In this document: positions 1 through 64,000 of the stretch, piece by piece
Numbering within the stretch: the stretch's first letter is position 1
Layout: the number at the start of each line of letters is the position of its first letter
Assembly: GCA_965285935.1 (NCBI GenBank)
Contig: OZ260662.1
Span: 67,704,001 to 67,768,000, forward strand
Direction of reading: 5' to 3'
DNA from: Ophelia neglecta
Taxonomy: Eukaryota
Length of the DNA: 64,000 bases
Position numbers and translations under genes: made by a program
The notes under the pieces: generated by a model
Database searches by the model: none
What the model was told of the DNA's origin: nothing
Seen by the model: only the letters and a program-made list of their open reading frames with translations

Positions 1-1371
1 CGGTTTGGATATTCCACCATATAGGTTTTTGCTGAGGTCAATGTCTCAATATTGGGTTGGTTCTAATGTGGATAAATCTGCTATCCGTCTGCTCTCTACG
101 GTGGCCGCCTAGCCCCTTACTCCGATATTAATTTTCTTATATGTTAGGTCTCTATGTTTTATTCGCGCCATAGTGCATGGTGTTAGTGAGAGTGTATCCA
201 TACTCAGTCACATTATGCGACATGATTTTAGAATTTTTAAAACTTACCAAAGCACTATATTGCTTATTTTATGATAAAGTTAGCTCTATTGTTGATATGA
301 GAATCTTGCGCTTTTCATATGAGATCGGTGTATGTACATCTCGTTCGTGTTAACCACTCTAGTCGGCTTATTGTAGTTTCTGAACTATAGTCTACCGCAC
401 GTTTTATCAGGTATTTCCGTTGGTACAAACGTAGTAGAATATGTTTTGTGTAGGTTGATGTATCGCAGACGTTTATACCCATGGCATTCTTTGGTAAAGT
501 GGCGCTGAGTGGTAGGCGTTTTATCTTACCATTCTGGTATACTTTCCGGTTTTTATTACGTTTTTACTACGTTTTCGTATATCGGAATTTGTCTACACAC
601 AGTAGATATATTCTTCTAGATAATGTTCTCATTCATAATGATTAAAGTCATCATTTTCAAGAAAAAGACAGTAATATATATAGATAAATTTGACGTTCTT
701 CAAATACTTCGTATACAAACCTACAGTTTATCACATATATTTAAGGAAGCAACAGAGAGTAGCCCTTAAGTGCCCCCAAAATGAACTCTCCTCCTTCTAG
801 GGCAATACCAACTCGTTTTGTCTAGTTTAGTGTTTCCTGTATTAGACATAAAGCAAAGGTTTCGAAAACAAAACTGACAAAGCTTTCAATTGAGATCAGG
901 CGACCACGCTAAAAGCCCCTTAAAACACCTCTCAGATGAGCAACGCATGGTAATTTGCCAGAACATTCTGTTTCTCCAACGTGACTACCATGCATATACT
1001 TTGAGGGGTAGTTCGTCTGCGTGAAAGCTTCTGTCGACCAACACTTGTTTACACGGTGATGTAGTCCAACGTTAGCTTTATTCATCTGCACATTTTTTAT
1101 TATTGCACATTTCAGAAGTGTGTTATTTCATAATATTTTGTAAGAAGGTTCAACTAACCGTCTGCGTATGTGTGCTATTCGACATAGATTTCCGCAAAGA
1201 AAATAGTGCTTTCATTCTGGCGCAGGTGATACAGGCGGCTCCATCAGATACCGCGGAAGCGTTAGTTAAATTTAGAGGAAGCTGCATGCCCAGGGTTGGC
1301 ATCCTAACCAGTATCGTGTAGCCCTTATTCAGAGCAAGATGACTTCCTCTTCCCAATGCCATTTATATATA

Positions 1372-1549
1372 CAGTGAAACCTGCCTTCAAGACCACCTAT
1401 ATAATCAGACCACCTGCCAATTCAGACCACTAATATGAGGACCATACTGTATGCTTTCAATGTTCAATAACTTTGTTTAAACATACCACCTTCGAAATCA
1501 GACTAGTATTTGCCAGTCCCTTGGTGGTCTTAATTCACAGGTTTCACTG
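1372..1549. mobile_element. 178-bp MITE, Tc1/mariner-pogo type
   Basis: TA|CAGTGAAACCTG...CAGGTTTCACTG|TA: a perfect 12-bp TIR extending imperfectly to about 26 bp (…aagaccacc / ggtggtctt…), TA target duplication, and internal GACCAC repeats. Confidence 0.88.
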
Positions 1550-2159
1550 TATATATTTAGAGAGAGAGACTAGCTACTGGTCGTTTTTTTCGGTATCTTT
1601 TTTTGAACTGATCATCATTAAGCCCCTAAAGATGACATATCTTTTTATTATCAGCATAGGATACTAACTTTATTCAGGGTGTGAGTTAGTCCATGTCATT
1701 AATTTTGTAAAAGGACTCATAGTACGATGTAGAACATGTCATTCATCGCAACATTCCAGTCTACAATTATAGTGATAAAAGATTAACAAGGTGCGACTGG
1801 AAGCAACAGAAAAGGTGTGTAACAGGCAGGGAAAAGCTTAATGTTCACTTTATCCTATAAACATGCGAGGCCAGGCCTATTTTGTACATGAAAAGATGGA
1901 TTAGCCATATCCATTGTCTAATTGGCACTTTATGTAATGAAATCCCCAACGTACATCCGGTGAATATAGACCCGACAAGAGAATACTTATTATATAATAA
2001 ACAATTTTACTGAAACCAAGAAAAGTATTTCCGCAATCTGGACCTCTCTTGTGCCAAAATAAAATAAAACGTTGCACTTTTTTACGCTACGTATACATAG
2101 TCGAACAGCCCAGTGGCCATACTGTTCGTCCGATTATTTTAACACTAACAGGAACTTAC

Positions 2160-2212
2160 ATGTCGGACAACAAACCCTGCAGGCTAACAACATATATTCT
2201 GTTTTCGAACAT
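2160..2212 (-). CDS. Candidate first coding exon of a minus-strand gene running off the left edge
   Basis: CpG-rich 2250-2500 with CCAAT on the minus strand near 2492, and a consensus donor AT|GTAAGT at 2159. ATG at 2212 gives MFENRIYVVSLQGLLSD (phase 2); ATG at 2193 gives MLLACRVCCPT (phase 1). No downstream exon was identified. Confidence 0.3.
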
Positions 2213-5200
2213 CGCTCCTGTTATTGTAAGCTCAGCGATTTGAAGAGGTTGTTAAGATACGTTATCCCTCGACGATTCAAAACACCTGCTCGGAAGCGAT
2301 CGCTGACAGTGGAGAGACTCTGGGCCGTCTGCTCGCTACCGTCAGCGTACTACACCGAGAACAGCAGCTGCCGTGTCCCTCGGGGCTGAATCGTCCTCAC
2401 TAGACCCTCCCTAAACGCAGTGGAAAGCCACTCCTTCCCTCTACTATTCCGCGTTCCTCCGCCTTCAACATGCCTCCGGCTAGGAAAAACCATTGGCCGT
2501 GTTGCAGTCATGGCATGGAATCCTGTTAATAACATACTGAGCGTGTGTCGGACAATGGCTCCAGGGAAGCTTCAGGCTATCAGCACAGTTGACTTTGGTC
2601 TGAGAAAACTTATGCAATTTATTACTTTAGCGCAGAACGGATCAATAGTGCATGCCTGCACCCAAACATGGGAACCAAGCTAAAAGCTACCAAGTTCTAG
2701 TGTGCAATACCAGGTTTGGCGCCATATGTAGTATGTTCACCATTTCTCTCTTTACTTTTTAGATTTATCACTGTATCTGTTTAGACGATACAACCGACAA
2801 TAAAATATGAATATGCTGTCACCAAGAGAGCAAGGCAAGCATCCATTACAATTACAACAATCAAAAGAATAGGCTAGTCGATAAGTAGTCACAACTTCAA
2901 ATTTATTTTCATCGTCTGCGCATGTTTTCAAGGATTAATTGAGCAATCAGTGTCTTTATGTGATCTATAGGCCTATAGCGTTAGCGCAGGCTTTCTTTCA
3001 ATGCATAAATGTAAGCCTTTATACCCTCAACTTTGGTGAACAAGACTTGATGAATTAGTGCATCACTATATTTTAGTCCCTCAGCTTGATAAATGATTAT
3101 TGCAAATGATGAGGGCCGAGGCAAGAACGGTAGACTTATTGCTGGACTTCCGTTGAGCTCGACTTAGCCCTTTAACATGTTCTTTACTTCCTTCGCCTGT
3201 TTCATGTATAAATGGATTGGATATATAGTCAATTTTTCAGGGTTGCCAGCACATTTGTCCGTAATATTCTGCAATACAAATCTACGAACTGACCATTGAC
3301 TATCAGAGAACGATCGACGTGATCATGGGGAATGATACTCTCAGCTCCAAATCTCCTGAAAACATTTCCGCTCAATATTATGCATATGTTTTTTCCATTT
3401 GATATCCCGAGTCAGGCCTGTACCAACCTTATTGTTTTCTTTTTAAATTTCAATATATTTGTATAGTCTTCTTGCTCCAACATCTGCGCGGGACAAAACT
3501 CAAAGGCATAATTGGGGCACTACATGATATCAGCTTTATGTCCGTTGACAAACAACTAGATGTCACAATGTGTTTTGGCTATGTATAGCTAGCAACTGAT
3601 GGTGTATACACCAAAAGAAATATATATTTTCATATAATTATGGCCGAGAAGACACGTTTTTCATGTGAAGATTGGGGTCCCTTTCATTGTAATAATTTAG
3701 GTGTATGTATGTTGCCTTTAACCTTGATGAACCACAGTTCGAGGCCTTAACCGTACCAATGCCGTTCTTAACACATATAACATTCTTGGTTCATTCAAGT
3801 TTCAAGGACAATGCCTCAAAAATGACATAGAACTATTAAAGGCGTCAAAGATGAATCACAGTTACTAAAGTGTGATTATATTGACACAGTGGCTGTGATC
3901 ACGGGTTTATATCACCCCCTGCGCATCTTATGTACAAAGAACAGACAATAAACGGATGTGCAAAGGTATGTTTTTGGTTGCACATAGTCACACAATTTTA
4001 ATGGTTCATAGGAGAACGCCTACCATGATTTATTTTATTGACAAACGAAAACATGATACATCGAGACCGAGTCTCTTTTGCTATATAACAACTATGTTGA
4101 TTGATGATAAACAAAAAAGTGTGTTCTTCGAGCGTCCCATAATGGCATGGTCAATAAATATTACGTTTCTTAGAGGTTTTTTTCAACTTTAGACAACCGG
4201 AATGGTTGTCTCGAATAACAAAATTCCTTTCAGCCCAGTTATATGATCATTTTAAGTCACAAATCACGATAAATCTTACATTATTCATTCGGCAATTTAA
4301 ACCCTGGGCCTGTACGTGCATAAAATAGAAGGCATATATTTGGCGTAACAGGCGCTGGGAAGGCTTAAAATCAGACTGGGACCAATCACATAATCATTTA
4401 AGAGTTGATTACACTGATTAATTAAAATCGAATGCCACGCGTCAAGACTAATGGTGGAATTCATATGAACATTCCGCGTTACCCAGGGGGCACTTATAAA
4501 CAGTGCATACGTTATAATAATAATCTAAACGTCTTAATTGGAGAACAATGTGTGTTAAAAAAATATACTCCTAGACTTTGCGTCAAACCCTTTTCACATA
4601 GGCCTATATATAAAATTACGACATAAAAATAAATGATTGGTAGGGTGGGCGGAAATATTTCTTTTAAAAAAAGATTGCATAAGGCATATAATGCATTGGT
4701 TCCCAGTTATTCATCCTATGTGTCATAACACTTGGGATGTTATTGCTCGTTCCTCTTTGTTAAATATTACCTATCTAGCATCATCAAAGTCCTCATCCAT
4801 TTGGTATTCATAAGGTAAATACAAGATATCAGGGTTTCTCTATCTGACAATATATGACCACCTGTGCCCATGTATGCAAATATCACATAAGTAAAAGGTA
4901 CAATTGGGCTGTCGTAGACATATGGCAATATATGAGCTAATGACGTAAAGGTAGTAAAATTATAACATTTATAGACCCATATATTTCAATTAATTTTACT
5001 GCTTAAAACATGAGTAGATTATGGGTAAAGCAGAGACCAGTGAGAAACGAAACCCTTAGACAATGTCGGCATTAAAGTAATCAAACAGCCCAGATATTGT
5101 CAATCAGTTTATTGTGGAATATAAACTAGTTCACATGCAGTTACCTTAGACAGGGCACTTGAGTCAATGAACGAGTAGCCTTTTACACCTAGAACTTAAG

Positions 5201-8200
5201 AGTGTAAATGCCATTCGTGATTTTAAAACGTGGTCCACCGTTGGGCAAACACGGAAACTATTCTTGGCTAGACGGAACCCTGTACCTCTTGTTTGTGGGT
5301 TACGTTCACTGACTAAAATCGGTAGTTTCCCAACCATAACTTCGGTAATAATGGCCATTTAGAGGTCGAGCCGAATCATTCAGCTTTCCGCTGAGACAAA
5401 TCTGAAACAAATGGAGACTATTATCACATACACATGTTACAAATAGCGTGACAAATGAAAGTGTCTCTGTTATGTATCCATTTTGTTCTTTCTGTTTTTT
5501 GTTTCCGGTTATCCCAATCTATATAAAATCTAGAGATACCATACATCAATAAAAGATTATTTTAATGAGATAGAGTCTTGAAGTATGCAAAGAAATCAAG
5601 TTTGAACTATTCAGGACTCCGAAAGCAAATTTATTGAACATATGCTGCAACCCATTAATTGTCACATATTTGTTTCACTTTTGTCTCTGTGACAATTCAA
5701 GAGACAATTGTATTTGTGTCCTCAATCTATTCTTAATCTTAAGTGAGATATAAGGAGACGTCCGGTTTGTCCTCGTGGGAGGTGATTGCCCCTGGGGCTC
5801 CTTCATCGCTGTCCCATCTTCCCCAAATGCGAACAATCATGTAGTTTATTGTGTATTTTTAGAAATATATATCTGTTTTATCTCTTAAATTTGAATGACC
5901 TACACATTTATGCATGGTCCATTGCGGCTGGATGTTCTTGTAAAACAATTACTTCCTGTTTGCTGTGCTTTTATAAAGTTCAGATCTAAATGCATATGTT
6001 TACAGCATTCTGGCCCAAATTATACTTAAATGTAATTAGGTCAATTTGGCATCTTTTTGTTGTTGTTTTTTTTGCTCCTCACCCCGTTTTGTCCACTCCT
6101 GGCACCGTCAACGCTATTTAAATCGCCTCATTGTTGAACAGAACAAATTGCTGTGCTCATTTCATTGCTTTGGTCACTTAATTTGGCTTAGATTTTGTTG
6201 TACGGTGTATTTCAATATGGCCTAATCTAGGGTAGGGTTTCGCTAGGCCAGACAAGGCAAGACAATCAATTGAGGCTGGCTGTTTGGATTTTCATTTTTA
6301 TTGATGCCATTGTCCTAAAGCAAATTCTATTCCTGGAGCCGTTGGCTGGAGGTTGCCCTTGTTATTGCTACTAATATTATCGGCCAATGGCTGCGTGAAT
6401 AGAAAGAAGGAAGTATCGGAAGGCGATAAGTCGGCCCCAAGCAATCAACCTCCATAGCCAGAGATGAAAGAACACAAAAAATAGTGGACTAATATTAATT
6501 GGTCTGTCTTCGACAGCTAGAACAATCCGAGTGTTAACAACCAATCCGAGGGAGCCTTAGGCAAGTTCTCGACATGTCTGATCACCAGTCCGCATTTAAC
6601 AAAGATACGTGGCAGTGTTTTAGTTCTATCATTGGCCAATGTCATTTGTGCACTTGCTGTATCAAGTGTATTGCAGCCACTTCTAAATAAATGAAGTGCA
6701 CTTAAGCCATACTTATACAGCAAAAGTGCTTCTTTCGAGCCCATGGAGCAAGCATTTTGCCATTATATTAATTCGGGTCGAGAGTCGTCTGTTCGTGAGA
6801 AAGAGTTGATTTCTAAACGTACAACTGAAAGCATTTTAGTTTTGGGGTTTATGACCTGCCATTTACAAAAGACCCCATAAACCGACGTCTTGGTATTTTA
6901 TCATACTCCTTGGCCTACCCAAAGGCTATCATTGCAAATCAGAGCAAACCGATGATCCACCATACCCCGACAAATTCTAGGCAGGATTTATTGGGAATGT
7001 TTGCCATTATTTGCTATAGAAAACTATTATACTGTTCTTCCCATACCTGATAAACATAATGATCGAAATGAATTAATATTCCTGATCTGAATTAAAACGT
7101 AAGCCGTCTACCACATCAGGGTCTTAATGAAGACTGGATCTATTGCAATGAGATGCATTCATATCACACTTCGCCTTACATACACATTTCCCGGAACATA
7201 CTTAATATGTTGAGAATATATGTTTAGCTCCATCTGTTGCCATATCACATAGATCCAGTCAACACTAGAGCATAAATACGAGCAGTCAGACTCCCGCCAC
7301 AAATATTTGCATGTGTTGGCTGCTGGACTACAATTCATCTCTAAGGACTATCTTCTAAATTTGATGAGATTTTTGGGGTGTATTTGGTCTACCGCCAACC
7401 AGTGGTGGAATGCGGCTTGGGATAACACTTACATAGGCTATTTGTTATACATGTGGCATGTCAACACTTATATGAGTATTACTGATAACAAAATTACTGT
7501 TGCATTTGGCACATTCATACATACTTTGGTAGCTTTACCCTCCAACTTGTGTGCTTAATAGTATTTTCTTACGTCTGTTAACGTTGCAAATATTTAGGAA
7601 AGTGGGCGAGAATATTCAGTAAATACCACAACGTATTTATTTTGATTAATATCTTCTCTTCATGGGAGATATACTTTGATTGTAGTTGGGGCCAAACGCT
7701 CATAACAGCTGCGTCTTCTTATCACACTCTATGAGGCCAATGGGGCTTAATAAATTTCGAAACTTCATTAAACATGGAATGCCTTTGATAAATAGCAGAA
7801 TGGGTGATGTATCAAGTCTGAACTTACATGCAGCGGGCCCGTTATAAGTCACAATGTTTGCAGTTAGTTTGATTCCTTGGTGACAAGTTAACAACCAGAC
7901 TGCCAGATGTATTTTACCAGGATCAACTAATAGTCAGATAATTAGATGTGATCTCCGAAACATAACACATAGCCATCTTCCATGCTGAAATCTTTAGACA
8001 GTTATCTAACAGCCAGTCTCCATGATCAAATATATCAACGTTTGGCTTAACAGTCAGATTGATGTAATCGTCTCAGTTGAACAAACAGTCACACTCCTAG
8101 TTAACTAAACAAAACAACTGTAAATATATTTGCTTTACCATTTTTGGTTACGATTTGTTGCTGTTCGAAATAATATCTTGAAAATAACAAAATAATTATA

Positions 8201-9216
8201 AAAGCCAGCCAAATAATATAGCTAAACGTTGTCTTGTTGCTTATTAAAACTAAAATTATTGGTTAAATGTTAATTTTTGATGCGAGATGGAACCACAAGT
8301 ATCTTGTCCATCAATTTTTACTAGGTATATTTTAGTTATTATTATAGGTTAGACTCGTAACATGTAGTTTCTACGTGAAAGGGCTATCACAAAATAGGCA
8401 CTAAAATATCTATTTTGAGGCATATAGAAAGGTAGAAATAAGAAGAGTTTTGTGACTCTGATTAAGAGACTTTTTTTAGCAAAATTCAAATACCGCATTG
8501 TTTTGTTGGGCGGCATCCATACTTTACATAATAACAATTGATATATCTCTTTATCATAATAAGTAAGTTGACCCTTTTAATTTGAGATTAATTGGTCCGT
8601 TTTCCAAATAATATGGTCTCAATGAGGAGAATTTGGCTATCATGCAATGTACCTAAATGTATTGGACCCGATTATCCATTCCATGTTATAGATTCTGCTA
8701 TCAGAGGCTACGAATGATACAATCAAGTCCACATATTATAGTCCTGCCTATTCTGCATCTCGGCTTTTTGCCTTCTGGAAGTATTGTTTTCACAAAACTG
8801 TGGCGAAATGGGGACATTTGAGAGTACAAATTCTGTCGGGCTAGTGGACTAAGTGTGAAATTCATTTATTATTTCCAGTCGTATAACTGTAAGCAAGGAA
8901 AACGCATGGTTGTTTAATATAGATTTTTCGGGTAAACGGTCATTCGAGGTATTTTATCTAGAGGGATTTCAAACACTTCTTGTTTTGTATATTTCTAACA
9001 AATAAACAAAGTTTTTATCATATTCTAGTGATATGAAAAGTTCAATCCTGTTACAAAACATTTAATACACAGGTTTCATTGTAAACCAGGGGTTGGCGTG
9101 TCTTATTGCTTATGATTATATACCTAAAACGCATATAAAGAGTAAAACGGTAAATTTTGTTTTGCGAGGAGTCCCAGAGTATTAATTAACAACTGTTTTT
9201 TGAAAAAATATGATTT

Positions 9217-9304
9217 GGTTTGTTGGAACACATTCAAACTTCTCGTAAGCACAATAGATGGGTTTGTTGGACCACAGTCAAACTTTTCGTAACCACAGTA
9301 AATT
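9217..9304. repeat. Tandem duplication, 2 x 44 bp
   Basis: ggtttgttggaacacattcaaacttctcgtaagcacaatagatg / ggtttgttggaccacagtcaaacttttcgtaaccacagtaaatt. Confidence 0.85.
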
Positions 9305-12300
9305 GTCTAGAAAGTGCCAAAATACAATTGTAAATACCCCATATTGTCCATATTGTTTTTAAATGTTTAAAAGCAAAAGTTATTACCCCGCAGAAAAGAA
9401 AATTCGTCTTTCAAAAATTACGCGCTCTGCGTTTTCACTTAAACTCATTTCTAATCGACAAAGTTTTCCAAAATTGCTTATGAAGTCCCTGTGTGACCTC
9501 TATGGTGGAATATGTAAGAATCGTGTTTGGCTCTGAGGCTGATAGTATTGCACATGAATATGTCCAGTTCAGCTCGCTAACATAGTGCACAGGCAAATAG
9601 CAAAACACTTTCATATGATAATAACAATTTTTTCCCGTCTATCTCCGGTTCCATATTACCCGTCTTCAGTCATGAATAACATGAGAGGAGTAGACATGCA
9701 AAACACATCATAATACCTGCGTGTAAAACTTCCAGAGATTATATTTTTCCCAAAATATTAAAGTAAGCTTAACACCCGCTTTCGATTAGTAATACTAAGT
9801 TTATATACTACATGTTACAAGGAGACAAGAAATGCTCAGAATAGCATGATTTAATTGTCGTTCAACGCAAATGTATTGCCCACAGATGAGAACTGGTTGC
9901 ACCTGCATTGCTCCCTCTGTCTGCCAGTGTACGTGTGGTCAAGGTCATGAATCGCATGACCGGTTGTATCTTTCCTTGTGAAAGGTTAACTGATGTCATG
10001 CAATCCTTTTTTTATCCTTCTTGTTTTCGTCGGTCTTCTCAGATGTTCCTTATTGGAGCAGATGACATGAAAACAAAGATCTTTTGATTATTGATGCTCT
10101 TCAACTTTTTCTCCCGAAAACCAAATGTTTTCAAAGCCTTTAGTACTTTATGATAATAATTAATTGTAACCTTTTCCTTAATTATATTACTGATTGTCGT
10201 CCCATCTCATGCTCAATTACATCATGACTTATGTAGGTATTCCTGCTATTTGGTAGGATATTTTTGGCAAATTACAATCTTGTGATACACTCTTTATTCT
10301 AGTCCGACATAATTCCACTGCGGTTTTCTTAACTCAATAATTGTTATTATCATTGCTTTATTCATAATGTGTTCTCTGTAATTCAAGGAATTAAGTTTTG
10401 TGACTCGTAGCAGATTTTAAATATCGATCTGCTTTGTCGAAATAGAAAAGGCTAACATACCAGGCCAAAGACTCCGTAACATCTTCGAATAGGACAACTG
10501 TTCATGGATTGTTTTGTGGCTGAATAGCACCTCCTTTCAAAAAAAATCCTCGTTTAAATAATATACATGTTCGTTGTTTTTATGTCTCCGAATTGCCCAA
10601 TATAAAACCCGCATTGGTATATAATTATTTCTTTTGGAAATAAATGTGTTTTGTCATCCAGAGAAACTAATGTTATTGCACAATCACCCACAATTATATA
10701 ATTATGTTCGTTTCAAATGGTATATGGTATTTTTGCTGCAGTTACAAATACATGAACCTGTTTCGACTTTGGTGTTGTTTCTGTACTAGCTCAATCTGTT
10801 GGTCCAATAGTTTTTAGCATATCTACTATGTGTGTAAGTTTATTCATCGTTTTGTTGTATAATTTTAAAGTCAGTATGAAAATATACTTAACTAAACGAT
10901 AATGTTGTCATTTTAAATTAAACTAGTTTAACGCTTGTAACGTAATATATTTTAGTTGTAATTATATCTTCCATTATAAAATGTATTTTCCTATTATATA
11001 TTTAGAAACCCAAACTTCCTCGATAAACTTCCAGCTGTTGCGGGAAACAGCACAAATGTGCCTCAACTAATTAAGGAGGTCAGCGGATACAGCTTCGGCC
11101 ATAGCTGGCGTGTTCAAATAAAAGGAATTTAATCAAAACGCAGCCTCTTTATCACAACTGGCCTTAGTGATGATTTAAGACACAATGGATTTAAGGACAA
11201 GGTTTGATTCCCGGGTCCCCAATTAAGCGCCCCGCCCCCACCCAATACTTGCATAATAAAAAATGATTATTTCACAAATGGGTAATTTTGAGGGGTGGTC
11301 GATTGCTTCATAAATTGCCATGAAACACCTTGTGCATTTGACATTCAGATTTCCTCACCCCTGAAAACAATGTAATGTAAAAGGCTTCTCGACAGGTTTC
11401 CAGTTACTTTCTTTATTATGTGAAGACATATATTTTTAGTTGTAATTTGACCACAATTTCAATGAGAGAGGTAAATATTAAAACATTGTGGTCGATTCAG
11501 TCTTTATGGTAACATGTGACTTACCGTTTCAATACGGACAGAAACACATTTCAATAAATGTAATAATATTTTCATTAGCAACATACATGCTATAAAGCAA
11601 TGCCGAAATAAGTTGACGTGTTCTAACCATGTTCTATGTATATACATTGTAGTCTTATATGAATGCCTATGGTATATGCATTATTTTATTCCCCCTCCAA
11701 GCTATTTCCTTGTTGTTTTAAGTAGACCCCGGTCGCATATGGATAACTAGGCAAAGATGCTAGAGATTGAATAATAATAATAGTTATTGTTTCCATTTAT
11801 ATAGTTTCATTGTATATGATATTAACATCACAACGCTCCCCTTCCGTGGCTTTTTGGAGAGGTGTGTAATACTTCCCTTCTAATCCTAGTTATGAAAATC
11901 GATTAATATTGCATTGGTGTTTAGACTTTTCTAGTATTAATGCAAATTAACTGGGCCACCTTCCCTGTAAACATTGCATTCATGTGCTACTGGCTACATT
12001 AACTCTTTTTTTCACTGAGATATTGTGCGATATTGTGCGAACCAAATAGGCCACTATCACGATCGTAGTCTTTTTTTAAAATAATTGGGGTTGCAGATGT
12101 TTCCTAAGCACTATCCCAGATATCCAAACTGACTCGCAGGCCAAATCAACCCAATTTGTTTTGAACATCACGAAAGCAACATAGCAAGCTTAAGTTATTA
12201 TTCACTAATTTGGACTAACTGTGGACATAATTTATATGTATTTCTATAAACAATTTCGTTAAGGGGGAAATGAGATATAACTATGGAGTTTCCACTTGAC

Positions 12301-13563
12301 AAGGGTACGTTGGAGCGATCTATGGTGACACATTTCCCGGCCATGGTAGGAAGAGATTTTCTTGTCAAAAAAGCAATGTATTGACAAAAAGGGTAGGCCC
12401 CACACTTCTGAGAAAGGTCATAGTATGCCATTATCTCCAAGAACATTTTTATAAGAGTTTGATGATGAATATGTTTAGCACAAAATGTAGTTTACATGGA
12501 AGTCAAGAAAAATCCATGAAATCAGCACGTACACTTAAGGGTGCATATTGTTATTAGCTTCATTTAAGTGTCATATTATATACAATATATAAGATGTAAG
12601 ATTAGAAGTAATAAAAACAGCAACAAAAAGGAATACAGTACAAATATGAAATAAATCAAAAGGACTGGCAGCCCAAGGCTTGTGTTTTTAATGACGAGGC
12701 AATAGTATCAACTAATACAAGTTAACTCATGTGTAGTCGTGGGAGGTAGTTAAGACAAATTGTGCAAACCAGATGCTTCTCCACGAAGCATGTGAAAAAC
12801 GAATCTTGGAGTATTCAGCAACACATTACTGTTAGTTTTCACCCAAAACTCCACTTCATGGTTGGGCCTTCCGAGCGCTGGTGAACATGTTTCACCTTTT
12901 TTCCGCCAAAAAACGCGGTTGGATACCTGGCAAACACAGCAAATTCATCATCCAAGAATAGTGCATTAAATCGTTCCGAAATCATTAGGAACCAGCCGCT
13001 ACTGGCCCACAATGTGGCATATTTATTGCTTGTCTATTATTCCAGGCTCATTTAGCTTTTTGAAAGTGTGCACATCTTTTGATATGAAACAAATTGGGAA
13101 TATCAAGGCCTCAACCTGGCTTTTAAACATCAGTTGATACTGCAAGTGAACGCTAGGATTCTCTTAAATTGACATCTAGAACTATTCGGCAAATAAACAA
13201 CATTGCATACGATAAGAGACATACATGATATGCCCGTACTTTTCACACAACTGGTAATTATTAATGTGCAGTTTGCGTACATGAGGACATAAAATTAAAT
13301 AAAACTAATACTTTCTAAATAAAAAAATTAGCTAATTCGTCTGATACTCAATTAATTAGATATAATTTAGTTCATTCTTATCATTTTGGTGTGTGACTCC
13401 CAGCATTGAATTGTGGGTAATACTCTGTTGCGGACACTGGTTAGCCAGTAGAATATTCCATATGCATGTGTAGATAGCGAACAGTCTACGTCTTTACATA
13501 TAAAGATTCTTAATAACAAAGAGAAGTTAAACAATATAATTCAATATGGAAGCATATCCCTCA

Positions 13564-13830
13564 CTAATACCAGGTACAATTCCAAGCACATAACACATGT
13601 GTAACTACATATTGTTTAAATGATAACAATTTGTTCCATTTCAGATGAAGGGGTGCTTGATACTCAGGAATAGAGATAAATAAATCCATGAATACTGGTT
13701 TTGAATACTTCCTGATAAGACCTACTAGTTCTCCTCGCACGATGAAATGGAAGTAGGTGCATTTTATGCGTATTGTTTTCATCCAGGATAGTGTAAATAA
13801 ATATACTTTTAACTTTATAGTGGATGCCAC
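13564..13830 (-). mobile_element. Possible decayed LINE ORF2 C-terminal remnant
   Basis: YFHFIVRGELVGLIRKYSKP...KWNKLLS loosely resembles the EYHFxxxCxxYxxLRxKY...KFxxLLS tail of CR1-like ORF2. The match is weak. Confidence 0.25.
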
Positions 13831-16659
13831 ATGGTTGATGTGTTTTCCTTCATCATATATTGTTGTTCTATAACTGCGTAGATCTTAAGACCTAATGCCA
13901 TTCCACGCTTTAATGAGACTAATCAAAAAGACATGTGGTCACAAAGTTCTCATTTTTTTCAAGGTTTATTTAGCTAACAACAGCACATCTTATAAATTGA
14001 CTTGCTCACTCCAAACATCAATAAAAAACTTGTAGGCTGGCGACGCTAATTGTAAGATGTAAATTCAAATGATATAAATCAAGCATCGCCTGCACCTGGT
14101 TCCAATTACAGAATCGTTGGACCTGAAGGCGTGAACTAAATATACCGAAAGTCTTTTCACTCGGTGAACGCTTTAAATTATGCCCATATGTTATAGAATG
14201 TTTACAGTAAACTTTTCCTTATCTCCTCACCATGGAGATGAATATGATTTTTGAAGATCTAGTGCTTATCTAGAAAAAACGTTTTTTAAATCGACCTCCT
14301 CCTTCCGACATGTGAATTGCTTGCCAAATTTCGATGATGCAATATATAATTTCGTCTTATAAGACTAACTGTAGGAAAATGAGGTGGTTTTCCCAAAGTG
14401 CCCCCGCCATTGATAATTTTGATCACATAGTTGTAGAAACCGGTTGTTTAAGCGCTAGGACTCGGTAGCTTAGTGTAGGAGTAGTGAATTAATTTTTTTT
14501 TTATATATCGAACTCAAGTATAAAGTGTTTTATTGGTGTCGTTGTATGAAAGAAAAGATTCATGGATAGTTAAAGTCTCGGCCTTTTTTGAAGATTAGAG
14601 GCTTTAACTGAAACATCTGGCCACCGTAATTGAGCGTATGCGTAGCCTTAGTGTATAATGCCAGATAGTTATCTCCCTAGGGCCACATTATTAATCTGGT
14701 CTGTGCCTATTATTGATCACCGACCCAATTTATTAATAAGATGTAAATGCAATCTTTTATAAATGTTTGAAGATTAATTATGTGGCTCTTTTGGCAATAA
14801 AATTTCATTACTTAAGTAATACAGTGGTTCTAAGGTACTGAATCATCAATGCAAAACATCGGCCTTATTGATGATTCTCAAAGGCTAGTAGATTGCATTG
14901 TTGAATACTAAGAATTCTTTTTATAAAATTCATTTTTATATAGGTTTATTGTATTAAACTATAAGTAAATTAAATTATTTGGTAAAAAAAAACATATTTA
15001 GCTATAAACTTTATTTTTATATAAATTTTTGTTTACTATTTATTATTTTTATTTTATTAAACTAAACGTTCATTACATTTGTTTTATAAGATAAACAATT
15101 AACATGCCAAATTAATCAAATAACATTACTAAATATGAATCATAAGTAGAGCCTTTTTACCTTGATATATTTTTTACATTGAAATTAAAACTAACTTTTT
15201 CCATGCCTATAACCATGACATTTACATAAAATTCATAAAATGTCATTTTAAAATTCGTGTTTATGTCTGCGTGATCCTTCTACGATCTAAGAGTGTGTAG
15301 TGCCAAATATGTCTACTATTGAAAGAAGCCTTTTTATTGTCATAGACACTCGATACCAGACGACGCTTAATGTAAAGTAAGCCTTTACATCTTAAACAAA
15401 TAAAGGTTTAAGTTTTGTTGCATTGTATTCATAACGAAATGTATTAGACGTCGAAATTAAAAAACTCATATATTAAATGATAAAATGTCTTTTAAACTAA
15501 TATTGGTATCATAGCACCCAGCGAACACTGAGCACGTACTAGATGAACAGACCACTATTCTGTACACAACTGTTATGAGAAAGAGCTCTTTTGTTTTGAT
15601 GCTTAACATTCACAATAAATTGAATAAACAGGAAAGTACGATTTACGTAGATTATAATGATGAAGATGTTCTTGAACCATTGTGTTGATCCAAACATATT
15701 TTGTTTAATTACTTATCCCTGGGTAGGCCTGTTAGTTTCCAAATGTATTCATATTCCAGCGTACACTATAAACTCGCAATGGACTAAGCAGGGTTTAACA
15801 GAGGAGGGGCGACCCAAGGAAAGGGATGTATTGTTTGTTCCATTCACATAATATATTTGTGAGGGGAACCTTTCAGTTAAGATGGATAATTTACTATTAT
15901 TTATTTACATTATTAGGGTCACATTGTTTACATAATTTGTGATCAGATTTTATCACACGTACAAAGGTATTTACTCCTTATTTGTCGTCGTCTCTCATTC
16001 CATTAGAATCGCCTTGTGTTATTGAATTGTAATGATTTATATCTGGGTGGTGGCACTGAATTCAGGTTACTTTTATCTGATGTACTTTATAAATTGGAAT
16101 TATGTTTTAAACACCAACAGCTATATTATAAGTGTTATCGTAACGCCCACGACTGTCTTTTCTAATACACTCGGCTACCAAACCGCATTATTAGGCAAGT
16201 AGATACGAATATGATCTCAGGCCTTTTAGCTGATAACATTTTTCTTTTTATTCATTTCTTGATGGTGCGAAGTGATGGCCAAAAAATTAAAAGCATTCAC
16301 CTGAGTTACCCCTTAGGGAAAGTCTTTTATTGGGGGTTGTCAAAGGAACGGCCAAACAGGTTTTCCTTATGTAGGTTTCATTTCTGTATCCCTAGAGGCT
16401 TGATAGAACCCCCACACCCCTGGACACTTACTTATTTTTCAGTTTAGCATTTATCATAACAAACAGCATCTGGATATATTTGATAAGGTGTGTGGTTGTT
16501 GTCAGGTATTGGTTAACATAGCAATCATTACAAACTTGGAACATACGAACAACATTGCAAATGGTCTGGAAGCTATGACACCGTTGACAGCAAGCAAGTT
16601 GGTCACGGTCATGTGCCCAAAGGATGGTACATACCGTTTTTACTTGTGATTTTTAAGTA

Positions 16660-16827
16660 CAGTGAAACCTGTCTAATCAGGTCAGTCTAGGGACTGGAAA
16701 AAACTGACCACATTATGTATGTGACCTTAATAGGCAGTTTACTCATGGATTAATGGGGATTGGGCTATTATTTAGTGACCTAAGTGGGCAGGTGACCTTA
16801 TTACACAGGTGGCCACAAGTACATGTA
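16660..16827. mobile_element. Related pogo-type MITE with decayed right end
   Basis: Starts TA|CAGTGAAACCTGT and is colinear with the reverse complement of the 1372 element (agggactgg, ggcaggtg blocks). Its internal motif is GTGACC. The right TIR is not recognisable. Confidence 0.6.
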
Positions 16828-18283
16828 TATCTAAATGACCTACTTCGGCTATTTTCACTTCGATTCCTATTGTAAGTTAACATACGACCAAACTCTGTAT
16901 CCGCACATAAACTGTACCTGGTGCCCCAGTTAGAGTTAGTTTAGTCTATGGTTAAATCGCCTACCTTCCCATTGGTAATGACTTAAGGGATCATGGCCCA
17001 CTGCAAACAATATGACCACACTTTTTACAAAATGATCAATGTCCTGCATCAAGGAAGGTAAAACAAAAGTCGGGTAAGACGAGATTGGTGACTACGTGGA
17101 GATGAGGACAGAATAATCACAAAACTCCTAAAAGGTCGCCACATAAGTAAAGTAGATTATGAGCACATCAGTAGGTCATTTTACGCCTACTTTAGGGAAA
17201 AGGAAAAGTGTGGTGCCTTAGGACATCTTTATATCCGTGGTGCTGCCGAGCGTCTTAACCTTTAAGTATCTATAAATCGGCCATTTGTGTCAAAAAAGAC
17301 ACGTGGGTCGCGGTGAAAGCATTTTAAACGAGACACTCACCGTTGTGGATTCTGGACGAAAAAAAGCGAAGTTAAGAATGCGAGCAAGGTATATCTTTTG
17401 GCGGTTAGAATAAAATATGCACTGGCAACTTTCTGAAAAACAGTGTCCTTTTTAATGTTACCAAGCTTACAAGTTACATTAATAACATCTTCACAAATTA
17501 CTTTCCACAAAGTATTATCCCTCACATAAAACGTCGTTTGGTGTTGTAGACTTTTCAACTTTCCACGTGGTCTTCAAATTTTATTACATTAAGTTCCAAA
17601 TTTTCGCCTCGAATTGTTTTAAATAAAATGTGCTAAAATACTAGTTAGCAAAATATATATACATATATGATTATACATATTAGTCATGTTGATTTCACAA
17701 TAATTGTGTAACCATTTAAGAACTACATAAGAGCCGTCTTTGTTAAGAGTTGTAAGGCGATATGGTTTCGCTCATGTCCATCTAGTGCAAGATATATACT
17801 TCAGCATATTTAAGTTTCCTCCTCTCCTTCGAGAGATATACCGACATCGCATACAGATTATTTTAATCATATTTGATGCAAAGGTCTTGTTTATGGAACG
17901 TTAGTAGTATTCGTTATCCTCATTACCTAATTGGTTATTAAAACTCCATGGAAAGGAGGGCGGAAATGAATGTGCATAGAATTTCCGCCTACAGGAACAT
18001 TATTCAGTGGAAATAAAATGTGTTTCAACTTAATGACAGCAAATTTATCAAAATGAAAAAAAAGCTAAATCAAAGTATAAACGTACCAGACGGCCTGTTC
18101 GGGCACTTTGAATGTTCGCATTTTCCGGAGGGAGATACCCCGGGCTCCCGGAGTATGACTGCGCCAAAAGCTATTGCGCTGGTGCGCATCAAGATCATAC
18201 AGTTTGGCCGCCAACAATCCCTGTTTCAACCGCCAGGCCGACGCTCAAACAAATTGAAAATCTTGACTTCCTGAAGGTCAAAC

Positions 18284-18417
18284 GTGTGTGTGTGTGTGTG
18301 TGAGGGTGTGTGTGTGGAGGGGGGGGGGGTGGGTCGTGATGGACATACAATATTTGCCAACCGAGGTGGATTGGGTCCTTGATATCGGAGAGAGAAAGCC
18401 CCCCCCCCCCCCCCCCC
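18284..18417. repeat. (GT)n microsatellite followed by G11 and C19 homopolymers
   Basis: Read directly from the sequence. Confidence 0.9.
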
Positions 18418-21400
18418 AATTGAGCATTTTAATTAATTATTACACGCCTGCGGTATTCGTTTCAGCGGGGTGAAATATGCTCTTAAAATTCATTATCTTC
18501 AAATAGAAAGGTAAAAAGTAGGGCACGATAAATGTTTATGCACATGATAGGGGCTGAGGTATCTGGCCATTACTTCTTAAAAAACGGCAATAATGTGATT
18601 GTCAAAAGCGGCAAAAACACATATTGTACGGTACATTCCGCTGTGTTACTCTCTGTAACTTTTAACACATGTTAGACGCGCGCGCGTTGCGACATGATTT
18701 CACGGTCTTCGATCTGCCGTATATAAAAACGTCAAAACAGTGATTAAGGACCCTCCATACATCCAGCCCAATAACTTAGATAATCGCAAGGCCTTTGGTA
18801 GCTCCTAAACAACACAAATTGCCTAATTGGCGGCTGATGATGAAACACGAGTTTCGATTTTCTGGTAATCAGTATCCTCTGTCTCATGAGTTAAATCTGG
18901 CCATCCTTAGAAGAAAGATTACTCAGTTTTGCCTGGCTCTTGATGAGGCAATCAGCTCCTTGTTATCAAACACCACCCTCGAATGCCACGGCGTTATAGA
19001 CAACGAACACGGTTTCTACTTCATTGAACAATGGAAATGCGCTCGCCGTCTGCTGCGAGCACGCTCATCACGGAGGTAATCTGTTTTCATTCCACGCTTC
19101 CGAGTGTAATCGTCCGCAAATATCACTTTTTTGAGGGGGCTTTGTCATTATCTAACGCGACATTTATATATGCGTAGCCATGTTTTAAGCGTGAGTAAAT
19201 AATTCAGTTAGTAGGTCTACACCACTAACACAACGTTAAAATAAAATTGTTTTTGAAAGGGGTACGTGAGTTAGGAAGCGGCAGCCGAGTTTTAGACACA
19301 GTGCAGGTCAGGGGTCACGTTGTCTTCACTGAGGCCATCAAATCCCGACCAAAGCCTCTTAGGCAAGCCTGCCCCCGGCAGTATTCACGCTTACACATCT
19401 GGCCGATTGACGGATATTAAAACCTTTTAGGATGAGTCTTTTGGAAATGACATGATTCCATTACAATGCACTTGTTGCCCGAGGCGATACTTTTATACCA
19501 ATAGAGACAGTGGAAAGCTGAATCTTTAATGGTCGACCAACTTCGTGAGAGACAATGCCCATTAGAATTAGATCCAAGTCGTTGTATCAATGAGAATGGC
19601 TGTCATTTTTCTAGTCACTTCATATTCAGTGTGAGACGAGACATTATTAAAGTTTACTAGGTAGAATGAATGACCTAGATGTGATCAAAATGGGAGAATA
19701 ATTGGAGCAAGTGTTGCCATTTCTTTGTATAATTATTGTTAACGTTTTTTAAAATGATGAAATGGTGTACCAATATTTGTCTCTATGTACAGCTATACTG
19801 TTACAAACTTTATGTAAATATCATATATCCCTGATCCTTTGCTATCTATTCTTGACCCGGAAGATATCATAAAAGTTTGGTGTGTCCTTAGGGAGTTTCT
19901 GTGGAATCTGGCACTGATGTTTACAAAGATCATGTCAAGCTATCTCTTTAGCTGGACTCACTTTACGTTCAAATCTATATGGATGCTTGACGCCACAATT
20001 TGCCTGGCGCCAAGTTGTTCTGATTTGCTTGTAAACGAGGCATTCCTTTTTTTTATCTTTGTCAGCTTATCTGAAATAGTTTAATGTGAACTTAGAAGGC
20101 TATACACTTTCAGAATTACCCCAATAGATCCCAAATTGTGACCAACTTAATAACATAATTGCAAAAAAACACTCATTCAGGCTCACTCCAGTAAATACCT
20201 AGAGCAGAAGTGTTCTGGCGACACTTGGCACTTAAATTACTTGTATGACAGGCGCTGTCTGACTTAACATGCTTAAGAGAAGTTCATGCCGAAGTAAATC
20301 ATATAACTACCAATATCATATAAGTAATCCAGAGAAGGAACAAAATTGTTAATTCTGGCGCTACTCTAACGTTAGCAAGATTTGCAGAATTATCCTCGAT
20401 GATAAAAATAACAAATGGAAAACTCTTCACATAAACCACACGCAAAGATGCCAGCTGGATGATATTACTTTTCGTCATCTGCACCTTGGATAAATATACT
20501 TTTTATCATATATTGGAATGTGTAAATTATAAATATTCAGCATCATATATCTACTTAGTCCATTATGGTGGCTGCAAAGAATTGATTTACCTTTGAGTAA
20601 GTATGCTGAGCGTCTCTTGGGAAATAAAGATGGTGCGTGTACGTTAGATATCTAGAATCTGATGAGAACTTCAGAAGTATTAAATATACACATATCTGGC
20701 ATCTTTCTGTCATCAGTAAATATGCTGAGAGTATTTTCGCCTTAGTTTTTAGGTGCCTATAAGTGAATTTGGCGAGGAATAACACGTTTTAGAGGGTTTT
20801 TTTCATTACGCCGACAGAATATTTATGGCTGTTGAATATCATAATATGCCATCGAAAATTTCTGATAGTCAATTCAACAAGGCTGTTTTATTACCAGTTA
20901 GTCTTTTTTGCTAAAGATGTTTTTATGAGTTTCCTTAATGTTCTCGATTCCAAGTCAGCGAATATCATTTACCGAAAAGAAAAACAGCGCTCAGTGTCTA
21001 TTGATATTATTGGACTGTCGTACTGATGTTCTCATTCTTATCGGTGCTTTCTCTTTATACAGATGCGTGCACATTGGCACAATTTTATAAAAGCTCTTAA
21101 AAGTTTGCCAACTATGGCCAAAGTCGATCATATCTCTAAACTAAATTGCAATTGTGGCTATCGATATCACGGAAAGGGGAAACATACATATCATTACTGA
21201 TGAGAAAAAATTAATAGTAAGTACAGTAATTAACGACATAGAAGCCCACTTTGGTCTTTTATATAAACTATTCGGTTGGCACTAAACAGCAGAGGGGAAC
21301 ACAGGGCCTTGTTACATCTTACTAAACTAAAACAAACCTCCTATGTAGATACGCCAGGATACATTTAGAAATACATCGAAAAACAACCAGGCTCATTTTG

Positions 21401-24400
21401 TTAAACAATTAACTAGACGGAGAGAGTAATTGATAAAGTAATTTAGTTGTAAGGCTGAAAAACCCATTGTTAAAGTTAGAAATGACCTCAAAATCTAATT
21501 TTCTGTTCCGCATTTCAGACCAAAACACTACGTACAGTGTAAGGGAAACGGTGAGACCGTCTTTTGCGGCATCCATGAAACAACTCATGTTCCAGATGTA
21601 GCCTAAATTAGCCACATTCACATTTTGCGATAAATGTAAAAACCAGTACTAGTGTCTGCACAACTCCCCATACTATCTGATGCCAATTTCGGGGATTACG
21701 ACTGTATTGATTTTGGCAACACATGTTGAAAGGTTTAGTTTCTGATTTTAGCTTAAACGCACATTTGAACTAGTAGCACGAGGTGCCAGGTTTTAGTTTC
21801 ACATTTCAGTTGTTCCCTCACCATTTTCTTTTATCATTTAATATATTAAAATTTAGTATATTAAATGATTCCATACCCTGCGCAAATAAGGCTGATGAGC
21901 TCCGTAGAATTTTTTTCGATTGTTCAATATCTATTGACAAATGTATTGGTTCAGTCAATAGAACAGTTCCGAGAGGATAAAACGGTTTTTAATACGGATT
22001 TGGGTAAGAATTGACTTCTTTACCAGTCCTTATATATATATTATAGGTAGATGGGGTGATTTTAAACCCAAAACCGGATTTATTACCGTCTATATAGCTG
22101 ATAATAATAATCTATATGACTACAAGAATGTTGGTTGAGCGAATTCATTGTAAATCCAGGGGCTTTTATGAGGTGCTTGTGTTGGAATACTAATAAAGAT
22201 ATATATTTATATCTGTATATGTTATGTACTAAAATAGGCAATATGCGATATACATGGTTCGTTATTCAGCCTCAGACATTCTTGAGTCGCTCTTCGACAC
22301 AGGTTGTTTACTATTCAAGGTCAATTAAAACACCTTGGAGAGAGGTCGAGAGCGAGCTTATGGATTTGGTCAAAAGGAAAGAAAATCAATATTTTGATGC
22401 ACTCTTGTGAGCCCTCTACACACTGTCATACGGTAGTATTAACAGGGCTTGGCTAACATTTCTGTTTATTTGATAGGGGGAGGCAGGGTTAAAGTCGTGA
22501 GACTCGAAAACGAAATAAAACATGTCCACACATAAAACAGCGAAAACGAAAAATATTAACAATCTTAAAAACCTTTTACATTCTTTTTTCATTTAGGATT
22601 AGTCTTGCCTTAAAAAGTTCTCTGAACGGAACATACTGTTACGACCATAGCTAAAAAAACAAATAGAAGGAATAAAAATCCGTGTACATATATTCAGATA
22701 AAAATTGTACATGAACATTGTCGGTTGCGTTTTCTACAGTCGTCATCTCAACTACAGTCTGCGAACGAAGTGCAACTGACAATGAATGACAGCCGAGATT
22801 TCCAAGTCCATCCAGCAATTCAATTCTCGGGCGGCTAACTGCAAACGGAAGACATATAAAAGTGTTGATATTGTATTGAATATTAGATTTGCAGAGTTCC
22901 ACCTGCCACATACATAGCCAACTCGGTTATTATTGCCTACGAGAAATCTGCCTGTCATAATTATCCACTGTTGGTGTTTTTTATTGACGTGTCACGTTTG
23001 ACTTGCGGGAGCACTTGAATTCGTTGAAAGCCTGTTTCTATTTTGTCTTATATTGCATTAGCATTTTGCTTGTTCCATCGGCAGAAACCTTGTAAATGCA
23101 CTAGACACATCTCATGTAATTTCTCTTCTTTACATCAGAGACACTCTGCCTTAATGCATGCTAGAAGGAAGTGTCTATAATGAAAAAGAGGGTGACGGGG
23201 GGATGGGGGGGGGGGGGGGGGCATTCGCCCTGACTTATTACGGTAATTAGATGATTGCATACATATATCTAAAAAGCTATCCACTATGCGTTAAGTTTTT
23301 TTCATAACTTATTGTTGACTGTACAGAATGCTACTTATCGTGTCCACCAGCAGAGGCAACATTGTCTAAATTATGACAACATTCACTATGAATTGATAAT
23401 ATCATATTCAGTCATAACAAAAGTTCAAGCAATCTTTACACTATTCCCAAGCATTGCCCACAGGCCTTATTGCATTCAGATCCAGCCTGAGTGAGCCAAA
23501 TTACTTGGAAATGATAGATGTAACACTATCTGATAATAAATTCGACGAGGCTGCTGACACATTCTGACAACAAAAAGAGACAAATTGGCCCCATTTCCTT
23601 CTTATATAAACCATACATTAACCTCCCCAGAAATAATCGATTTCTATCAATCAGTGATGAGGTCAAATAAACTCAGTGTCCCGCTGCTCCTCTTCGTAAT
23701 TTGTACAGATGAAGATTACCCCATGATTATGCCTAGTAGAAGTTGTGTGACTGACCTGCAGGTGAGAGTTATAAAAGGTAATTCAACCATCTTGTTTGAC
23801 ATAATATCAAGGGAAGGTTCTTGATACTGATGATCCATTGATTTATGTGCTAGAAAAGAAATGCATTTATGGCAGACGACCAAGAAAAAGAAACGCACTT
23901 AGGGAACTTTCCCAAATTGTAAGGATACAGGATATGATAAAATATCTATCTGCTCACAGTGGCCACAAGCTCGAAACGATCCTGAGCCAGTGGTAACTCT
24001 GTGAGCAGGGTAAGTATCCGTTGGAATGAACACATATAATGGTGTGAATACATTCTCAGAGTGAGACTGAGGCGGTCTTTAATAATTGCAATGGGGGGGG
24101 GGGGGATCTAATTTCTATAAGATACTAGAGCACCGAGTTCCGAGAGCATAAACCTTAATTATCATTAGAATGAATAGCTTCCAGGTGTCTTTAAATGTAA
24201 ATATTATTGGGTTGATGCATTGCATCCCTTTACAATTTGAAGCTTTGTGCTTAAACCAGGTTAAGGTTTTATCGTCAGAATCCTTATTGACACAAAAGGT
24301 ATAAGCCCAAAGATACCATATAATATAACATCTTTCATCGCATGTCCATGTTCTGAGTGCCAAAACCTTGGGCCTGATTCAATACAAGTGTCATGTTGTA

Positions 24401-27400
24401 CAATTCATATCGTACTTGCTTCACACGCATCAGAATCTGGAATAACCAGATTCGAGTTTATTAACACGAAAGAAACATGACGAAAAATGCATGATGCGGT
24501 TCTCCATGTATATAGTTACCTGTATTAATAACGGTTGAAAGATATGAGATACAGGTTCATTTCCCTGTGAGTCGTATTCATGAGCTATGTACAATTTCCT
24601 TGTCCAATTTCCATTCTTAATATGAATGAGGACAGGAAAAGCATCATGTCTACTCCTATAGCATGCCGCACGCCTAAGAAAGATTCTTAACTCCCATAAT
24701 TTTTAATGTGCAATGATTCTAAATGCAACGTTGATAATTATATTAATTTGGTTTTTAGAATAATAGGCCTATATCCAATGCATTTATGTACATTATGTTA
24801 CATAATAAGTACATTATGTTTTTTTTGTGCGTAAGTTTATGAAGTGACCTCTTGTTGTGCTATAATCATGGGACAGAATCATCAAAAATTGACATTGTGC
24901 TAATATTTTTTTTGCATAGAGCAATAAATATTGTATCGCTATGAGGACATTAGTAATATGGTCGTGTCAGCACGCTGAAGAGTTCCGAGGATATCAACAG
25001 GCGATAACGGTGGCATATAAAACCATAGTAGTATTTTATATAGATTAATTCCAATCTGGTATAAGCCTAGGCGGATAAGCTGTAAGTAACTCTATTGCCG
25101 ACTTTCACCTGTGACATCATCGGAGGTTTACCACTTCCTGATCTTAGTCGAGCCACACCCAGACATTAACAGCCCCCTAAAACATCACAAACAGGGTGAC
25201 TGTGGGTTATATGGCACGTGCGGCAAAGCCGGTATCTGCCTATTTACTTGTGCAAAATTTGATTATTTCACAACAATGCCATCAACTGCAAATAGATCAT
25301 GGCCTAATTTTTGCCGATGGCAGGTACTTGCTAGTTTATTTTCAATCAGTCCTGCCCACTGTGCCATGAAGAAACTGAGAAAAGTGCTGGAAGGCTTAAA
25401 GCAATCAGGATGAACCTAAAAGAACAGGGATGAAAGAATAGCACAAACGAGAAGGCAAATTGGTCTGATGGCCGGGAGAAGGAAATAATTCAGGCGTTAA
25501 CAGTGAATCCCAAAGGACCCCTGGCTTGTAAACTACTTTCTCCTGATTACAGCTCATGTAAAATACGCCGACATGAGAGCATTGTTATAGGATTATTGAC
25601 TGCCAGCAAAAGAACATGATTTCTTGAGGTATTGGCCATTGTTGGTTGTAGACCGATGGGTCATTGGTATTCACTGTGAAGTCTTGAAATTACATTCCAC
25701 TTCCTGTCATACGAGGTGGACATGACTGCTACAAATTGGGTCTGTCTTGAGAGCACGTGATGAATCAAATATTCGTTGTCTTTTGTTTGATACAATATCG
25801 CAAGCAGAGCAAAGAATCAGAGAATGGCCCGTATACCCCAGCAACTGCTCTACACTTAGAAAGCTGAATCAATGTCATGAATTTTATCGTTGTTGTTACT
25901 TAGTATTTGATTGAGACTTTCTGATAGACCATTTTAGATTTGGACTGTTTGTTGTATTGTTTTGAGAACCGTTTTTTTCTAGGGCTTTTTTCTCTGTCAC
26001 TCTAGGAGATGGGGTCTATTAGTTGAAACAAAAACATACATTATGTTTGGATTCTGATAACCTTGAAGTTGAAACCCCCTTTCCATGGCGCCCCCTTTGT
26101 TGAAGAGACAAAGAGAGCAGCTCATGGCCTGAGGGGTCCACTTCAGCGGCTCAGAGTCTTACATCATCCAGTACCTCATCGAAAGACTCAGAAACTAAGT
26201 AAAAACATGCAGTAAAGTGAGCGACTCCACCCAGCATGGATCTAGTGTGCAGCCATAAAACATCTTTGAACTCAATTCATTTAAGAATTGGGCATTTATA
26301 AAGCTGTCACTATGAAAGCACGCAGATCCCCAAACGACTTAGCGGGTTTCGATTCAACAAATTGCTGAATGCTGATAAAAACTGAAACAGGCAATGTCAG
26401 AGTGACGATGAATCACAAAAAATATGGCTAAAACCTTACATGGCTGCTAGCTCCCTTGTGGGCACACCTGCCCAGAGGTGATTTATTCAATTCGGAATCG
26501 CCTGTTAACATGTCAAATTTGTGGCGCTGTATAATCCTCAGGAAGACCACGTGCCGAATCCGGCCGCATTAATGAGGTCGGAGTAGTTTGTCCGCTCCCC
26601 TGGTAGGAACTCACGGGGCCAATTTGTCAACAAGCCGATTCGCTTGTCATAAATATCAGAGTTGATCTTTGCGGGTTGTCAAAATTGAAATGACGATATC
26701 AACGATTTCACCTGGGATCAACCCTGTAAAAGAACCAACCCTCCATATCTATGAGAAGTGAGCGTCTTTCTTTTAGCGTGTCTGGATCCGACCAGTGTTA
26801 GCACAAAGCCCGCTGACTTGTGAGTCATCTGGCTACATGTATATTCATTTAAGGAGCAAATTTCCTCAATAAAAAACCTGTAACTACCATGCCAGGCAAT
26901 GAGAGCGAGCTTTTATTAAACTTCTCTGGGTTGATTGTCAAACTGTGTTGAGTATTATGATGAGACAGACTTTAACCCATGGAACTGCCATTTGGTTTAT
27001 TACACTAGCATGGAATACTTTTCAAATATGACTCCGTGGGGACACTCTTCACATTTTATGTATTATCACCAAGGTTTTTTGCTAACTTAATATGATGGAA
27101 CTTGGACAGAACTTGACCATGACACTAAAAATCTTAAATGACCGTTAGCCTGGTTCACCAAGTCAGTCTCACCGTTGTATATTGTATCATTAAGACAAAA
27201 ATTGATAGCCCCAAACTATATTGTAAAGCTACTTACGCATAATATGTTATGACATAGTTGCCACGCCCCCTGATAAAGTGGCAGTGACTACCTGGCAGCC
27301 ACACAAGTCATTTTATAGGCTCGATTTGGTCAGGAACCATCGGATGCAGGCCCAAACAAAACCACACGTCCATAATCGGAAAAATAAGTTTGTAACATTA

Positions 27401-28959
27401 TTACGTCTAATACATATATAGATAATATCTGTGTCACGCGCATAGAGCAGATTCAGTAGTGTTCCCTCATATCATACAGAGCAAAACAACGAAGGAGTCA
27501 GTGATTAATATTAAGATGAAAATGAAACGTTCTAGCAGAGTCTTCGCCGAGTAATATTAACCCCTGCATGGCCAAATAGAGTTAAATTTGATGACCACAC
27601 CATGTCATTTATAACGCTGGACCACATATTAAAACGGTTCTCCTGTTCGGTAACTCTTTTAGTTTTTTTCTACCGACGAAAAACCCTTCGAAGATATATC
27701 GTTATATTAAACATGGTATATTGAGTTATACGGTCATTTATGCTTAGCCTAAGTTTTGGTAAGAAAACATGAAAATCATGTGTCTCACGTGTTAAAGACT
27801 AAATTTATTTTCAATGTGTGCCATGCAACGCAGAGCTCTGTCCGCTTTGATATTAGTAAACTGAGAGAAATTTACTTAGCAGTTGCGTACCATCCCGATC
27901 ATAGTAATAGCATTTTCATAGACATCCTGTTTGACAGGCTAACTGGGCGATTTCGTGAACATTTCTAGTCAACTTGGTTGATTGATGGTAAAACTCCCCA
28001 GGAGGGAGATTATGATTCCAATCGGTATTCCAGATAGGTAGAAGCAGCTGCCCAAAACTTTATATTAGTAACCTAGGCCAAAGGGCAAACGTTTTGTTAC
28101 TTATTCATTTAAGCAGGAATGGTTAATCTAAAGAACTGTAACGATAGCTGTGACCCAAGAGATAGGTTTTGAATTTGTATTTGAGATTCACAACAACAAC
28201 GAAATGATATATTGGGCAAGAGATGAATAGTGAAGAAAAGCCTTAACAATTAAAACCACACATTACGGACTTACAACATTAACTAGCCCAGGTTGTTAAC
28301 AAATAATTTTGCCATGTTAAATAAACAATTTTTTTATAGACTCTTTATCAGGTCAAAAATATATAATATACTCACAGGGGCAAAATTTCATTAGTTAATG
28401 AGTGCCAGCTTTTCTCATCCAAAGCTTTACGTAATACAACTTATTTAAGTATCATTATCATCTCATACTCAGGCTGGTGGATATTCTTGTTTGTGTCGAG
28501 CCTTAAGAAAAGGAGAAAACAAAGCGCCCTCTATCTCATATGACGTTGATGATATTTGATTTGGCAAATCCGAACAGGCAATTCACACCAGTCGATCTTC
28601 ACCAAAGTGCCCGGAGCTCTTAGGCACCATATATACCTGGAACACTGAATCCCAAGTCTCAAATCAAATGAGGCAAACCGACAATGAAAACGTGACAATC
28701 TCTTGCTGGCATATGACCTGGATTACAATAATTAATCAGCAATGAACCATAATCGAATGAAAGTTTTAATAGATTAAAATTTTCGTAGCTTACGCCAATT
28801 TATTAATCATATGTGATAGCTATTTGGACTTTGCTTCTTATCAAGAGATTCTTCTGATATGTCGACGGAGTGCATTCTCAGATATACAATCAGATGGTAC
28901 CAACGTACCAGGTGCCAACACCGTATCTAACCGCCCGGCAAAGATGGCATTTTGCAGTC

Positions 28960-29110
28960 TATAGTCGGTATGGAGCGTCGTTTCCTCTTGGCTCTGCATG
29001 CGCTGTACTAAACAGTCTGGCCAGAGCGCGGCTCCTGCTGGCTGCTTTAAATCCCATTCTCTCTCTGCCTCGCCCTCACTCTCTACGCCACCACATCTAA
29101 GTAGCTTGGG
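28960..29110 (+). promoter_or_regulatory. Putative promoter/TSS region of the IgSF gene
   Basis: Locally GC/CpG-rich, with TTTAAA followed by pyrimidine-rich Inr-like CATTCT/TCACT, directly upstream of the exon ending at the 29352 donor. This is inference only. Confidence 0.3.
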
Positions 29111-29183
29111 CACTTGTTGCCTCGAAGACTGGGTCTATTGAGACCTGTTGGTGAGCAACGGAAAGGCGTCTGTGTTAATACTA

Positions 29184-29352
29184 ATGGATACAACGTCGTT
29201 TCTCGTGAATTTATTTCAAACTCTAGAACAAGCATTTTATGCCGTACCTTGGCCATACGGAAAATTGTGTACTACACTATGTTTTATCACGAGTTCATGC
29301 TAGTTAATAGCAGTCGGAATAGTTTCTATGGGAACTGTTCCTTTGGCGGAAG
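29184..29352 (+). CDS. Probable first coding (signal-peptide) exon of the IgSF gene, interrupted by an in-frame TAG at 29301-29303
   Basis: Strong donor GAAG|gtaagc in phase 1 joins 40305 as GGT. The frame reads MDTTSF...KLCTTLCFITSSC*LIAVGIVSMGTVPLAEG|SLL, a hydrophobic core followed by a P-x-A-x-G signal-peptidase-like site. It lies just downstream of a CpG-rich promoter-like region. Confidence 0.5.
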
Positions 29353-30164
29353 GTAAGCTTGAATTCATGTTGTGCATTTTAATTGGTTGTAGTCTTATTC
29401 GCGATTAAGCATATTGTGTTTCCAATTTAACATGTTTAAACTTAACTGCATGTGTGTCCGTGAGCTTAATGGCCTCCCCTTTCGCGTTTCCTCATCATAT
29501 ATAACTTTGTGGTTTGAAATTTCCCTAAAACATATATGCACCGATTCTGCGAAAAGTGAAAAAAATCGACCGAAGAACATCTAATCAAGCTTAATTGTTG
29601 CAAATGTTCCTTTGTGATGTTAATAAAAAATCTTGATTAATTCATGAATTGTTAATATAATATTGTCGTTACGCATGTTACCCAATATCTTTTGGCAATA
29701 TTTGTGAGATTACAAAACGTTTTGATGCAATTGTGCCCCAAGTCAAATAAAACCGATTAGGCACGAGTCGAAGAGGCACAGCTTTTTTCTATAATGGTAC
29801 TCTGTTTCTTTTCTCCATAAGAAGTATTATTATGATAAATGTTATCTGTTATCAAATAAGCACAGCTATAATATTTCAGGGCATTCATAATACATATTTT
29901 CCTTTTCATAATCGGCCAGGGCTCAGTGAAAGGATTAGCTAAATGTATTAGGTGAAACTTTGGTGAAGACACCCCCCCCCCCTCCAAAATTAAGCCCCAT
30001 CTGAAACATATTACTTCAGCCCCGGATACCTTGATAAGGTGAACAAAGTAAATATTATCCCACCATCCCTCTTATATCACCCTCCCCCTCCCTCCCCCAT
30101 TATGATTATGGAACGCCGAACCATCACAATTTAGAATTACGCGTGTTACAATTGAAAGCTGACC

Positions 30165-30219
30165 ATGATACGGCTGGCCATCATTTCTTCAGTCATTTTT
30201 TTAACATGCCTTGAAATAA
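30165..30219 (+). CDS. Alternative candidate signal-peptide exon (MIRLAIISSVIFLTCLEI)
   Basis: ACCATG start context, basic residue then hydrophobic core, and a phase-1 donor A|gtaaat that joins 40305 in frame (AGT, Ser). The donor is only moderate. Confidence 0.3.
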
Positions 30220-33200
30220 GTAAATGTTGTCTTTAATGACGAATGAAACATAGAATGTTTTTAAATGACACAATCAATGAGTAGTTTGATACTATGTCGG
30301 TGTATTTTAGATGAATGATTATTCGTCACGCGTGTTACTTGAGTTTTGGAGACAATTTAAATCCTGTTTAATAGACGTTTTAATCCGTCCTAATGTGAAT
30401 ACAAGTTTTATATTTAATGAAAAAGGCTTCAACGAAATTGCGAATACTTCGATCTTTTTATAGACGGTAAGAGGGTATTATTTAATTTCATTATATTTCT
30501 TTGTTGTGTAAAAAGTGCCCAAGGCACAATGAATTTTTTGGCCAATTCCAGGCTGCTTAGAAAATTATAAAACCTGTTTTATTAGTAGTACTGACAAACG
30601 GTTTTCAGTCGTATGTTTGGAAACGAAATAAAGCGGCTAACTAGCAATCAAATTCCTCTGGCTATAAACTCGTGAGAGGTCATGAACACAGCAAGGCCGA
30701 GGGACACAAGAAGACCAGAATAGTGCCCCTTTTTGCAGGAATGACCGATTAAGCTTTCGAGATTGTCCTCGATGTTAAGAGAAAGAATCCGATCAACTTT
30801 GTTAGTATTATCTATTCTAATTACAATAGCAATAGTATTCATTGTCTGCAACATTACTACGGGCATTCGAATACGACTCAACAAAGATGGATTAACATTT
30901 CCCGAGCCTATTTGTGTTTTTCCACTGTCTGGGGACAGCGTTGATGTCGCCAAGGTCAAAGAGAGTTTTCTTTGCTCGGTTGTAAAGGCAGACTGGGTGT
31001 CTTCAGATCATGGCTAAATCTGGTTGACTGTGATTAAAGACTTCCTTTTGCTACTTTCTTCTAGTGACCAAAGATAAAGAGATTAGATCCTGGAAGTTTA
31101 TTCAGAACCCATCAAATCATGACTCATCGTGAACAAAACTTTTTTTTTTTGCTGGGTAAATTGGTGAAGGGGACTGTCACAATAAATATACTATTGGTCT
31201 CTCAGCTAACTCAATAAGTCGGCAGGGCACTTGCTGGACCGCAAATTGGCAACGTAACAGATAAATTTGGCCTTAATGGGATGAGAAGAGCAGCCCCGAA
31301 CTTCCCTTCCAAGTGATAATGAACTTTTTTCAATCTGCTCCAATGGCGTTTTCTTGTACATATATACATGTATATTTTGTAGCCAGTGTAGCTAGAAGCG
31401 GGGTAAGGTCGTAACTGTAGAGCGCACAATTAGGTAAAGGAAAGATGGCCATGACAAAACGAAATATACTATATGTTGCACCTCCAAAGCCTGGTCCTAT
31501 TGTCACTGTGAATTTGATATAAAGGCAGTGAGGGTTCCCTGATTGGAAATGTCTCCCAAGACTATTTTTACTCATCCTAACCCGCAAGTCCTCGGAGCTG
31601 GAAACACTAGTGTTTTTAAACCACCGGTCTACAATCTCTTCTCTATATTATAGGAATCCGGTCATGAAATCATGGTTTATTATGCCCTCTTTTCTCAAAA
31701 TAATGGTATATTACGTCCACGGGATGGAGAATCTGGGGGATTTCACAGCGGGTGTACCCAACACTCCCGTACTCAAGAAGCATTGAAATTCTCCGAGAAT
31801 TGACATGTAAATAAAAGCGTCATACATTATCTAATAAAGGGTTAGTCTTGAATCAAGACACAGCGCATGAAGAGATTTCAGGAGACTCGTAACTCGGGAT
31901 GAAACACCAGGGAATACTTTCATATCAGAGAAGCCTTTTGATGTAGCGCGCTATTTACAACACATTGGAGGACAGGTATGGCAATTAAGTGCCTCTGTAA
32001 TACCTCCAGTCACACCGAGCTTTGTTGATGGTGGACAAAGGGCAGGGCCAGTCGCCTTGTAGCAATTAAAACCATATGAAGTTTGATATGCCTTCCAGAA
32101 GACGTGAGCAAGCCAATTGTGGATAGGCATTTCAATCATTACTCTCTCCACTGAGCACATCAAATTCAAGACGCCTTATTTAGCTAAGACACGAAAAAGC
32201 CATCACAAGATTAGTAAGAGTGCCTTCATCGAAATGTTGACCAAATTCAGTAGCTACGAAATCTGAGTCGAAACGTTTAATAGGCCAGTTGGGACTGAGG
32301 ATTCCTTACTAAGGAGACGGGAGGACGCAAATCAAAAATATACTTCCCCCATTGCAGGTTTACAATTATTCAATCAGAAAGCATCAAGTAGAATGTGATA
32401 TTATTCTCACTTTCAACTGGAATTTTCTCATGATAAAAAAGCTAGGTGTTCATGCCACTAACTTTAAAGAAAATGTGTGGTAGATGCGAAGGGAGCCGTT
32501 AGAGCGACTTCGCCTCTGATAACTTGTTGATTTGTAAATTTGTAAGATGTCTGTGGTCGAATTTAAGCAAGGTTTGAATTTGTTTTTAGGACTTGGAACT
32601 GAAACATAAATGCTTCTTTTGATGGAGAATGTCAGTGTCAAAAGCTAAAATCTACCACACTGTGCTGCATTATGACAAACAGGCTGTGTACTGTTTTAGA
32701 CAGTGTCAAACTAACCTGTATCATCATTGTGGGAACTGACATAGCAAAATAAACATAAAGGGTTGGGGGAAGGGGGGGGGGGGGCAATTTAAATGAAATC
32801 GTAAGAGACAGGCTATAACTTTAGATGCCATAAATATTGACGAAGTTGATATCGCTTCCTTATTACATTTTGGATCGACCTATGATCGTTTACTAATGTA
32901 TATCGCATTGGTTGAACGATTGAAAATAGTTGTTTTATAGTATTAAACAAAGTTGTACGAAACTTGAGTTTAATTTGTTTGTTCTGCGGAATATCCAGGT
33001 TATAGTTTCAGTTTACTGCATTAAGAAAATTGTAGTTCACCTTATTACAACCGTTGTAAATCTCCGAATGTTGAGGCATTAAAATTTACAACAACAGTTC
33101 AATGTGAAAAACTGTTCCAAACTCTGTTTAAATGTAAAAATTCATGATAAAGGGGAGAAGAAACATTATCCTTCGTTAAAGAATGATATAAATTATTTTT

Positions 33201-35252
33201 GGTGGATATTTTGGAATATGAATATCATTAAGTATCCTAATATAGTAAGTGTTTGTAGTGAAGCGACGAGACATAGGCAAAATTGGAAGACATCGTGCAA
33301 AAACGAACCATTGAAAATTCATTATTTTTGCTAGTAGGCTTGTAAAGCTAATGAAGCATATAAGATTGGCGTACCTAAAAATAGTGTCACCACAGTCAAC
33401 GTTTAGCGCGAGCGTCACCAAGTGCAGCAGTTTTAAATACATGTAGATCATCATCACAACATTGTTATTACCATCCAACACAATCACATTATATAACAAC
33501 AGTGACGTTTGCATAATTCAATCAACTTATATGTTTGGTGAAAAAGTAATTACTTTGAAATAATGACTGTATATGTTTAGTTGAGTGCTGCCTATAGGAT
33601 CGAACTCGTCTCTGACATGTTTTATTTGATTGTTTTTCAGATGAGTTAGTGTATGATTGTTTGAGCCAAGAAGTAATTCTCTCAAGAAGACAATTCTGCT
33701 GGTGTGAAAGCGGGAACCACCAGCTCCTCAATGGAGTTACAGATGATTTGCGGGTTGCTGCTTTTTATAATCCAATTCGACGGAGGTTCGTTTTCTTTGA
33801 TAAGTTATGCCTCTATGTGAGTGCTGCCTAGATAGCATTAATATTACATACGCTTGAAATTGTACTCGCATGAATGTAGAAGTGTTTCCGGTAAGTGAAT
33901 GATTCTAGATACCAAAGCCTGGAAACTTCTTTTTTGCATGTGCTTAATGTGCATTCATAACATTGCAATGAATTGGAAATTCGTGCCTGAGGTCAAACCC
34001 GCCCGGTTCTGTTAACGTTACTCTCCCTGGGTATCTGTACTCATCGCTAATTGACCCAGTGTCAGCTAATTATGATGAATTGTGCACGCTGAGAGGAAAT
34101 TATGTAGCTCATTATTGCACCTGGTCCCTATTACGAAAACACACACGTGATGTTTTGCAAGTACAGACTACCTCGGCTGGTTTTTCCGCAAGAATATTTT
34201 TTCTTCATATTGAATGATGGTTTTTTTCACACTAACGCTAGCTAAGTTACGGCTTGTTATTCTATTTTCTTTAACGACAAACTGTGGCTTGCATTATTAT
34301 AGATACATTAATACATTTTATAACTGTATATATCATGTGACACACTCTAAAATAAAATGAGTGGGGCCAACACCTCTAGATGAGTTAACAATCCATCTCG
34401 AACGTTAATAATACACTACACATTACGTTAAGAAAAACACACGGTCATGTAAATGTTTTGTCGGGATTGCATTGTAGGCTGTAGTATACCCTGCCGGATC
34501 TGTGAGCACATACACCCACGATGGATGCAATGTTTTCTCGTTTAACCACATACTGATTAGGGTGCGGCGAGGTTTGGGAGAATAGGGGTGGGGTGAAGGA
34601 TTGAGGGCGATTAAGTAGATGTTTGCAGGAGGGGGTCGGGGAGATGACTAGGATCACGGTCTTATAGGCGTTAGGAGATAAAAGAATAGTCAAACTAATG
34701 CCAAAATGGCTTAAGTGATATTGTGGCTGAAATATAGGTTTGTTTATGACCGCCTGATCAAGTTTTATTTTCTCAGTACCAACACGAACCAGTAGGCTAC
34801 TTAAAAAGTTTGTATTAACAATAATCACAATGGCCATGTTTCTTTGCTTATTCGGGTGTTAATGGTTGGTGTAGCTAAGACCTTTTTTACCTTCAGATAT
34901 GTATTACTTAAACCATTTTGGCACCATGTCTTGTAGCTTAGGCCATGCTGGTATTAAATTTTGTAACTTAGGACATGTCGGTCATGGAAATCTTTGTAGG
35001 GATACATTCGAACGTTTTCTTTTTTTAGTGCCGTTTTGGCCCTAATAACAAAATGTGGACAAATCACCCCAAATAATGTCACTTTATTTTGATATCGTGA
35101 ATTGGAGTATACCATGCACCGAGTCAATGATTTTTGTCGAACAATAAGCAGTATCCCTCGCAATCCCTACCTGTCGCTTTCCTGGGCTCCGGTGGACGGT
35201 TAGCCTTTTCATTTGTTTTATGAGTCCTATTAATTCTGGGCTTGGATCATAT

Positions 35253-36617
35253 CCCAGCTAGCACAGTCACATTGGGCCAACGTTGTGCAATTATTCATGA
35301 TACATTGGCCCGATGATGTAACGACAATATCGGGCCAACGTAATTTTGGCCAGCAGGCCAACTATGGTGCAACGTCGTAGGCATAGGAATTGGGCCGACG
35401 CCTGGCCACATCCTAGCCAATCATTTGCTTACTACATTGGACCATCATAGGGCCACTGTTTGACCAGCATTAGTCGGGGGATACGTTAGCAATGCAGGCT
35501 TGTGTGCAATTGTGACTATTGAATTAAGTTGGCCCACTATTGGCCCAACATAGACCCATAGTGTGACCAACATTACTCCGTGGTATGTTGCCCTGTATAA
35601 GGCAGTATGGTAGAACAGTTAGACAAAGAAGAAAAAATACAGATGCACATTCAAATTACTTTATTCCACGAGTGATACAATTGTCGCCTTGGTTGGAATT
35701 ATCACTTTCCATCAGGGATGGAGTTAAGTCAGCTGTAAGGAAAAGGAAAGGTATGGGTTACTCATCAATCAATTGGTTATTCGGATCACAGAGAAATCAT
35801 AAACAAACCTCAGGGCGGGCATTTCAACTGGCAGTATGTACGCAACCTTTAAAGTGAACAAAGCACACTCCATTGTTTCATACAGGTTTGGTGAAAAAAG
35901 TTCAAATGTGACTTCTTTGCCACTATAACAAAACAATAGCCTTTTGTCCATTACTGAAAGAATACCAGAGATATTAATATTGCTTTTAGCTATGAAACCA
36001 AAAAGATACATCCACTTACCTATAGGAATCAGGTGATTGTTTTCAGTAGAACGAAATCGCGAAACCACCGAGTAGGATTCTTGAACGCGGGAAGACAAGG
36101 AAGTATAACTGCGCATGTGCGAAGTATTCGTGCACGGCCGGAACTCAGCGCACCAAATTACTCACTTTCCCATCGTCCCTTGAGTGAGAGTAGCGCCAAG
36201 AAATAGAGTAGCCGACATGAATATGCTACGGATATGGAATTTGCAACAAATTTGATGCTCAAGATGTATTAATATATGTCTAGTAGTTCGATCATTTTAA
36301 AATAAAAAAATCAAATGATCGCATGTCCTAAATCGGCAGCCAAAAGTCGGAGGAAAGTGTAGAAATTTCAACGTTACCCCAACGTTTAGAACCTGCATCG
36401 GTCCGACAATGTACATAGACCGTATCGCCGAAATGCTGTCGCCTTACTTTGGGCCAATGTTGGAATAACAGCATCGTCCCCATTTTGAACATACTGCATT
36501 GGACCGACTAAGTAAACAGGTTGTATCGCCGGAGTGCGGCAAAACCTACATTGGGCCAATGTGGTGATTTCGATCGCGATCTTAAGATGTCTGCCCAATG
36601 TGACTGTGCTAGCTGGG
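35253..36617. mobile_element. 1365-bp non-autonomous TIR DNA transposon, probably CMC/EnSpm(CACTA)-type, in the IgSF first intron
   Basis: Perfect 25-bp TIR CCCAGCTAGCACAGTCACATTGGGC / GCCCAATGTGACTGTGCTAGCTGGG, with AT on both flanks (2-bp TSD). Many subterminal TTGGGCCAA/TTGGCCCAA-like repeats at both ends. No transposase ORF. Confidence 0.85.
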
Positions 36618-39600
36618 ATTAGTATTCTTTATGACGAAGTTCTCGCGAGACAGAACGAGACAGGTTACAGTGCGACAGGCAAATGTGAAAGATTGACCAT
36701 TGTCGTGGCTTATGGATTGAGTTAAACATTCTTCTAGACGCCAGCCATGAACTCTAGTTTTGTCACAGATTATCACTCGTGGGACACAGACAGATTGCCT
36801 GTATTGTGTCAGGGAGGCTAGATACTTGGCAAGGTAAAATCTAAACTTTAATGTTTAAGCGAGAGTGTACGCGGTAAATAATTAGATGTTTCATAAAAAG
36901 GAATGTTTTTTATTTGAAAAATGGGCAAAATAGTCCAGGTTCCCAAATGTAAGATCTTCGATCTTTCATATTTATTGGGAATTATTTCTATGACGGCTAG
37001 TTCGGGGCGTACAATTTATCTATATTCATGTTAGCACTTATCAGGCGCTTGGAGGCGCTGATGGTTGTTCGCAGCGGCGCTGATAGTACCAGTGTCGACC
37101 ACTATGAGAAGTTGTGCAAGCCTGTTTGTAGTAGGCTCCACGGCTTTCCCTGTTGGTCTAACAGTTCATATTTCTTATTATTATGGCAAAGAACTCCACG
37201 ATCTATCAAGCAACAGTGCTGTCAATGAAGCTGCGCACCCGGGTTGCGCAGTGATGGTAGAAAAAGAGTGGTCGACGAGGACTTCGAAAAATCAAGTTTT
37301 ATAGACGCATACTACTAGTTAGCTACTGATAATTATTGCACGTTCATTAAGAATAGTTTAAGTGACCTTAAACACATTTTGTCGTTAGCTGAATAGGCTT
37401 ATATAGGTTACAGTAAAAACGATGAGCAGCTGCAGACACAACGACTAACGCCTACCCCGGTACTAGCCTACTATGTATTACTTAGGTGATTTGACAAAAG
37501 CCGCATGAGCCCTATAAAATATACACCCATTTTCATATAGTGGTGGTTTATAGACGTAAACTAAAGTAGAAGTGATCTGTTGTAAGGGGAGTGGTCAGGT
37601 GCTGTTCAGTTTTAGCCTCAAGACTGGTAATAGTAATATTTTATGGTTAGTGTTTGTTCAATGTTGGATATCGGAAGAGAGATCCTATAAGCTTCCCTCT
37701 TTAAGGGTATTCTTTTAAAATTGTCTAAGTAGATTTGAGATAAAAAAGGTAGTTTATTCTCGTCAGTGACCAGATTCTCTGCAACCCCGGCATCATTATT
37801 CTATTATATGCAGATGGCATGGTTTTTTTTCACAATGATTCTGTTCAATTTTGTCTCCGTTCTTTAATAAATATGCATCCAATTGTTTCTTCAACTGGCA
37901 ATCTATTTGCCAAGCAAAATGGGCAGAGCTGTTTAATTTAGTAGAATGACTATAATCATCTGTTACATGCATGGCGATGTCCCGAGAAAGATGTTGAAAG
38001 AAACATTTAACCCGAATCTTTTCAGTTTTGTGTCTCAAGTGTTTCTCTGACATCTTAACCATATCTATATGAACATAGAACAGATAAATGGAGCTAGAGA
38101 AAAAAAACAGCTAAGAAATATATGCATCCTTCCCCTCCCCCCCCCCCCCCCCCACAGCCCCGTATTTCGTCACAGTTTTTAGTCCTTAATATACCTATTA
38201 TTATATGCCTATATACGGCTGTATTTAGGAACGCCAGCCTGAAGACTATAGAACAGAATAATTAGTATCACATCAATAGCAGATCTTTAATATTCTCCTC
38301 TTGGGCCGCTGAGGAAGTCAAATGTTTTAGATAGAAATTCATCTTCCTCATCAAGAACAGTTGGACAAATATTTGATTTGATTCTATTCGTTTCGCCGGG
38401 ACATATTTTTTCCCATGCGCATAGGCTATAACTGCTTTTGCCCATAGATATGCAGGTTAAGGAGGAAGGTTTCTGATTATAATTCATCATAAAACATTAT
38501 AAGTTTACCCAGGCCGTGGTTTGGCCGTACAGCTTTAAAAAGGAACAGTTTTCCTCTGGATCTGCCTAAATTTGTATCATGCAATTCTGCTTGGAGATCA
38601 CGATTCGACTATCTTTCCTTACTTTAGGGGAAATCGATTAGGTAAAACTGGTGACGGAATGCCAAAAATGTGAACGAAAAATAAAGCTGATCAGCCTGAT
38701 TGGAATACTTGAAGGTTGTGGGCCATGAGCGTCCCGATGCTGGTGGTATCAGTGTTACTATGTAGGCCGGCAGTCGACGGACCCGCACCCGCACGCGCTG
38801 CTCGTGATATACGTACACTACTAACGTCTGAAACTCTTCAAGGAGTTGTGTTGCCATCGTCATCCTCAATAGCTGTGAAATAAATGGTGACGGAAGTGTA
38901 TGACGTTTTAAACTCCATATAAATTTAATATATCTACCTGGCGGCGATATAAAGCTACCAGGGATTGACCAGTCCTGAGTTTTGAAGCTGATCGATTGTT
39001 TCATAACAGTATGGGCAACAATTAAGTAGCTGTTTAGGCCCATGTACGTGTTAGCCATGTCTTATTACATTTAATTAACTTCACAAATTAAATTAGTTAT
39101 AATCTTCTCCCTGCTGTTTTGTAGTGTAGATTCTATATATATGTTTCGGATTGAGATAAGCTATCGAGAAGATGTGACACCAGAGCTATTTTGAACGGTA
39201 ATCTTTTGGTTACAATTGGTGGCAGCAAAAGTTGCGGGCCGGGGTTTCACTTAACAAGCTCGTAAAGAATACACTGGAGGGTGATTTCCATGGGCCTTAA
39301 TGTACTTCTCAGGTGGCCATGACTCTCTTTTCATGAATATGATATCCCTGGAGAGATTCTAAACCCGCTCAACAGTTCGTCCATGCATTTTCGTTCAATG
39401 GTTGAAAAACTGATAAAAGAGGTTTCCAAGATCCATCCTGATAAAGCCTACTGTAGTAGTTCCAAAAAAAAATAATTGGAGACTCGCCAGCTTAATATAA
39501 AGAACACCTCCCTTTAAGAGCATGCGCACAAAAGGAAAGTGAGAAAGCCTTGGGGCCACCTTTCTTTATTACCTGCCTGTAGTTTAATAATGATACCAGC

Positions 39601-40213
39601 CTTGATGCGTCCTAATTAGGGCCACCCTCTGATGGCGCCCTGCATACGACGTATGAATGCCGGGAATCCATTAATCATATTATGTCCCATAGACATTTAA
39701 TCATAATTATAACTTAATTGAAAATTATGTTTTATATGATATACTCCTCTGACGCTATGGTCGGTATAGGGTAGCCTAATATTCTGGGTTATTGAGATAA
39801 ATCACCTTATTAAAACCGGCCATTGTTTGCTCTACTGGCTTATAATTGGTGCCTGTGAAAGCGGTATCACTTGTTGTCGCTTTGATTGCTTCAGACAACT
39901 ACTCATCAAGTGATCAAAAAGAAAATGAGGTAAAAAGGGTAAAAAATGGGTCGAGTTTTAATTTTCCAATCGGAAGATGCATTAGGGATCTAGAGGATAA
40001 CATTCAACGTATGGTGTTGATATAAACATTTCCACGAATCGTAAACATGTGCACCCCAGGCAATGATGAACAGCGGAATAATGTTAAGATAACTTATAGT
40101 TACCTTATAGGCCTACATGTAAACTTTTAGTATTAAAACTTTCCATACATTGTCAAACATTGGTTAGGATATCAAGGATAAAAAGGGTGTTGAGCCCCCT
40201 CTCACAAGTAGCA

Positions 40214-40266
40214 ATATGACAAGATAAGTGTTGAAAGCCGCGTAAAACCCCAAACAACCAACCAAC
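40214..40266 (+). mobile_element. SINE-like 3' tail remnant about 40 nt upstream of the 40305 acceptor
   Basis: aagtgttgaaagccgcgtaaaaccccaaacaaccaaccaac has the TGTTGAAAGxGGCGTxAAAC core plus (CAAC)n tail seen in lophotrochozoan SINEs. Recognised from memory, not searched. Confidence 0.5.
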
Positions 40267-40304
40267 AGACAAATTACCCTAATTACCATTTTGTCTTCGT
40301 GCAG

Positions 40305-40562
40305 GTTCTTTGCTGACGATGTTAACTAAGGGTCAGATGTTTGTGATCAATGATGGTGAGAGCGTATCGCTGGATTGTCAGTTTTACACGGACCATTTCA
40401 ATCTGTTTGATAACCCTGTCATCTGGCAGAAGGCACAACGCCACGAGACCTCACAGATTAATATAATGGGAAATGTTAATCCACCTTTTGGACCTACAAA
40501 AAGGTTTAAAGTCACGTTTTCTCCTGAACCGCCTCGCTTTAGAATGGACCTCAAGATTGATC
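40305..40562 (+). CDS. IgSF gene exon: N-terminal part of Ig domain 1 (V-set-like)
   Basis: Acceptor ttttgtcttcgtgcag|G, donor C|gtaagt. Translates (G)SLLTMLTKGQMFVINDGESVSLDCQF...PVIWQK...RFRMDLKID. Confidence 0.9.
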
Positions 40563-43500
40563 GTAAGTAAACTACTGAACGCACATGTATATAGAGAATA
40601 GGATTATTATCTCTCTCTCTTATTAATTGTAGAAATACGCGTTTAGGTCTTATTTTTGTTCAGACGCAATTTAAAACGCATGATAATTCTGTAAAAAGAA
40701 GGCGAGGTAATATGAATTTACTGACAATTGTTCTACAACCCACTGAAAATACCTTCGAAAAAATGGATATCTTCCCAAATATATATTTAGTTAATAAGGC
40801 ATGGAAGTGGCTGCCCAAAATAATGAGGAGAAAATTAACGCCATCTAAAACATGTGCAGGTTTTTGCTTTCATTTTCTTGACAATTTCTATACCTATTCA
40901 TCTCGAAAACCAGTTTTGCCTGAGTGTTATTTCGCAGTGAACCCGTCGGCGACCATTAAGTATCCAAATGGACACTAACACGTACGGACATGCCTGTGCT
41001 CAGCTGTTCGCTAGCTGATTGCTCTGTTTTGTCATTTCCTTTAGATGTAACACTTGAAGACAGCGGCAATTACACATGCGAAGTTCGGGGACCACATTCT
41101 ACCTCCCTTGGATACGTGACACATTATATCTTTGTTAGAGGTAAGTAACCCTCTCCCAGACCGCCGTACGGCACGAATTAGCCTGTCAAGCTATTACCTG
41201 ATAAGAGATGGCCCGAGATTCCGATGAATATCGTGAGAACGTGTGGACTTTGTAACTTATGGTAGGACTACCAGTCCACGTAGAAAATAGCCTCCTATGT
41301 TTAAATCAAGTGAGTCAAAGTAGGAATACCCATCGACTCACTGGCTCATTTTTTTGTCCGGGAAACAGTTTTGTAACGTAAGATGGGTCAGTATCCTGTA
41401 ATTTATTTTTTAGGATTCTCACTTAAAAAAAAGAGTAAAACTCGATTTCAGCTCCCGTGGAAGCAATGTTGATCACCAAGGAGAATGAGACGGACCTAGA
41501 TTTAGACTACGAGGAGCCCCCGAGAGTGATTGTTTTCACAGAAGACGAACCTAGTACTTTGAGATGTATTGCGCGAGGGGGCTACCCACCACCGGAAGTT
41601 GAACTATTTATCGGACGGAGGGATATCACCGGCACATTTGGTCTGTCTCATTCCGCCAGACTGATGGGTGAGAGGGGTATGAGACTGATGGAGTACAGCA
41701 CCGAGCGCTGGACACACGACTTCATGGCGCGTGCCTCCGATGACGGTCGTAAGCTCAAGTGTGTGGTAACGGTGCCAGGAGTGGAACCCAATATATCCTT
41801 GATACGTATGAGCGTCCACTGTAAGCATCTTTTTAAATATTATCATTTGTATACACCACCTTAATCGTCAATTATGTCGACGATGGCAAATCACTGAAAC
41901 GCATCAACCAGCATCTTCAATTCTTGAAGTGAAACGGACCTCGTAACTAACCCAAGTTTGGCGGGCTTTATCCATGAAGGGATGTGGTATATATAAGGGA
42001 TAGACTTGTCAGCCGTGGCTGGAATGCTCCCTCGGTGTAATCACTTTGTGACAGAATTAGCCGTGGAGTGTATTCAATCATGTCCCTTCCCGTGCTGTTG
42101 CCGGCGGGATCCCTAATGAATACGTCTGGGGAAAGACGAATGGACCCTCCGCGGGGTCCGTAGAGGCCATATTGTAACTCTGCCAGCCAAAAGGCCAAAT
42201 AGTCTAGCAGGGTATTAACCCCATGTCTGATTTCTGTCGTTCCGCTGTTTTCACCAGACTTCGGTCTGTAATCCGTATTTTAGATATAGCTCGCCGATTG
42301 TATTTCTCAGGTCCATTTTGCTGCCCAATAATAAAGTCTTGAGTCGAAAGTCGTGCTATCTTAACCATGACATGCGATTACAGCCGTATCTTACAGTAGC
42401 TGTTTGAAAAGAACAATTCACCTATATACAGGAATTTTTGTTATCTATGTGTAAAATTACCTCTTTTAGGAACTTGAAAATTGTTAACGGTTAAAGGAAA
42501 CATCATACTAAGATAATGTGACATCTCGTGCAGATTCCGGAAATTAACATTGGACCTTTCTTTTAGTTGCCCCTATCATCCACTGCGAATCCAACGAAGC
42601 ATACCTCGGTGACAAAAATGTATTCATCCGCTGTCGAATCACAGCGAGGCCCACTCTGTCGGCACTATTTTGGATTCTGGATGAAAATGGAACACACGTA
42701 TCTGAAGGAGAGGTTATCAACGAGTACTGGACCTTAGTACGGGTAAGTTCATTGATATAGGTTCTGATTACTTAACCTTAGTACGGGTAGGTTTATTGAT
42801 ATGGGTTCTAATTACTTGACCTAAGTACGGGTAGGTTCATTGACATGGGTTCTGGTTACTCGACCTCAGTACGGGTAGGTTCATTGGCATGGGTTCTGAT
42901 TACTTGACCTTAGTACGGGTAGGTTCATTGATATGGGTTCTGTGTACTCGACCTTAGTACGGGTAGGTTCATTGATATGAGTTCTGATAACTTGACCTTA
43001 GTACGGGTAGGTTCATTTACATGGGTTCTGAGTACTGGATATAAGTACAGGTAAGTTCATTGATATGGGTTCTGATAACTTGACCTTAGTATGGGTAGGT
43101 TCATTGACATGGGTTCTGACTACTCGACCTTATTACGGGTAGGTTTATTGATATGGGTTCTGATAACTTGACCTTAGTACGGGTAGGTTCATTGACATAG
43201 GTTCTGAGTACTGGATCTTAGTACGGATAGATTCACTGACATGGGTACTCAGGTATCATTTATATATACAACTAAATAAAATATATCTCATTTTACATCA
43301 TATGGTATATTATAAACCTACTCAATTAGGTATAGTCAAAATACAATAGTACGTTTATTTTAAAGAGCCTTCGCGTGTATCACGAAAGGACCATTTTCGC
43401 CAGTGCTGGACGACACTGACACCGTCACTCCCCTGGGACGGTGTTCTACTGTTTATATTAAATTGCTCAACTCTTTGGTCATCTTACTCTAAGTGAAGTC

Positions 43501-45284
43501 TTTCAATACTATGAAACTATGATAACAATGATTAACGCGGGGAAATTATGTGAAATGATAGCTATAGCCCAAGGTCTTTGAAATGAGCTGCAGTTGTGTT
43601 GTCAAGTGATTGTTCCATTTGTTGTACATGTAAGTGGATAGGGTAGTAAATCCTAGATAAACGAGTCCTTTAAATATTTAAGTACCATAGCAAGGTCTAT
43701 AAGTTCTGAAACAAGACTAATGTAAGCTTAAACACGGTAAAATTGTTATCGAAATACAAAGGTTGGCAATTTTTTTAGCACATAGGCCTAATAGTTGCAA
43801 ATGGATGTATTTTTCAAAATATTAACTAGTTGTTCAATCGACTAAGAAGAAAAAGTGTAACTGTCATGGTGATTTTCACATTGATGATCACTTAACTTTA
43901 TGTTATATGCTGTCTCGGAAAATAACCATTTAACCGCTTCTTAACATTGCTTTGGTGTTTTGGAGATTGTCTTGATGAATCCCTGATGGCGTCGGACAGG
44001 TGACACGGGTCACTGATACTCGAAATAGTCCATCAGTTCCATGGAGAGATCCTCGGGTCTGAAACAACACATAACCTAAATAAACAGGCAGTGAATGGCA
44101 TGCCATTTGTTTGGACCATTCACTAGGTATTTTTCAAGTATAGGATCATTGAGAACAGATGCTCGGCAAATATCTTTCAAGCGATGGCCATTTTTTCGAG
44201 CCTACTATTCTGGATCAGTTGCCTCGAAAATATCGATGTACTTTTAATGAGCAGGTCAAACCCAAGAGCTTCAGGAAACCAGTGAAGGCATGCTGCCAAT
44301 TGATTAGGGCTTTCCAAATGCAGCTGTACAAACACAATTAATGAAGAGGCTTAAAGACCCCCCCCCCCCCCCCCCACCACCACCACCACCACCACTCTCA
44401 CGATGATGTCCCCATTTAACATAAAGCCAAACAAAATAATTTAACAAAAGATATTTTTTATTTTATAGGATGACGATGAAGAAAAGATAATCACATTGTA
44501 CATGCGCCGAACTAAACCCTCCAGTTATCGTTCTTATCGGTTGGTGGCAGAAAACAGCGTGGCCGTCAAAACACAGGAAGTAAAACTTGTACAAAGTACG
44601 TAATGTGCCATCTCTCTTCCCTCATTCCTAACAGATACTAAAACATTTTAGGATTGTCTGCTTTGAATTAAGGATGATATATCACGGGCATAAGCTGCTA
44701 ATAGTCATAGTTGTAATCTTCTCCACTAGAAGAGAGAATCTGGATTACTACTACACTGGCAGGGTATTATGGGCACCTCCTGCAAGGGTTATTAAATGTG
44801 CTCATATTGTAACACAATGTACCACTTGAATATATTTAGTTTTCAAATGCAAATTTTCGCTGTAAGCGGTGAACCAATCCGAATTATGGCTCTTTCTTGT
44901 ACTCAATTTTAATTGTATGAATTGAAACTCGCTTCTTCTTATCGCTTTTCAAATAATGTCATTAACCTTTTTGGTGAATGAAAGCAAGTTTTATGTGGAG
45001 TTATCATGAAAAGTGTGTGAAATGTAATGAACACGCAAAATGTATCTACAGTACATTCATTTTTTTCAGAATTTAGAACAACGCCTAAACCAGTGTCTAC
45101 GTCCAGGCAGAGTGGGCCTGGATCTAATACGGCCAGCCAAGGCGGAACTCGGTCGGGATATAACTACATTAACGAGGCAACATCCACATTATCGCCCAAT
45201 CTGTCTCAACTTACATCGAGACTCAAAATAAGCGTACTCATCTTGGTAGGAATGCTCACAGTTCATGGCATACTTCTGAGATGA
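40305..45284 (+). CDS. Multi-exon gene for a 3-Ig-domain, probably GPI-anchored cell-surface IgSF protein (architecture like lachesin/DIP/IgLON; family not assignable). Exons 40305-40562, 41045-41140, 41452-41820, 42567-42742, 44469-44595, 45070-45284; the 5' coding exon lies upstream
   Basis: I spliced the exons by hand. All introns are GT-AG, with phases 1,1,1,0,1 plus an upstream phase-1 intron. The exons total 1241 nt, and 1 nt from the upstream exon gives 414 codons ending in TGA at 45282-45284 with no internal stop. Ig motifs: LDC..VIW..DSGNYTC; LRCIARGGYPPP..DDGRKLKC; IRCRITARP..LFW..YRLVAEN. Hydrophobic tail ISVLILVGMLTVHGILLR*. Confidence 0.9.
41045..41140 (+). CDS. IgSF gene exon: C-terminal part of Ig domain 1 (not in the ORF track)
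   Basis: Acceptor tttcctttag|AT, donor AG|gtaagt. Translates HVTLEDSGNYTCEVRGPHSTSLGYVTHYIFVR, containing the canonical DxGxYxC. Confidence 0.92.
41452..41820 (+). CDS. IgSF gene exon: Ig domain 2 (C2-set/CD80-like)
   Basis: Acceptor gatttcag|CT, donor T|gtaagc. Translates APVEAML...TLRCIARGGYPPPEVELF...DDGRKLKCVVTVPG...MSVH. Confidence 0.92.
42567..42742 (+). CDS. IgSF gene exon: N-terminal part of Ig domain 3
   Basis: Acceptor ctttcttttag|TT, donor CGG|gtaagt. Translates FAPIIHCESNEAYLGDKNVFIRCRITARPTLSALFWILDENGTHVSEGEVINEYWTLVR. Confidence 0.9.
42722..43249 (+). repeat. Tandem array, 12 x 44 bp; each unit is the last 21 nt of the exon plus the first 23 nt of the intron
   Basis: Unit 1 is gagtactggaccttagtacgg|gtaagttcattgatataggttct. 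Units start every 44 bp from 42722 to 43206 with no indels. Confidence 0.97.
44469..44595 (+). CDS. IgSF gene exon: C-terminal part of Ig domain 3
   Basis: Acceptor tttttattttatag|GAT, donor A|gtacgt. Translates DDDEEKIITLYMRRTKPSSYRSYRLVAENSVAVKTQEVKLVQ. Confidence 0.85.
45070..45284 (+). CDS. IgSF gene last coding exon: S/T/G-rich stalk and GPI-signal-like hydrophobic tail
   Basis: Acceptor ttttttcag|AA. Translates KFRTTPKPVSTSRQSGPGS...LKISVLILVGMLTVHGILLR*, with no cytoplasmic tail after the hydrophobic stretch. Confidence 0.85.
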
Positions 45285-46561
45285 TAGGTATCCGTGTGAA
45301 AGAGTGTTAACTTACAAAATTATATTAGCTAGTCGGAACATCACTCTCCGTCTAAAGTGGTCAAAGGAGGATATGTACTCGTGTGATGCAGGCGTGCAAA
45401 TAGAAATGCTGGCCGAGACATTCAGGATGTGACTGGGATTTCTTCAGATGTATTTAAACGTTTTACACAAACCACCAAGTGTGTGATCTTTAATTGATGA
45501 AGACGTCATGGGTGTGGTATTCATTCAGTTCAGTTTTCTAAGTAAGCTTTCATCTATCCACATCGTAAGGTTTGGACCGCGCGTCAACACATTGCCAGTT
45601 TTCGTCATTTGTATCAAATATGGATGTGGTGATGAAGCATAGCTTGCGAAGAATTACTAACAATATCGTACACGTGTCATACACATATTGCGCTTTTCTG
45701 CAACACGTAAAAAATGTATATCTTCAAACTCACATCGGAGGAAGAAAATACCGGATATGTTCTGAAGAAAATGAGATACATGTATTTTCTATCGCTTCGA
45801 AACAATTAATACTTTTATGGGAACGTTTTTTTCCCCGGATAGCGAGCAGTGTTGTCCCGGAACTTGTTAACCCCGTTGAGGGAACAATATCTGCTGCTAG
45901 TGGGATAACATTGCTGCTTGGGGAAATATCAAACTTGCCAGGAAGTCAATTCTGTGATGGGAACTGATTGGAAAACATTTTTTCTGGCTGTTCTAAGCTG
46001 CTACATGTTCCGGTTGTTTTTTGCCATACTAGATTCGAGCGTGGTCTCTTTAGTATGGGGAATGTAGAATTTGTACACAGGAATTATATTTGCTTATAAT
46101 GCGGGCATTTGGCAGCCATAACAGGACCAATATGATGATTTTTACAAACTCACTATATAGTTATTTTTATGTAGAACTAAAGCTTGTATCTTTCCGCGTT
46201 AAATAGATAATCATGTGACTTTTGTTTGTGCGCAGCTGCAAACATACTATCAATTATTAAATCCGTTGCAGTGACCGGTCGGTTTGATGGAGTAAACTAA
46301 CAAGAAAATCACATTCCACTTTTATCATTATATTAAAATATATATCGTTATGACTGTATTAACTCAAAGTAAATGTGAGTTTTCCTACCCTAGTAAATAC
46401 AAATAACGATGGATGATCAGTGTAGTTACTTTAATTGGCCATGATATGTATATCTTTTTATCATGATGATAGATTGTGATATTGATATTGACCAAAAATG
46501 TAGCTGTCTATTTCTGTTCTTTGTAGTTGTCTTTCGTCATCTACAAATAAGAGCTGCTTAT

Positions 46562-46567
46562 AATAAA
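46562..46567 (+). other. Candidate polyadenylation signal of the IgSF gene (3' UTR about 1.3 kb)
   Basis: AATAAA at the end of an AT-rich UTR-like stretch; ATTAAA variants occur upstream. Confidence 0.35.
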
Positions 46568-49494
46568 TCGGTTTTAAGATGCTCAATAATTGACTACAGT
46601 TATAATGTCAAACTTTGCACTAGTCGTTTATAGTGCATTATCTGGTTCGCGATTCATTTTTGTCCGAGGCACAAAACCAGCTTTGACAGACGTCTGGTTG
46701 AACCGACCTGTCTGTCCACCAGTGACAACGATTAGCGATCAACCATGGTTTTATTTGATGGTTTTAAAGTAACAAATGTCCTCCCATCTATAGATTTTTC
46801 ATCGACTGAATGGCTCGGTGCCATTTCGGTGGTTGATCGGCACGACGGTCGACACCGTTATCGGGGAGTTGTGCAGACGACATTTAAATCATTGATCAGT
46901 CAAATTCGGAAAGCCAATACACTGATCACAGGGCTGCTGACAACTGGGAGCACTTCCGCTGTAGTTGCCAATGGTTCTTGTCGTCTGAACGAGTTGTCGG
47001 CTGGTTAATGGGCTTGGCAGGCGGTCAGCTGGCGATTGAGGAGGGGATTACGGTAAATACCGCACCCTCCAGGCTCTGTCAGCTGTCTGGTGAGCTCTCA
47101 GGCCTACTGCTTCGGCTTTTGATTAAAAGCGGAGGCGCAGAGACTTGCGGAGGTAAATACCGAGACTGGAACGCAACACAAGACCTATATAAACCTGTCC
47201 CTAACCCTCTCCCTTAAATAAACCCCCAGCCCTAGCCCTATGTCCTTGGTGACTGTTTTTTGTTTGTGATACTCAGAAATACACATGACTTCCGCCTTCG
47301 CATAGCCTCCGCACCTCCGCGTGTAATCAATAGCCTCTGCTACTCGGGTCAGATGAGACCAACACCACCTTCTTGCCAATTACTGAAGCGAGTTAACTAA
47401 CGTTTGTTTTCCAAAAGTCACATTGCAGTCATCCTATGGCTTATAGATCGTAATTATTTTAAAATCTATGCTTTTAAGCCGGAAGGAAACGTCCGACTCT
47501 TCTCTAGAATTCCAATTTTATGTTGACCAGACAAACTCGATCTAGTAAATTTACAGGAAGCTTAGATGTACAGTAGTTGAAATTTGAGAATTAGGCAAAC
47601 GGACGGGATAGTGACCCGTTATATTGGACGGCCATTACACCCTGCACTAACCAATTCCCAGCCAATTTCCTAGCCCAGCTGCCCTCAATCATAGCCCCAA
47701 GGTGCGAGACTGCTGATGTGCTGTATGGTATCGAAAATTGAATTGATCTAGGAAAGCACTCTTCTGTGTAGTTTCCCTGCTCGCCACCAAGCTGGCAGGT
47801 ATTTCAGAACGCTACCATCAGGGACGATTCCCGATCTGGAAATAAGCCTAAGTGGAAGCAGGAAATTGGAAACATTCCCATCGCAATGCCGAGTGCTCTT
47901 GAGCTGCGGTTGGTATGCATCCAGGCAATTGGTTAATGAAGTTAAGTACCGGAGAATGGCTCCCTTGCAGACTGTGTTTAGAAGGGGTGATGTGTGTGTT
48001 GTCTTGCTGTCTGCTGACCAACTCGGTCTGGTCTCATTCTATCTGCCATGTTACTCCTTCAAAAAACAAGACAGCAAGTTAACGGTTAGATTGGGACCAG
48101 CTTTCCTGTATTTACCTCCTGCAGGTTAGAACCTGCGTCTCAGTTTAAGCCGAGAGATGTGACTCATTTTAAAAGACAGGCAGTGGGGGAAGGACAAGCC
48201 TAACGACATTAAGATAGTTAGAACTGAGCCCCCGTCCCCATGAATCAGACATTGTTTGGTATCGTCACAGACATGTGTGATTTATGGGGATCTATTCACG
48301 GGAAACAAAGAAAACTCGCACCTGCTCCTCAAAAGTGATTAATTAGCTAAACGTAAATCATGACAGAGAGACTTAACCAAATGAAAATCTCCCATTTACC
48401 ATCTACCCTGACCTTCTCGAAGTAGTCTGACATGAACTTAAAAAAAGCTAGGTAAGCTCAATATCAACACTGGCTCCGATGGAGTCGAATAGCGTGCCCA
48501 ACCCATATACATAGGCCGAGGCAGACACTCTCAGTTAGCAACCTAATATTCATTGTAAATGGCTCTATTTGTCAAAGCACATCTCTTGCTAGATTCTTCC
48601 ATAAGACAAAAATAACATTGAATATATGACTACTGAAGGGAAAGCAGCAACAAGCTGAAATTCAGACGATAACCCCCGGGCTAATTCAGGTGATTACTCC
48701 TTTATGCAGGAGATCGAGAAAGGCCGTGCTAGGAGGCGATCAAAGTACTCTTAAGATAAATAATATATGTCCATTTAACGTTGGGGGGCCAGGTTCAATG
48801 TCGTTCTGTGATTATGGCGGTTGTTCTTCCTTAATTGGTTCTTTTAATATCAGATTAACAGGAGTGTGATCTACTCCAGTTCTTGCCGTGCTAATGACTC
48901 CCCAGTAGATAGAGTAAGCCGTTATACTGACCACAGTATATCACGCTGGGCAATCAAAGCGCCCTATCGCGTGGAGCTAAGGCCTTGTGGGAAGTCACGT
49001 GGGGCGCCTCCTCTCACAGGAAAGATAACACATGGCGTAGGGCAGTGGTAAAGCTAGAACCTTTAAATACTTAATACAAGGATATTATAGATCAAATCCT
49101 TTCATTTAAGATCCCATTGAGTATGTCAAGTACAGGAGAAGCCAGACGAATAATATTTTCGATGGTTTTCTGTGTGTGTCTGTGTAACATCGGTCACTAG
49201 TCAGAAGCCAGCAAGCACATCGGTTTTGCACTATCGTGCTTATTCCGTGGAAATATTAAAAACTTTTGCAGTAAAGTTGCAGGTGTTGGTCTATAAACTA
49301 ATATAGATTTACGCCTCTGATAAAGAACGTTTTTGGCAGTACCGCAGGTCAAAATAATGTAGAAAAACTAACAAGACACCCCAGGTGGGACACATGAAAC
49401 GTGAGTTCATCATATTTATGTTTTTGAAATTATGCCGAAAATGTTGTGCACAATTGCATCTTCTATACATTAACCTCTATACACAACTTAAGCA

Positions 49495-49771
49495 ACAGAA
49501 TGCATCACCACCTTACTGTGTTTCAATACAGATGGAATACTGTTTATAAAAATGTGAAAAGTATTGGTGCTAGTATAGACCCCTGTGGGATATCATATCC
49601 TATATGTATTTTACTATGAACTAATTGAACTTATAAACTATTTTTGTCTGATATTGTTTAGATTTTTAACCATTTAGATGCACTACTTTAATGCCCGTAT
49701 GCCCAATCTAGCCATCAATATATCTGAATTCGCCTGGTTCTAGGTCTCTGTAGATCCAAAAATATCGCCCC
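49495..49771 (-). mobile_element. Decayed non-LTR retrotransposon (CR1/L2-like) reverse-transcriptase fragment
   Basis: Minus-strand translation with frameshifts gives GAIFLDLQ...IGYDIPQGSILAPILFT / FINSIPSVLKHSKVVM. This matches the RT motifs xFLDL and GVPQGSxLGPxLFxIYINDL. Confidence 0.8.
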
Positions 49772-51415
49772 ATATTAGTAAATATACTGGTGTATTAGGC
49801 ATACTGGTAGTTATTTTGATTCGGGCCTCTCATGATGCAGGAAATGAATAAAAAAAGGGGCTGAAAGAAAATAAAACAAAGAAGTATTAGGCCTAAATGA
49901 ATCGCGGTCACATTAGCCTATCAAGGCATGATGCTTTGTATACATTTGTGATATATATATCAGCGTACTCGAGAGTGGTGGGTTGCATCCTTTTGCAACG
50001 GTTCGAGTATCAATTTACCTGGCTCTCACTGCTAGTAACCTCCAAGTTATTGGCTAGTGAGGCTCGTAACTATTACCACAGTACGCAGGATAGTTAAATT
50101 TGTACTCCGTTTGTTCTGTCTAAAAGTTTTGAAACAAATAAATAAAGAACTCTCTATACTATTTTCGCAATGTGTACTCTTTATTTGGACGTTACAAACC
50201 TCTTGGAGTGGGAATTTGATTAAAATTCTATACTCTCTAATAGGGTGCTTTAAATCGATTCGCAAGAACTGAGTTTCTCAGACGAGGATGTGACCTCGAC
50301 CTTCTTCATGAGCATTTAATCATGGAACATGCCGTGACGAACAACATTTCATCTTAAATTCAGATACAAATAATATCGCTCTTCAAATTTTGATTCCCAA
50401 GGAAAAGGTCGACATTCCCGGGAAACTGCCAGTGTTTAATGCCTAACATTGCGTTAAAAGAGGAATTTTCCGAAAATTATCATGCATATGGCAATGACGG
50501 CTAGCTATTTCCATACTCAATGCGTCAGGTATAATGTGAACTTACTTGCTGCGGACCTGCTGTGAGCTAAGCTTTTGTGGTCTCTGCGAGCGTGGACCTC
50601 TGAAAGCTTCCTTTTGACGTAACTAATGGGCGTTACGACAATTCGCTGTGCGGCAAAGCCTCTCCACATGGCCGTAGCTCTACAAGATTGGGCGCTTTAA
50701 TTACCCCGCGTAAATATGAATTCGAGCCACACAATCCGTTACTCACTTGTAAAATATCTCGAGACATCAACGCTTTAGAACGCTGAGTGTCAGCAATAGA
50801 CTCAAAGGCAACTCATTGTATTTGGGTCCTTCTGATTCGTTTGTTGAGACAAAAAAATCACGCTAACGAGGCCTTCCAATTTCTTCAGACATCTTCTATC
50901 GTTTAATTTGTCATGATGCCTAGACCTGTGTTTTAACTAGTCGAATTTTCACCACATGGGCGGGTTATAAATTCAAGCATTGCCAATTTCATATACATGT
51001 ATCGTGAAATAATGATAAGTTAAATGGTATGAAATTTATTTTCAAACAACAAGCAGCTCAAAACCAGTACCCCAGTAACGGAGTAGGAAAGCACAAATAT
51101 AACTGTTCGATCAACGCACTACTTTATCAAGAGACAAGCTGTACAGTCTATAAATGTTACCTGACGAGGTAAATGTTTGTAACTTTCGGTAAAAAGAGTT
51201 CCTGTATTATCTACAGAATGGAAGTTTAGGATCACTGAATATCAACAATTTCCCGTTTCGACTTATTTCACCAAACACGCGATACATGTTTCTATAATTA
51301 ACGCAACAACTTAATACTAAAAGTTCATTAGGAGAACGTCATACATTAAGTTGTTCTTACTAGTCTATTTTATACTACTTTGTACAACTGAGTCTTTCAA
51401 TGAGAGAGTAGCATG

Positions 51416-51674
51416 AAACACGCACCCAAAGATCTTTTGACTTAATACATGATTTGTTTCACGGTCCAACCAAAGAAGAAACACGCACCCTAAGGCATGT
51501 TGATTTAATATAAGATTCTTTTTGGGCCCAACCAAAGAATAAACACGCACCCTTAAACATTTTCCTTAAGTACATGATTTTTTTCGGAGCCAAACCAAAG
51601 AAGAAACACGCACCCTAATACCGTTGAGTTAATACGTGATTCCTTTCAAGGCCCAACCAAAAAGGAAAGGACAC
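51416..51674. repeat. Minisatellite, about 4 x 62-63 bp
   Basis: AAACACGCACCC anchors at 51416, 51479, 51541 and 51604, each unit ending in an aaccaaa-containing block. Confidence 0.9.
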
Positions 51675-54600
51675 TTTTTGAACTTGTCAAAAATGGTGGA
51701 CAAAGCCAACCCCAGCGTGCGTCAAATTAAGTAAGTCGTGTGAGCTTATCAACATGTTTGAGGATCACCTCATGGAAGGTAGCAACCTGCTCATATAGTT
51801 CAATGATTCTTGAAATTCAAATGCCTTGTTAATGAACGAACAGTAAAGAAAAAACCACGTGTCGTAAATTGGATGAATAGAAAGTCGTAACTTCAACATA
51901 AGCTATATATTTAGATTATGGCGACTACATCCTGGACAGGAAAGAATTTAGGCACATAAAAGTGATAGGAAAACATCTCAGAATTGCAGAAATAATTTTT
52001 CACCTTTCACCATATCTGCCGTATAACTGACCGCAACGCGTGGAGCTCCACTCAATCAGGCGACATTCAGGGCATGGCCTGAGAAGATTCACTTACTACT
52101 TGTTATTTTAGAATCTGTAATGAAAATATTTCTCTAAAAGTCTCATAGTTCAACATTGTAATATTTCTATGTTTTCTGCTAATATAGTTTGTAAAAATGA
52201 ACCAAGAAGGTGTTTTTCTGTTTTAATAATTTGAAATAGTTACATCTTACGAGATCCGTTTTAATTGACCATGAATATAAGTATATTAATTAGCCGTAAA
52301 ACACACGTCGGCTCGGCTGTAGCCATGCCATAGTTGTACCTACACTTGCAGTGTTTAACTGTAATATAATCTTGCGTGCACTCGCAGGCTAGACTTGTGG
52401 ACAACTAGGAGGAAATGCGCTCCGACAAAGTAAATGGTCACTTCAACAATCTCCCTTATCGTAAAACAAAATCCTCTCACATATGTCTAGTAGTGTATAA
52501 CAGAGAGAATTATTATTCCGTCAGCATTTTCCTCTAAAGTAGTTTTAATCTGCTGCCCACCGTTCGTTGCCTATATGTTTGCTAACTACAATGGTTGTCT
52601 ATTGGTTATACCACATGTTTACCTCATTGGTAGCTACTTTATTTGTACATGTAGTTATATTATGACATGCACGGCACAATGACATTACTGTACCCATTGT
52701 CAATGTTGTATCCAACTTTCTTTTTTTTATCAGAAGAGGCTGCACGCAATATTTGCATATAAAAGAAGCCATAGAAATATGATATAGCAGATCAGGCCAT
52801 TGTTTGACAGTTTCTCCTAACGTGCTTTTAGCAACCTTGATCTAATCACGCCCGAAGTTTACCTTGATGAACTGGCGACAAGTCGTCTTGTTTTTTGTTG
52901 TCCACATAGAAAAGAGACTGTATTTATAAAAATGAACCCTCAGTCACGCCAGTAGCTTCACTGCCACCAGAAAATCTTACAGAAGCCGTAATATCCACTT
53001 CCCAAGCTAATACTGTCTATAATTGTTAAATTCTGCTGAAAATGGCGTCTTTCCAAATCCTGAATGCTAATCCCAAGATTGAATAGGCCGTATTCTCTGT
53101 CTCGCCCTCTAGACAAAAATTATACGCGTTCTTCTGATTACTTGTGGATATTCCACATAGATGTAATATGTTGACTTCATTAACAGGAGTATGCGGATAT
53201 GACCTCAGCAACCGAGGAGAACCAATGGATTCAGACTCGCCAGATACAGACATCCATGATAGATGACTTTTCCTAGTTATACGTAACAGTAACGAAAATC
53301 TGACATCTACTCAGTCTTATGGTAGGTGGAATTCTAAATTAATTCTGTTCTTTTTTGTGTGGCCCTATTTCGTTAAACTCGAGGTATATCCTTTCTAGAG
53401 AACATTTTAACACTTGTTTTTTTTGAAGAAACATAGATCTGAACACGTCTTAACCTGCAAATATCTTAGCCCTGGGTCAGAAAACGGTTATAAGGCTAAG
53501 AATCTATTGTCAACCTCAGAATAGAAGCAGGCAGTTAAATGCATACTTCCCCGGAATATTATGATATTTGATTGTTTGGCGGGCATCTACTGACGATTTT
53601 ATGTATAAATATCATTGTAAATTTCTCCTTTGAGTGTTGGCTTACCTTAGCAAACTACTTCGATTGCTCACTAACCGGCTAGGGCTTGCGTTATCAAACC
53701 TAAGAATTATATGAATGCCCAGAAACAGCGAAGCAGGCCATACAATTAAAGGTGGACTTTTTACCCGATTTCTTGTTACTCTATGACCACATAAAAGTTA
53801 TATTTTAGTGTGTGTTTGCTGAACTAAGCACGCTCATAATTGTGAGACCATAGCTGGATATGTCTCCATAAATACAAGACAACAGAATGATGTACAATGT
53901 CTTTGCATTTTGAAGAGGGAGACAGTAATGTTCTCATGCTAAAGGGTCCATTGAGATAGTTTACATAGAAAGGAAGGCCGCAGAAAGGCAAGCCTTGTAT
54001 TTCGACTTTTTTCTTTGTTTTATATGGTACCAAGTTTGCTAATGAATAGCATTTGTTCTGTGCGACTGATTGTCGTTAAGAGATAATGTGGATGTCAAAA
54101 GGAGCGTGTTGTTAACTAGGGGCGAAAGTTACAAAGGTGATTGATATATTTCGTTATGCATTTTCTTGTTAAAGACATCAATCACCAATTACTGTCAAAT
54201 CAAAGCAGTTTTGCCATCTATCTTAAGTGTCCTGACTGTATGCACCTTAAATTACAGACCGAAAATGTGTAGTTTAAAGCGTAGGTAAAAGTACAATGCA
54301 CAATTAAACGTGAAGCAATGGCTTTCTTTAATCAGGGCCATAAAGGGTTATTGATATTCTTCTTAATGTATCCTATAGGCCTGTCCCTACGACAGTTTTT
54401 AATATGAGGTTTTCAAAAATCGGGAGAGGATACCCGCCAACAAAGCGAAATAGTCGATCAAGTATAAGCTACCAAAAGTGTCCAAGTCAGCTCGAACCCT
54501 CAAATTCAGGGTCACAAGAATCAATCCTCATTTTCATAGCTGTAAATAAGCCTCTAAAAAATAGAGGAGAATAAATAATTTCCATCTGATATCTTCTACA

Positions 54601-57036
54601 ATGAGAAATACTCCACTGATGTGATCAAAACCAGATAGAACCGAACGAGACAGTATATTGTCAACGAATGATGAAGATGGAATATGCCCTACGGGGGACT
54701 ATGATGAACTTATTAATCTATCTCGTGCATAAAGTACAACGTATGGATTTATCCCGATAAAAGCGCAACGAAATATCATGCATATGCGTTCCCCAATGCG
54801 TAAAAAGCATGTCACCATATAAAAGCCAGCTGAATTTGAAATTGGTTTATTCATTTAGAGCAAAAATATTTCCTTCAAAAGAACAGTTTAATTATACTGG
54901 TTATTACAGCGAAATAACGTTCCCGAGTTTTGTCGAAAGTTTTTCGCCATTCATCATTATTTGGAATATATTTTATTGATTTCCTTATGATCGCGGATTC
55001 TGTTTAGTCTGTTTGATTGAAGGAGATAACGTTACAATCCGTCTCCCTCGTGATTATAGCGTCGCTCTCATGCATCATACGGTCAGATATAGTAAACAAT
55101 TTGCGCCTCTTTGGATTTTCGTAATGGGTTCAATCTTGTAAATCTCATTTGTTTACGGTATAAACTCTTCCAAAGTTACATTGCTTGGCAATACTAAGGA
55201 TGAGTGAACGTATATTATTGTGATAAACAATGGGGGCTCTCTTTTGATGTCTGATACATATGAAAGTAACATTGTGAGCAAACAGGTGGGTTGTTTCTTC
55301 TATTTTCCTTTGCTTACGCTGTTTATACAAGATGTGGATGCTGATCATACGATCGATGACTTATGATATAACAATTACTTTTTAAGCCTTTTTACATTAT
55401 CAAATTAACTGTTTAAACAGGTCGATGCATTTCTCCAAAAGACACTTGTTAAACACAGGGAAGACTAGCAAAGTGATTGTTGTCGGAATACTATGAATGA
55501 CTCTATTTTAGACTGTTTGTGATTAGGGTCTGGTTGCTATTGTTTTATTACCTACCCAGCAAAAAGTTGCAATGGCCGTGAGAGATCTATGCCGTTCTCT
55601 CTACGGCTCCAAAGGCTTCGTACATCTGTCTGATACAACATCATATCTTCCAGACGCACTTGTTCAGTCTAAATTAAAGCTTGGTTGATTCATTTTACAG
55701 AGTAATCTTTTTATTACACTGTGGAGGATATATAAGTCTGTTTTCTGTTTAGACTGCAAGTACCATTTACCTGTAAACGTTACGCGTTTGTTGAGATAAA
55801 TGCATATCATTTTCGAAAGAGCTTGGTCTATCGTACACTCTCATAGGGCACAATTTATCTTCGTCCTACGTCCACCACAGGCAAAATTGTTTTCTGGCAT
55901 GACTCTTATCATAAAATGTAAGGCACAACTTCTCATTGCAATTGTATTGAGTTTTATAATGCATTTATTCATATTTGCAGTTATGAAATTGTGGAATCAA
56001 TATATTTTGTTCGCCTACAGCCGATGATTCTTGATGAATTCGGATCGAATAATTGTAATCGATTCCTGGTTTTATCCGTTGCTGATTTTTTTTAATAAAA
56101 GGCGGGGCACAAGAAAGAATGTTTCGTTCATGTGTAAAATATTCCAGAGAAAATTGTTATAAATTTCTCTTCATAAATGTATATTTGACCGTAAGTGAAA
56201 AACAGAGCTACCGAAGTTCCAGCAACACATGCAAAAAAATAGGCTATTTAAATTACACAGCGTCCTGTTTTCGTATTTCTAATAATGTATGTGCAGTTTG
56301 CGATTTGCACAAAGCTGAGCAGATATTCCACTGAAAAAATAGTACTTATCATTTCATAATTATATTCCTTTCGCATATCTTCTGCGGTTAGTTAGTTTTA
56401 CTTCGCCTGTTGAAAGTCTTTTTCAGAATAAATGAAAGGGAGCATTTTCCGGCCACACTTAAGTAGACCCTTACTTAACTCTGGTATTTCCGGGTTTGCA
56501 GGTGCTTATACAAATGCACGCCACGATTATGTGAGTAATGCGCGCCCTCTTATCTAGAAAGGGTGTTAGCAAAGTTACTATCCAGGTGAAAGGCGTTTCC
56601 TGCTTAAGCGAACGCATATCACAGGTGCTAAATGGTGCAATATATCATGAAAGACATGTATTTATCATGATTTTTTTTTGCAATAAGTTCACCAGTAAAC
56701 GTTGATTTAACTTTGACTTTTTGAATTAAATGTCATATTATATCAGACCATCCGTTGCATTGTCTTCAAAACTGTTGTACAGTACTTGTATTTTTGTATA
56801 CAATCAATCTTATTGCAAGGCCTACCTTCAACTTGATATCAGCTACCTTTACCTTCCATGTCAAATAAACCAGTTCCTAGTAAAATCCACTAGTTGGGAT
56901 AGTGGGAATAGATAACCTGCAAACAAAACAATGGCGTTGTCCGCGACTAACTCCAGCCATTAAATCTCCCCGAGACTAAATCAATTAAGTCTCCCCTATG
57001 TGTTTAGGAAGATTTGTGAAGTATATGAACTCCTTA

Positions 57037-57478
57037 TGCCCCGATCATAGGGTCACGACTTGGCTGTGCCGTTGTGCCTCGTTGCTGACACCCATATTTC
57101 TGAATTTTCGTTGCTGTTGCAAATTTATTTAGCTGGAAAAAAGGGTTCAACGTTGCAGGCTTTAGTCTCGCTGTTGTCCCCAATGAGTTCCATGTTACAG
57201 GTTTCACAAATGACCAAAACGTTTTGTAACTTACCGATGGTAGCAGAAACGTAGCATAAAGTAACATACCTTAGCCCAACGTAGCAGACTGTGATAACGT
57301 ATATCTGAGCAGGGCTCAACGTGTCAAGGGGACGTGTGTACCAAAACTTAGCAAAGCGCAACACAGTATGTCATAACGTATCAAAAAACATAACGGCACG
57401 TAAAAGACGGCGTTTCCCGTCCTGTCACGTTTTTGCTACAATGGATACGAAAGAAAAGAATCCTGGGTCTATAAGGCA
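57037..57478. mobile_element. Possible decayed palindromic MITE
   Basis: TTA|TGCC..tcatag at the left and ctataaGGCA|TAA at the right, with internal inverted motifs (gtgccgtt/aacggcac; cgttgct/cgtagca). The TIR is imperfect. Confidence 0.3.
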
Positions 57479-59785
57479 TAAACCACCTAAAGGCACGAAG
57501 GAGGCCTTGTAATTTAATAGAACAATGTCATATGTATTTTATTATGTACAAAATAAATAGATTTCGTTACATAACCTTTCCCTTCGGGACTACTAAACTG
57601 GTTTTACTTTTGATTTTCCAAATCTAGCGCCTACAATGAAGCCCTTACAAACTTGATATTAGAACTGTCAAGGTACGCTCTGATTTGAACACGTAAACCG
57701 AACGTAAACCAAAATTGTATCGAGCATTGGGCATAAATTTATAAATTCGAGCATTTTTTTCACCGTAAAAGACTAAGTAACCCTGGTTATCAACTTTCGG
57801 GCCTTGGATCTAAAAGAAATTAACTAGAGGCATTGGAAATTTGGGGTTGCTGGAGTGTCTCGTCAAAGAAATGTAACGTGATTTGTAGTCAAACTCGAAA
57901 ACATTGAATAGCCGGGTTTTTACATGTGTAATATTAATTATGTTTTATTCTTGGAATCTTTATTCTTTTCATGCAATTGATTTGAATCTTTTTAACTATT
58001 GGTACGATTTGATGAGGATTCAATAGTGGACCACTTAACAGGGCACTGTACTTGTAAAAAGGCACTGGGTACTACTTGGAAGAGTTTTGGCTATAGCCTG
58101 ATAAAGAAAAAAGGTATAGAGGCTAAACGTACTGCATTACAATAAGGCCAATCCTGTGTTTGGGTTTATCTATTGTTATATGAACCGTTTTTCCCTTTTA
58201 TTAGGTTTATATTTGTTTGTATAAACTTAAAGGCACCTTAAGTGTGAACAAGCACACTGAGATCCATAAGCACCAAGGACAAGCCCTGGAATCATTATCG
58301 CTATTATCTCAAACTGAAACCTAAATCAGATTCAAAGCAATGAAATACATTACTTAGTGAAATATAATCAACAAACTGATCCAGTATAATTAAACGAAAT
58401 TATGCAGCGAGCAAAGCCCTGCCCGTCACGGGAAGACTGCATTCCTTTATTCTATCCTGTGGGGTTTATCTTTCATTAGTGTTTTAGTGCTGTTCAGATA
58501 ATCAGCGAGGAAAACAGGAGAAAATTTGTTATTTGAGCGCTTGTCATATTGATTGATGAGATCCGAGAGATGGAGCATGTCTTAACAACTCCGACTCCAA
58601 GCCAGAGAGAGTCTCGGGTAGCCTTGGTTACAGGTAACCACAGGGGACGGTTCCCACCCCCACTTCGCGGATCACCGTTCTTATTAGCCCATGGGTCATG
58701 TTGATTATCTGACCCACATTTGACCAATCTGATAATTGCTCTCCGTGGTGACTCCGGAGCTTGAATTTCAAAGAAGGGAGATAACTTGGAGCTCTCGGTG
58801 GCTTTCCCTTGTCATTCTTTTGATTAAAATGATGACATCCAAGGTTAAAGAACAAATCAATTGGCCAAATAAGGAAGGCGCCACATTCAAATTAGATCGA
58901 GAAAGTGTCGGCCAATCAATTTTGTTTAAGATGTATGTGACTACGTTCTACACTTTTATTGGATAAGCAATATAAGACGCCGTTTAAGACGCAGTTACTC
59001 AAATATACTTTCGAATAATTGTAAAGAAAGAGATGAAAGCAATCGATCAAACAGCCAACTGATTCGTCTTAATTCGTTGCTGTTTACTCTCCCTTTCTTA
59101 GCGGGCAATGGGACCACATTGGGCGAGTCGGCAGGCTTTGCTCAGTATATCTATACAACATTAGTTGGTCTACTGCTATATTTGAATCGTTTAGCATGGC
59201 ATTTGGCTCATTCAAGATATTACTGGCTTAGATATCGTATTTCTCGTGTACAGACAATTTGCCACCTTCCGCCATCACTCACCACCTGTTTGTGTTTAAC
59301 GCATAGTTCAGAAGCAAATACTCTTTCAGAGTGAAACTGATATGGCCGCATGGATTTCAACGTTGCAAAAATTGACCTTATGCCTTGAACCCGCCTCCAG
59401 AAGTCACACGACCCGTGACTGTACGAACATCTTTTTCCGCTTTGTAAATGTCGTCTGCCCAGGAGGTGTGTTTGTCTGCTGTTTGCAAGCATGGTGGCTA
59501 GTGTTTCTGGTATTTTCTAAGCCCTCACGTATGACTGGCACTAGTTGTATTTAGCGCCGGGGCGGCGAGTTGCATCGCTTCCTTGTGGTTTCAACGCCTC
59601 GTAATAATACTCATATACAGATTGCTTGTCGAGTAGGAGACAGGGCATTTGATAGCCTCAGCCGCGTGGCAGGAAACTGGTGGGAATTGTCGGAATTGTC
59701 CAAGAAACCAAGTCACAAGCACCTGTTTGTTCAATCAAGTGAACTATTGCGCTGTTTCGGGGATTGCGAAGCATTTTCTAGGTAC

Positions 59786-59812
59786 ATGAAAAAGGGCCAT
59801 TTGGAGACATTG
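59786..59812 (+). CDS. Candidate 5' exon end (MKKGHLETL) of a + strand gene running off the right edge
   Basis: Strong donor TTG|gtaagt at 59813 after a GC/CpG-enriched stretch (about 59100-59800). No downstream exon was identified. Confidence 0.2.
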
Positions 59813-60178
59813 GTAAGTACAACATTCTGTAGGGTTCTCGTAGTTAGGTGATTTTGGCTCTAGATTGTGGTCTGACTGGCAGGTCTGAATTGAGATTGGC
59901 ATAATTGAATCGTTTGTCGACTTTTAGTGTCCAACTGTTTTATTGATTTTCCACCAATGTCCGTAGAGCTGGACTCATAAGACAGGAAAGGCGCCCCGAA
60001 TCTGGCAATAACATATCATGTAATCATGTTTTCTCTGATACTGAGGCGGTTTACAAGAAGCCTGTAGCTCCGCCTCGACAATGTCACTACAACTAAGATG
60101 ATATTTTCTCCATCTATATTATGGTCTATGCATTGAAGTATCTTGTTACCTCATTTACGTGTTTCGATCCCATTATAT

Positions 60179-60565
60179 GAAATAATCATGTCGTTTTTCG
60201 TCTGGTCATGACATCTTATGACATATTCATATCCCTTATTTAAGTTTTGCCCATGACATTGTTTGACAAATTCAAGCCATTAACGTTTTGTTTCCATGTG
60301 AAATGATGTCTTCCAATCATTATTCGTCCGGTCCATGCCGACATAATCGAATCCCCCCATTTATGTTTTATTCCTGGGTGACATAATTACACTCCCTCGT
60401 TCATATAGGCCTAGGCCTATGTTTAATCCATATATGCGTGACATTATTATATCCTGTCCCCTTGTTTACTTTTGGTTATTGAACAACTTAATCGCAGTTC
60501 CGCGTTTACGTTTAGCCCATTTATGAAATCACATTTTCCCCGCATTCACATTCGTGCCATGAAGT
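60179..60565. repeat. Highly decayed minisatellite, about 40-bp period
   Basis: tGAcAT-like anchors at 60179, 60220, 60300, 60340, 60380, 60440, 60481 and 60525, most followed by a C-rich run and then tttaygttt-like sequence. Confidence 0.55.
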
Positions 60566-63500
60566 CCTTCTAAAGCTATGGTTACCTCGTATATGGTTTC
60601 TACTAACATTCATTATTGTCACGCGGTTACTTGTTTTTGCCACTCCAACATTAAGTCAGGTGGTTGCGCAAGTCTGGTCTGTAATTTGCGATTTAAGCCC
60701 TGATATGGGAAAGGGTAAAAAGAATATTGTAGAAACCGACATTAATTCTCCATTGTTTCATCTTGCAACAGATGCTGGTGTCGTCTCCTTTATCTACTAA
60801 CCGGTCAGGTGCAGTTTTCTAACAGATGTTAGTGAGCCATTGCCCAGTAATTCATTTAATTTCGTTTTTAATGATCTGGAAAGACAAAGGATTCAGCGGG
60901 GAATAATAAGACGAGATGGGGAGCTGTGTGTTGCTTCGAATAGTTATCTAAGATTGTAGCGTTAAATAGCGCCAAACTGACTGGGCAGACGACACTGGTC
61001 TTTCGCCGTGTAAGTGACTCATCTGATTGACGATGACAAGCTGGACATAAACGTTAATATGCATGGTGAATGATCATTCATAATTGTACAAGAGAAAGAT
61101 CGTTAAATGTAGAACCATCCCAACAACTTAAATCATTCAAGGTTCCGTAGCTTATACTAGTAATAAATGTGTTTGACATTCATGTCAAGTCCTGTCCATG
61201 GTGAAAACAGAGGGAATTTATCGTGCCAATCTCCGACCGTAAAGAGCTTTCTTCCTCATTCATCACCGGCGACAAATGTGTTTGAATCTGGAGATTGTTT
61301 TCAGTGGGAGCTGCTCGTCTTTCTGTCAGGGTGATAGGCCAATCTCCCCTCAGTAGGACATGTCACGCGTTTGATACAGGCATTCTGCTGCTGCTATACA
61401 ACCATCTTGGTTTTAATGATACTGAACCTTGTTCAGGATGGCCTCAAAACAAACTAATGAGCATGTTAGCGGTTCTTATCTCCGATACAGGAATCAATGG
61501 GTCGTGCGTGTAGACAATGTACAAGTTTACCTTTATTGCCGCTCACGTGTAACTCACAAATTACATTCATGGCTACTTGTTTGATTGATGAGAGTGTTGA
61601 CTCGGTCATATGTACGGTGAAGGAAATCACGCTACTCGGGAAAACGTAGGAGTATGTCTCCGGTGTATTACTCACGAAAGAGACGTTTACAAAACTGTAT
61701 TTGATTTAGGTTACTAGCGTTGTAACTAAGTGCATTAGCATAGTGCAAATACCCCAAACATAATGCTTGATAGTGAATCGAGATATATCTCGTTTGGTTC
61801 ATAGTTTGTAAACAACGTGTGAAACATTTACATAGTTCTACTGCCAGATTTACTGATGCATCAAACAAAGCAGCCATTTATCTGCATTAGACAAGATAAC
61901 TTTGTTTATTCTGTACAGAATCCTAGAACCATTGTAAGATTTCGATAGTACTCGCATTCTTGCTCAGACAGTGAATGAGCAATTGAATTTAGGTGTTCGG
62001 TTGGCAGCTGGGCTAAAAACACTTGCTTTATATGTTGAGCGGGCATGAGCTTCGAGGCTATGTAATCGTTAGAAACCTGGACTTTACTTGGTGTAATGTA
62101 CTTCCCGCAGCGCACATATTGACATACTTAACCTCAAATTCAAGCCTGTCTCTATAGATTAGCACTCCAATTATCAATTTTCGCACGTGGCGCCAGGAAT
62201 GACAGATTGATACGTTTTCCCGCGAGTTCCAGATTCTTGGCGCCTGATTTATACTTTTTAAAGTCTTTTTGTGTCTTATTCCATGGTAATGAGATTGAAT
62301 AATCCAAGCCTGACTAAATAGAAAATGGCCAAAATGATTTCAGGTGTCGGTGTTATGGTTAAAATTATTTAGAAATCGCTTTTTTAAAGATAAAAAATGT
62401 TGCTGTTTTAGCGCCAGATGTGGGGAACTGGCGAGGAAGACGGAAGCCGAAGTTCCTTCCGCCCGTGCAGCGCAGTGATTCAGGTGGCGAGCCTAGCCTG
62501 CTACCATGGCTTGTCATTTACATGTTAACGTAATGTAAGAGACACCTAAGTCTCAGATGTACCCACCTTAAGGTCCCTTGACGTTATCATAACACATAGG
62601 CCAGTAACATACCATAAATCATTAAAACGGACCACCTTGTAGTGAGGTGAGAAAGATCGAGGAGGAAGTTAAGGGAACCTTATTATTTATCATCTTGGGG
62701 GGGGGGGGGGGGGGTGGTCGCTTAACTTAGATAAAGTTTGTCTATATAAGTTCTCAAATATTGTACATTTGTCCCATTTTCTTGTCATTCATATCGTTTT
62801 ACCGCAGTTTAAGGTATTATTTCCAAGAATATGAACAAATTTGTATTGTTATGAGCAAAATGAGTAACGCAATTTTCGAAGAAGCCAGGTCGAAGGTGAG
62901 GGAGGGTGGCATATTTTTATTCCGACTCATCGGTAGTCATTTTTGGGTTCCCTTTAGGTTAGGCCGGTTTAAATTATCTTGCTTGTCGCTCTACGATTGC
63001 CGCCTCCCCCTGGTGTAAAAATAATGAACGCTGCTACAGCCTAGCTACGAGGAGGAGTACGATGGACTGTATATACATCTAAAATGTCGGCATAGGTGGA
63101 ATAGTTCAGCTGTGGCTCAATTTCGACGGCAATTGCCCGTTAAAATCACAGCATAGAGCAGAGAATGTGTTGTAATAGTTGGTACAGGGCTTACAAATTA
63201 GCCCGCCCTTGAGGTTCTATACCACCGGTAAACAGATTTAGTCTTTCTGACAGTTCCAATCACTGCCCCTTTTCGCCTCATAGCAATTAAAATTCTCAAG
63301 AGCACATGCTAGCGTCGTCTTTATGAAAAAAATCTAAGACAAAAAGGACAGGAAATTGTTTTACATCACTGTAATTGGCAGGTGTTGAACACACCACGGA
63401 AAGTAGACCGGTGTCGTCTGCCATTTTCGAATCTCTTATAGCGCGTGATCACTATTTCGTGTGTTCTCTACACCTGGCCTTTGATTTTCCAATGGGCTAA

Positions 63501-64000
63501 CACTGGCAGTGTTTTCTATCAATGAACTTAAGTTGTCTTGGGTTAGAGGTTAGCTCACAATCCTAGTAATTGATCTGATTTATAACTACTCCACCCAGTA
63601 CATTAAAAGCACTATTTTTCATCGCCAGTAACCTCTCTCACCCCACAGAACATTGTAGCCCTCTGTCTAGAATCGCACGACACACTCAAAATAAATAAAT
63701 GTGCTATTTCTGCAGCTGCCAACATAAAGATGGCCGATGTTCATCATTTCAAGCCGCACCTTATCATTTTAGGTATAGACATTCCGCTGAACAAATTGAA
63801 TCATGGATTCAGTGCCTGATGATAAATGTGTAATATCTTCAGCTTCACTCTAAATCTTACACAAATATGCGCTTTATTGGATGAAGAGCGAGCAGGTTGT
63901 CCCGACATAGATTAAAACAATAAGAATATTGACTTCAAGAATAATTCATATGTTTATAAGCACAGGGCTTATCTTATGACATAAAATAGTATGAATATAC

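Follow-up and report, generated by a model that had tools for sequence, protein, structure and literature searches.

A 44-bp minisatellite across an exon/intron junction reiterates the splice donor of an annelid immunoglobulin-domain gene

The host gene and its family

The sequence analysed here (the window) is a 64-kb stretch of the Ophelia neglecta genome (contig OZ260662.1, positions 67,704,001 to 67,768,000), to which all coordinates refer unless another locus is named. A gene of seven exons was modelled between 33731 and 45284, with canonical GT/AG intron ends and one open frame of 431 aa. Its exons are:

33731..33785, + strand, probable exon 1, putative and signal-peptide-like, the least certain exon
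40305..40562, + strand, exon 2, first part of a V-set Ig domain (PF07686, E 0.0015, under the curated cut-off)
41045..41140, + strand, exon 3, second part of the V-set Ig domain (gene model and Pfam)
41452..41820, + strand, exon 4, CD80-like C2-set Ig domain (PF08205, 21 bits, at the cut-off)
42567..42742, + strand, exon 5, first half of a third Ig domain (paralogs and homologs), its last 21 nt being the exon part of array unit 1
44469..44595, + strand, exon 6, second half of the third Ig domain (weak I-set match, E 0.097)
45070..45284, + strand, exon 7, Ser/Thr-rich stalk, hydrophobic C-terminus resembling a GPI signal (putative), and stop codon

The Pfam matches of the individual exons are weak yet consistent, giving V-set, CD80-like C2-set and I-set domains. 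Both termini of the 431-aa protein are hydrophobic, and the C-terminus makes a GPI anchor likely. Using exon 4 as the query, phmmer retrieved 330 relatives at E values up to 0.001, and a word-based protein search returned no match among 82 candidates. Two of the ten relatives looked up were hypothetical Ig proteins of Capitella teleta (ELT94953.1) and Helobdella robusta (ESO09242.1). Compared at the protein level, these unnamed annelid proteins share the host layout of V-set, C2-set and third Ig domain followed by a hydrophobic C-terminus, and the Capitella protein is about 50% identical to the host protein over residues 22-361. A metagenome scan gave a single 17-residue match (L133), too short to serve as an ortholog.

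The gene belongs to a local family, with at least nine paralogs on one contig (G000:C2, L013-L021), two of them within about 35 and 120 kb. Intron 2 is apparently absent from L016 and L019, and exon 2 seems to be split further in L015, L017 and L020. In intron 1, the stretch 35250-36620 was seen by eye to end in long inverted repeats, like a non-autonomous DNA transposon. A literature search that covered mostly freely available papers and their main texts found no paper on the host gene or on annelid junction arrays.

Structure, origin and alleles of the array

The junction of exon 5 and intron 5 forms the first unit of a tandem array, for which Tandem Repeats Finder (TRF) reports a period of 44, 11.9 copies, 84% matches, no indels and a score of 736 (42725-43246), the highest among its eight rows in the window. 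When cut in register from 42722, the array comprises 12 units, each of 21 exon-derived and 23 intron-derived nt, with the donor GT falling at 42743+44n. The features of the array and its immediate surroundings are:

42722..43249, + strand, 44-bp x 12 junction-spanning minisatellite (mirage), from TRF and the register cut, unique in the genome
42740..42748, + strand, authentic donor CGG/GTAAGT (unit 1)
42758..42760, + strand, in-frame TAG, 16 nt into the intron, met by transcripts that use a downstream donor or retain the intron
42784..43188, + strand, span of the nine GG/GTAGGT pseudo-donors
43048..43056, + strand, full-consensus pseudo-donor CAG/GTAAGT of unit 8, GT at 43051
43224..43232, + strand, unit 12 donor CGG/ATAGAT, dead in the assembled allele (unit cut) and intact on a second allele (43227 G, 43231 G; DNA contigs)
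43275..43280, + strand, AATAAA hexamer just 3' of the array

The sequence-only reading that preceded this analysis had placed the array and its first unit correctly, with accurate coordinates throughout, and its account of the donors was borne out once the units were cut in register: CGG/GTAAGT, nine copies of GG/GTAGGT, one CAG/GTAAGT and one destroyed copy. The description of unit 12 as destroyed applies to the assembled allele and fails on the second, where DNA contigs give GTAGGT. The nine GG/GTAGGT copies, eight preceded by C and one by T (CGG and TGG), have their GTs at 42787, 42831, 42875, 42919, 42963, 43007, 43095, 43139 and 43183. Units 2-12 thus hold ten intact pseudo-donors and one dead one, and the array contains 11 of the 15 + strand NRG/GTRRGT motifs of the window. 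The units are arranged head to tail as a minisatellite, the authentic boundary lies in an outer unit (by homology), the splice signal is reiterated in the intron and the unit is specific to the locus. By these features, the array classifies as a junction-spanning minisatellite (a "mirage", of the F7/CBS type). Another minisatellite, at 51415-51668 (62 bp x 4.1; TRF), lies 3' of the gene.

No two units are identical, and their mean divergence is 14.5%. Shared variants mark the blocks 4/6/10, 7/9/11 and 8/12; in addition, units 6-7-8 and 10-11-12 have diagnostic variants in common and look like a higher-order duplication. Unit 12 differs from the real exon by 1 nt, and the interior units by 2-4 nt. 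Judged from these variants, the pattern is one of ordinary block-wise minisatellite turnover. No excess conservation of the donor motif was found among units 2-12, where variation affects 5 of the 9 donor columns and 18 of the 35 remaining ones (Fisher P=1.0, a column test of low power with 11 units).

The first donor, at 42742, is read as authentic and its position as ancestral. In all nine paralogs on the same contig, a GT stands at the same codon boundary, and the exon 5/6 junction is spanned by the alignments of 15 of 21 homologs of at least 250 aa, including Capitella ELT94953.1 (this set omits an 1872-aa repeat protein and includes several near-duplicates from one cluster). A search of the 762 Mb genome for the unit pattern, with up to two mismatches allowed, gave ten matches, all inside the array, and a 732-bp DNA search returned one locus. 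Furthermore, of the 37 paralog donors that were mapped (35 exactly), not one lies under a TRF array scoring at least 50; a short TA run at the donor of L019 scores 47. Because the unit is confined to the array and the paralog donors carry no such array, the array is best read as a gene-specific local duplication, neither a dispersed satellite nor a family trait.

A second allele was examined in contigs from three runs (X1, X2 and X3) of one sample from one study, perhaps the assembly's own sample. The intact GTAGGT of unit 12 (43227, 43231) is found in X1 and X2 contigs. In X1 and X3, at about half depth, a contig joint leads from 42758 to 43147, skipping 388 nt with six letters between, and an X2 contig begins three letters before 43147 and extends to 43632, into unique flank. 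These contigs are consistent with a second allele 382 nt shorter, probably with about three units. Taken at face value, this short allele retains some three donors without unit 8 and still runs into a stop three codons later. Since graph contigs can collapse repeats, the length difference serves as a hint, and the sequence differences of the second allele are firmer. Contig depth over the array is a sum over contigs and was left out as a measure of copy number. Differences at 43040 and 43049 were not counted as allelic, since they come from several contigs at above-flank depth and were taken as other units placed on unit 8. The sample is highly heterozygous over 41000-45600, for example with 29 differences and six gaps in a 291-bp contig at 44797-45083.

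Competence and consequences of the repeated donors

The sequence-only reading had proposed scoring the donors with a splice model, and U1 pairing and a position weight matrix (PWM) were used here; both find the copies competent in sequence and place unit 8 above the real donor. Computed with the genome's own U1 5' end, the duplex energy of the real donor is -11.4 kcal/mol; the nine copies fall between -10.0 and -11.1, unit 8 reaches -12.1 and unit 12 has -1.9, while the other donors of the host gene span -3.0 to -12.3. A PWM built from 41 family donors (training median 8.8) scores the real donor at 8.8, the copies at 7.5-7.6 and unit 8 at 9.8. The closest paralog, L013, carries AGG/GTAGGT at this very junction. 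Concealment of the copies by RNA structure was ruled out, as the RNA of the region is predicted to fold less than shuffled sequences (z +3.98). Because U1 pairing, the PWM, the L013 donor and the weak folding all indicate competence, the copies do not appear to be silenced by their sequence alone, and position would have to silence them. The perfect donor of unit 8 could leak, and it is the likeliest site to do so.

What such use would produce had been derived correctly in the sequence-only reading, from the TAG at 42758-42760, which lies in frame past the real donor and is met whichever later donor is used. In conceptual read-through, all 11 later donor positions lead to the same stop after 323 residues, at least 153 nt upstream of the last junction, so that a truncated protein or a target of nonsense-mediated decay (NMD) is predicted. 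Use of unit 8 would define an exon of 484 nt, versus 176 nt for exon 5. A stable secreted form is doubtful because the 323-aa product breaks off midway in the third Ig domain. A conserved secreted read-through isoform was also considered and ruled out: the read-through tails of the nine paralogs (2-50 aa) are unrelated to one another, and none is shared.

One of the closest architectural parallels is the 37-bp VNTR of human F7 intron 7, in which the first unit likewise covers the exon/intron boundary and a ladder of pseudo-donors stands between the authentic donor and the one acceptor that they share. The F7 transcript is spliced from the first donor alone, except where a site further on matches the consensus perfectly; in minigenes, such perfect sites took about 70-90% of splicing, in competition with an authentic site that is weak (CV 74) (PMC1557585). 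The F7 array is polymorphic, with 5-9 units, and for the worm array a second allele is indicated. The F7 unit includes 4 exonic nt and consists of identical copies of a weak donor, whereas the worm unit includes 21 exonic nt and its copies have diverged (84%), with a strong authentic donor, one perfect copy and one dead one (PMC1557585). Minisatellites of the same architecture occur in four further human genes: two pseudo-sites are used besides the authentic site in CBS intron 13 and IFI6 (6-16) intron 2, and the authentic site alone is used in LMNB2 and PDGF intron 4 (PMC1557585). The worm array differs from these four in that all its later donors lie behind an in-frame stop, so any use of them would be unproductive.

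In amphioxus, the "mirages" of Adh3 and of the globins BflGb6 and BflGb9 are described as minisatellite-like tandem duplications of an exon-intron boundary (PMC3087553). Their unit identity of 81-100%, haplotypes of 6 versus 3 units and boundary units standing outside homogenisation liken them to the worm array, as does the presence of cryptic signals in many, not all, units (PMC3087553). They belong to another phylum and to other genes, and their units measure 150-160 bp in the globins and 10-72 bp in Adh3, compared with 44 bp in the worm (PMC3087553). First-donor use was demonstrated by experiment for F7, and RT-PCR suggested normal splicing in amphioxus (PMC1557585; PMC3087553); in the worm it is predicted. 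The available parts of two other papers (PMC2812944, PMC12783039) give context and contain no direct case of a junction array. Minisatellites of this class have been described before in human and amphioxus genes, and the worm array adds one more case.

Altogether, the array is most probably a repeat of ordinary kind that does not act as a switch. With good confidence, we regard it as a tolerated, nearly neutral junction minisatellite of local birth, in which the first donor is taken and the extra donors are likely silent. Slippage or unequal exchange at the boundary between exon 5 and intron 5 would have produced the founding 44-nt duplication. The interior may then have been filled by descendants of one copy in which the donor was slightly weakened (+4 A to G) and the exon part had drifted, with units 1, 8 and 12 remaining exon-like. 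By the precedents above, exon definition and a preference for the proximal site would hold splicing at 42742; the rare transcript spliced from a later donor, with unit 8 the most plausible candidate, would meet the premature stop and be removed by NMD. The array would be tolerated and nearly neutral because splicing is held at the first donor and leak products are removed. Slippage that began at the junction, which the sequence-only reading had offered as its fallback, fits the local origin, the block-wise turnover and the structurally different allele.

The main alternative, which we consider unlikely, is that a real share of splicing goes to the later donors, chiefly unit 8, and that alleles with more or stronger copies therefore yield more NMD or more truncated, unanchored protein. 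Such a role would draw on copies that are competent in sequence, on a unit 8 that outscores the real donor, on the premature stop common to all later donors and on alleles that appear to differ in copy number; moreover, some pseudo-sites are used in human CBS and 6-16, perfect sites compete in F7 (PMC1557585), and thousands of human loci show an association between the length of a tandem repeat and splicing (PMC10078293). However, the donor positions of the array are no more conserved than its other columns, the nine paralogs lack it, unit 8 would have to define the enlarged 484-nt exon, the 323-aa product would probably be unstable as a secreted form, and a small leak could occur without being adaptive. 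In the sequence-only reading this idea took the form of a U1 decoy tuned by copy number, which finds no positive support in the donor columns, the paralogs without arrays, the unenriched sampled minisatellites described below or the published use of first donors. A stronger form still, that the array is a heritable dial on the surface dosage of an annelid Ig adhesion or recognition protein, with the long allele, through the perfect donor of unit 8, losing a measurable share of its transcripts to NMD or to truncation and no such loss from the short allele, which lacks unit 8, seems rather improbable to us. If it were true, a heterozygous animal would provide a built-in, allele-specific test, in a lophotrochozoan, of proximal-donor preference versus a stronger distal site; and if use of the later donors scaled with the number of copies, the array would be an invertebrate VNTR that sets gene dosage through unproductive splicing.

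U1 binding also suppresses premature cleavage and polyadenylation (telescripting). The array might accordingly be a U1-loading platform, whose copies, unused in splicing, bind U1 and suppress cleavage at the AATAAA at 43275, or whose loss of copies permits an intron-terminated secreted form. The hexamer lies 26 nt past the last unit, with 11 U1-complementary sites just upstream, but the motif occurs at chance level in the window (67 on the + strand, one per 955 nt), and each of the nine array-less paralogs carries an AATAAA no more than about 1 kb from this donor. Both facts weaken the idea of a shield against polyadenylation; in addition, the real donor alone already lies within 533 nt of it, and the paralogs' read-through tails are unrelated, which together make this role very improbable. 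That the array is an assembly artefact, or a mobile or dispersed satellite that landed at the junction, is equally hard to credit: contigs from the same sample do give a path skipping most of the array, but a collapsed or expanded assembly would not yield units so diverged, sample contigs cover all 30 bins, the unit occurs nowhere else in the genome, and conserved protein-coding sequence makes up its first 21 nt.

Read as a nearly neutral junction minisatellite, the array still offers a natural substrate for the study of splice-site choice, with ten competent donors, one of them stronger than the real one, placed behind a stop, and with two alleles, probably of different length, in one animal.

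Junction arrays elsewhere in the genome

The frequency of such arrangements was assessed in ninety 10-kb stretches (900 kb) taken at round-number positions on four large contigs, which represent 474 of the 762 Mb. This sample holds 55 minisatellites of period 15-100, with a mean period of 39.5. By random placement, about 240-480 donor-spanning arrays would be expected across this repeat-rich genome, assuming 100,000-200,000 donors (310-705 from smaller samples). Three of the 55 were found by eye to lie on junctions, above the 1-2% expected, in an unsystematic count with two of the three in one gene. In an exon-model test, 1 of 47 arrays fell on a junction, against a control mean of 0.4 and maximum of 2; this test is insensitive, having missed two of the three by-eye cases. 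A strong donor motif is present in 5 of the 55 consensus units (6.4 in shuffles, 4.0 in random windows) and an acceptor-like motif in 3 (2.5 and 4.2, respectively), so neither is enriched. The enrichment of repeats at splice sites that the sequence-only reading had suggested looking for is thus not shown by these two crude tests of the 900-kb sample, although the arrangement itself is common in this genome.

The three arrays found by eye comprise two donor arrays and one acceptor array. At L067:7955-8531 (G000:C1:140007955-140008531), a 96-bp donor-spanning array follows a putative GC-rich, AT-hook-like exon predicted from sequence. Its donors (7999, 8104, 8200, 8296 and 8491) are spaced by multiples of 3 and the frame is open through all units, so that later donors would insert in-frame repeats of about 32 aa; compared with the exon 5 array, it appears the better candidate for a productive donor ladder. 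A 46-bp x 8.5 array at L067:2538-2926 begins within the end of another putative exon of this AT-hook-like gene and has lost the GT in its interior copies. Finally, at L043:5146-6729 (G000:C1:8005146-8006729), a 43-bp x 36 array in a pellino gene (PF04710, E 5e-12) places its last unit over an intron/exon acceptor, the mirror image of the exon 5 donor array.
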